Assembly (NCBI GenBank): GCA_001772985.1
Contig: MEVN01000034.1
Location: 1-34,741 of the forward strand
Source of the DNA: a candidate division WWE3 bacterium RIFCSPLOWO2_12_FULL_36_10
Lineage (GTDB): Bacteria; Patescibacteriota; WWE3; UBA101185; UBA10185
Direction of reading: 5' to 3'
Length of the DNA stretch: 34,741 nucleotides
Part shown: positions 1-34,741 of the stretch, in pieces
How the letters are laid out: each line of letters begins with the position of its first letter
How positions within the stretch are numbered: position 1 is the stretch's first letter
The notes under the pieces: model-generated
What the model was told of the DNA's origin: nothing
The model's input: the letters and a program-made list of their open reading frames with translations, nothing else
The model's database searches: none
Made by a program: the position numbers and the translations under genes

Positions 1-1
1 T

Positions 2-595
2 GAGGCCGATGACGTAATTGGCACTTTAGCTAAAAGATTTTCCTCAAAGGATTTAGATGTTTTAATTTCTTCAAACGATAGAGATTTGTGGCAGCTTTTG
101 AATAAAAATGTAATGGTAATATTGCCAACAAAAGGTGGTCAAGTTGAATGGGTAGGAAGAGAAGAAGCAAAAGCGCGTCTTAGTTTTGATCCTAAATTAA
201 TTACAGAATATAAAGCACTAGCTGGAGATGCGAGTGATAATATTCCGGGAGTCTTTGGAGTCGGTGAAAAAACTGCAAAAAGATTAATTTTAGAATTTGA
301 TACTGTTGAAGAAATTTATAAAAATATTAGTAGCATAAAACCCGATTCCCTTAAAGAGAAATTAGCCGAAAATGCGGAGATGGCAGTTATGAGTAGAAGT
401 TTAGCCACAATTGAAACAAATGTTCCCATTACTCTTGAATTATCTGAATGTAAATATAAGGAATTTAACAAGGGCGCTGTGGTTGAGGTACTAAAAAAGT
501 ATAACTTTAAATCTTTGACTAGACGACTTGGGTTTGGTGATAAAAAAGAAGCAAAAAAACAAGAAACCCCAGATAACCAAATCCCGCTCTTGTAA
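2..595 (+). CDS. 5'-3' exonuclease / flap endonuclease (Pol I N-terminal-domain family), 5'-truncated by the window edge; ends as a stand-alone protein
   Basis: Frame 2 is open from the window edge (EADDVIGTLAKRF...DRDLWQLL) into the listed ORF. The H3TH region YKALAGDASDNIPGVFGVGEKTAKRLI is typical of the 5'-nuclease family. The stop at 593-595 follows a short Lys-rich tail, and no polymerase domain follows. Confidence 0.85.
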   Translation, partial: EADDVIGTLAKRFSSKDLDVLISSNDRDLWQLLNKNVMVILPTKGGQVEWVGREEAKARLSFDPKLITEYKALAGDASDNIPGVFGVGEKTAKRLILEFDTVEEIYKNISSIKPDSLKEKLAENAEMAVMSRSLATIETNVPITLELSECKYKEFNKGAVVEVLKKYNFKSLTRRLGFGDKKEAKKQETPDNQIPLL

Positions 596-607
596 ACAAA
601 CCGTTTG

Positions 608-616
608 TGATATACT
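608..616 (+). promoter_or_regulatory. Candidate extended -10 element (TGaTATACT) for the three-gene small-ORF operon
   Basis: TG at 608-609, one nt, then TATACT at 611-616. It lies 34 nt upstream of ATG 650 and is followed by a strong SD, GAGGAGAGGAG (632-642). No clear -35 was seen. Confidence 0.35.
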
Positions 617-649
617 GCCTATAGTCTAGAAGAGGAGAGGAGAAAGAAA

Positions 650-868
650 ATGGACAGACCTGATTTTGTTTGGCGTGGAGGTAAGAATATGGAAGTTTCC
701 GACCCATTGGCTATTGCAGCAATTGCTAAGGCTTGTAACGAGGCGCTTAATTGGCCTGATTCATTTTCTGTAATGGCATATAGTCGCAGTCATGGAAATT
801 ATGTTCCTGTTAGCAAGCTTCTCCCAGGTAATGGTTATTATCTAATTCCAAAAGCAAGTACGGATTAA
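650..868 (+). CDS. Small hypothetical protein (72 aa), paralog 1 of a tandem trio
   Basis: Strong SD (GAGGAGAGGAG) 8 nt upstream of the ATG. Shares an N-terminal FVW motif and a C-terminal G-x-Y-Y-L-I-P-like strand with the next two ORFs. Noticeably GC-richer than neighbouring genes. Confidence 0.6.
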   Translation: MDRPDFVWRGGKNMEVSDPLAIAAIAKACNEALNWPDSFSVMAYSRSHGNYVPVSKLLPGNGYYLIPKASTD

Positions 869-884
869 GGAGGTAGGAGGAAAA

Positions 885-1106
885 ATGCCACCACCAACTT
901 ATGTTTTTGTTTGGAAGGGCCAAAGCCTGGCAAATTTGAATTTAGAAAGCGTAATGCGAGCTATTTCCGACGCGACCGGTATCCATTTCAACGACACCGT
1001 TAAAATGAAAGTCGTGCTTTATTCAACAGGAGTTATTGTGACAAGCTTGACATTAGGACAAGTTTACCGCCTTGTTCCAGTAGCGGAAGAAGAAGCTGAA
1101 GAATAG
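885..1106 (+). CDS. Small hypothetical protein (73 aa), paralog 2 of a tandem trio
   Basis: SD GGAGGTAGGAGG is upstream. Has N-terminal YVFVW and C-terminal GQVYRLVP, plus an acidic tail (AEEEAEE). Confidence 0.6.
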   Translation: MPPPTYVFVWKGQSLANLNLESVMRAISDATGIHFNDTVKMKVVLYSTGVIVTSLTLGQVYRLVPVAEEEAEE

Positions 1107-1115
1107 GAGGGAAAA

Positions 1116-1367
1116 ATGCTACGAGACACACTTCGACCAATTCAGTTTGTTTGGGACGAAATGGGTACTCATTCTGGCGTTGGTTTAATGGAAAAGTTAA
1201 TGGACAAATACCATATACCGGGTGAAGTTTGGGATTGGACTATTCGACAAGCAGATGGATCGGAAACCACATATCTTGAACACGGTAAGGTTTATATGTT
1301 TATACGAATTTTTCGTGACCCGGAAAAGGAAAGCCAGAGAAAGGGTAGGTTGAAAGTTTCTAGTTAG
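1116..1367 (+). CDS. Small hypothetical protein (83 aa), paralog 3 of a tandem trio
   Basis: SD AGGAGGG is upstream. Has N-terminal IQFVW and C-terminal GKVYMFIRIF, with a basic tail. Confidence 0.6.
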   Translation: MLRDTLRPIQFVWDEMGTHSGVGLMEKLMDKYHIPGEVWDWTIRQADGSETTYLEHGKVYMFIRIFRDPEKESQRKGRLKVSS

Positions 1368-1375
1368 GGCACATG

Positions 1376-1415
1376 ACTCCCCGTTTGGCTTTCATGAGCA
1401 GGCGGGGAGTTTTTG
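1376..1415 (+). terminator. Rho-independent terminator of the small-ORF operon
   Basis: An 8-bp GC-rich stem, ACTCCCCG (1376-1383) / CGGGGAGT (1403-1410), followed by TTTT. Confidence 0.75.
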
Positions 1416-1420
1416 TATCC

Positions 1421-1428
1421 TGTATAAT
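1421..1428 (+). promoter_or_regulatory. TGTATAAT -10 element placed for a leaderless nth mRNA
   Basis: TATAAT at 1423-1428 is preceded by TG. The ATG of nth (1435) is 6 nt downstream, with no SD. Confidence 0.4.
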
Positions 1429-1434
1429 TTCCAA

Positions 1435-2100
1435 ATGTTTGATAAAAAATTTGCAGAAAGTATTGCCAAACTTTTAAAAACAAAATATCCAGATCCAAAA
1501 ACCGAATTAGTTCACGAAAACGAAATGCAATTGGCGGTATCTGTAATGTTATCCGCGCAAACAACAGATAAAAAAGTAAACGAAATAACATCAAAACTTT
1601 TTAAGAAGTACAAAACTTGGGAAGATTTTGCAAACGCAAATTTAACTGAATTGCAAAGCGATATAAGAGGAGTAAATTTTCATTTGGGAAAAGCAAAAAG
1701 GTTAATTAAAGCCGGAAGAGTTGTAACCGCAGAATTTAAAGGAGTACTTCCTGACACAATAGAACAACTTACAAAAATTCCCGGAGTTGCAAGAAAAAGC
1801 GCAAATGTAATAATTCAGGAAATTTGGAATAAGGCGGAAGGAATTGTTGTTGATACACACGTTACAAGAGTTTCAAATAGGCTTGGTTTAACTAAAAATC
1901 AAGACGCGGTAAAAATAGAGAAAGATTTAATGACCCAAATTCCAAAGGAGTATTGGAGGAATTTTTCAGGCGCTATGGTGCTTCATGGAAGATACGTTTG
2001 TACTGCGAGAAAACCAAAGTGCGGAGATTGCGTGTTAAATAAAGTATGTCCGTCCGCCTTCAAATCGGGTGGAACCCTGACTGCGCAGGCAGGTGGGTGA
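1435..2100 (+). CDS. nth: Endonuclease III (HhH-GPD DNA glycosylase/AP lyase with 4Fe-4S cluster loop)
   Basis: Has the HhH motif LTKIPGVARKSANVI, a catalytic-region DTHV, and the C-terminal Cys ladder CTARKPKCGDCVLNKVC. Confidence 0.9.
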   Translation: MFDKKFAESIAKLLKTKYPDPKTELVHENEMQLAVSVMLSAQTTDKKVNEITSKLFKKYKTWEDFANANLTELQSDIRGVNFHLGKAKRLIKAGRVVTAEFKGVLPDTIEQLTKIPGVARKSANVIIQEIWNKAEGIVVDTHVTRVSNRLGLTKNQDAVKIEKDLMTQIPKEYWRNFSGAMVLHGRYVCTARKPKCGDCVLNKVCPSAFKSGGTLTAQAGG

Positions 2101-2104
2101 AGCC

Positions 2105-3088
2105 TTAAATAATGAAGATAGATCCAAAGTTTCCTGTTTCTAATTCTTTATAAGTCCAAAGTTTATCTTTAGTTATTCTAAATTCATAAACACCCTTAGG
2201 AGCTATTTTTACACCAAGCTCAAATTCAGGGAATTTTTGTATCGTTTCAACAAGTGTAATTTCTTTATCTGTAGTATTTTTCCATCTAACCAGCTGTCCT
2301 GAATCGGCATCGGGTTCTTTAGGACTAAAACCATCTTTTGTGTAAGTAATTTCTAAGACTTTGTTACTAACATCCGGTTTTTCCGTTGTATTAGTTGTTT
2401 CGTTTTTATTGCCATCGGTTCCTGAAGATGTACTTTCTGTTGTTTTTGGAGGTTCTAATCTTAATATCTCCGCTTCAACTTGATCAATTAAATCTTTTGT
2501 AGTTTGCAAAACCATCTTTTTTCCATTTAAATAAAAAGTCGGAGTTGAATTAATTCCAAGTTTATTACCATCTTTAACATCAGCACTTACAATTGAAGCA
2601 AAGGTTCCGTTTCTAAGATCAGACGTAAATTTATCGGTATCAAGTCCAAGCGCCTTTGCGTATTTGATTAAATCCTCTTCGGAAAGAGCTTGCTGTTTAT
2701 ACATGAGATCGTAATATTCCCAGAACTTTCCTGACTCGCCAGCAATTTGGGAAGCTTCGGCAGCTTTTTTTGCATATTTGTGTTGGGGAAGCGGGAAATG
2801 TCTGTAGGCAAATTTTAATTCGTTTGCATGGTTTTCTAAAATGTAGCTAACAACAGGATAAAAGGTTTGGCATGCCGGACATTCAAAATCCCCAAACTCA
2901 ACCAAGGTAACGGGAGAATCTTTTGGCCCTTTTATGTAGGTGTGGTCGGTAATTAGCAAATCTTCACTTACAGGCTTTAATGAAGGAGAGCTGTATTTTC
3001 CTTGAGATGCAATTATTATCCCAACAAAAATCAATATCGTAACAAAGCCTATTATAAATATCGGTGCATTTCTTTTAATTATGTTCAT
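2105..3088 (-). CDS. Membrane-anchored DsbA-family thiol:disulfide oxidoreductase with an extra C-terminal beta-rich domain
   Basis: N-terminal TM helix, then a thioredoxin-fold CxxC (FECPACQ), then a Thr/Ser/Asn-rich linker and a ~100-aa C-terminal domain of unknown function. Confidence 0.8.
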   Translation of the reverse strand: MNIIKRNAPIFIIGFVTILIFVGIIIASQGKYSSPSLKPVSEDLLITDHTYIKGPKDSPVTLVEFGDFECPACQTFYPVVSYILENHANELKFAYRHFPLPQHKYAKKAAEASQIAGESGKFWEYYDLMYKQQALSEEDLIKYAKALGLDTDKFTSDLRNGTFASIVSADVKDGNKLGINSTPTFYLNGKKMVLQTTKDLIDQVEAEILRLEPPKTTESTSSGTDGNKNETTNTTEKPDVSNKVLEITYTKDGFSPKEPDADSGQLVRWKNTTDKEITLVETIQKFPEFELGVKIAPKGVYEFRITKDKLWTYKELETGNFGSIFII

Positions 3089-4050
3089 GGTTTTATTAAG
3101 TTTTTTGGAGGTCTTCCGTTTATTAATACTTCTACCACATTTTCGGCTACCATTCTAGACATTTCTACTCGCGCCTCTCTTGTTGCGCTTCCAATGTGGG
3201 GCGTTAATGTTACATTATCAAGTTCCGTAAGACCGGAATATATTTTTGGTTCGTTTTCATAAACGTCAATTCCAGCTCCCTCAATCCATCCATCTTTTAA
3301 AGCAGTGTATAAAGCAGCCTCATCTATTACCTGTCCTCTTGAAGTGTTAATTAGGTACGCAGTTGGCTTCATTTTTTTAAGCTCTCTTTCCCCAATTAAA
3401 TGTTTTGTGGATGGCATTAGATTTACATGAATTGAAATAAAGTCTGAGTTTTCAAGTAGATCGTCGAGACTTGTATACATGGCGCCAATTTCCTGCTCAC
3501 CTTTGTCAAACCTTTGTATATCGTGATACAGAATTCTCATATCAAACCCTCCTTTTGCTATTTTCGCAAGGTACTGACCAATTCTACCAAATCCTATGAT
3601 TCCAAGTGTTTTCTTAGTTAGAACAGGGCCTAAAAAGAGCATTGGACTCCAGTATTTATAACTACCTGCTCTTACGTATTTATCTGCTTGTACTATGTTT
3701 CGCGCGCTTGAGATCATTAGAGCTAAAGCGTGCTCCGCAACCGATTCAGTTAAATTTCCAGGTGTGTTTGAAACGTAAATTCCAAGACTAGCGGCGGTTT
3801 TTATGTCTATGTTGTCAAACCCGACTGCGTAGTTTGCAACCAGCCTTAAGGTTGGTTTACCGGCGTTTAATACCTTTTCATTTATTTGGTCAGGTAACAC
3901 AGAAACAATTGCATCTTTTCCATCAACAGCTTTTATTAGTTCCGCTTCTGATAAAGGAGGGCCTTTTCTTATGTCTAATTCTAAAGAGGGATGTTTTCTT
4001 AGTAAATCTACTCCCGCCCGTGGTATTTCACGCGTTATTAAAACTTTCAT
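3085..4050 (-). CDS. D-isomer-specific 2-hydroxyacid dehydrogenase (glyoxylate/hydroxypyruvate reductase or glycerate dehydrogenase type)
   Basis: NAD-binding GIIGFGRIGQ and a catalytic His region, TPHIGSATREAR. Overlaps the downstream gene by 4 nt. Confidence 0.85.
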   Translation of the reverse strand: MKVLITREIPRAGVDLLRKHPSLELDIRKGPPLSEAELIKAVDGKDAIVSVLPDQINEKVLNAGKPTLRLVANYAVGFDNIDIKTAASLGIYVSNTPGNLTESVAEHALALMISSARNIVQADKYVRAGSYKYWSPMLFLGPVLTKKTLGIIGFGRIGQYLAKIAKGGFDMRILYHDIQRFDKGEQEIGAMYTSLDDLLENSDFISIHVNLMPSTKHLIGERELKKMKPTAYLINTSRGQVIDEAALYTALKDGWIEGAGIDVYENEPKIYSGLTELDNVTLTPHIGSATREARVEMSRMVAENVVEVLINGRPPKNLIKP

Positions 4051-4062
4051 GCCTATATGATA

Positions 4063-4929
4063 TCATGACGCCCTATTTTCTGATCCAAAAAGCTTAATCT
4101 TTCCTTCAACTATTTTTTGTACTTCCTCTATTGCGCCTGGAGTTATTTTATAAATTGCAACTTCCGAAGTTTCGTTTAAAGATCTTTTTAACGCGTTTTT
4201 AAAGGCAACTCTCATTTCGGAATTAATATTAATTTTTACAATTTTCCCAATTTTTATTGCCGTCATAATATCTTTGTTATCAATTCCCGATCCTCCGTGT
4301 AGAGATAAAAAAGTATTTGGAAGCAGATTTCTAATTTCTTCAAGCACGTCAAGTTTTAAACGTTTTTCTGTTGAATAAAGGCCGTGAAGATTTCCAAAAA
4401 AAGCTGCGAATGTATCTATACCTGTTTCATCAACAAATATTTTTGCTTTTTTAGGATCTGTGTATAAAGTTTTATCAAGCACCTCATCCGGTTTTTCTTT
4501 TGTATGATCCGCGGAGCTTCCCTGAATGTGATCCATTTCTCCCTCTACAATGATACCTTTTGCATGACACATTTTTACAATTTCCTTTGCTATCTTTAAA
4601 TTTTCGTCATATGGAAGTTTGCTTCCGTCAAAATGAATATAATCAAATCCTGCATTTACAGCCTCTTCGCATTCCTCAAAGCTTTCAGAATGATCAAGGT
4701 TTAAAATTATAGGAATATTAAGTTCGTTTCTATAATCTTTAATTAAGTCTACAAGCTGGGTTTTGCCTATGTAATCAACCTCTCCCTTTGACGCTTCAAT
4801 AATAATAGGGGAGTTAAGTTTTTTTGCAGCTAAAGTTATGGCCTTTAGGGTTTCTATATTTGCAGCGTTAAAGGCTCCAATTGCGTAACCTTCTTTTTGT
4901 GCTTTTAATAAAATCTCTTTAGTATTCAT
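4063..4929 (-). CDS. fba: Class II fructose/ketose-bisphosphate aldolase
   Basis: Has GYAIGAFN near the N-terminus, LDHSES and LHGGSGI. The start is placed at the internal Met (MNTKEILLKA) because the longer ORF would overlap the upstream kinase gene. Confidence 0.85.
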   Translation of the reverse strand: MNTKEILLKAQKEGYAIGAFNAANIETLKAITLAAKKLNSPIIIEASKGEVDYIGKTQLVDLIKDYRNELNIPIILNLDHSESFEECEEAVNAGFDYIHFDGSKLPYDENLKIAKEIVKMCHAKGIIVEGEMDHIQGSSADHTKEKPDEVLDKTLYTDPKKAKIFVDETGIDTFAAFFGNLHGLYSTEKRLKLDVLEEIRNLLPNTFLSLHGGSGIDNKDIMTAIKIGKIVKININSEMRVAFKNALKRSLNETSEVAIYKITPGAIEEVQKIVEGKIKLFGSENRAS

Positions 4930-4939
4930 TGTAAGTTCA

Positions 4940-5977
4940 TTATAAATTGAAAATTGTGAATTCATTCCCCTTTATTACTATTTCTTCAATTTCTTTTTTT
5001 GTTTTTAGTCCTGCGGTTGAGCCAATATATCTTGTGACTCCACAAGAATTTATAGCTCCCCAGTTTAACGCCTCTTTTAAGCTTTTTTTATCATCAACCA
5101 CAAGTTCGCATATGTGGTTTGATGAAATTCCCGTTTCGCGGGAATTATAAAATAGTGCAGATAAAAATGCGGAGGCAAAAGCATCGCCGGCACCTGTTTT
5201 GTCGATTAGTTTTTTTCCATCGTCATAAATTTTTGCATAAACAACTTCGTTACCAGAACTTGCGCTTGAACCGTTTTCACCATCGGTAATTACTGTTAAT
5301 TTTGGGCCGAGTCTTTGTAATTCTTTATGTAATTTCTCAAGATCGTTTTCATTTTTTGAAAGAATTTTTTGTGCTTCCTCTAAGTTAACAAAAAGTACGT
5401 CGGTTAATTCCAATATATTTTTTATTTTCTCAATGCCCGCTTTTAAATGATAAGTTCCGGGATTAAATGCGAGTAGAACATTCTCATTCTTTTTTAAATA
5501 CTCAACCAAGTTGGCTTGAAAGCTTTCAAAGTTTTCGGGAAGCGATGAGTAATAAATCCAAAGTGGTGTTGACCAATCTATAACCTTATATTCAAAGTGT
5601 TCATGATATGAAAAAATTGTTCTCTCTCCTTTAAAGACTATTATTGAATGAACATTAGTCGGCTTGCCTGAATTTTTGATGCAATAGGTTGTATCAATTC
5701 CAAGTTTTTTAAATTCAGTTATAAACCTTTCTCCGTTTGAATCGTTGCCAAGTTGGGTATAGATTGTACTTTCAAGACCTAGGAGTTTACAAGCAGTGAC
5801 AACGTTTGGGGCATTTCCGGCTAATGTGGCGTTATAAGATTCTACCGGAATTTTGTCTGCGTAATCAAAACAAATTTTGCAATTTTTGTGGTCAATATCA
5901 CAAACTACTGAAGCGTCGTCTACTTTCATGAATTCATCAATAGAGGAGTCGCCAATTGCCAAAAGGTCAAATTTCAT
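4940..5977 (-). CDS. PfkB-family carbohydrate kinase
   Basis: C-terminal anion-hole motif DKTGAGDAFASAF and an N-terminal LLAIGDSSID. Substrate cannot be assigned from sequence. Confidence 0.8.
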   Translation of the reverse strand: MKFDLLAIGDSSIDEFMKVDDASVVCDIDHKNCKICFDYADKIPVESYNATLAGNAPNVVTACKLLGLESTIYTQLGNDSNGERFITEFKKLGIDTTYCIKNSGKPTNVHSIIVFKGERTIFSYHEHFEYKVIDWSTPLWIYYSSLPENFESFQANLVEYLKKNENVLLAFNPGTYHLKAGIEKIKNILELTDVLFVNLEEAQKILSKNENDLEKLHKELQRLGPKLTVITDGENGSSASSGNEVVYAKIYDDGKKLIDKTGAGDAFASAFLSALFYNSRETGISSNHICELVVDDKKSLKEALNWGAINSCGVTRYIGSTAGLKTKKEIEEIVIKGNEFTIFNL

Positions 5978-6165
5978 TACATCCCGTTCATGAATAAAAT
6001 AATTAGAGACTTGGCTATTACGTAGCCAAATATTCCCAGAAACATTGAAATAAGGAACTTAGTTATTGGCTTAACCTTTTTTGTTAGGGTATGAATACCA
6101 AGATAAGTTAAAATAACTATAAAAGACATTGTTGTAAATTCAATTAAACCGTATAGAGAGCTCAT
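5977..6165 (-). CDS. Small two-TM membrane protein (62 aa)
   Basis: Two hydrophobic helices. Tightly packed between tkt-C and the kinase (1-nt overlap with the kinase start). Confidence 0.4.
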   Translation of the reverse strand: MSSLYGLIEFTTMSFIVILTYLGIHTLTKKVKPITKFLISMFLGIFGYVIAKSLIILFMNGM

Positions 6166-6166
6166 G

Positions 6167-7153
6167 TTACCTTTCTGAAATTAATTTTTTAACTTCCATA
6201 ATTATATGATCAATTCCAAGTCCATATTTTTTAATTAACTGCTCGTAGGTTCCTGATTCCCCAAAAGAGTCACAAATTCCAAGTCTCTTAATTTTAACAG
6301 GATATTTTTCCGAAAGCATCTCACTTACTACTCCGCCTAAGCCTCCACTTATTTGATGTTCCTCAATGGTTATTACTCTTCCAGTTTTTCTTACTGAGTC
6401 TAACATCGTTTTTTCATCTAAAGGTTTTATTGTACAAGAGTCAATTACCTCACATTTAATTCCGTATTTCATATTTAACTCATACGAAGCTTTTAATGCC
6501 TCATAAATAATAGGTCCCGCGCAAATAATAGTCACATCATTTCCCGTCATGAGAATTTGTGCTTTTCCAATTTCAAAAGGTGAATCTTGGGTTCTAAAAA
6601 CCGGAGTCTTTTCTCGCGTCAATCTTATATAAACAGGCCCTTTATAATTTGCGGAGGCTATTGTTGCTTTTTTAGCTTGTTCGTAGTCGGAAGGTACTAA
6701 AACAACCATGTTTGGCAGAACCCTCATTAACGCGATGTCCTCTAAAGCTTGGTGTGTAGCTCCATCTGGTCCTACAGACAAGCCTGAATGTGCTCCTATA
6801 ATTTTTACATTGGCCCTTGAATAGGCTATTGAAACTCTAATTTGTTCCCAGTTTCTCCCCGGATTAAATACCGCATAAGAAGCTATAAAAGGTATTTTTC
6901 CACTAATCGCAAGTCCGGCAGAAATTCCAGCCATATTTTGTTCAGAAACGCCCGTTTCGAAAAATCTTTTTGGAAATTTATCTTTGAATTTGTTACTTCT
7001 TGTTGATTCTGTAAGATCGGCACAAAGCACCAAAACATTTTCGTCTTTTTCTCCCGCAATTACAACGCCATCTCCAAAACCGTCTCTTGTGGGCAGTTCA
7101 TTAAGTTTTGTAGTAAAGATATGATGGTTTAATTTTGCTTCATCTGCAATCAT
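6167..7153 (-). CDS. tkt: Transketolase, C-terminal (pyrimidine-binding + C-terminal domain) subunit
   Basis: PTRDGFG, FETGVSEQNMAG, GATHQALEDIALMR and EEHQISGGLG are typical of split-transketolase subunit B. Confidence 0.9.
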   Translation of the reverse strand: MIADEAKLNHHIFTTKLNELPTRDGFGDGVVIAGEKDENVLVLCADLTESTRSNKFKDKFPKRFFETGVSEQNMAGISAGLAISGKIPFIASYAVFNPGRNWEQIRVSIAYSRANVKIIGAHSGLSVGPDGATHQALEDIALMRVLPNMVVLVPSDYEQAKKATIASANYKGPVYIRLTREKTPVFRTQDSPFEIGKAQILMTGNDVTIICAGPIIYEALKASYELNMKYGIKCEVIDSCTIKPLDEKTMLDSVRKTGRVITIEEHQISGGLGGVVSEMLSEKYPVKIKRLGICDSFGESGTYEQLIKKYGLGIDHIIMEVKKLISER

Positions 7154-7673
7154 CGAATTCTTTTATTAACTCAAAGCCGATTTTTTTGTCGGTTTTGTTT
7201 ATAGAAACTAAGTCAGCTGTAACATTTTGCTGTTGTTCAATTTTACAGGTATCGCCGGGTTTTAATTCACGCGCTAAGACTGTTATTGTGTTGTCTTCCT
7301 TATTCTTGTAAACTTTTTTTACTTTTGTTTCGTACCCGGTTGTGTTAAAAGTTTTAGAAGAAATTCCGATTAAGTAAACTTTATCAAAATTAATTTTATC
7401 TTCTACTTTTAGTTGTCTAGTTTCGTCGATTGTTTTTAAGAAGGTTTCAAGTTCCTTTTCGTTATGTATTATACTTCTTTGCTTTTCTATTACTTTATTT
7501 GTGGTAAAAACAGTTGGAAATCCCTTAACTCTGGTAACTTCAATCGTATTATCATTCAAGCCAAGAATTTTAATATCGCCTTTAGTTAGTAAATAACCCG
7601 CGCCAATAATTAGAATAACGATTAAAATAATCGGAAGGATGCTCATATAAAGCGTGTAAGTTTTTTTAGTCAT
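7140..7673 (-). CDS. Membrane-anchored hypothetical protein inserted between the two transketolase subunit genes
   Basis: The start is taken at MTKKTYTLY, followed by one TM helix (ILPIILIVILIIGAGYLL). The C-terminal part (GISSKTFNTTGYETKVKKVY...TVLARELKPGD) loosely resembles PrcB-type beta-barrel domains, which is unverified. Overlaps both flanking tkt genes. Confidence 0.5.
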   Translation of the reverse strand: MTKKTYTLYMSILPIILIVILIIGAGYLLTKGDIKILGLNDNTIEVTRVKGFPTVFTTNKVIEKQRSIIHNEKELETFLKTIDETRQLKVEDKINFDKVYLIGISSKTFNTTGYETKVKKVYKNKEDNTITVLARELKPGDTCKIEQQQNVTADLVSINKTDKKIGFELIKEFDDCR

Positions 7674-8529
7674 GTTCGCTCCTAATTCGGCCCGCAAGTG
7701 TTCGGAGTTCCTTTAAAGCTTTCTCTGCCTGTACTCTATTGGGAGGCTTGCCGTGCCATTCAAATTTATACTGCATAAAATCAACATCTTTTCCCGGAAT
7801 TGTATGAGCAATTATAACAGTTGCTCTTTCAAAGATTGCTTTAGCATTATCGCAGGCATTTATGATTTCTTCAACATTATGTCCGTCTATTTCAAGAACG
7901 TGCCAGTTAAAGGCTTCAAGCTTTTGTCTTAAAGGTTCTAACGGCATGATGTCTTCGGTATATCCGTCTATTTGAATGTTATTTCTGTCTATTATCCAGG
8001 TTAAATTGTGTAGATGGTTGTTTCCTGCAAACATGGCAGCTTCCCAAATTTGTCCTTCCTGAAGCTCCGCGTCACTTCCAACGCAATAAACTCTATGAGT
8101 TTGGTCGTTTAATTTTGCAGAAAGTGCCATTCCGATTGCTTGAGAAAGGCCTTGGCCTAAGGGACCGCTAGTGTTTTCAACTCCAGGAGGTTCGTTTATA
8201 TGTGGATGGCCTTGTAAACGAGTGCCAAGTTTTCTTAGAGTTTTTAATTCTGATACAGGAAAAAAACCTCGGTGTGCAAGTGTTGCATATAAAATTGGAC
8301 AAATATGCCCTGCGGACAAGACTAATCTATCTCTATCTGGCATTTGTGGATTTTTTGGATCAATATTTAAAATGTGAAAATATAAGGAAGCAAATATATC
8401 TGCGGTGCCAAGAGGGCCGGCGGAATGTCCGGAGCCGGCTTCTAAAAGCATTTCAATGACGGATTTTCTAAGTTCTATTGCAACTTCTTCTATTTTGGCG
8501 ATTTCTTCGCTGTGTGAATGTTTGGGCAT
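7666..8529 (-). CDS. tkt: Transketolase, N-terminal (thiamine-diphosphate-binding) subunit
   Basis: GSGHSAGPLG, LSAGH, GSLGQG-like GPLGQGLSQAIG, and GDAELQEGQIWEA (GDG-type TPP motif). Confidence 0.9.
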   Translation of the reverse strand: MPKHSHSEEIAKIEEVAIELRKSVIEMLLEAGSGHSAGPLGTADIFASLYFHILNIDPKNPQMPDRDRLVLSAGHICPILYATLAHRGFFPVSELKTLRKLGTRLQGHPHINEPPGVENTSGPLGQGLSQAIGMALSAKLNDQTHRVYCVGSDAELQEGQIWEAAMFAGNNHLHNLTWIIDRNNIQIDGYTEDIMPLEPLRQKLEAFNWHVLEIDGHNVEEIINACDNAKAIFERATVIIAHTIPGKDVDFMQYKFEWHGKPPNRVQAEKALKELRTLAGRIRSEHD

Positions 8530-8584
8530 TAGGGTGATTATACACCTAAGGCTTCACATTAGATAAGCTTAATGTACTATAAGC

Positions 8585-8613
8585 TTGACAAGGTTTGTGA
8601 ATAATGATATAAT
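8585..8613 (+). promoter_or_regulatory. Perfect sigma70-type promoter (TTGACA-17-TATAAT)
   Basis: TTGACA at 8585-8590, a 17-nt spacer, TATAAT at 8608-8613. It is preceded by TAATGTACTAT (8570-8580), which is also found upstream of the promoter at 15093. Confidence 0.6.
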
Positions 8614-8619
8614 TCCAGT

Positions 8620-9075
8620 TATGAATCGGCTACTTCCGCTATCTGGAGGGAAGTGTCATAGGAGGCGAACTGGGTCCCGTCAGCCCAATCCCGCCAATAT
8701 ACTAGTCTGTCGACTGACGGAGAGGAGAAGAAAACAAATGAAGATTTGTATTCGAGGTCCGGATTCGAGCTTGGCATGCTCGAAAAATAAGATCGTCGTC
8801 GCCATCACCGCCGGCCGGGCCGCCCAGGGTTTCTGAACCCCGCCCGTCGCCACCGAGGTCGATCATATGACATGGGTTTCGGCGTAAAATCAAACGCTTC
8901 TTTAGCCCCTGCCTTTCCGACCTCGCGCAACTCCCGTCATCCGGTTGGTTTTTCTCGCAACGACCCAGGTGGGTATGTGAAGTAATGTGAGAATGATCAA
9001 CCGAAGAAGCCACACTCACTGCACAAAGAGGATCGCAACCTTTTTGTTTGGTAGGTGTGGCTTTATCTTTTTTTA
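8620..9075 (+). ncRNA. Unclassified GC-rich structured RNA candidate (orphan transcription unit; may also carry a 32-codon sORF at 8738-8836)
   Basis: Bounded by a consensus promoter and a hairpin plus T-tract. It is strikingly GC-rich in an AT-rich window. Several helices can be drawn (see findings). ORFs on both strands translate to low-complexity junk. Confidence 0.4.
9009..9074 (+). terminator. Long interrupted hairpin plus T-tract
   Basis: GCCACAC (9009-9015) pairs with GTGTGGC (9055-9061). An inner helix pairs ACAAAGAGG (9023-9031) with CCTTTTTGT (9039-9047). This is followed by TTTATCTTTTTTT. It could also serve the convergent LOG gene. Confidence 0.55.
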
Positions 9076-9627
9076 TTTCAAATTTTCAATAAACTTCAAA
9101 ACTTCCTCTGGAGTTGAAACAATCCCACGAACTTGATCTAATTCTCCTTCTCTCATTACCATATTTTTATTTAATTCGTTTACTATATTGTGCCAAAACT
9201 CCCCGAACAAAATTAACGGCTTGCCATGCCCCGCGTGAATTCTTGAATTAGCCCAGCTCATTCCAAATTCGCTAATAGTTCCCGTTCCGCCTTTAAAAAC
9301 AATATGAACATCTGAATTTTGGAGCATTACCTTAGTTCTATCAAAATAATCGTTTGTTATTACCTCTTCATCGAATTTATTATTCTTATCCATGCCCTCG
9401 TAGTTAACATGCTCGTAAGTTGGTTGATAAGTGATTGCAAGTACTCTAGTTCCGCCATCGTGAGCACCAAGTGTAGATGCCAGCATAACTCCAGGCCCGC
9501 CTCCATTTACAATTTCGTAGCCATTTTGTCCTAGAAGTTTTGCGGTATTATAAGCATCCATAAAAACAGGATCTTTTGGTTTCCAAGAAGCACCGCCTAA
9601 AAAACAAATTCGTTTGATCTCGTTCAT
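9073..9627 (-). CDS. LOG-family (TIGR00730-type) Rossmann-fold nucleotide-binding protein
   Basis: GGGPGVM and the KGGTGTISEF (PGGxGTxxE-like) motif. Confidence 0.85.
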   Translation of the reverse strand: MNEIKRICFLGGASWKPKDPVFMDAYNTAKLLGQNGYEIVNGGGPGVMLASTLGAHDGGTRVLAITYQPTYEHVNYEGMDKNNKFDEEVITNDYFDRTKVMLQNSDVHIVFKGGTGTISEFGMSWANSRIHAGHGKPLILFGEFWHNIVNELNKNMVMREGELDQVRGIVSTPEEVLKFIENLK

Positions 9628-10253
9628 AAAAGTTCCTCATTACTAAATTTTATATATGCGTCTCTAATGTCGCTCTGATTAAACAAATGTGAACCAATTA
9701 TTACATCTCTTACACCAGTTTCTAAAACTAGCGGTAAGGTTTCTGCATCTATTCCGCCGTCAACTTGTACCGGCATTTTTGGATAGAGTTGTCTAAACTG
9801 ATTTATTTTTGCTAAGACATTATAAACAAAAGGATTACCTTGTGCTCCCGGAATTATAGTCATAAATTGAACATAATCAATTTTACTTAAAAATCTATCT
9901 AGCTTTTGTATTTCTGTTTCCGGGTTTAAAGAAAGTCCAACGATATAACCAAAATCATGACTTATATTTATGAAATCTTCAATGTAATCTTTTACTTCTA
10001 TTTGAGCGCAAATTCTACTTATATTATTAATCTTTTTTACTAAATACTGTAGTGGATTTTCTACCATTAAATGTATTTCTATTTCTGCTTTAGTTTTTAT
10101 TTCCGCAATTCGATCTATTTCTAAAAATGTTTCGCCTTTTACAAGTTTTCCATCAGCTATATCTATTTGAATTATGGTTGTAAAATCTTGGACGAGTTGA
10201 ATTTTGTTTACAACTTCCATAAAGTCTTTTTCTAAAATTCCCGGTATTATCAT
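9624..10253 (-). CDS. rpe: Ribulose-phosphate 3-epimerase-like TIM-barrel protein
   Basis: IDIADG, HLMVENP, the phosphate-binding region PGAQGNPF, and VQVDGGI. The first metal-ligand His of canonical Rpe (HxDxMDG) is Gln here (QIDIADG). Confidence 0.65.
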   Translation of the reverse strand: MIIPGILEKDFMEVVNKIQLVQDFTTIIQIDIADGKLVKGETFLEIDRIAEIKTKAEIEIHLMVENPLQYLVKKINNISRICAQIEVKDYIEDFINISHDFGYIVGLSLNPETEIQKLDRFLSKIDYVQFMTIIPGAQGNPFVYNVLAKINQFRQLYPKMPVQVDGGIDAETLPLVLETGVRDVIIGSHLFNQSDIRDAYIKFSNEELL

Positions 10254-10687
10254 TTTATTTCTTCCAATTTATTTATTCTTCTAACAAACCTTTCTTCCTT
10301 GCTAAAGTCTTTATTAAGCCAATTTTCCAGTATAATCTCAGCCTCATCTTCGCTTATATAGTTTGCCGGTAATGCTAAAACATTTGCATCATCATCGTTT
10401 CTGGATGAAACGGCATGTTCAAGGCGCCAGGACAACGCACATCTGATTCCTTTAAATCTGTTAGCTATTATACTAACCCCAACTCCGTTTTTACAAATTA
10501 GTACCGCGTTATTTTTAGGTGACTCAAGAACCTTTCTCATAACGGGAATTACGTAGTCTGTGTAATCGTCGCTTGGAATTAATTCATTTGGGCCACAGTC
10601 TTCAAATTCGATATTTTTTTGTTTAAGGAATTCAATTAACCTGCTTTTGAGTTTTAGACCGCCGTGATCCGATGTAATGTAAAGCAT
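10250..10687 (-). CDS. rpiB: Ribose-5-phosphate isomerase B (RpiB/LacAB family)
   Basis: N-terminal ITSDHGG and a catalytic-Cys segment VLICKNGVGVSIIANR. Adjacent to rpe. Confidence 0.85.
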   Translation of the reverse strand: MLYITSDHGGLKLKSRLIEFLKQKNIEFEDCGPNELIPSDDYTDYVIPVMRKVLESPKNNAVLICKNGVGVSIIANRFKGIRCALSWRLEHAVSSRNDDDANVLALPANYISEDEAEIILENWLNKDFSKEERFVRRINKLEEIK

Positions 10688-11033
10688 ATATTAGTATTAT
10701 ATTAACAAAAGACAAAACACACCAGCCACAAATTGCTTTTATCACAAAAAGTTCCAAATATGTTAAATAAGTTGAATACATTATTCCCCACAATAACCAA
10801 TATTTTGTGTACTTATTATTTCTTTCAAGCATGATGTACAGAATAAAGTAGTAAAGAATTCCGAATACAGCAACAGGAATTCCAAATACTTGCGAGTATT
10901 TGCTATTTTGTACTTTTTCACAATCTCCAAACGCGCATAAAAGTGGACTTGATGTAAGTTTAACGTATGTTAAGTAAAGTGAAATTAAAATCCCTATAAT
11001 AGCTAAAATTTTAAGCGTTTTTGCTAAAGACAT
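10632..11033 (-). CDS. Vitamin K epoxide reductase (VKOR) family membrane protein
   Basis: Four predicted TM helices, a loop Cys pair CAFGDC, and the active-site CGWC. The 3' end overlaps the rpiB start by 56 nt. Confidence 0.8.
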   Translation of the reverse strand: MSLAKTLKILAIIGILISLYLTYVKLTSSPLLCAFGDCEKVQNSKYSQVFGIPVAVFGILYYFILYIMLERNNKYTKYWLLWGIMYSTYLTYLELFVIKAICGWCVLSFVNIILIYALHYIGSRRSKTQKQVN

Positions 11034-11643
11034 ACGTTAAATATATACCAGTTATGATTAAGATTAAAGATACAGAGCTTGCCACATCAATTCCATATAT
11101 AGTCCACACGCTTTGCCGCGTGTTTTCAAGTAAAATTCTTATGATTCCATAGCCAACTAGATAGCTTGAAAATAGTATTCCAGCCCTTATTTTTTTGTAA
11201 TTAGTAAGTGATGCGAGAATTATAAATAAAATAATATCAAAAAATGACTCATAAATTGAATAAGGGAGAAGTTCTTTGTTAAAATAGTTTCCCCATCTGC
11301 CGATTCCTTGGGCTAATGGAATTCCAACCGCCGAAATATCTAACCAATTTAATACACGTTCCTTTTTTATTTTAAGATAAATAATAAAGGCCAAAATTCC
11401 GGCAAAAAGACCTCCGTAAATTCCAAGCCCGCCATTCCAGATTTGAAATATTCTAATTGGATTTTGTGAATAAAAACTATATAAATCAAGAACGTGGTAA
11501 AGTCTTGCGCCAATTATCCCAAAGATTAAACCAGCGAGTAAACCTTCCCACAGAATGTTTGAGTTAAGGCCTTTCTTTTTTGCAATATGATCGCAATATA
11601 AAGCTGAAGTTAGAATTCCAAGAGAAATAAGGATTCCGTACAT
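11011..11643 (-). CDS. lgt: Prolipoprotein diacylglyceryl transferase (short form)
   Basis: WNGGLGIYGG and GRWGNYFNKEL signatures; multi-TM. Confidence 0.8.
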   Translation of the reverse strand: MYGILISLGILTSALYCDHIAKKKGLNSNILWEGLLAGLIFGIIGARLYHVLDLYSFYSQNPIRIFQIWNGGLGIYGGLFAGILAFIIYLKIKKERVLNWLDISAVGIPLAQGIGRWGNYFNKELLPYSIYESFFDIILFIILASLTNYKKIRAGILFSSYLVGYGIIRILLENTRQSVWTIYGIDVASSVSLILIITGIYLTYVFSKNA

Positions 11644-11646
11644 ATA

Positions 11647-12198
11647 TTAAAAAGCAAAGATTACATAAACAAACAACCCTAATAACGCCACAAAATAAGC
11701 AAACAAGGCGTTTCCGGTTAAGCTTTTTTTAAGTGCCCAAAACCATTCTGAGGTGTCATTTTTTTCAAAGTAAAGCTCTGCCAGTCTGTAAATCGAATTA
11801 ATATAGGTAGAAATTACAAGCGATTTTACAAATAAACTGGCGTTTGAAGATACAACAAATATGGCTCCTGCTCCAATTGCAATTTGAAATAAGGCGCTAT
11901 TTAAGGTTTTTTCTTTAATATCGTGTCTGTGGTAATAAATGAATGCAAAGGCAGACTTTATATCCTTGTGTTTTACATACGAAACTAGTGTTTTTGAAAA
12001 GTCAGCGGTTGGGTCTAAAAAATAGGCGTGAATGAAGTAATCAAGATCCAAAAGAAAAGTTCCTACAAACGCCCCAAGAAAAATTTGAACTATGTTGAAT
12101 GCGTTTTTTTCAACCCGCATGGCTATTAGAACTATTGAAAGAGTTAGCGACAAAAGAAGTTGAATTTTGTAAATATTAAGAACTTTGTTTGGCATCAT
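11647..12198 (-). CDS. Hypothetical multi-pass membrane protein (183 aa)
   Basis: A long ORF with several hydrophobic helices and tight spacing to lgt. No recognisable motif. Confidence 0.5.
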   Translation of the reverse strand: MMPNKVLNIYKIQLLLSLTLSIVLIAMRVEKNAFNIVQIFLGAFVGTFLLDLDYFIHAYFLDPTADFSKTLVSYVKHKDIKSAFAFIYYHRHDIKEKTLNSALFQIAIGAGAIFVVSSNASLFVKSLVISTYINSIYRLAELYFEKNDTSEWFWALKKSLTGNALFAYFVALLGLFVYVIFAF

Positions 12199-12227
12199 TT
12201 AAATCATAGTGCATTTAATTTCATACT

Positions 12228-12494
12228 TCAACCGTTAACTCCTTTTCTAAGTTGTGTTAGTTTCCACATGAAGATCTTGCCTTTAGCCGTAATTTTTTCA
12301 GCGGAGAGCGCACACTCTCTAGCTTGTTCGAGCAAATTTCTTTGCTCGTTTTTTGCGAGTTTTATGTAGAGGGAGCGTTTTTTTGTGTCGTTTAACTCTT
12401 CTGCAAGTCTGTTACCGTAAGCTTGATACTCGTATTTGTTTCTTTTATCGCCTACAAAAACTTTAGTACCAATGATGTTCTTAATATGTTCCAT
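12228..12494 (-). CDS. Hypothetical small basic protein (88 aa)
   Basis: An ORF with plausible composition. No recognisable motif. Confidence 0.4.
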   Translation of the reverse strand: MEHIKNIIGTKVFVGDKRNKYEYQAYGNRLAEELNDTKKRSLYIKLAKNEQRNLLEQARECALSAEKITAKGKIFMWKLTQLRKGVNG

Positions 12495-12513
12495 TAGAAA
12501 AGAAGTTTATTAG

Positions 12514-12879
12514 TTATTTATTCACTTGACTATGGGCAATTTTGCCTATAATTGGAAGTTCAAACTCTTCTTTGTTATAGGCTTTCCACATACATAATAG
12601 CCATGCAATAAAGCAAGCAATATTTATGATAGGAACTAGAATAAAACCAATTAGAAGGAAAGTAAGCATTGTTGAAGCAAAGTTTAACCCTAACCAGACC
12701 ACGCCAAGAAGAATAGACTGAAAAGCGTGAAATCTTACAAATTTATTGCTTTTCTCAAAAATAAAAACCGCGACGCCTGTTAACGGCGTTATCAAGTATG
12801 AAAGCGCTGCTTCCACATTTGACTCTAAATTATATGGCTTCTGACTAACTGGTTGACTTTGTGTTGTATTTTGTTCCAT
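12514..12879 (-). CDS. DUF4870-like small membrane protein
   Basis: The pattern YLITPLTG...FVRFHAFQS followed by TM helices resembles the DUF4870 family. Confidence 0.55.
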   Translation of the reverse strand: MEQNTTQSQPVSQKPYNLESNVEAALSYLITPLTGVAVFIFEKSNKFVRFHAFQSILLGVVWLGLNFASTMLTFLLIGFILVPIINIACFIAWLLCMWKAYNKEEFELPIIGKIAHSQVNK

Positions 12880-12887
12880 GTATTTAT

Positions 12888-14654
12888 TTAACCTCTTTTT
12901 TGGGTTTCATGCAAGTGTTTTATTTCTTCAATGGTTGTAGTGTCTGTTGAGTCTTTATCCGGTCTAAATCTTATTAATCTTGGGAATCGTAGGGCGTATC
13001 CCACAGTATGTTTGTCTGATCTTGATATTTCATCAGCTCCTGCTTCAATTACTATTGAAGGCGTTATCCAAACGTCTGGAAAAAATACTTTGTCAATTTC
13101 AAGATTTTTTGGTTTCTCTTTAATTTTTAGTTTATCCGCTACTTCTTTTAAATATATCCAATCTTCGTCTTTTAATCCCGTTCCTACTTTTGAAATCGTT
13201 TTGTAGGTGTTTGTTTTTTTGTTATAAATTCCAACCAAGAATTTTCCAATGCCAAATTTTGACCTACCGCCTTTTCCAAAATAATATCCTAGAATTGTGC
13301 AGTCCACCGTGTCGTTTAATTTCAAAGATTTTGATTGTTTAAACTTAACCCATGAGAACGATCTGGCTCCCGCTTGATATAAAGAGTTTGGCTGTTTAAC
13401 AACTATTCCTTCAAGGCCTTTTTCTTTCGCTACCTCAAAGTATTCGTTTAATTCTTCTGCATTTGATGTTTCAAGATAGTCGTTGATTAAAATAAGACCG
13501 CCGGGTTTTAAAATTGATTCAAGCAAGACCCTTCTTTCTCTTAAAGTTTTGTCTAAAAGTTCCATTCCGTTTAAATAAAGAATGTCAAAAACGTAATATT
13601 TTAGCGGGATTTCTTTAAGGAATTTCTCAATGTCGTACTTTCTTTTTCTTTGCATTATTTTTTGAAATTCTAAGAACTGGTTCGACTTAATATCGTACCC
13701 AACTGCCTCGCCATCTAAAATTGCCGAATCAGCATTTATTTGAATATTTGCAGCTTCCACAATATCCGGAAATTGATGCGTAGTTTCTTTTAAGTTTCTG
13801 GTGAAAGTTTTAATAAATACCATTGCGGAGGAATCATTTAACAGACTTTGTTGTTCTAGCGGAAAGTTTTTAGTAGTCTTTTTTCTATCAATGTGAAGTT
13901 GAACTCTTGTACCGTCAAATTTATATTCAGCTCTTACCGTTCCCATTTTTTCTATTATTTCTTCTGAACTTTCTAGTCTTTGAGCTTTTTGAGCTTCAAT
14001 CGGAATTCCTATTTGTATTTTTATATTTTTTATACCGGCCATGCCTTTCTCTTTTAGAGATTTTGCAATAAGGCCAATATCCGGGTGAATGTTATATTTT
14101 TCCTCAATTAGTTTTCTTAAAGATTTGTCGTTGTTTATAAATTTTGATAGAGCATCGATTACTGTTAAATCGGTGTAACCAAGCCGTGTAATACCAAGAA
14201 TTATTCTAACAACGAACTTTGCGGATAATTTATCTAACTTTTGGAGTAGGGAAGACAGCAGTCTGATTTTTTGATCTTGTGATCCCGTGCCGGAAACCTG
14301 CGTCAGACTTTCTAGTTCATTGTAAACTTCTGTAATTGTAAGACCGGTATCTAGTACATTTGAAATTTCATTTACTACACTTCCAAGATCTCCGGATTTT
14401 CCGTAATGGGCTTGAATGTCTTTTGCTTTTATGTCAAAAGAAAATTCCAAGGCTTTTATAATCATTTTGTCTGCGATATTAAAGTTTGGATTTTCATATT
14501 TTGCTTTTAAAGTTCCAAGGGCTAGATAAATAGCTCTGTCAACCTCTTCTATTGAAAGCGTTTCTATTAGATCAGAAAGTATAGCTGTTATTTCAAGTCT
14601 TTTTGACGTGTTTTCAAGCTTTTGCAAATAGTTCGCAAATTCGTTAAATTTCAT
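12888..14654 (-). CDS. lig: ATP-dependent DNA ligase (Lig1/archaeal-type, with N-terminal DNA-binding domain)
   Basis: Motif I EYKFDGTRVQLH (KxDGxR), EGIVVK, WVKFK, and a conserved C-terminal RFPRLIRFRPDK. Confidence 0.9.
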   Translation of the reverse strand: MKFNEFANYLQKLENTSKRLEITAILSDLIETLSIEEVDRAIYLALGTLKAKYENPNFNIADKMIIKALEFSFDIKAKDIQAHYGKSGDLGSVVNEISNVLDTGLTITEVYNELESLTQVSGTGSQDQKIRLLSSLLQKLDKLSAKFVVRIILGITRLGYTDLTVIDALSKFINNDKSLRKLIEEKYNIHPDIGLIAKSLKEKGMAGIKNIKIQIGIPIEAQKAQRLESSEEIIEKMGTVRAEYKFDGTRVQLHIDRKKTTKNFPLEQQSLLNDSSAMVFIKTFTRNLKETTHQFPDIVEAANIQINADSAILDGEAVGYDIKSNQFLEFQKIMQRKRKYDIEKFLKEIPLKYYVFDILYLNGMELLDKTLRERRVLLESILKPGGLILINDYLETSNAEELNEYFEVAKEKGLEGIVVKQPNSLYQAGARSFSWVKFKQSKSLKLNDTVDCTILGYYFGKGGRSKFGIGKFLVGIYNKKTNTYKTISKVGTGLKDEDWIYLKEVADKLKIKEKPKNLEIDKVFFPDVWITPSIVIEAGADEISRSDKHTVGYALRFPRLIRFRPDKDSTDTTTIEEIKHLHETQKRG

Positions 14655-14662
14655 TGGAGTTA

Positions 14663-15028
14663 TTATATAGGATTAGGTGTTCGAAAGGATAACAGTAAAA
14701 CTTCTAAAGTCTCAGAATTCTTTCTATCCGATCCTTCAAGATAGGATTCATAAATGGTTTTCAGATCCTTTTGCACATATGGAAAGATACGAGTGCTTAA
14801 GGCGCCCTCTGTAACTAGATCAACGTTATTTCCCAAGAATTCGCCCAACTTTCTTTGAACTTGAACAAGCTTAAAATACCCCACAGGTTGGCCAAATCTG
14901 ACCAGTAAATCAATATCACTTTTGGCTGATTCTTCTCCCCTTGCATATGAACCAAATAAACCTAAATATTCAATACCGTTTTGCTTGCAGATCTCCTTAA
15001 GTAATGGAGAGTTTAATAGTATATTCAT
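14663..15028 (-). CDS. Nucleotidyltransferase-domain protein (MNT-type antitoxin) with an atypical ~25-aa C-terminal extension
   Basis: GLFGSYARGEESAKSDIDLLV (GSxxRG...DxD). The start is taken at the internal Met (MNILLNS). Confidence 0.7.
   Translation of the reverse strand: MNILLNSPLLKEICKQNGIEYLGLFGSYARGEESAKSDIDLLVRFGQPVGYFKLVQVQRKLGEFLGNNVDLVTEGALSTRIFPYVQKDLKTIYESYLEGSDRKNSETLEVLLLSFRTPNPI
14704..14751 (-). pseudogene. Possible 15-codon remnant of the cognate HEPN (HepT/DUF86) toxin gene
   Basis: In an alternative frame an ATG at 14751 opens MNPILKDRIERILRL and then a stop. This sits where a HepT gene normally begins, overlapping the MNT 3' end. Confidence 0.25.
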
Positions 15029-15092
15029 GGTTAGATTATACAAGAACAGGAGATAAATTTCGAATAAATCTCTCAAACTAATGTACTATGGG

Positions 15093-15121
15093 TTGACAAA
15101 CGTTTAATTTCGTAATATAAT
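15093..15121 (+). promoter_or_regulatory. Perfect sigma70-type promoter (TTGACA-17-TATAAT)
   Basis: TTGACA at 15093-15098, a 17-nt spacer, TATAAT at 15116-15121. TAATGTACTAT (15079-15089) lies immediately upstream. Confidence 0.55.
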
Positions 15122-15206
15122 GACACTGTCAACTAGATCTCATGCGTAGCTACCTGTTTATAAGCATACGATTGAAATTAGTTGAACAATAGTTTAAAAT
15201 AAGTTT

Positions 15207-16364
15207 ATGCCCGAAGAATTCCCGACAAAGATAGAATCTGATACTCAAGTAAGTTTTACTGTTGACAAGTTTGGCCTTTACGCGATTACAGTCATAGCCA
15301 GTTGCGAGAAGCATCATGATTTGAAGGTAGAAATCGATAACGAGCATCAAACTTTTAATACCCCTCAGTCTTGGAATGGCACAAACCTAAAAAGTTTATC
15401 CAAAACGGTTATTTTCATCTTGACTCTTGAACAAGGCCCGCACACTCTAAGATTATCCCCTAATAGCGAAGCGTTTATTAAGAAATGGAGTTATCGAATA
15501 ATTCAAAATCCACAAAAGGTTGAATTTAAGATTGAGGAAAAGTCAGAAGATGGCAATAGGAGATCTTGGATTACTTTTGCATTAATCAATACGTCTCTTA
15601 AATCAATTACGGCGGAAGCAAGTGTTTCTTGGCATCTGTTTGACGGTGACGATATTAAATTGATTGTTGATAATGAAATTGAGAAAAACGCCAAGTCAAA
15701 ACTTTGGAAGTATTGGGTGTGGCACGCCATACCCCAGCAGGTATTAACTGGTTCAAAAAGACAACAAAAAACATTTAATAAAGATTTGCAACAAGGAGCT
15801 CACTATATTGAGTTTTGGGCAGATAAAACTCCCACTTTACACATTGTCACATTAGATTTGGGAGATTATAAACCTAAGCGTACTCCGACAGTTGAGAATC
15901 CCGAGTGGACCGGAGATTTTTCTGATGATATCGATAGAATCATTCTTGCAAGGGCATTGTTTGGTGAAGCTAGAGATACATTTGTGCCAGATATGGTGAG
16001 AGTTGCTATTGGTTGGACAATTAGAAATAGAGTTGGCGACTCTAGGTGGCCGAGTACATATCATGGAGTAATCACGGAGCCATCGCAATATAGCTCTTTT
16101 AATAATGATGATCAGAACCGACCGTATGTGGAAAATCCATTACATTCTAGTCTGGAGATAGACCGAGAAGCTTGGAAAAATGCCTACGAGGTTGCAGAAG
16201 AAATCATAAACAACAAAATTAAAGACCCCACTCAGGGAGCAAATCACTACTATGACGATAGCATCAACGTTCCTAAATGGGCGGAAGATGAAACACCTAC
16301 ATACTCTATTTCGTACAAAAACAAATTTGAATTAAATAGTTCCATTTTCTTTTATAAACTGTAA
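15207..16364 (+). CDS. Two-domain protein: unknown N-terminal beta-rich region plus a C-terminal SleB-like cell-wall hydrolase domain
   Basis: The C-terminal segment ILARALFGEARD...VAIGWTIRNRV...HGVITEPSQYSSFN...GANHYYD matches the Hydrolase_2/SleB pattern. No obvious signal peptide. Confidence 0.65.
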   Translation: MPEEFPTKIESDTQVSFTVDKFGLYAITVIASCEKHHDLKVEIDNEHQTFNTPQSWNGTNLKSLSKTVIFILTLEQGPHTLRLSPNSEAFIKKWSYRIIQNPQKVEFKIEEKSEDGNRRSWITFALINTSLKSITAEASVSWHLFDGDDIKLIVDNEIEKNAKSKLWKYWVWHAIPQQVLTGSKRQQKTFNKDLQQGAHYIEFWADKTPTLHIVTLDLGDYKPKRTPTVENPEWTGDFSDDIDRIILARALFGEARDTFVPDMVRVAIGWTIRNRVGDSRWPSTYHGVITEPSQYSSFNNDDQNRPYVENPLHSSLEIDREAWKNAYEVAEEIINNKIKDPTQGANHYYDDSINVPKWAEDETPTYSISYKNKFELNSSIFFYKL

Positions 16365-17101
16365 TGCCAAAAAATAAATACTTGATCCTAATTCTATTTT
16401 TTCTAGTAGCATTTCTGATTACCGTCTATTTAATGTCCTCTCATATAGAATATAAAACAGAAGGTGTGATTGATATTTCTAGTATCAGAATCTCCGACTA
16501 CAGTTTCTTATCCAGAGGAAGACAAAACGAAGTTTTTTTCACGAAATACGGTGATAAAAGACAAGTCTTCTATGATATAAAGCCGGTTACATCAATGGCA
16601 CTTTCTCCATCTAAAAAACAAGTAGCTTTTTTTTATTTTCCAAACAATAAAACAAGAGAAGAAGTTTCTCTCGTGATTTATGATTTTCAAAAAAAGGCAT
16701 TTAGGGAAATTTATCACACATCTCATGCTTCTTGGGATTTCACTGGTGGCTTAAATTGGTTAAGTGATAGCTACGTGTTTTTTATGAGGCATTGTGGTAC
16801 AGCTTGCAGTGGAGTTGCACTTCTTAGCCTAGAATCAAGGCAGGAGACCAACGCCGTGTTATCGTATCCTTCCTTTCCAAATCAACCTTCAAAAACACAT
16901 TTTAAAGATTGGTTTGAACATGAATTTGATCTTGACGGACTTGTGGTTGACTTGAATTCCGAAACAAGGGGTAAAAATAATTACTTGGTATTTACTCTTG
17001 AAGATAACAATGGAAATAATTTAGGTGAAAGAAGGTTACTTTATACAAAGGATTCATTAAAATTTGTAAAATTGTACGACACATCACGTGGCCAAATGTA
17101 A
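16364..17101 (+). CDS. Membrane-anchored hypothetical protein (245 aa)
   Basis: N-terminal TM helix; the start overlaps the upstream stop (TAATG). Repeated beta-strand-rich sequence, possibly a propeller blade type (unverified). Confidence 0.5.
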   Translation: MPKNKYLILILFFLVAFLITVYLMSSHIEYKTEGVIDISSIRISDYSFLSRGRQNEVFFTKYGDKRQVFYDIKPVTSMALSPSKKQVAFFYFPNNKTREEVSLVIYDFQKKAFREIYHTSHASWDFTGGLNWLSDSYVFFMRHCGTACSGVALLSLESRQETNAVLSYPSFPNQPSKTHFKDWFEHEFDLDGLVVDLNSETRGKNNYLVFTLEDNNGNNLGERRLLYTKDSLKFVKLYDTSRGQM

Positions 17102-17143
17102 AGTCCGATTTTAGATATGTCCGTTATTAAAAGGATCGAGTCT

Positions 17144-18103
17144 TTAATCCCTAAGTTCGTATCTTGAAGATTTGGTTTTTCCGCTTTTAATAATTATTTT
17201 TTTGTCCATTAAAGTCTTCAAATCGCGTAAAATAGAGTCCTCGGATATTCCCGGAAACATTTTTGAAAATTCGTTATTTTGCATAATGCCATAATCCTGA
17301 AGATGTTCCACAATTTTTTCTTGCCTTTGCGTTAAATGAATTCTTCCTGAAACTTTTGCTATTTTTGTATCCTTTGCCAAAATTATAATCTTCTCCTTTA
17401 TTATCGATGTTTCCCGCGCAAGGCCGTCGGTAAAGAATTCTAGCCAAACAGTTAAGTCTCCATTATTTTCCCAAACAGATTTAACTGAATTCTCATATTT
17501 TAAAAAATTTTGAGTGTAATATTCCTCAAGACAGATATAATTTCCAAATAAGTAACCACTTCTCTTAAGAATAATCAAAGCCAAAAAATTTGATGCTATT
17601 GAGTTCATGTTTTCAAAAGGCATCACATTTTCTATTTGAGCCTTTAGTATTCCAGAAAGTATTATTGGATGTGTTTCTTTAGCTTCAAGCGAATGGAACC
17701 AATCAATCATATTCTCCATTTCAGCGAGAATTTCTTCAGGATTTGTTCCTAAACTATTTTTTCTACTTCTAAACGCCCCTCCGATACTCTTAATATCTTC
17801 AAATTCAAAACTTTCTGAATACGACTCGTTTAGGTTTACTTTTTTTATTAAACTAAAAATGCTACTAGCCTCTTTTGATGGGGAGTTATTTAACTTATCG
17901 ACAAACTTTTTTATAGTCTCAATCGAAAAGTTCTGATCGACAATTTTTAGTGAATTTAGGACGCACCTTATTTGTGCATCTTTTTCAAGTTGTTTTCCCC
18001 AATTCCGCATTATCCTAGTGTTTTCGATTATAGATCTGGCGTATTCAATGTTAGAAATATTTTTTAGGATAGAGTTTGTAATAGTAAATTCCGGAAGATA
18101 CAT
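17144..18103 (-). CDS. Fic/DOC-family-like protein with a degenerate active-site motif and a C-terminal winged-helix domain
   Basis: The architecture and the helix THPIILSGILKAQIENVMPFENMNSIASNFLA align to the Fic core. The canonical HxFx(D/E)GNGRxxR reads MPFENMNSIASNF. The C-terminal QRQEKIVEHLQDYG...ILRDLKTLMDKKII is wHTH-like. Confidence 0.5.
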   Translation of the reverse strand: MYLPEFTITNSILKNISNIEYARSIIENTRIMRNWGKQLEKDAQIRCVLNSLKIVDQNFSIETIKKFVDKLNNSPSKEASSIFSLIKKVNLNESYSESFEFEDIKSIGGAFRSRKNSLGTNPEEILAEMENMIDWFHSLEAKETHPIILSGILKAQIENVMPFENMNSIASNFLALIILKRSGYLFGNYICLEEYYTQNFLKYENSVKSVWENNGDLTVWLEFFTDGLARETSIIKEKIIILAKDTKIAKVSGRIHLTQRQEKIVEHLQDYGIMQNNEFSKMFPGISEDSILRDLKTLMDKKIIIKSGKTKSSRYELRD

Positions 18104-18130
18104 TAAATTAATTATCGCACAATTCCCGCA

Positions 18131-19195
18131 CTAAAGCTTTATGAATCTGACCTTTTTCATGAATCCTTCTATGTGTTCTCGAGGTTCCGCGCTTGTTATT
18201 ATGGTTTGTTGAAGATGAATTACTTCAAGGATTGCACCTCTATGTTTTTCGTCAAGTTCAGAAAAGATGTCATCCAAAAGCAACACCGGCCTTTTTTGTG
18301 TGATTTGGGTAATAAAATCTATTTCACAGAGTTTAATTGCGAGAAGTGTTGATCTTTGCTGGCCCCTTGATCCGAAAGAAGATAAATTAAAGCCTGCTAA
18401 AAATACTTTAAAGTCATCTCTGTGCGGACCAACAAGTGTAGTTTTTGCATAAATTTCTTTTTCTTTATATTTTTCAATTCTTTCTCGACTCATTTCGTTT
18501 TTTAAGTATTCTATTTTTATGTCAGTAGCTTCTTCGTTTAACTCATTCATGTACTTTGGCATTTTATTCTCAAGAAATGTGAAAAACTCATTTCTTTTTT
18601 CCTGAATTATTTTCCCGGACTCGATAAGTTTTTCTTCCCAAAATTCTATTTGTTCTTTCCCGCGCCCAAAATCTCTTATTTGTTCAAGAAGTTTATTTCT
18701 TTGTCTTAGGGATTTTAGATATTTTGAGTGAGCCTGTTTATATTTATAGTCGACCTGAAAAAAAAGAGAGTCTAAGTATTTTCTTCGAACCGAAGGAGAG
18801 GCGGAGAACATTTCAATACTTTGTGGAGCAAATAAGACACTGTTAAAAGTTCCGGCAAACTTATTTAAAGCTTTTGCAACTTTATTTATTTTTACTTTTT
18901 TTGATGATGCGTTTTCTAGTTTAGAGCTCTTTACGATTGTCATTTCAAGCTTAATTCTTTGTTCTTCCGATTCTATTTCCAGCTCAATTGCCAAGTGTTC
19001 ACGGTCGTGGGAAATCATTTCGCGGTCGTACCTTGTCCTTAGTGATTTAGTTGTTGACATTAAATATATAGCCTCAAGAACATTACTTTTTCCAGATCCA
19101 TTCGCTCCATAAATTAAGAAAGCCTCACCGTTGAAATTAATTTCAAGTTTAGTATGATTTCTAAAATTCGCCAGTTTTATTTTTTTTAATTTCAT
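18131..19195 (-). CDS. recF: DNA replication and repair protein RecF
   Basis: NFRNH, Walker A GANGSGKSNVLEAI, signature SRGQQRS, and Walker B LLLDDIFSELD. Confidence 0.9.
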   Translation of the reverse strand: MKLKKIKLANFRNHTKLEINFNGEAFLIYGANGSGKSNVLEAIYLMSTTKSLRTRYDREMISHDREHLAIELEIESEEQRIKLEMTIVKSSKLENASSKKVKINKVAKALNKFAGTFNSVLFAPQSIEMFSASPSVRRKYLDSLFFQVDYKYKQAHSKYLKSLRQRNKLLEQIRDFGRGKEQIEFWEEKLIESGKIIQEKRNEFFTFLENKMPKYMNELNEEATDIKIEYLKNEMSRERIEKYKEKEIYAKTTLVGPHRDDFKVFLAGFNLSSFGSRGQQRSTLLAIKLCEIDFITQITQKRPVLLLDDIFSELDEKHRGAILEVIHLQQTIITSAEPREHIEGFMKKVRFIKL

Positions 19196-19983
19196 TGTTT
19201 AAGAACTTGACAGGTAGGGCAGTAATATGTGCCTCGTGAATTTATTTTTTCAAATTTAATTTTTGTACCGCAATTCTTGCAATTTCTTTGATCGTAAACT
19301 CTAAAGTAGTTTTGATGGGTCCCGTATTTTCCAAACGCGTCAACAAACATTTTATCACTTAAAGTTGAACCTCTATGTAGTATTGCTTCTTTTATTATTT
19401 CTTTGGCGTTATTAAGAAGCTCTTTAGCTTTCGCAATTTTTATTGAGTTGGTTTTAGTTAAAGGATGAGTTTTTGACATCCAAAGTAAATCGTTAGCGTA
19501 AATATTCCCAATTCCGGAAACAACAGATTGATCAAGAAGTGCGTTTTTTATATTAGTTCTTTTTGCTACGAGTACACTAAGAAATTCTTCGGGAGAAAGA
19601 GAGTCTGCCAAAATATCAGGTCCGTACTTGCTTTTTAGTTTATTTATCATTTCCTTTTTAATAACCTCCGCTTTTCCAAACATCCGCGTGTCGCAAAATC
19701 TTAATTGTCCGGTTTTCCCATTTTTTGCGAGAGTTAAAATTATTCTTTCCCAGTCATCGTTTGGACGGTCGGATTTTCTTATTAATAATCTTCCAGTCAT
19801 GGCAAGATGAAAAATTAAAAAAGTTTCACTTGAAAGTTCAAGCACAATATTTTTTGAAATTCTAGTTACCTCAATTATTTTTTTATTAAAATTATTCTTG
19901 ATCTCGATACTTTTTATAACAGCATTTGATAGGTGTTTATTTAAATCAACCGCAATTGTATGTACTTCCGGAAGTTCAGGCAT
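19192..19983 (-). CDS. mutM: Formamidopyrimidine-DNA glycosylase (Fpg/Nei family)
   Basis: The start is set at MPELPEV because the catalytic Pro2 requires it. H2TH region and C-terminal zinc finger CKNCGTKI...YYCPTCQ. Confidence 0.85.
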   Translation of the reverse strand: MPELPEVHTIAVDLNKHLSNAVIKSIEIKNNFNKKIIEVTRISKNIVLELSSETFLIFHLAMTGRLLIRKSDRPNDDWERIILTLAKNGKTGQLRFCDTRMFGKAEVIKKEMINKLKSKYGPDILADSLSPEEFLSVLVAKRTNIKNALLDQSVVSGIGNIYANDLLWMSKTHPLTKTNSIKIAKAKELLNNAKEIIKEAILHRGSTLSDKMFVDAFGKYGTHQNYFRVYDQRNCKNCGTKIKFEKINSRGTYYCPTCQVLKQ

Positions 19984-21094
19984 TGTGCGCTTCCCATTTT
20001 TCGTACACAAAGTTTTTAAATTCACTTATAAAATTTTTCTCATCAAACTTTAAAGTTTGTTTTTTTATTTCTTCCGGGTTGAATTCATTTCTTCTTATTT
20101 TTTCATCAAATATTTTTACTTTGCCAATAAACTCGTCAAGTGAAAGATTTTCAAAAAACAATCCGTCTGTATTTTCTCTCATAATTTCTTTTACACCACC
20201 GGATTTATGTGCCAAAACAGGTTTTCCATGTGACATTGCCTCAACAACCACCATGCCAAAATCCTCTTCAACTACAGGAAATATAAATCCCAAACAGTTA
20301 TTAAAATACGTATTTTTTTGTTTCTCAGAAGTTCTTCCTAGAAATGTTATGTTTTTTCCTGCCATTTTTTTAAGTCTTGATTCTTCGGAGCCTGTTCCGG
20401 AAATTACAAGGGGTATATCGAGAAGATTAAATGCAGAAATAACAAAGTCGAAATTTTTATATGCGGAGAGTCTTCCGTGCATAAAATAGTACGGTTCTAT
20501 AAGCGGATCTTTTTTACTACTTATATTGTTGTCTAATTTTATAGGTGGATATATTACTTTCGCGTCACGGTTATAAAACTTTTCAATTCTTTTTTTTGTA
20601 TTGTAGGAGTTAGTTAAAATAAAATTTGGTCTTTGAGCAACAACATAATCCCAAATTTTTAAATAATGATCTAAGTAGGAGACCACAGGTTTGTAATACC
20701 ATTTATTTCTATTTGTACTTTCTACTGAGTATCCGTATAAAAATCTTGGCGGAGTGTGAACGTACGCTATGTGTAATTGGTTCGGTTTTGTTAAAACGCT
20801 TTTGGCGTAAGCGGTTCCGCTAGAAATAATAATATCGAACTCACTTAAATCAAAGTTCTCAAAAACTATTGGCATTAGGAAAGTAAGATGCTTTGGAAGT
20901 AAATTAAAAAGTGATTCCATTTTTGGTGTAATGATATGTTTTTTGTTTAATTTTTCGGATAGGTTTTTTGGGTTATAGACGCTTGTATATACAGGAGCGT
21001 TTGGGAAAATATCGCAAATGTACTCTAGCGTTGTTTCCGCGCCTCCGTATTGAACTAGATAATCGTGCACAATAGCAACTTTTGGCGAATTCAT
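19976..21094 (-). CDS. GT4-family (GT-B fold) glycosyltransferase
   Basis: C-terminal EEDFGMVVVEAMSHGKPVLA (E-x7-E). Has 8-nt overlap with mutM. Confidence 0.85.
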   Translation of the reverse strand: MNSPKVAIVHDYLVQYGGAETTLEYICDIFPNAPVYTSVYNPKNLSEKLNKKHIITPKMESLFNLLPKHLTFLMPIVFENFDLSEFDIIISSGTAYAKSVLTKPNQLHIAYVHTPPRFLYGYSVESTNRNKWYYKPVVSYLDHYLKIWDYVVAQRPNFILTNSYNTKKRIEKFYNRDAKVIYPPIKLDNNISSKKDPLIEPYYFMHGRLSAYKNFDFVISAFNLLDIPLVISGTGSEESRLKKMAGKNITFLGRTSEKQKNTYFNNCLGFIFPVVEEDFGMVVVEAMSHGKPVLAHKSGGVKEIMRENTDGLFFENLSLDEFIGKVKIFDEKIRRNEFNPEEIKKQTLKFDEKNFISEFKNFVYEKWEAHNA

Positions 21095-21151
21095 ACTTGC
21101 ATTATACAGAAAAGTATTGACAACACCCCGCGTTTTATGAGTTCATGAATC

Positions 21152-21679
21152 ATGCAGAGAGGTTTCTTTATACCCACAGTTTTTGTTATAGTTGCCCTTT
21201 TAGTTCTTGTTCCCGTGCTATTTTGGCTTTTGATAAATAGAGCTGATATTTCCAAATCAGACAATGTTAGAGGCGCTTCAGTTGTAAATGAAAAATACAC
21301 GAAATCCGGCTTTGCAGTTTCGGTTATTTCAAAGTCAGGCACTTGGGATCTATACGAATATTTGTGTAAGACCAAAGATGAGTGTGAGGTGTCTTTAAAT
21401 TCGGGAAAAAATTGGGGAATTGTAAGTGGTGGGGAAACAACCGGTCATGAAGTTATGATAGAAGCCTCTGATGAATGGAAAGATTATAAATATCTTAAGT
21501 TGTTTGCTAAGCCGTCTTGGTTAGGTTCCGATACAGGATATAGAGTTATTGAAACCGGAGATATTACGGCATCGGAGATAGTTAAATTTACGGATAGTAG
21601 TAAAGAGATAGAAACTTTGTTTATTCCCGTTAGCGGTTTATTTGATAAGTATCAAAAGTCTGCTGTGTTTTCTGATTAA
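21152..21679 (+). CDS. Membrane-anchored hypothetical protein (175 aa)
   Basis: N-terminal TM helix (IPTVFVIVALLVLVPVLFWLL). No motif recognised. Confidence 0.5.
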   Translation: MQRGFFIPTVFVIVALLVLVPVLFWLLINRADISKSDNVRGASVVNEKYTKSGFAVSVISKSGTWDLYEYLCKTKDECEVSLNSGKNWGIVSGGETTGHEVMIEASDEWKDYKYLKLFAKPSWLGSDTGYRVIETGDITASEIVKFTDSSKEIETLFIPVSGLFDKYQKSAVFSD

Positions 21680-21680
21680 T

Positions 21681-22604
21681 CTACTGAAGATAGAATTCAA
21701 GTGTAACAAAAAGCCCGTATACCAACAAAAGAATGCCCGCTTCCAGTCTATCAATTTTTTCCTTTGTTCTAATAAACCGTAAGAAAATAAGCATTGTAAA
21801 TACAAGAAAAATGGTTGAGAAAATTTTTGTGTTTGTGATTGGGTAAATTAAAGCGGTTACGCCCAATACAAGAGACGAATTAGCCACAAGACTTCCTACC
21901 GTATTTCCCATAACTTCCTGTTCGTGCCTGCCTTTAACTGCGGAAATAGCGTATGTAATTTCCGGCAATGATGTTCCCACTGCCACAACAGTAAGTCCAA
22001 TAAAGCTTAAACTCCACCCAAGTTTAATACTTAGCTCGGACGCGGATCTTACAATTAGCTCGCTGGAAATAAGAATTAATGTCAAAGAGATTAAGAAAAC
22101 TCCAATTTGTTTTAAAAATTCAGGTCTTTTTAACTTTTTATCCACTGATTCTAGGCTTTGATCTTTTTTAAATACTATATAAAAGTATAAAACATAAGAT
22201 GCTAACAGGATTAGGCCGTCGATTCGCGATAACGTCTTATCAAAAATTAAAACCACGGGTAGTACTGAAAATATAATTGAGTAGTAAATGTCTTTGGTGT
22301 TTAGAATAGTCCTGGTTGACATAGCGCCTGAAATAAAAACAGGAATAGCTAATACTATTGTCATAAGCGCGATGTTTGAACCAATTACCGTACCGTATGA
22401 AAGAATTGGATTTTTTTGAATGGCTGAAGTAATTCCCACCATTAATTCAGGGAGCGAAGTTGCCACGGCTATTAACAAAAAGCCGATTGTGTATTCTGAA
22501 ATATTTATATGACGCGCGATTTTTGATGACGATGATATAAATATGTCAACAGTTTTTATTAGAGCCAAGGTGGCGACAAGCAGAACGATAACGTTTAAAA
22601 CCAT
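21681..22604 (-). CDS. Ca2+/cation antiporter (CaCA / YrbG-type sodium:calcium exchanger)
   Basis: Two alpha-repeat signatures, ATSLPELMVGI and GTSLPEITYAI; multi-TM. Confidence 0.85.
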   Translation of the reverse strand: MVLNVIVLLVATLALIKTVDIFISSSSKIARHINISEYTIGFLLIAVATSLPELMVGITSAIQKNPILSYGTVIGSNIALMTIVLAIPVFISGAMSTRTILNTKDIYYSIIFSVLPVVLIFDKTLSRIDGLILLASYVLYFYIVFKKDQSLESVDKKLKRPEFLKQIGVFLISLTLILISSELIVRSASELSIKLGWSLSFIGLTVVAVGTSLPEITYAISAVKGRHEQEVMGNTVGSLVANSSLVLGVTALIYPITNTKIFSTIFLVFTMLIFLRFIRTKEKIDRLEAGILLLVYGLFVTLEFYLQ

Positions 22605-22618
22605 GTTAAAATTGTTAC

Positions 22619-23095
22619 ATGCAGATAATAGATAAGCAAACTTATTTATGGAATTATTTATCTGACGAACAGAAGGGTTTAATTTTAGATGGGGAACAGT
22701 TACTGTCTGATTCCAAGCATCTCACTTCTATCTCAGATTATTCATTTTTAGTTTTTCCATTCGCCAAAGCATTTGAAGGATTTTTGAAAAAACTTTTTCT
22801 TGAACTCGGTTTAATCAGGGAGGACGAATACTATGGAGATGATATTAGAATTGGAAAACTTTTAAGCCCTTACTTTATGAAAAAACACGCGGGAAGTTTA
22901 TACAAAAAATTAAGTTTAGATAAGTACGCGGGTAAGGAATTAACAGAAGATCTTTGGAAAGTTTGGAAAAGGGGAAGAAATTTAGTTTTTCATTATTTTC
23001 CTCACAATTTTAGACGTTTAACTTATGATGAAGCTCTTGAGATTATTAACGACTTTGGAAGAGTTATGGAGCGGTCAGTTGAAAAAAGTAAGTAA
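22619..23095 (+). CDS. Hypothetical alpha-helical protein with a possible HEPN-type R-N-x3-H motif
   Basis: RNLVFH near the C-terminus fits the HEPN Rx4-6H consensus (polar residue after R). The composition is helical. The family is not identified. Confidence 0.4.
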   Translation: MQIIDKQTYLWNYLSDEQKGLILDGEQLLSDSKHLTSISDYSFLVFPFAKAFEGFLKKLFLELGLIREDEYYGDDIRIGKLLSPYFMKKHAGSLYKKLSLDKYAGKELTEDLWKVWKRGRNLVFHYFPHNFRRLTYDEALEIINDFGRVMERSVEKSK

Positions 23096-24125
23096 AAAAG
23101 TAGCCGTTGGTTTAAGCGGGGGTGTTGACTCTTCCGTGTCAGCGTATCTATTAAAAAAACAAGGATATGAAGTTACTGGAGTTTACATGCAATGTTGGGA
23201 TTCAAAGGCCGATGGATGCAGAGCAGAAGAAGATAGGGCCGATGCGGTGAAGGTTGCTTCTCGCATTGAAATCCCGTTTTTAACTCTTGATTTTAGAGCA
23301 GAATATAAACAAAAAGTAATAGAATATTTTTATAAAAGCTATGAGGAAGGTTTAACTCCAAATCCAGATATTTTGTGCAATAAAGAAATTAAATTTGGTT
23401 TATTTATGGACTGGGCAATAAAGGAAGGATTTGATTTTGTAGCAACCGGACACTACGCTCGAATAAAAAATAACACATTAATGAGAGGGATAGATAATAC
23501 TAAAGATCAATCATACTTTTTGTATCTACTAAATAAAGAACAGCTTAAAAAAATAATTTTCCCGTTAGGGGAAATGAGAAAAATTGAAGTTAGAAAGATT
23601 GCGAAAAAGGTTGGTTTGCAAAATTTTAATAAACCGGACAGTATGGGAATTTGTTTTATTGGAGAGGTTGATATTAAAGATTTTCTCTCAAAAAAACTCC
23701 CGATAAAGGTTGGAAATGTGGTTGATAAAAACGGCGAAATTATTGGAACACATGATGGGGTGTATTTTTATACAATTGGGCAAAGACACGGCTTTAAAAT
23801 TACTAAGTATTACGGCCTCCCGCTTTATGTAATTGGAAAAAATATGGAAAAAAATGAACTTATCGTTGGTTTTGGAAAAGATGGGCTAAGAAGAAACTTT
23901 GAGGTTTCTGATTTGCACTGGATAGAAAAAACACCTAGTGGAAAAATTAATTGCGATATGAGAATTAGACATTTGGGCGTGTTGAACAAAGCTTCTCTAA
24001 CGGAGGTTGTGAAAGGGACTTACATAGTTGAAACTAGAGAACCGCTTTTGGCCGTTGCTGCGGGACAAAGCGCGGTGTTTTATGACAGCAAAGGAGTTGT
24101 TCTTGGCGGTGGAATTATTCTTTAA
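23079..24125 (+). CDS. mnmA: tRNA 2-thiouridine(34) synthase MnmA
   Basis: PP-loop VAVGLSGGVDSSVSA, catalytic Cys regions (PNPDILCN, MGICF), and ATGHYAR. A TTG start at 23079 with GGAG 9 nt upstream is preferred over ATG 23025, which would overlap the previous gene by 71 nt. Confidence 0.85.
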   Translation: MKKVSKKVAVGLSGGVDSSVSAYLLKKQGYEVTGVYMQCWDSKADGCRAEEDRADAVKVASRIEIPFLTLDFRAEYKQKVIEYFYKSYEEGLTPNPDILCNKEIKFGLFMDWAIKEGFDFVATGHYARIKNNTLMRGIDNTKDQSYFLYLLNKEQLKKIIFPLGEMRKIEVRKIAKKVGLQNFNKPDSMGICFIGEVDIKDFLSKKLPIKVGNVVDKNGEIIGTHDGVYFYTIGQRHGFKITKYYGLPLYVIGKNMEKNELIVGFGKDGLRRNFEVSDLHWIEKTPSGKINCDMRIRHLGVLNKASLTEVVKGTYIVETREPLLAVAAGQSAVFYDSKGVVLGGGIIL

Positions 24126-24127
24126 AT

Positions 24128-26470
24128 TTATTCTGTAGAAAACCCTACCGCTTTAATGGTTACAGTGTTTTTGAATTTATTTTTTGTGTCTATTTTTATT
24201 AATATATCCTTTATTTCTTCCTGATTACCGTTTATGTCTTGAGCTTTATATTGTATAGAAACTATTCCTTCTAAATTAATTGTAAAGGGGGTTATATATT
24301 CGTTCCAATCTTCTTCGCCATTTATTGAGTAGAAAACTTTATCCAAGTCCGTTGTGGCTGAAGAAAAAGTAATTAGCGGATACGTTTTATACCAGCCATC
24401 AATTTGATTATCACTAATCGTAATTTGAGTCTCCGGAGCTTGGGCATCAATTTTTTCACCCATTACAGCAAAGTCTGAGAAATGACTTGTTATAGCTGAA
24501 ATTTTATTTTTTGATAAATCAAGAGTTGATTCAAGTGATTTCCAAGTATTAGCAATTTCATCCAAATAATATATTTTTAAAGTTTCAAATTTGACATTCT
24601 TTAGTTCTGAAAGAGTTAGGTCTATTTCTAAGGTTGATAGGAAATCTACGTTTAGTTTTTCCCCAAGATTAGAATACAGATTAACTATAAAAGAAGTGTT
24701 TGGAATGTAAGTTAGAACATTTTGAATTTTTGCAAGTTGTGGCTTTGAGTTTGATTCTATAAAAATAGTGGAATTTCCGATGGTAGAATTGTTAGGAAAT
24801 ATAATTTTCTTATTTTCAAGCACAACTTCTTTAGTGCTTTGGCTTAAATACGATGCCAAATCTTTTTTTGAGATTTTCCAGAGATATTCGCTTGATGTTC
24901 CGGTGTGATTTCCCAAAGCATCGGACCATTTAAAAGATTCCCACGGGTCTTCCGGTTGGTTTACGTTTTGGCTATCCCAACCAAAGGGATCTGTTTTTAT
25001 GCTTGGGTTCTCGATTTTAGCAATTGAAAAATGAAGATGAGGGCCTGTTGTATTTCCGGTCATGCCAACAAGTCCAATTTGGCTACCTGTATCTATCCAG
25101 ACCGGACCAGTAGTTGTTATAATGCCGGCTTTTTGCAGATGAGCATAAATAGTTTGATATCCGTTTTGATGGTTGATTTGTATATAATTTCCAAGTCCGG
25201 TTTTATTGTAACCGTACGTAGCAAACCCGGGAGCCGGGGCAACAATTTTTGTGCCGTATGGAAGTGAAAAATCATAACCATCGTGACTGCTGTAATACAT
25301 TTTCGGTTCCTTTTCCCTAATTCCTAAGTAGTTAAGTGTTGTTCCTTTTGCGCTAATTGGTTCGGAGAAATATGGATATCCAAGGAGAGGGTATTCGTGA
25401 TCAAAAAAAGTGTAAATCTTTTCTATTAATTCATTTTCGTTTTTGACTTTCCAAGGTGTATTAAGAAAGGGTAAAACGTTTGACTCTTGTTTTGGAATTG
25501 TATATTTATAAATTCCGTCAGACGGAGTTGCTGTAAAAATAAGCGAGGGTGCGGAAAAAAGCCATGAGATATCTACTACATTTCCGTCCGTGAATGGCAG
25601 ATTAAGAAAGGCGTCTTCCCAAGTTAATCCAAAGTCTACTGATTTAAAAATTGTAAACTTAAGACTGATTGGATTTTGTTTACCCGCATAAAATACTCCG
25701 TTGTAATATTTGATAGCTCCTGTTGGAAAATTTCCCCAGTTTGCAACTTTTGACCAATTTTTTCCGTAATCAGTTGATCGGTATAAACCGGTTGAATTGG
25801 AGTTTCCGGCCAAAATAACATTTTTATATATTTCGATATACTTTATTTTTAAATCTTTAAGTTGTGGTAATTCGTTCCAAGTACTTCCATAATCATTTGA
25901 GATAAAGGTTTGAAGGCCGGTTGATGCGATAACTGTATTATCGTAACCTGAAATCTCACTTATTTGCGGACCGAAAAATCCGTCACCGATTTTTTGTTCC
26001 CACGTTACTCCATCGTCTTTTGAAATCCAAAGTCCTTGACTGTATGTACCAAGTATTACCGAATTTGTTGTAGCCAAAACGCTTGATGCCGAAAAATTAT
26101 TTCCATAATGCTGCCAAGTAATTCCTTTATCAACTGATTTAAAAAATCCATTCTCGTTTCCCACATTGTAGTAAGTTGAAACGTATAAATTTTGATTAAG
26201 GTACGAAATATCTGTTACGCCTCGACCATTTAAGCCAAGTTTTGTCCACGAGTTTCCAAGATCGGAACTTACATAAACTCCATTATGAGGATTTAACCAT
26301 AAACGTGTATCATATTCTCCGGCCATTATTCCCCAGGGAGTAGTTTCTATTGTTGAAACGTTAGCACTGTTTAAATTTGTTTTTGTCCACTGGTTATCTG
26401 CGTATGTTATTTTAGAACAAAACAAGAAGCTAAAGATTAAAAATATTAAAACTAAAATTTTATATTTCAT
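24128..26470 (-). CDS. Secreted BNR/Asp-box beta-propeller fused to an M23 metallopeptidase and C-terminal Ig-like region
   Basis: Signal/TM N-terminus. Six SxDxGxxW boxes (SSDLGNSW, SVDKGITW, SKDDGVTW, SNDYGSTW, STDYGKNW, SVDFGLTW). M23 motifs HDGYDF and GNTTGPHLHF. Confidence 0.8.
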   Translation of the reverse strand: MKYKILVLIFLIFSFLFCSKITYADNQWTKTNLNSANVSTIETTPWGIMAGEYDTRLWLNPHNGVYVSSDLGNSWTKLGLNGRGVTDISYLNQNLYVSTYYNVGNENGFFKSVDKGITWQHYGNNFSASSVLATTNSVILGTYSQGLWISKDDGVTWEQKIGDGFFGPQISEISGYDNTVIASTGLQTFISNDYGSTWNELPQLKDLKIKYIEIYKNVILAGNSNSTGLYRSTDYGKNWSKVANWGNFPTGAIKYYNGVFYAGKQNPISLKFTIFKSVDFGLTWEDAFLNLPFTDGNVVDISWLFSAPSLIFTATPSDGIYKYTIPKQESNVLPFLNTPWKVKNENELIEKIYTFFDHEYPLLGYPYFSEPISAKGTTLNYLGIREKEPKMYYSSHDGYDFSLPYGTKIVAPAPGFATYGYNKTGLGNYIQINHQNGYQTIYAHLQKAGIITTTGPVWIDTGSQIGLVGMTGNTTGPHLHFSIAKIENPSIKTDPFGWDSQNVNQPEDPWESFKWSDALGNHTGTSSEYLWKISKKDLASYLSQSTKEVVLENKKIIFPNNSTIGNSTIFIESNSKPQLAKIQNVLTYIPNTSFIVNLYSNLGEKLNVDFLSTLEIDLTLSELKNVKFETLKIYYLDEIANTWKSLESTLDLSKNKISAITSHFSDFAVMGEKIDAQAPETQITISDNQIDGWYKTYPLITFSSATTDLDKVFYSINGEEDWNEYITPFTINLEGIVSIQYKAQDINGNQEEIKDILIKIDTKNKFKNTVTIKAVGFSTE

Positions 26471-26518
26471 TATTCACCCTAATATACATTGCAATATTAT
26501 TTGCGCAATAACCAGAAA

Positions 26519-26546
26519 TCTACTCTGAGTAGACATAGTGTATAAT
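26519..26546 (+). promoter_or_regulatory. Candidate promoter: 15-nt palindrome over the -35 region plus TGTATAAT
   Basis: TCTACTC-T-GAGTAGA at 26519-26533; TATAAT at 26541-26546 is preceded by TG. The SD AAGGAG at 26566-26571 precedes ATG 26579. Confidence 0.4.
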
Positions 26547-26578
26547 GACGCCACCTGGATCAAAGAAGGAGAAACGAG

Positions 26579-26932
26579 ATGAGTCTCACAGTAGTGCATG
26601 TTAGTGGTGATGAAGATCGGTGGCGCGGTCAAATTAATTATTTGCTACGTTCATCGAGAATTTTTTCTAATATCTTTTGTTTTGATATCGAGGGAATGGA
26701 AAGATTTTTGGCTGAAGTTGGACTTAGGCCAACCATTGTCCTTGTTAATTACTTTGTAGAAAAACTAGGTGATGGAGCAGGATTTGCAAGGAAACTTAAG
26801 GAAAGTGGCATACCGGTAATTATTATTGGAGCGGATTTTGTTGTTGGATTTAATCCCAGAGATGAATGTCTTACAAGGGTTAATCTTCCAAGTGATTTAG
26901 TTCCTTTAATTAGGAGAAGGTTAAGTTTGTGA
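26579..26932 (+). CDS. Stand-alone receiver (CheY-like)-fold protein, pseudo-receiver (acceptor Asp replaced by Asn)
   Basis: Beta-alpha periodicity typical of REC. VVHVSGDED is at the beta1 end, IVLVNYF sits where LxxxD is expected, and VIIIGADF is at beta4. Confidence 0.5.
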   Translation: MSLTVVHVSGDEDRWRGQINYLLRSSRIFSNIFCFDIEGMERFLAEVGLRPTIVLVNYFVEKLGDGAGFARKLKESGIPVIIIGADFVVGFNPRDECLTRVNLPSDLVPLIRRRLSL

Positions 26933-26966
26933 GTTGCTTGCGAACCTACCAGTGAGGAGGGATGAA

Positions 26967-27302
26967 ATGGAAAAGAGTGTTCTTCTGGTCTCAGGCGATG
27001 AGGGCTTTAGAACCAGAGTTGCGGAGCTTGTTCGTGGCAGAGGATTTATTTGTGTAACAGCAAACAGTATTTCAGATGCTTCTGAGGCTCTCAAAAGAGC
27101 TATTTACGACCTAGTTTTGATTGATTCAAATGTTGGGCCGGAACTTTTGGTAAGGGAATTCGTCAAAATATTACTTGAACACAAACAAAAGGTTTTGGTT
27201 TTCGTTTTAATTATTCCTGATTGGGTAGGGTTAGAAGTTCCTCTTATTCTGCGGACGCTAGTTAACGAGCAGTTACCGGATTGGATGGAGAAAAATGGAT
27301 AA
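26967..27302 (+). CDS. Stand-alone receiver (CheY-like) domain protein retaining the acidic pocket and acceptor Asp
   Basis: MEKSVLLVSGDEG (acidic pair) and DLVLIDSNV (acceptor Asp position). The start is placed at ATG 26967, which has the SD GAGGAGGG 5 nt upstream, rather than at TTG 26934. Confidence 0.55.
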   Translation: MEKSVLLVSGDEGFRTRVAELVRGRGFICVTANSISDASEALKRAIYDLVLIDSNVGPELLVREFVKILLEHKQKVLVFVLIIPDWVGLEVPLILRTLVNEQLPDWMEKNG

Positions 27303-27651
27303 ACCACTCATGGTTGTGCTCGTTAAGGGCGGAATTAGGACACGGATAGTTGGGTTTTTGGCGACAAAAAGAGTACCATTCGCGCCTTTTGGTGATTTCG
27401 ATTCAGCAGAAGTGGCTTATAAACGGGAAGATTATAGCGGGGTGATATTTTATTGCGGAGCTTCTGATTGGCCAAAAATTGTGCCTTTTGCAAACAGACT
27501 TGTAAGGGAAAAAGTACCTGTAGTGGTAATTTCATGGAGCATACTAAGTTTTTCCGGATTGGATGCACCTTTTATTTCTACATCCGGATGGGATGGGGAT
27601 TATATGAAAAGCGTAAGGCAATGGTTAAAAACTAACCACTTTGTCAGTTAG
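27295..27651 (+). CDS. Stand-alone receiver-fold-like protein, pseudo-receiver (acidic pocket and acceptor Asp lost)
   Basis: Same length and beta-alpha pattern as the two preceding ORFs (MVVLVKGG, GVIFYCGAS, VVVISWS). Has 8-nt overlap with the previous gene. Confidence 0.5.
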   Translation: MDKPLMVVLVKGGIRTRIVGFLATKRVPFAPFGDFDSAEVAYKREDYSGVIFYCGASDWPKIVPFANRLVREKVPVVVISWSILSFSGLDAPFISTSGWDGDYMKSVRQWLKTNHFVS

Positions 27652-27657
27652 CCTTTT

Positions 27658-27695
27658 GGCGCGGAATATTCAAAAGATAAACCGCGCCGTTTTTT
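27658..27695 (+). terminator. Rho-independent terminator of the receiver-like operon
   Basis: GGCGCGG (27658-27664) pairs with CCGCGCC (27682-27688), followed by GTTTTTT. Confidence 0.75.
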
Positions 27696-27848
27696 AAGGA
27701 TAATCCTAGATAGACCCTAATTTCTGCCACTATATCAATGTCATGAATTTAGGAATACAAACGACCGTTGTTTCTCCTCATACCTGAAGGTTTTTAAAAA
27801 ATAATCCAATCGTATTTAAACCGATTTTGTTAAGATGCCAACCTTTCC

Positions 27849-27872
27849 AAGGATTATCCTAGGATAATCCTT
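27849..27872. promoter_or_regulatory. Perfect 24-bp palindrome AAGGATTATCCT/AGGATAATCCTT: probable operator
   Basis: Exact inverted repeat. The GGATAATCC/GGATTATCC core recurs at 27698-27707 and 28008-28017. Confidence 0.55.
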
Positions 27873-27971
27873 ATTACATATTATAAATACAACGGATTTT
27901 TAGGAAACAAGAAACAATGACTAACATAATTTCTTGCTATAACATCAAGTTGGTGTAAACCGGATAATTCT

Positions 27972-29366
27972 ATGCCGTCTTATCAAACGTTTTCACGGTT
28001 GGTCTTGGATTATCCTCATCACACCCATTTTATTGATATAATTCCCGTGATGGGAAATATCATAAATGAACTAAAATTAAAGAACCCCGATCTTAAAGAA
28101 GCTGAAATTGAAGGCATTCTTTATATACTTTTAAATAGTAAATCTCTGACTAATAATGAACTGGTAAGATTAACAGGACTTCCAAAAGAAACTCTTAAAC
28201 AGTTTAAATTTTCAATTGCCAATTTTCTTAAGGAAGCGAAAGATGAAGCCGTTAGCTTAAATGAAGATGGTATTAAAATAATCTCTGACTTAAAACTTAA
28301 GCCAAGTACTTTGCCGTTGTTAAAATTTCATAATCCTGATTTAGTAAAAAAACTTAAAGAAATTAGAAAAAAACACAATCTAATCCCAAAAAGAGAACTG
28401 GATCAATTTTTTGCAACGGAAGAAACTTCAATATCAAAAGCTGAGATAGTAAATGCAAAAGGTTTAATTAAAAACAAAAGTATCGCGGTTTTAGGAGATG
28501 ACGATTTAGCTTCAATTTCAATTGCATTATTAAACCCAAGTTACGAAAATATCGTTGTTTTTGATGTAGATGATGAAATATTAAAAGTAGTTCGTGATAT
28601 TGCAAAAGAATACGATTTAAAAAATGTTCAAACTCAAGTTTACAGCGTGTTTGATATTTTAAAAATTGAATTTAAACATAAATTTGACGTTGTTTTAATT
28701 GACCCGCCGTACACAAAGCGAGGCGTTAGCCTATTTTTAGCAAGGTCAATCCAACTTTTAAAAAAGCCTTTGAATTTTGCAGGACCTTTTATTTTCTTTA
28801 ATTATGGAAATAGCTTTAAGAATCCTCAAAAAACCTTAGAAATACAGGAATTAATTTCAAGCTATAAAATGGTAATAGAAGATAAAATTGACAAATTTAA
28901 TTCTTATTATGGTGCTGAATCTATTGGAAGCTCAAGCTCTGTTTATGTACTAAAGTTAACTCCCGCTACAAAAGTTTCGGATCATAAAGGACTTGGAAAG
29001 ATTTATACTTATGAAAAACAAGAGGAAGATGAATTTCCGTTCACGAGCCATTACGTTTTTAAATTGTTTGATGTGCCGGGAAAAATAATTCAAGACGAGA
29101 AAAAGTTAGAAAATATTACTCTTGATTTTTGTACAAAACACAATTTAAAAGTTAAGGAGGTTTTTGTGACAAAATTTAAACCTCATGGTTGTACTATTAC
29201 TGTAGTCTTATCAAACTCTAATTTATTAATTCACACTTGGTACAAAGAAAGGGCAGTTCATATAGATTTAGTTGTTTGTACTGAAATTTATAAAGAAAGC
29301 GAGATGATATTAACTCTTGCGCAGCTTTTTGCAACTGAAAAGATTGAATATAAAAAGATTGAGTAG
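27972..29366 (+). CDS. Fusion protein: BpsA-like (DUF43) aminopropyltransferase plus a C-terminal class-1 S-adenosylmethionine decarboxylase-like (SpeH-type) domain
   Basis: The middle region has VLGDDDLASISIAL and FDVVLIDPPYT (DUF43/BpsA hallmarks). The C-terminal 110 aa align to pyruvoyl AdoMetDC, with GCTITVVLSNSNLLIHTWYKERAVHIDLVVC matching [31 protein letters not shown]. The start codon is uncertain because there is no SD. Confidence 0.65.
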   Translation: MPSYQTFSRLVLDYPHHTHFIDIIPVMGNIINELKLKNPDLKEAEIEGILYILLNSKSLTNNELVRLTGLPKETLKQFKFSIANFLKEAKDEAVSLNEDGIKIISDLKLKPSTLPLLKFHNPDLVKKLKEIRKKHNLIPKRELDQFFATEETSISKAEIVNAKGLIKNKSIAVLGDDDLASISIALLNPSYENIVVFDVDDEILKVVRDIAKEYDLKNVQTQVYSVFDILKIEFKHKFDVVLIDPPYTKRGVSLFLARSIQLLKKPLNFAGPFIFFNYGNSFKNPQKTLEIQELISSYKMVIEDKIDKFNSYYGAESIGSSSSVYVLKLTPATKVSDHKGLGKIYTYEKQEEDEFPFTSHYVFKLFDVPGKIIQDEKKLENITLDFCTKHNLKVKEVFVTKFKPHGCTITVVLSNSNLLIHTWYKERAVHIDLVVCTEIYKESEMILTLAQLFATEKIEYKKIE

Positions 29367-29378
29367 TAAAATATAAAT

Positions 29379-29681
29379 ATGGCAAACATGAAAGCAAATT
29401 CAGGAGAAGCTTTTGTTCCGGAAGAATTACGTAAAGAGGGTGAGTTGTCTGAAAGCGAGTCTATTGTTAGGCAATTAGGTCAAGAGGGGGCAGTAGAGAG
29501 TATAGTTGATGAAAGCGGAGACGTTGAAGATGTTACAAATTTGAGCACGGAGGATGAAGGAGCTGTAGAGGATTGGAGAGTCGAACTTGAGAAAGCAAAC
29601 GAAGAGGATTTGGGAAAAGGGTCTGCTAATGATATTCCAGACTTGGGTCAAAGATTAAACGGTAACACTCCAACTGTGTGA
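29379..29681 (+). CDS. Highly acidic, low-complexity hypothetical protein (100 aa)
   Basis: An ORF directly downstream of the fusion gene. Glu/Asp-rich with a repeated EGAVE(S/D) unit. No fold-like pattern. Confidence 0.45.
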   Translation: MANMKANSGEAFVPEELRKEGELSESESIVRQLGQEGAVESIVDESGDVEDVTNLSTEDEGAVEDWRVELEKANEEDLGKGSANDIPDLGQRLNGNTPTV

Positions 29682-29692
29682 TTTCCCCGTCA

Positions 29693-29721
29693 TTGACATA
29701 GCAACTTTTAATTGTTATCTT
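29693..29721 (+). promoter_or_regulatory. Candidate 16S rRNA promoter (TTGACA-17-TATCTT)
   Basis: TTGACA at 29693-29698, a 17-nt spacer, TATCTT at 29716-29721. It lies ~95 nt upstream of the 16S 5' end. Confidence 0.5.
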
Positions 29722-29787
29722 TGCCATGCGAAAAAAGTACATTGAAAATTTATCTAAGTTTAAGTAAGAGCAAATGCTTTTCATTAA

Positions 29788-29815
29788 TTTCAAGAGATGG
29801 AAAGCGAAAAGAATG
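29788..29815 (+). other. 5' strand of the 16S precursor processing stem
   Basis: Complementary over 28 positions (including G-U pairs) to 32200-32227, immediately flanking the 16S gene. Confidence 0.7.
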
Positions 29816-30796
29816 TTTTTTTGAGAATTCGATCCTAGTTCAGGACGAATGCTAGCGGCGTGCCTAAGGTATGCAAGTCTAACCCCGCCTTTGGCGGAGT
29901 GGCGAACGGCTGAGTAATACGCAGGAATCTACCCTCAAGTAAGGAATAACCCACCGAAAGGCGGGATAATACCTTATGTGGTGGCAACACTAAAGTCTGT
30001 ATTTCCGCAAGGGAATACATTCGCTTGAAGACGAGCCTGCGGCCTATCAGTTAGTTGGTGGGGTAAAAGCCTACCAAGACTATGACGGGTACCGGGCCTG
30101 AGAGGGCGTACCGGCAGAGGGGCACTGAGACACGGGCCTCACTCCTACGGGAGGCAGCAATCGGGAATATTGCGCAATGGACGAAAGTCTGACGCAGCGA
30201 CGTCGCGTGGAGGATGAAGGCCTTCGGGTTGTAAACTCATATTAAAAAGCACCGGCTAACTACGTGCCAGCAGCAGCGGTCATACGTAGGGTGCAAGCAT
30301 TGTCCGGATTTATTGGGCGTAAAGAGTTCTGTAGGCGGTAGTGTAAGTCAATGGTTAAATCCTTCAGCTTAACTGAAGAACTGCTTTTGATACTGCATTA
30401 CTAGAGATAGTTAGGGGGCATCGGAACCTATGGTGAAGCAGTGAAATGCGTTGATATCATAGGGAACACCAAGGGGGAAGCCAGATGCCTGGGACTGTTC
30501 TGACGCTGAGAGACGAAAGCGTGGGGAGCGACACGGATTAGATACCCGTTTAGTCCACGCTGTAAACTATGCCTGCTGGATACCTGAAGTAATTTGGGTG
30601 TCGAAGTTAACACGTTAAGCAGGCCGCCTGGGGAGTACGGTCGCAAGGCTAAAACTCAAAGGAATTGGCGGGGACCCGCACAAGCGGTGGAGCATGCTCT
30701 TTAATTGGTTGCTAACCCAAGAACCTTACCCAGACTTGACATTCGCCTGCAAATCCATCGAAAGGTGGACATCCTTAGAGGGTGGCTAACAGGTGT

Positions 30797-30830
<34 letters not shown>

Positions 30831-31057
30831 ACCCTTAAGTGGGTTAACGAGCGCAACCCCTATTGCTAGTTGTATCACTCTAGCGAAACTGCCTCGGTAA
30901 CGGGGAGGAAGGTGGGGACGACTTCAAGTCGGTATTGCCTTTATGTCTGGGGCTAGAAGCATGCTACAATGGCGCATACAACAAGTTGCAACGCGGTAAC
31001 GCGAAGCTAATCTTTAAAAGTGCGTCTCAGTTCGGATTGAGGGCTGAAACTCGACCT

Positions 31058-31091
<34 letters not shown>

Positions 31092-31215
31092 ACATACTGC
31101 GGTGAATACGTTCTCGGGTCTTGCACACACCGCCCGTCACGTCAGCAAAGCTGGGGCCACCTTAAGTCTGACGTTAGTTGGCCCAAGGTGGAATCAGTGA
31201 TGAGGATGAAGTCGT

Positions 31216-31983
31216 GTAATAGTAAGTGTTGCGACTTGCAAAAGTAATTTTGCAAACAAAATTGGCTAATAACGGTGGAGTCCGCCTTAGGCGGATAATA
31301 TCCGTGGGAAGTTCATATAAAAATGAACCCCGTATCGACTGATATTCTAATATGTATTGTATAATATTAGGATGAGATGCAGAGGATTTGATAGAAAAAA
31401 TATCAATAGTAAAATTCTGCATAATACGCCAACGCCTAAGATAACAAAATCCTATTTACTTGGGATTTTGCATGATGCTACAGAGAGAAAATATACTTTT
31501 AGAATTTCTCAAAAGTCTGAAGAATATATTAAATTTCTTTCACGTGGAATAGAAGAACTTGGCTATTCTGCATGGACTTACAGAGAAGGTAAAACAAGAA
31601 ACGTTTATATCGTGGAATTTTCTAAAAGGTTGTTAGAAGATGTAAATCTGGAGAATTTAGAAGATAAAAGAGATTACATTAGAGGATACTTTGACGCGGA
31701 AGGAAGCGTTCCAAAGGACTCGAATAGCAGATATTACGTTTATTTTTCCCAAAAGAATTTGAAGGATTTGAGTATATTACAATCCTACATGTTTGAGTTT
31801 GGGTTAGACTGTGGAAGAATTCATATTCCTAGTCAAAAAGTAGATCCGGATTATTTTAGGTTTTATCTACTTGGTGAATCTAAATATAAATTCGCTTCTA
31901 TAATTGGATCTTTGCATCCAAATAAATGTAACCGCCTTAGGATGAAGATATAGTCAGCACCACTAGTAATAGTGGATTAAGCG
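31216..31983 (+). mobile_element. Group I intron in 16S rRNA (inserted inside the GAAGTCGT/AACAAGG segment), carrying a homing-endonuclease ORF
   Basis: The 5' exon ends in U and the intron ends in G. The internal guide GCGACTT (31231-31237) pairs with exon AAGTCGT (31209-31215), giving the U-G pair at the splice site. The adjacent TGTT (31227-31230) can pair with 3' exon AACA (P10). Confidence 0.8.
31357..31953 (+). CDS. LAGLIDADG-family homing endonuclease (double-motif)
   Basis: Two LAGLIDADG-type motifs, YLLGILHDATE and YIRGYFDAEGSV, about 100 aa apart. Located entirely inside the intron. The true start may be a downstream Met. Confidence 0.85.
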   Translation: MYNIRMRCRGFDRKNINSKILHNTPTPKITKSYLLGILHDATERKYTFRISQKSEEYIKFLSRGIEELGYSAWTYREGKTRNVYIVEFSKRLLEDVNLENLEDKRDYIRGYFDAEGSVPKDSNSRYYVYFSQKNLKDLSILQSYMFEFGLDCGRIHIPSQKVDPDYFRFYLLGESKYKFASIIGSLHPNKCNRLRMKI

Positions 31984-32199
31984 AACAAGGTAGCCGTAGG
32001 GGAATCTGCGGCTGGATCACCTCCTTTCTGGAGAAAAAACGTATTTTGATCTTCGGATCCTTTTCTGATTTAGTCAGCAAAGACCGAATGAAAAAACAAA
32101 TACAACTCATGGGCTATTAAGCTTGTAACCCATGTGAAAGTCTGTACTCTCACGTATAGACAAAGCGAGTTCGAAGTAAGCTACAAACTTCAAATCGAG

Positions 32200-32227
32200 C
32201 ATTCTTTTCGCTTTTTGTTTCTTGAAA
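32200..32227 (+). other. 3' strand of the 16S precursor processing stem
   Basis: CATTCTTTTCGCTTT TTGTT TCTTGAAA pairs with 29788-29815. The SD of the Nudix gene begins 3 nt after it. Confidence 0.7.
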
Positions 32228-32241
32228 CTTAGGAAGTAGAG

Positions 32242-32685
32242 ATGAAAAAATCCAATAAGAAAAATAAAATAAATAATGTATGTTTAGCCGTTGTTAAAAA
32301 CAAAGACAACGAAGTTTTAATCATAAAAAGAATAATAGAAGAAGACGCTTCTGGTGGCAGAAAGCTTACTTGGGTATTTCCGGGTGGAATTGCAGACGAT
32401 CATGAAGAAAAATCAGAAGTTGCAGAACTTGAGGCTCTTGAGGAAACCGGATACAAAGTTAAGGCAATTAGAAAAATCTCAGAAAGAGATTATTCTATGC
32501 CGAATGTCCATTTGGCATATTTTGAATGTGAGCTAGTCTCGGAAGATAGAACAGAACTTTTGGATGTAGAGGAAGTAGAACAAGTTCGTTGGGTTCCGAT
32601 TGAATATTTAATGGATTTTTTTACAACTGATGTTGATCCTGTTGTTGCCAAATTTCTTGGCCTAAAAAATTATTTGCCTAAATAG
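32242..32685 (+). CDS. Nudix hydrolase
   Basis: Nudix box GGIADDHEEKSEVAELEALEETGY (Gx5Ex7-[R to L]-EALEETGY). SD AGGAAG upstream. Confidence 0.8.
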   Translation: MKKSNKKNKINNVCLAVVKNKDNEVLIIKRIIEEDASGGRKLTWVFPGGIADDHEEKSEVAELEALEETGYKVKAIRKISERDYSMPNVHLAYFECELVSEDRTELLDVEEVEQVRWVPIEYLMDFFTTDVDPVVAKFLGLKNYLPK

Positions 32686-32704
32686 CTTATGTACTTAGAT
32701 AAAT

Positions 32705-32733
32705 TTGACAGAAATACAGAAATTCTGTATTAT
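32705..32733 (+). promoter_or_regulatory. Promoter (TTGACA-17-TATTAT) with an embedded palindromic operator; predicts a leaderless antitoxin mRNA
   Basis: TTGACA at 32705-32710 and TATTAT at 32728-32733. ATG 32740 is 6 nt after the -10. The palindrome ATACAGAA-A-TTCTGTAT (32714-32730) fills most of the spacer and runs into the first 3 nt of the -10. Confidence 0.55.
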
Positions 32734-32739
32734 TGAATA

Positions 32740-32985
32740 ATGTTACAATCACCCCAAGATGAAATCATCAAGTTACAGCCTAGAGGTTTGTTGACTATAC
32801 CAAAAAAGTTTCGCAAAAGTTTGGGGCTTGAAGAAAATAGTTTGCTAAGAATACGAAAAGATCGGTGGAGATTAGTTATTGAACCGGTTCGAACTATTTC
32901 CTATTCAGTCAGAAGTTATACAGATAAAGATTTAAGCGATTTTTTTGAATTTGATGAAGAACAAACGAAAAGTCTCAAAAAATAG
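32740..32985 (+). CDS. AbrB/MazE/SpoVT-family antitoxin
   Basis: N-terminal swapped-hairpin motif KLQPRGLLTIPKKFRKSLGLEENSLLRIRKD. Confidence 0.75.
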   Translation: MLQSPQDEIIKLQPRGLLTIPKKFRKSLGLEENSLLRIRKDRWRLVIEPVRTISYSVRSYTDKDLSDFFEFDEEQTKSLKK

Positions 32986-32997
32986 GTTTTGATTATA

Positions 32998-33225
32998 ATG
33001 AAATTAGTTTATTGATTGAAAACATATTTGATTCATTTGAAACAGCTCCTAATGCAGAAACAGTAAAGAAATACCAGAAAATAGTAATTGATTTTGGAGA
33101 CGCGCATGTACTTGCTTCTTGTCACGAAGCTAAGGCAGATTTTTTAGTAACTTTGGATAAGAAACATTTATTAATCCTTCAAAATAAAATTAAATGGGTA
33201 AGGATTGTTTCTCCTGCAGAACTTT
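32998..33225 (+). pseudogene. Decayed PIN-domain (VapC/PIN_3-like) toxin gene: frameshifted start, shortened body, 3' end running into a tRNA gene
   Basis: ATG 32998 opens MKLVY and then a stop. A 1-nt shift continues LIENIFDSF...DAHVLASCHEAKADFLVTLDKKHLL...VRIVSPAELL, which is the PIN C-terminal signature. The body is only ~75 aa where ~130 aa are expected. The listed ORF stays open only by reading through the antisense tRNA. Confidence 0.5.
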
Positions 33226-33302
<77 letters not shown>

Positions 33303-33313
33303 AGTTTCTGTAA

Positions 33314-33342
33314 AGTATACTACCATATTTACTTTTACTTAA
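33314..33342 (-). promoter_or_regulatory. Candidate promoter for the minus-strand tRNA-Ile (TTAAGT-17-TATACT)
   Basis: On the minus strand, TTAAGT at 33342-33337, a 17-nt spacer, and TATACT at 33319-33314, 11 nt upstream of the tRNA 5' end. Confidence 0.45.
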
Positions 33343-33379
33343 TAGTACTGTAGTCTCATAGCAACAAAAGGAGGATCGG

Positions 33380-34213
33380 ATGGGAAGGACAATGGATCAC
33401 AAAACAATGGACGTTTTAGTTGGTTCATCCGAGATAGATCTTTTTCAGGCGGGCGGGAAAGGAATGACAAAAGCGGATATTTGTTCCGCGGCGCAGAAGC
33501 GTTTGATCAACGGTCCTAAACTTACCGGTGGTGAGAAGGCGAGATTCTTTAACCTTGTGCTTTCCAAAGCAGGGGCTGTGAAGGTTGCGGGACGTTTTTA
33601 TCATGGGAATTTTATTCCGACAAAACTTACGCCTATCAAGGAAGTTTCTTTGGTAAGAAAAGGTCCGGCTACGGAGGCAGAACGTTTGGCTGCCACGGCC
33701 GTTCAAAAAGAACTTATTTTGCGGACAACCGCCGGGCTATCAATGTCTAGAGCCGAGATGATTGAGATAGCTTGCAAGAGCATGGGTATTAGTCCCGATA
33801 AGTTCCCGCTTGTTCGTTGGTGGACTTTAGCGGCTTTAATCAGTTGCAAAAATAACGGGGATAATACTTATAGGTACTTTTCACTGTCTGAGCGTACTGT
33901 TAATGCCAGAAAAGCTTTGGCAGAACAAAGGCAATTAAGTGAAAGAATGAGAAAGGCCACCGAAAAAGCTGCAAAAAGGGCTAATAAGGAACCGGCTTTG
34001 GCTCATCCCCAAGCTTTCTCTGGTTTGGGAGTTTCTCCTCCGGATTATGTTTTTGAGGCTGAGAAAGGTAAGGAGATGGAGGTCACGGTTGTCGGGGCGA
34101 AGGGTGGCGCTAGTATTACAACCAGAGCCCATAAGGTTATCATTTTCCTTGTTGTTCCAATGTTGGTTGTAGCATGTTTTTTTGGCGCAGTTCTGCCCTA
34201 TCTGCCACATTAG
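33380..34213 (+). CDS. Hypothetical protein (277 aa) with a C-terminal TM anchor
   Basis: Strong SD AAAGGAGG 6 nt upstream. GC-richer than its surroundings. C-terminal hydrophobic helix IIFLVVPMLVVACFFGAVL. Followed by a strong terminator. Confidence 0.55.
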   Translation: MGRTMDHKTMDVLVGSSEIDLFQAGGKGMTKADICSAAQKRLINGPKLTGGEKARFFNLVLSKAGAVKVAGRFYHGNFIPTKLTPIKEVSLVRKGPATEAERLAATAVQKELILRTTAGLSMSRAEMIEIACKSMGISPDKFPLVRWWTLAALISCKNNGDNTYRYFSLSERTVNARKALAEQRQLSERMRKATEKAAKRANKEPALAHPQAFSGLGVSPPDYVFEAEKGKEMEVTVVGAKGGASITTRAHKVIIFLVVPMLVVACFFGAVLPYLPH

Positions 34214-34237
34214 CCGTTTGTTTTCACAAGTTTGCAA

Positions 34238-34272
34238 ACCGACAGTTCATCCCACGACCTGTCGGTTTTTTT
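34238..34272 (+). terminator. Rho-independent terminator
   Basis: ACCGACAG (34238-34245) pairs with CTGTCGGT (34259-34266), followed by TTTTTT. Confidence 0.8.
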
Positions 34273-34273
34273 G

Positions 34274-34302
34274 TTGACACAACATTTAGTTAGTGATATG
34301 TT
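34274..34302 (+). promoter_or_regulatory. Candidate promoter for tRNA-Ala/23S (TTGACA-17-TATGTT)
   Basis: TTGACA at 34274-34279, a 17-nt spacer, TATGTT at 34297-34302. It lies immediately after the terminator. Confidence 0.5.
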
Positions 34303-34420
34303 ACCCATACGGAATGGGAATAACCTTCATAGAAGCTTAGGCTTCCGAACTCGAAGCTCTGGTTTCCAAATTATTTTAATAATATATAATGTGGCCCAAA
34401 TGGGTAAAGGTGCTCAAAGG

Positions 34421-34496
34421 GGGCCCTTAGCTCAGTTGGTAGAGCGCGGCGTTTGCATCGCTGAGGTCAGGAGTTCGAACCTCCTAGGGTCCACCA
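34421..34496 (+). tRNA. tRNA-Ala (anticodon TGC), CCA encoded
   Basis: Folds as GGGCCCT-TA-GCTC-AGTTGGTA-GAGC-G-CGGCG-TTTGCAT-CGCTG-AGGTC-AGGAG-TTCGAAC-CTCCT-AGGGTCC-A-CCA. The G3:U70 identity pair is present. Confidence 0.95.
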
Positions 34497-34586
34497 GAAT
34501 ATTATTAATAAAGCACTTTGAAAACTGAACAAGATCGTGCAAAATGTTTGATAGCATTTTGGCATTGATCTAAAAGTCAAATGTAT

Positions 34587-34741
34587 CAAAAAAGAAAATA
34601 ATGTATACGGTGGATGCCTTGGGTCTTTGTGTCGATGAAGGACGTGATAGGCTGCGATAAGCCTCGAGGAGTTGCCAATAAGCGTTAATACTCGGGGATG
34701 TCCGAATGGGGAAACCCACTTAGATAAAATCTATGTACTGA
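34587..34741 (+). rRNA. rrl: 23S ribosomal RNA, 5' end only (continues beyond the window)
   Basis: ACGGTGGATGCCTTGG...GATGAAGGACGTG...CTGCGATAAGCCTCG...TCCGAATGGGGAAACCC matches the universal 23S 5' domain. The start coordinate is accurate to about 15 nt. Confidence 0.9.

Follow-up and report, generated by a model that had tools for sequence, protein, structure and literature searches.

A strain-specific GC-rich transcription unit in the variable LOG-tkt gap of a WWE3 bacterium: a probable young orphan message for a small protein

The gap between the LOG and transketolase (tkt-N) genes of a WWE3 bacterium holds a GC-rich plus-strand unit (8585-9075 of the window, the whole 34,741-nucleotide stretch of DNA analysed here) that probably represents a young orphan message for a small protein and not a new structured RNA family. 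The unit carries a promoter with a start codon at leaderless spacing and a terminator, is confined to one strain, and occupies a slot that is filled by unrelated sequence in related lineages. An earlier note had described it as an unclassified structured RNA, and for that claim the outcome was mainly negative: the body of the unit shows no excess structure relative to shuffled sequence. Richness in G+C, scarcity of ORFs, and a textbook promoter and terminator are together insufficient to call a new structured RNA class. The more specific reading that we favour, a lineage-specific mRNA for an orphan small protein in a LOG-tkt slot of rapid turnover, is tentative and falls slightly short of an even chance.

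Promoter, terminator and composition

The unit opens with a sigma-70 promoter on the plus strand (8585-8613), consisting of TTGACA (8585-8590), a 17-nt spacer and TATAAT (8608-8613), with a TG immediately 5' of the -10 hexamer. This is the sole 12/12 match within 7500-10500, and it stands back-to-back with the tkt promoter. At the distal end, folding predicts an intrinsic terminator (9007-9080, plus strand), in which imperfect 25-nt arms (9007-9031 and 9039-9063) form a hairpin of -32.1 kcal/mol (z = -6.7) followed by UUUAUCUUUUUUUAUUU. A stable GC-containing hairpin with a directly adjoining U-run is the arrangement of a rho-independent terminator; here the U-run overlaps the LOG stop codon. 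Read on the minus strand the hairpin is weaker (-25.2 kcal/mol) and has no U-run. A simple terminator scanner overlooked the 9007-9063 hairpin because its loop and stem limits were narrower. After the terminator there is no downstream gene on the plus strand. The discrete plus-strand transcription unit that had been predicted from the promoter and terminator is supported, and the coordinates given for it are exact.

The core of the unit (8700-8950, plus strand) reaches 56-62% G+C, with a peak of 62%, compared with 36% in the window, and includes CCGCCGGCCGGGCCGCCCAGGG at 8808-8829. Within the window only the 16S gene and this segment exceed 52% G+C, which upholds the description of the region as conspicuously GC-rich: it is the sole such stretch outside rRNA. 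The core runs about 115 nt past the stop of the 71-aa ORF considered below.

Folding, known RNA families and homologues

The 379-nt body (8620-8998) folded to -125.1 kcal/mol, compared with -120.6 ± 5.3 kcal/mol in dinucleotide shuffles (z = -0.85), and 18 of the 100 shuffles folded as well as the body did. The z of -4.05 obtained for the full unit is due to inclusion of the terminator hairpin, and the signal was gone once this was removed. All seven helices named in the earlier note are perfect Watson-Crick pairings, but their number is what chance provides: the body contains 7 perfect 7-bp helices as against 4.5 ± 2.8 in shuffles. The proposed alternative pairing was also found as described, with CGAGGTC at 8753 and 8854 facing a single GACCTCG at 8919.

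By eye the unit had shown no hallmark of tmRNA, RNase P RNA, SRP RNA or 6S RNA, and the database scans agree. Rfam 15 over the whole window at the gathering threshold returned rRNA and tRNA only. When 8450-9200 was scanned at E ≤ 10, the only hits were sub-threshold hairpin matches on the terminator (best 28.7 bits compared with a threshold of 72); models of RNase P RNA, tmRNA, SRP RNA and 6S RNA gave no match even at this setting. ARAGORN found two tRNAs and no tmRNA, and the loci of nine relatives contained no Rfam family. Two likenesses noticed by eye were dropped: one to tmRNA (GGAUUCGAG and an A-rich run before GUC GUC GCC), which had no supporting model and no T-arm, and one to the P4 strands of RNase P RNA (GAGGUCCGG), which no model supports.

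OLE, GOLLD, ROOL and raiA are large GC-rich bacterial non-coding RNAs that came to light as GC-rich stretches between the genes of AT-rich genomes. The unit is likewise an intergenic island several hundred nucleotides long, rich in G+C and poor in ORFs, in an AT-rich genome. In contrast to these RNAs, which are defined by many homologues and covariation, it has no homologue, a body of unremarkable stability, and no match to any of their Rfam models.

All contigs carrying the element are 100% identical, and it is present in one strain only. In the collections searched we recovered only such identical copies and no homologue from any other genome. This holds for blastn of the region against phages and plasmids, for a tblastn search of plasmids with the translations of 71 and 105 aa, for a 29-mer scan over viral contigs, and for a protein word search with the 105-aa frame, which lies on the minus strand of the region. 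Viral, genome and metagenome scans with back-translated peptides of that frame (a fuzzy DNA search) returned self or nothing, and nhmmer of the element against 104-110 fetched loci found nothing similar. Pfam, PHROGs, NCBIfam and PADLOC had no entry matching the 71-aa ORF or the other candidate ORFs; defence, phage and curated protein libraries matched neither the candidate ORFs nor the proteins of the relatives' slots. No gene is called in the LOG-tkt gap on any contig examined that carries the element, and an exact look-up of six candidate ORF products in a 15-billion-protein collection found none of them.

A phmmer search of the 71-aa ORF against 1.84 billion representative proteins gave two nominally significant matches, with E = 5e-20 and E = 1e-5. 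Each proved to be a tandem-repeat pseudo-protein (58 aa repeated 17 times; 94 aa repeated 7.5 times), and we rejected them as homologues: one copy scores about 24 bits, a chance value at this database size, and the matches are an artefact of summing over repeats. Strain-level variants lie in blocks at contig ends (mosaic assemblies) with none inside the unit, and are uninformative on selection. A tkt-N scan of genome contigs returned mostly Firmicutes and archaea, and six CPR loci only.

The LOG-tkt gap in related lineages

The flanks of the gap are conserved and syntenic (LGT-VKOR-RpiB-RPE-LOG on one side, tktN-x-tktC-PfkB on the other), and the breakpoints of similarity with relatives delimit a strain-specific variable segment at 8552-9072. 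L009/L010, with 93% identity in the tkt protein, resemble the window as far as 8551, which is 22 nt upstream of the tkt ATG. Similarity to L105, whose LOG is 88% identical, ends exactly at the LOG stop codon (9073). The flanking genes of L105 are 82% identical in DNA, and its gap sequence has nothing in common with that of the window; the same is true of the L009/L010 gap. The earlier note had named a lack of conservation or covariation in related genomes as a result that would refute its structured-RNA proposal, and this is the result obtained, the gaps of these closest comparisons being unrelated to the element.

Across 13 related WWE3 (CPR) lineages the gap measures 73-1119 nt. None of these sequences is homologous to the element, and the eight compared in full show no mutual homology. 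The note had also considered that relatives might carry an intact protein gene at the syntenic position, which would mark the unit as a decayed gene. The relatives carry unrelated inserts, some of which are intact protein genes: a 162-aa gene in L018, with a GC3 of 0.79 in a context of 40-42% G+C, and a 188-aa gene in L027. In L106 there is no insert, the gap being 73 nt. A decayed copy of a relative's gene was discarded as an origin: when the slot proteins of L018, L013 and L014 were compared with the window gap by tblastn, nothing was found.

Most of the relatives' gaps hold unrelated small ORFs on the strand opposite to the flanking genes. On the strand equivalent to plus, L012, L013, L018, L025, L027 and L107 have gap ORFs of 23, 58, 58, 61, 91, 162 and 188 aa, preceded in all but L025 by a Shine-Dalgarno (SD) or SD-like motif (AAGGAGA in three). 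The L108 slot encodes a 40-aa transmembrane peptide. In seven of the eight relatives for which G+C was measured, it was higher in the occupant than in the flanks. The LOG-tkt gap is a conserved operon junction with an unrelated occupant in each lineage, almost all of them G+C-richer than the flanks and most with small ORFs.

What recurs in the slot is a plus-strand promoter. In the window and in L025, L026, L027 and L107 it lies 55-115 nt in from the tkt end of the gap, with a transcribed body that varies. L025 is the most alike in architecture, with TTGACA-16-TATAAT plus TCCAaTTAcG at the equivalent place, an ORF-poor body (z = -2.05) and TATACT-7-ATG at its tkt gene. The codon at the position equivalent to 8621 is ACG in L025, not ATG. 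In both L025 and L107 a promoter is followed by a GC-rich body with few ORFs or one very short ORF, and by a terminator. Outside the promoter, the pairwise alignment between the window and L025 shows nothing above noise, and k-mer sharing among nine slot sequences equals that of shuffles, the SD motif excepted.

Several other identities for the inserted segment were considered and rejected. A mobile element (IS, MITE or integrative island) does not fit, with no terminal inverted repeats or target-site duplication and no transposase or integrase nearby. The terminator hairpin, checked by eye for the core sites of an integron attC (RYYYAAC/GTTRRRY), did not fit either. A type I toxin-antitoxin was set aside as 8585-9075 has no ORF with a hydrophobic product and the unit contains no convincing opposite-strand promoter.

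A candidate leaderless message and its alternatives

An ATG at 8621 lies 7 nt after the -10 hexamer, which places the predicted transcription start at or next to the A of this ATG. It opens a candidate leaderless ORF of 71 aa (MNRLLPLSGGKCHRRRTG...AAQGF; 8621-8836, plus strand) with a very basic product. The geometry, TATAAT-7-ATG, is the same as in the adjoining leaderless tkt-N gene on the minus strand (8527-8542), where the -10 hexamer TATAAT (8542-8537) is followed after 7 nt by ATG (8529-8527). Judged by layout, 8621 has the spacing of a leaderless start, with the -10 hexamer 6-8 nt 5' of ATG. A TATAAT-like hexamer, 6-8 nt and ATG are found at tkt (8529), 1435, 10687, 14654, 15028, 18103, 21094, 31372 and 32740, among others; the gene at 32740 is itself small (81 aa, MazE/AbrB-like) and starts from TTGACA-17-TATTAT-N6-ATG. 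Of 49 TATAAT hexamers in the window, nine have an ATG 6-8 nt downstream, and all nine open ORFs of at least 71 codons. We estimated from base frequencies that an ATG would fall at leaderless spacing with a chance of about 0.055; 71 or more open codons would arise at this composition with a probability of 0.088, and the joint chance of spacing and ORF length is about 0.005. As this WWE3 genome has many leaderless genes, a 'perfect promoter' should be checked for an ATG 6-8 nt past the -10 hexamer before an RNA gene is called.

The ORF itself gives no codon-position signal, G+C being flat over the three positions (GC1/2/3 = 0.50/0.56/0.56), and its AlphaFold2 model is of low confidence and uninformative (pLDDT 51). 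In the local fold the first 7 nt of the predicted transcript are unpaired. Further downstream is a purine-rich SD-like run, GGAGAGGAGAAG (8719-8730, plus strand), and the 16S gene has the anti-SD CCUCC at about 32020. The run precedes ATG 8738, which lies within a small AU hairpin (8734-8749; -9 kcal/mol for a 46-nt segment) and opens a 32-aa sORF (MKICIRGPDSSLACSKNKIVVAITAGRAAQGF; 8738-8836, plus strand), in frame with the 71-aa ORF and forming its C-terminal part. The SD and the 32-codon ORF had been reported in the earlier note and were confirmed. The idea of an embedded sORF gains indirect support from the ORFs with SD or SD-like motifs on that strand in the relatives' gaps, but it overlooked the 71-codon ORF in the same frame. 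A second small ORF (37 aa; 8872-8985, plus strand) has GAGG 12 nt upstream and no family match; it is weak and possibly fortuitous.

On the favoured reading, the perfect promoter would direct RNA polymerase to initiate at about 8620-8621, giving a transcript that begins with AUG 8621. This AUG would be read without a leader, as in many genes of the genome, to yield a 71-aa very basic orphan peptide, and the internal SD and AUG 8738 could additionally yield its C-terminal 32 aa. The 9007-9063 hairpin with its U-run would end the transcript. The unit would be both transcribed and translated, with the peptide as the functional product. The inserted DNA, presumably foreign or newly arisen, would owe its high G+C to that origin rather than to selection for RNA folding. 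Like leaderless mRNAs of small orphan genes, the unit has its -10 hexamer 7 nt before ATG, as do tkt and at least eight other genes of the window, and it has its own terminator and a putative product that is short, very basic, without homologues and of atypical composition. It differs from them in its lack of a codon-position signal, its 170-nt GC-rich 3' region and its internal in-frame SD-led start. Several observations speak against the mRNA reading. The G+C peak lies largely 3' of the ORF stop, and the peptide does not explain the 170-nt GC-rich 3' region. The flat codon-position composition, the missing homologues and gene call, the low AlphaFold2 confidence and the ACG of L025 point the same way.

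The unit might instead encode a lineage-specific regulatory non-coding RNA, or a dual-function sRNA with a small ORF, that acts by base pairing or protein binding and is too young or fast-evolving to have homologues. The perfect promoter, strong terminator and lack of a downstream gene on the plus strand agree with this, as do a G+C enrichment comparable to that of rRNA in a 36% genome, the uncalled gap on every contig examined, and the similar layout of L025 and L107 with the L025 body at z = -2.05. It also shares with dual-function sRNAs such as RNAIII/hld, SgrS/SgrT and SR1/SR1P a stand-alone transcript of a few hundred nucleotides, a strong promoter and terminator, and a short ORF with a ribosome-binding site (GGAGAGGAGAAG at 8719-8730 before ATG 8738). 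Each of those RNAs has a defined structure and defined targets and is conserved within its genus, whereas the unit has neither conservation nor excess folding energy. We consider a regulatory RNA unlikely, though a real contender: the body folds like its shuffles and its helices are at chance level, no Rfam family matches, the nine slot sequences share no motif beyond shuffles, the absence of homologues leaves no covariation, and ATG 8621 has precisely the position of a leaderless start in this genome. For a highly diverged housekeeping RNA (RNase P RNA, tmRNA, SRP RNA or 6S RNA) missed by Rfam models in CPR, the length of about 450 nt, the G+C richness and the strong promoter would be typical. 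This explanation is effectively refuted by the silence of the models at E ≤ 10 and of ARAGORN for tmRNA, and by the failure of the conservation expected of such RNAs: in the nearest relatives the place is empty or taken by unrelated sequence, and nhmmer found nothing similar in 110 loci.

On a par with the regulatory RNA, and likewise unlikely in our judgement, is that the segment is non-functional cargo, a foreign GC-rich fragment or decayed gene in an insertion-tolerant gap, transcribed only by way of a conserved strong promoter divergent from tkt, so that the promoter and not the transcript would matter. The mutually unrelated contents and variable length of the gap suit this explanation, as do the sharp similarity breaks at the LOG stop codon and the tkt -10, and the promoter that recurs while the body changes. 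The GC3 of the L018 occupant is typical of acquired DNA, and the flat codon-position composition and the overlapping open frames 8621-8836 and 8791-8985, which resemble a roughly 120-codon ORF broken by a frameshift, would fit decay. Against it, phage, plasmid and protein searches found no donor or parent gene, and terminal repeats and target duplications are lacking. Neutral DNA in a 36% G+C genome should moreover drift to A+T, yet occupants exceed their flanks in G+C in nearly all relatives measured, and the 12/12 promoter and intact -32 kcal/mol terminator argue for upkeep by selection.

A broader idea, which we regard as a long shot, is that the LOG-tkt gap serves as a 'cradle' for new genes and RNAs. 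Lineages would keep a strong promoter that points away from the leaderless tkt promoter, and GC-rich DNA arising or captured behind it would be expressed as lineage-specific small proteins or dual-function RNAs, the unit in the window being one newborn. In these episymbiotic bacteria with reduced genomes, diversifying pressure might act on the products. The junction offers a small natural system for orphan-gene gain and loss in reduced CPR genomes. It resembles variable intergenic slots and insertion hotspots in its conserved syntenic flanks, sharp loss of similarity and unrelated occupant per lineage. In contrast to insertion hotspots, it is very small (about 0.5 kb), has no integrase, tRNA or flanking repeat, and carries a recurrent promoter inside the slot.

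A predicted transcription unit between tkt-N and LOG

In this WWE3 (Katanobacteria, CPR) contig an N-terminal transketolase gene (tkt-N, 7666-8529) and a LOG/TIGR00730-type gene (9073-9627), both on the minus strand, border a gap of 543 nt. The surrounding pentose-phosphate cluster (LGT-VKOR-RpiB-RPE-LOG / tktN-x-tktC-PfkB) is kept in relatives. The gap holds a GC-rich plus-strand unit (8585-9075), for which the coordinates and motifs of the earlier note were all exact on re-checking. The perfect promoter (TTGACA-17-TATAAT, 8585-8613) matches at 12/12 positions, has TG directly upstream of the -10, and is the sole such site within 7500-10500. The terminator was likewise confirmed as a hairpin (arms 9007-9031/9039-9063, -32.1 kcal/mol, z = -6.7) followed by UUUAUCUUUUUUUAUUU; read on the minus strand the hairpin is weaker and lacks a U-run. 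As described, the body is GC-rich: the window has 36% G+C and exceeds 52% only in the 16S gene and at 8700-8950, with a peak of 62% in the unit. No gene was called in the gap on any examined contig carrying the element, and none of six candidate ORF products was found in a collection of 15 billion proteins.

The element was present at 100% identity in independently assembled contigs (L001-L008, L003 among them, and L023/L024). SNPs among these contigs form blocks at contig ends, with none inside the unit. Blastn against phages and plasmids and a tblastn search for the element elsewhere gave no match, a protein word search and a 29-mer scan gave nothing, and fuzzy scans through viral, genome and metagenome collections, for which a 105-aa minus-strand frame served as seed, returned only the element itself. 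Differences between the window and the same-strain contigs L002, L006, L007 and L023 are confined to dense terminal SNP blocks (L002, 115 mismatches, all those listed below 6250; L023, 40 within 7742-7890), which suggests strain-mosaic assemblies or recombination tracts. These blocks make the library protein P0006 look like an '87% identical' tkt.

The unit is a member of no Rfam family: Rfam 15 yielded no match at the gathering threshold, and at E<=10 the sole matches were meaningless microRNA-type hairpins on the terminator. ARAGORN found no tmRNA. The whole unit folded with z = -4.05 on the plus strand and -1.99 on the minus strand relative to shuffles. With the terminator removed, the body (8620-8998) reached -125.1 kcal/mol, where dinucleotide shuffles gave -120.6 +/- 5.3 (z = -0.85; minus strand, 0.01), and 18 of 100 shuffles folded as well. 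Perfect 7-bp helices drawable in the body numbered 7, compared with 4.5 +/- 2.8 in shuffles. The helices and the 'alternative pairing' proposed previously are therefore present, but only at the level expected by chance for 55-60% G+C and this length, and there is no demonstrable structure in the body. Of the generic marks of a conserved structured RNA, the unit lacks homologs and excess stability, and every copy retrieved is identical, which leaves no base changes in which covariation could show. By the earlier note's own refutation test (lack of conservation or covariation among relatives), the idea of a new structured-RNA family is refuted within the reach of the searched collections.

Leaderless starts and a 71-codon ORF

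The organism begins many genes as leaderless mRNAs, judging from the many that start 6-8 nt past a TATAAT-like -10. This layout occurs at 1435, 8529, 10687, 14654, 15028, 18103, 21094, 22619, 29379, 31372, 32740 and elsewhere; the tkt start, for example, reads TATAAT-cacccta-ATG. SDs are rare upstream of window genes, with clear motifs at 26579, 26934 and 33380. The window contains 49 TATAAT hexamers, nine of which are followed 6-8 nt on by an ATG, and each of the nine leads an ORF 71 codons long or longer. The unit's own promoter belongs to this set (TATAAT-tccagtt-ATG at 8621), a geometry that the earlier note missed, and its ORF spans 71 codons (8621-8836). The SD-led 32-codon sORF reported before is exact as stated and constitutes the last 32 codons of this longer ORF, in frame. 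An open frame of this length or more has P = 0.088 at the local composition, and an ATG at N6-8 spacing a chance of ~0.055 (estimated from base frequencies), so the joint chance is ~0.005. A bona fide small gene at 32740 has TTGACA-17-TATTAT-N6-ATG. In the predicted local fold the transcript's first 7 nt stay single-stranded and AUG 8738 lies within a weak AU hairpin.

Two protein matches to the 71-aa query (P0241 and P0242, E = 5e-20 and 1e-5) were rejected. Both are long tandem-repeat pseudo-proteins (58 aa x17 and 94 aa x7.5), evidently translated tandem-repeat DNA, which attain these values only because HMMER sums per-copy scores that are themselves at chance level, a pitfall when queries are short or of low complexity.

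The gap in relatives and the nature of the unit

In L009, L010 and L011, whose tkt proteins are 93% and 91% identical, similarity is gone 22 nt upstream of the tkt ATG, and L009 and L010 carry a different 105-aa gene in place of the element, on the tkt strand. In L105 (LOG protein 88% identical; 2 kb of the operon 82% identical as DNA) similarity ends exactly at the LOG stop codon. Gap length and content differ among the other relatives: 73 nt without insert (L106); 172 nt with promoter TTGACG-16-TAGAAT (L026); 317 nt (L108); 495 nt with a perfect TTGACA-16-TATAAT at the equivalent place, a GC-rich, ORF-poor body with one 61-aa ORF lacking an SD, and a terminator (L025); 518 nt with a Pro/Lys-rich 58-aa ORF and SD (L012); 657 nt with TTGACA-17-TAAATT, an SD and 23-aa ORF, a GC-rich tail and a terminator (L107); 675 nt (L018); 831 nt with a 188-aa ORF (L027); and 1119 nt with ORFs of 91 and 58 aa (L013). 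Searching each of seven gap sequences against all loci with nhmmer gave self-matches only, k-mer sharing among nine gaps was at shuffle level except for the SD motif AAGGAGA, and Rfam found nothing in any relative's gap locus. Gap G+C exceeded flank G+C in seven of the eight relatives measured (exception, L026). On these comparisons the LOG-tkt site is hypervariable and the element without relatives. A plus-strand promoter recurs in five lineages, at 55-115 nt from the tkt end and each time ahead of an unrelated body, and looks to be the sole conserved feature of the gap.

The L018 gap holds an SD-led multi-transmembrane ORF of 162 aa (4453-4941, on the locus's minus strand), for which several membrane helices are predicted. 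Its GC3 is 0.79, its surroundings having 40-42% G+C; it matches no Pfam or PHROG family and no plasmid, and has the look of DNA acquired recently. L108 (2683-3000, operon strand) encodes a hydrophobic 40-aa transmembrane peptide (MNGLPKRQKVLAFFYSVLLILGLLFGIISSLFLPGMYFNR), led by a strong AAGGAGG SD, that is similar to a type I toxin or small membrane protein.

The evidence fits a young, lineage-specific unit in a fast-turnover slot. We rank first, at somewhat under an even chance, an orphan small-protein mRNA from which a 71-aa product would be translated leaderless and a 32-aa product might arise by an internal start; in mechanism the unit would resemble leaderless small-gene mRNAs. Several results count against coding: G+C by codon position is flat (0.50/0.56/0.56, versus 0.55/0.37/0.30 in tkt), most of the G+C peak falls 3' of the stop, Pfam, PHROGs, NCBIfam and PADLOC gave no family match, no true homolog of the 71-aa product was found among 1.84 billion representatives, AF2 gave a pLDDT of 51, and L025, the closest unit in architecture, has ACG instead of ATG. 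Non-functional foreign or decayed DNA, transcribed from the conserved divergent promoter, is a less probable explanation, at about one in four; the unit lacks the hallmarks of mobile elements. A lineage-specific ncRNA or dual-function RNA has an equal claim of about one in four; the unit is possibly similar in mechanism to dual-function sRNAs, and lacks a peptide of the type I toxin kind. A diverged housekeeping RNA is essentially excluded. The feature is real and its sequence new, but its kind, an orphan transcription unit, is ordinary. Of greater interest is the slot, which could, at long odds, be a cradle for new genes or RNAs.

Divided, fused and interrupted genes

Transketolase is encoded by separate N- and C-terminal genes (6167-8529) that flank a conserved ORF of ~175-185 aa (7140-7697; its only match a weak one to PrcB_C), an arrangement common to WWE3 relatives (window, L001, L013, L018 and L108). 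RPE and LOG form one fused ORF of 398-404 aa in L012 (2283-3482), L013 (2685-3881) and L107 (1129-2343), and are separate, overlapping genes in the window, L018 and L108.

The 16S rRNA gene (29817 to about 32028) carries a ~750-nt insertion near its 3' end (31235-31983); such rRNA insertions are a known CPR trait. The Rfam 16S alignment ends at 31250, and the true 3' end (AACAAGGTAGCCGTA...GGATCACCTCCTTT) lies at 31984-32028. Within the insertion a 193-aa LAGLIDADG homing endonuclease gene (31372-31953, Pfam E = 8.5e-13) has a leaderless start, TATAAT-N6-ATG. The 16S-23S spacer of ~2.5 kb (32029-34586) contains a NUDIX gene (32242-32685), the MazE/AbrB-like gene (32740-32985, 81 aa), tRNA-Ile(GAU) on the opposite strand (33226-33302), a 277-aa ORF without family (33380-34213) and tRNA-Ala(UGC) on the plus strand (34421-34496).

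Follow-up and report, generated by a model that had tools for sequence, protein, structure and literature searches.

In this work, we have found that a 34,741-nucleotide stretch of a candidate division WWE3 genome (the window) carries an operon of three stand-alone pseudo-receivers devoid of helix alpha4, here called A, B and C, which are part of a fast-evolving family of paralogs; five types of it occur in this chromosomal slot, and two further members lie on contig C9. It is very likely that the identity of the locus is indeed that of a receiver-fold pseudo-receiver family held in a variable array. Together with the mechanism that we propose for it, in which one Asp-bearing and one Asp-less member form a functional core, it makes the best explanation as a whole, to which we give a probability of about 0.5, the mechanistic part being tentative when taken on its own.

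Table 1. Features of the pseudo-receiver array, by position in the window.
Feature	Position	Strand	Description
Palindrome	26519..26533		15 bp, TCTACTC-T-GAGTAGA; covers the -35 position of the promoter; candidate operator
-10 box	26541..26546	+	TATAAT; TG directly upstream (26539-40); SD AAGGAG some 8 nt upstream of the A start codon
Gene A	26579..26932	+	ORF, 117 aa; accessory stand-alone pseudo-receiver
Gene B	26967..27302	+	ORF, 111 aa; Asp-bearing receiver-like protein
Gene C	27295..27651	+	ORF, 118 aa; Asp-less pseudo-receiver, conserved core of the array
Terminator-like hairpin	27657..27695	+	GGCGCGG-N17-CCGCGCC then T6; fixed 3' border of the array

The boundaries that a sequence-only reading had given to the three ORFs were borne out (Table 1), and A, B and C are real genes under purifying selection, since pairwise dN/dS lies below 1 in all of them (0.12-0.35 for C, 0.18-0.47 for B and 0.38-0.64 for A, versus 0.05-0.15 for the flanking genes). 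A Shine-Dalgarno-like motif lies 6-8 nt upstream of each ATG, and the start of C overlaps the stop of B by 8 nt (ATGGATAA, 27295-27302). Orthologues with 68-96% identity occupy the same slot in groundwater metagenome contigs (80% and 69% for those of A; 75-96% among the C sequences of different strains). As for the conservation in relatives to which the sequence-only reading had tied its proposal, the genes are kept as ORFs in sister strains and not in related genera.

That reading had also placed the trio between a palindrome-bearing promoter and a strong terminator, and both elements stood up to analysis. The palindrome is located in the divergent intergenic region shared with a BNR/M23 peptidase gene, just upstream of the TATAAT, and is kept in all related loci, whichever gene stands first; at one arm position, a C:G to T:A change is compensated in L027 and uncompensated in L031 and L033. 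Also conserved across strains are GTGTATAATG and the RBS. The array promoter was missed by a consensus scan because its -35 is poor. At the other end, the hairpin has a fold of -18.1 kcal/mol (z = -3.1) and is 97-100% identical in all strains, loop included, versus 75-85% for its flanks; the gene that precedes it varies between strains, being C, E or B'. A simple terminator scan did not pick it up, its 17-nt loop being too long for the scan, and an Rfam search of 26300-28200 gave no match.

The promoter and the terminator are fixed, and between them entire genes come, go or change order, the breakpoints lying at start or stop codons. In related groundwater strains, the slot holds 2-4 genes drawn from the five paralog types (A-E). 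Gene A is cleanly and exactly absent in L035, D stands in its place in L027-L030, and L033 shows the order A-C-B'. C is found in every related array, always with at least one Asp-bearing B/E-type gene, where "always" refers to about six strains of one lineage, several of them on short contigs, with 3-7 sequences per type. The overlap between the B stop and the C start occurs in the window, L029, L031 and L035; in L033 the B-type gene follows C by 11 nt and C follows A by 130 nt, and translational coupling is therefore not a general rule. The trio is just one form of a variable array, with C and one B/E-type gene as its constant core and A as a dispensable member.

A, B and C are, as the sequence-only reading had it, receiver-like proteins without an output domain in any of them, and they are distant paralogs. 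Standard Pfam scanning does not identify them as receivers: against the PF00072 gathering cut-off of 30.2 bits, B reaches 19 bits (E 0.0017) over residues 5-56 only, orthologous E-type proteins reach 18.7-24.9 bits, and A and C give no match. However, family profiles, hhalign and, for A and C, predicted structure do point to receivers. The B/E profile retrieves 53 matches from the PDB, nearly all of them receivers, with D53 aligned to the acceptor Asp and coverage mainly of residues 1-55, and NCBIfam adds weak response-regulator matches for B. In hhalign comparisons, B/E aligns to C with a probability of 96.7% (E 3.5e-10, collinear over 1-102), to the pair on contig C9 with 95.5% and, more weakly than to C, to A with 79%; between A and C, or A and the C9 pair, this method detects no relation. 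The B/E profile also finds C within the genome at E 2e-5, and the whole-family profile aligns over its full length to the MtrA receiver (E 3e-5). Searched alone against PDB sequences, the C and A profiles gave no significant receiver match, MtrA appearing at E 0.06 for A.

The AF2 models of A and C (pLDDT 89.9 and 87.9, pTM 0.83-0.85) come from alignments built from the family itself, and are thus not independent of B/E; with them, the 50 best Foldseek matches in the PDB are all receiver-type domains, with TM scores of 0.55-0.77 (0.57-0.77 for A). TIR, flavodoxin and B12-binding folds were rejected: they are absent from the top 50 of both models, and searches of Pfam, NCBIfam and PADLOC gave no match of A-C to these families. 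The (beta-alpha)5 periodicity that had been attributed to each ORF is incomplete in the receiver fold that these two models predict: the order is beta1-alpha1-beta2-alpha2-beta3-alpha3-beta4-beta5-alpha5, helix alpha4 being absent from the model of C and a 4-residue turn in that of A. Indeed, alignment with the genome's own receivers shows that about 11-13 residues are missing from the alpha4 region across the whole family.

The active-site quintet of a receiver is made of two acidic residues after beta1, an Asp after beta3, a Thr or Ser after beta4 and a Lys after beta5. When read from an alignment with the five canonical receivers of the genome, the quintet is complete in none of the three proteins, each of which lacks at least two of the five residues. 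The residue motifs quoted in the sequence-only reading are all present in the ORFs, and the pocket that it considered intact, that of B, is so only in part: B keeps D11 (with E12) and D53, the register of D11 being uncertain by one residue, and has Val80 and Arg96 where Thr and Lys would be expected; besides, the first acidic position is not conserved. In A the acceptor position is occupied by Asn57, as had been noticed (it is Asp in one orthologue), next to E12/D13, Gly84 at the Thr position and Arg100 at the Lys position. C was rightly described as having lost both the acidic pair (VKGG) and the Asp, replaced by Tyr53 (His in relatives), and it bears Ser80 and Thr96 at the last two positions. 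For pseudo-receivers (PsR) and aspartate-less receivers (ALR) we follow the definition given in PMC12632262, where Maule et al. (2015) is cited. Judged on their aligned residues, A, B and C would all be pseudo-receivers by this definition: C and this strain's allele of A would be ALRs because the Asp is missing, and B would be a PsR and not an ALR because it keeps it. Within the trio, only B could be a phospho-acceptor.

In the searches that we made, the family is restricted to one genus-level lineage of Patescibacteria. Single-sequence searches with each ORF found no orthologues in 60 relatives, the B/E profile gave only partial matches to canonical receivers in 133 genomes of the class, and C had no match when 185,579 species genomes were scanned for its pattern. 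The one contig that B/E recovered from metagenomes was already known, and among 1.84 billion representative proteins the C profile found only itself and a spurious repeat protein. A single-domain response regulator, which is the type of most of the other receivers in the genome, was probably duplicated in tandem to give rise to the family.

The sequence-only reading had seen neither a histidine kinase nor an Hpt in the window, and it was right: no HATPase_c or HisKA match is found on its contig, and no Hpt in the whole genome. The genome-wide inventory yields five HisKA+HATPase kinases and one fragment (a HATPase_c match on C5 was ruled out as a kinase, being GyrB with an intein-like insert). 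Two of the kinases, on contigs C45 and C8, are orphans with no adjacent receiver, and two orphan canonical receivers are found on C44.

The mechanism that we tentatively propose has as its functional core one Asp-bearing B/E-type protein and the Asp-less C, which would be co-produced by translational coupling in most arrays. The acidic pocket of B/E (D11, D53, Arg/Lys) can probably still bind Mg2+ and accept a phosphoryl group, which might come from one of the orphan histidine kinases or from a small-molecule donor. C, without phospho-chemistry, would be the binding partner or adaptor of B and pass its state on by protein-protein contact via a remodelled beta4-beta5 face, where a WxGLxxP / SFSGLDAP motif stands in for alpha4. 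A, and D in other strains, may be dispensable modulators or decoys, and expression would be set at the candidate palindromic operator. The constant association of C with a B/E-type gene is consistent with this mechanism, and so is the pattern of conservation in the pocket. Indeed, among B/E proteins, which share only 42-49% identity, D11 and D53 never vary and the Lys position is always Arg or Lys, whereas the positions equivalent to D11 and D53 have drifted freely in A, C and D; this speaks for an acidic pocket that is still active in chemistry or metal binding. There is also precedent in pseudo-receiver/receiver heterodimers and in pseudo-receivers embedded in two-component systems (PMC12632262). 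However, B has lost the canonical Thr and Lys, its first acidic position varies, coupling fails in L033, and the orphan kinases could in fact be partnered by the canonical receivers on C44. The trio could have a phospho-sink or scaffold role, as first suggested from the sequence.

Alternatively, the module could be fully independent of phosphorylation. In this scenario, which we consider rather unlikely, all members, B included, would be constitutive pseudo-receivers that act by binding only, either as adaptors or as decoys and competitors at a kinase docking site, with their activity set by the amount made (through the palindromic operator) and by the paralogs that a strain carries. The incomplete quintets, the absence of a kinase from the window and that of Hpt from the whole genome are in line with it, and alpha1, the kinase-docking helix, is the best-kept part of these proteins, with a hydrophobic-Arg motif common to the canonical single-domain receivers of the genome. 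Also, expression-level control and competition for kinase binding have both been proposed for pseudo-receivers (PMC12632262). The invariance of D11 and D53 in B/E, however, argues against it. A pocket put to another use is the basis of a further explanation, in which the fold is reused for ligand binding or catalysis and the array senses a metabolite or second messenger without phosphotransfer. C is most conserved over residues 75-104 and in the loop after beta3, which are pocket-forming loops in receivers; the small molecule would be bound by the remodelled pocket loops of C (K11-G-G, C54-G-A-S-D-W59, S80-W-S82, S95-T-S-G-W99). Some known pseudo-receivers have quinones, c-di-GMP or pathway end products as ligands (PMC12632262). 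In relatives, the array ends 3 nt before the promoter of a polyamine-synthesis gene, but this synteny is seen in close strains only. Moreover, residue conservation discriminates little among C sequences that are 75-96% identical, and our searches gave no match to any ligand-binding family. We find this explanation improbable.

We give an equally slim chance to the array being conflict-related or accessory cargo, that is, a hypervariable cassette locus with a role in, for example, interactions with phages or a host, where diversity itself is selected and the receiver fold is a mere scaffold. Gene content does differ between close strains, B and A evolve 2-3 times faster than the flanks at the protein level, a recombination tract covers C and the terminator, and the pair on contig C9 lies between an AbiEi/AbiEii module and a Phd/RelE-like pair. 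On the other hand, PADLOC and PHROGs returned no match beyond weak receiver-like ones, phage genomes gave none to the family, dN/dS is well below 1, and the chromosomal slot and its neighbouring genes are fixed. There is also a bolder view, on which we place low odds: in ultra-small Patescibacteria, arrays of receiver-only cassettes could form a signalling or conflict device in their own right, with the Asp-less, alpha4-less C and its rebuilt pocket as a conserved effector or ligand sensor, tuned by swappable Asp-bearing and decoy paralogs and independent of any dedicated kinase. If true, this would set the array apart from a degenerate two-component system, as a new use of the receiver fold. 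It is hardly credible, finally, that these genes are decaying duplicates of a response regulator, without function and heading for loss. Catalytic residues have been lost, A is absent from some strains, and its constraint is relaxed, with a dN/dS of 0.64 versus 0.20 for the adjoining M23 gene in the same strain pair. Yet no strain has a broken reading frame, genes are lost cleanly and in full while those that remain keep their RBS, and C evolves as slowly as housekeeping genes, its dN/dS against the most distant strain being 0.12 at a dS above 1. For B and C, the dN/dS values largely refute decay.

About 6% of bacterial receiver domains are pseudo-receivers, whose switching is an open question (PMC12632262). 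A-C resemble the PsR and ALR domains described there in their typical Lys-to-Arg and Asp-to-Asn substitutions and in an activity expected through binding, dimerisation or ligands rather than phosphotransfer. They differ in falling below the Pfam receiver cut-off, and hence in being uncounted by sequence censuses, in standing alone without an output domain and without helix alpha4, and in forming a strain-variable tandem array confined to one genus. Like the single-domain response regulators CheY, Spo0F, DivK and CpdR, they are receiver-only proteins of about 110-130 aa that would act by protein-protein contacts, and B/E shares with these the acceptor Asp. However, in those regulators the DD-D-T-K quintet is complete, the (beta-alpha)5 fold is full and the kinases are known, whereas here even B has other residues in place of Thr and Lys, helix alpha4 is missing and there is no linked kinase. 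A degenerate receiver works with a more canonical, co-encoded one in PleD, as REC-REC'. The same is true of the WhiI/BldM heterodimer and of CmrT in cmrRST (PMC12632262). The partners in these three systems either carry DNA-binding or GGDEF outputs or form part of a single chain, in contrast with the proteins of the array, which are likewise co-encoded but separate and output-less, and whose contact we only infer. The KaiA and CikA pseudo-receiver domains of the cyanobacterial clock show an Asp-less receiver fold serving as a protein- or ligand-binding module, and a KaiA chain stands at rank 48 among the Foldseek matches of the A model. Still, both belong to larger proteins whose partners (KaiC, KaiB, quinones) are known, and beyond the shared fold we found no sequence relation between them and the array proteins.

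The locus is an operon made solely of output-less pseudo-receivers, for which related strains offer a natural series with 2-4 members, and in which the most degenerate member, C, is the most constrained. All members are too diverged for Pfam, and censuses of two-component proteins in CPR genomes therefore undercount them. As the family does not extend beyond a single uncultivated genus, the locus is of limited reach. If the B/E and C pair were a heteromer, it would provide a minimal model of how a dead receiver reads the state of its live partner or passes it on.

The genes, which had been noted as GC-richer than their flanks, are GC-richer than the genome, with 37% in A, 40.5% in B and 41.5% in C versus 35.4%. 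The excess lies mainly at codon positions 1 and 2, GC3 being within about 1 sd of the genome mean; it therefore reflects amino-acid composition and leaves no clear foreign signature, which rules out GC content as a sign of foreign origin.

The operon that holds the receiver-like genes A, B and C is laid out as the sequence-only reading had it: three ORFs lie between a palindrome-bearing promoter and a strong terminator. Each is preceded by an SD-like motif, and the start of C overlaps the stop of B by 8 nt. A weak -35 and a 17-nt hairpin loop explain why a simple consensus scan calls neither signal. The genes are also GC-richer, as had been claimed (A 37%, B 40.5% and C 41.5%, versus 35.4% for the genome), but the excess falls on codon positions 1-2 and GC3 departs from the genome mean by no more than about 1 sd, so that composition is no argument for a foreign origin, which we regard as unsupported.

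Coordinates of the A-B-C operon in the window
Feature	Position	Strand	Detail
Palindrome, perfect 7+1+7	26519-26533		upstream of A
TATAAT box	26541-46		upstream of A
Gene A	26579-26932	+	117 aa ORF
Gene B	26967-27302	+	111 aa ORF
Gene C	27295-27651	+	118 aa ORF
GC-rich hairpin then T6	27657-27695		3' of C; -18.1 kcal/mol, z -3.1

The proposed receiver-like fold is backed by profiles and models, although none of the three ORFs reaches the Pfam cut-off (B scores 19 bits over residues 5-56; A and C give no match) and NCBIfam returns only weak response-regulator matches for B. A profile of the Asp-bearing types B and E, the latter a paralog from related strains, matches 53 PDB sequences, nearly all receivers, whose acceptor Asp aligns with the invariant D53, and the whole-family profile aligns the MtrA receiver end to end (E 3e-5). 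In profile-profile comparison C is joined to B/E at 96.7% (E 3.5e-10, collinear across 102 columns) and A more weakly (79%, E 1.6e-5), while A and C show no direct link to each other. AlphaFold2 models built from a 17-sequence family alignment are confident for C (pLDDT 87.9, pTM 0.83) and A (89.9, 0.85), and the best 50 Foldseek matches in the PDB are receiver domains throughout for both (TM 0.55-0.77). What does not fit a standard receiver is helix alpha4, missing from both predicted structures: aligned with the genome's five canonical receivers, the stretch linking beta4 to beta5 is shorter by about 11-13 residues throughout the family and carries a WxGLxxP motif instead (SFSGLDAP in C).

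The idea that one protein, B, retains an intact pocket proved too generous. B has D11 (with E12) after beta1 and the acceptor D53, but Val80 at the Thr position and Arg96 at the Lys position; the residue ahead of D11 is variable (G/K/S/N/R), and D11 can be placed on the canonical acidic pair only to within one residue. A combines E12 and D13 with Asn57 at the acceptor position (Asp in the orthologue of strain locus L031), Gly84 at the Thr and Arg100 at the Lys position, and C has no acidic residue after beta1 (VKGG), Tyr53 in the acceptor's place (His in relatives), Ser80 for Thr and Thr96 for Lys. Since a pseudo-receiver is defined by the lack of any one of five active-site residues (PMC12632262), all three are pseudo-receivers. 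Still, D11 and D53 are invariant among B/E proteins of mere 42-49% identity, and the Lys position is Arg or Lys in every case, whereas A, C and D have drifted at the corresponding positions, which suggests that the pocket has kept its importance in B/E.

Across strains, the chromosomal slot holds five paralog types: A, B, C, D (113 aa) and E (110-113 aa, which keeps DDE, D and K). The arrays read A-B-C in the window, A-B-C-E in L031, D-B-C-E in L029 and L030, B-C in L035 and A-C-B' in L033, so that C is found in every one, together with at least one B/E-type gene. Where arrays differ by a gene-sized piece, the borders are clean: in L035 promoter, RBS and ATG are fused straight onto the second codon of B, with 15 bp of microhomology, and E is inserted exactly between the last codon of C and the stop preceding the hairpin. 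The hairpin, loop included, is 97-100% identical across all strains, versus 75-85% in the flanks. In the comparison with L027/L029, window 27260-28450 (C, the hairpin and the 5' part of the BpsA-AdoMetDC gene) has 94-99% nucleotide identity and a dS of ~0.12 (0.125), against a background dS of ~1.0 and flanking genes only ~82% identical, which indicates a recent recombination tract between strains; protein divergence of B in the same comparison is above background.

A large protein collection yields only two to four close homologues per ORF (68-81% identity), all from groundwater metagenomes and in the same slot, flanked on one side by a BNR/M23 peptidase gene and on the other by the BpsA-AdoMetDC gene. 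The genes are conserved as ORFs in sister strains, under purifying selection: dN/dS is 0.12-0.35 for C (0.12 with the strain most divergent from the window, at dS >1), 0.18-0.47 for B and 0.38-0.64 for A. With flanking genes at 0.05-0.15 in the same strain pair, C is constrained at the level of a housekeeping gene, while B and A evolve about twice and three times as fast at the protein level. As judged from these comparisons A, B and C are real genes, and the dN/dS values largely exclude decay.

We propose that B/E-type proteins are minimal receivers, probably still phosphorylatable or metal-binding, and that they cannot work without C, an Asp-less partner that would be translated together with B in most arrays. 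A and D would be optional modulators, the remodelled beta4-beta5 face may offer a new interaction surface, and transcription would be set at the putative palindromic operator. In rival accounts the proteins would be decoys or adaptors that act wholly without phosphorylation, against which the invariant D11 and D53 of B/E speak; the rebuilt pocket of C would have been turned to ligand binding; or the locus would be a conflict-related one of hypervariable cassettes, for which the changing gene content between strains speaks.

The genome (730 kb, 82% complete) encodes five HisKA+HATPase kinases (contigs C38, C39, C40, C45 and C8); a fragment also sits at the end of C35. Canonical receivers likewise number five (one is OmpR-type, the other four are single-domain), and the assembly yielded no Hpt. 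No receiver lies beside the kinases on C45 and C8, and no kinase beside the tandem receivers on C44. A HATPase_c match on C5 (~3157-3450, minus strand) was rejected as a histidine kinase, being GyrB (1067 aa); this GyrB carries a large intein-like insert with Cys at its start and HN at its end.

The same genome holds a second tandem pair of the family (C9:11599-12317, minus strand; L042 1115-1836), which hhalign relates to B/E at 95.5%. Its 112-aa member keeps DDDDD, Asp and Lys; in its 114-aa partner the acceptor position is Ala. An AbiEi/AbiEii toxin-antitoxin module lies immediately upstream of these two genes and a Phd/RelE-like pair downstream, and a search of 40 relatives did not find them. 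Elsewhere the family was unseen in 60 relatives with each ORF as query, in 185,579 species genomes scanned with a C pattern, and in phage genomes, PADLOC and PHROGs; the B/E profile found nothing beyond partial matches to canonical receivers in 133 genomes of the class, and the C profile, among 1.84 billion representative proteins, only C itself and a spurious repeat protein. Pseudo-receivers are known and common (~6% of receivers), including heterodimers with receivers (WhiI/BldM) and cases embedded in two-component systems (CmrT) (PMC12632262). Unlike these, the operon here is made solely of output-less pseudo-receivers, from a family without alpha4, diverged below Pfam detection, strain-variable in membership around a constant "dead" core and, within the searches made, apparently restricted to one genus.

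The 17-nt loop AATATTCAAAAGATAAA of the hairpin (window 27657-27689) is conserved equally with the stem across strains, beyond what a plain intrinsic terminator needs. In relatives the 3' arm is located at the expected -35 of the BpsA promoter, and the inverted repeat may therefore also serve as an operator or as an RNA signal. Next to it, a 337-bp stretch (window 27693-28029) with AGGATAATCC / 24-bp palindrome boxes and a proposed uORF is missing from the five related strains; in each of them, no more than 3 nt separate the hairpin from the counterpart of window 28030. Copies of the 24-bp palindrome occur on other contigs (C37:624-647, 100%; partial at C20:22584-22754, C14 and C15), so the stretch looks to be a small element, either dispersed or inserted. 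In the related strain L027 an insertion of ~110 bp (~5490-5600) separates the conserved palindrome from the -10 of the array promoter; it carries a AGGATAAACCTAGGTTTATCCT box similar to those of the 337-bp insertion. Window and relatives share TTGATATAAT (28033-28052), with an ATG 7 nt further on. The ATG at 28050 is Met27 of ORF 27972-29366, whose first 26 codons fall within the 337-bp insertion; as the relatives' BpsA-AdoMetDC proteins begin at the equivalent Met (MGNIINELK...), the true start in the window is probably 28050, on a near-leaderless transcript.
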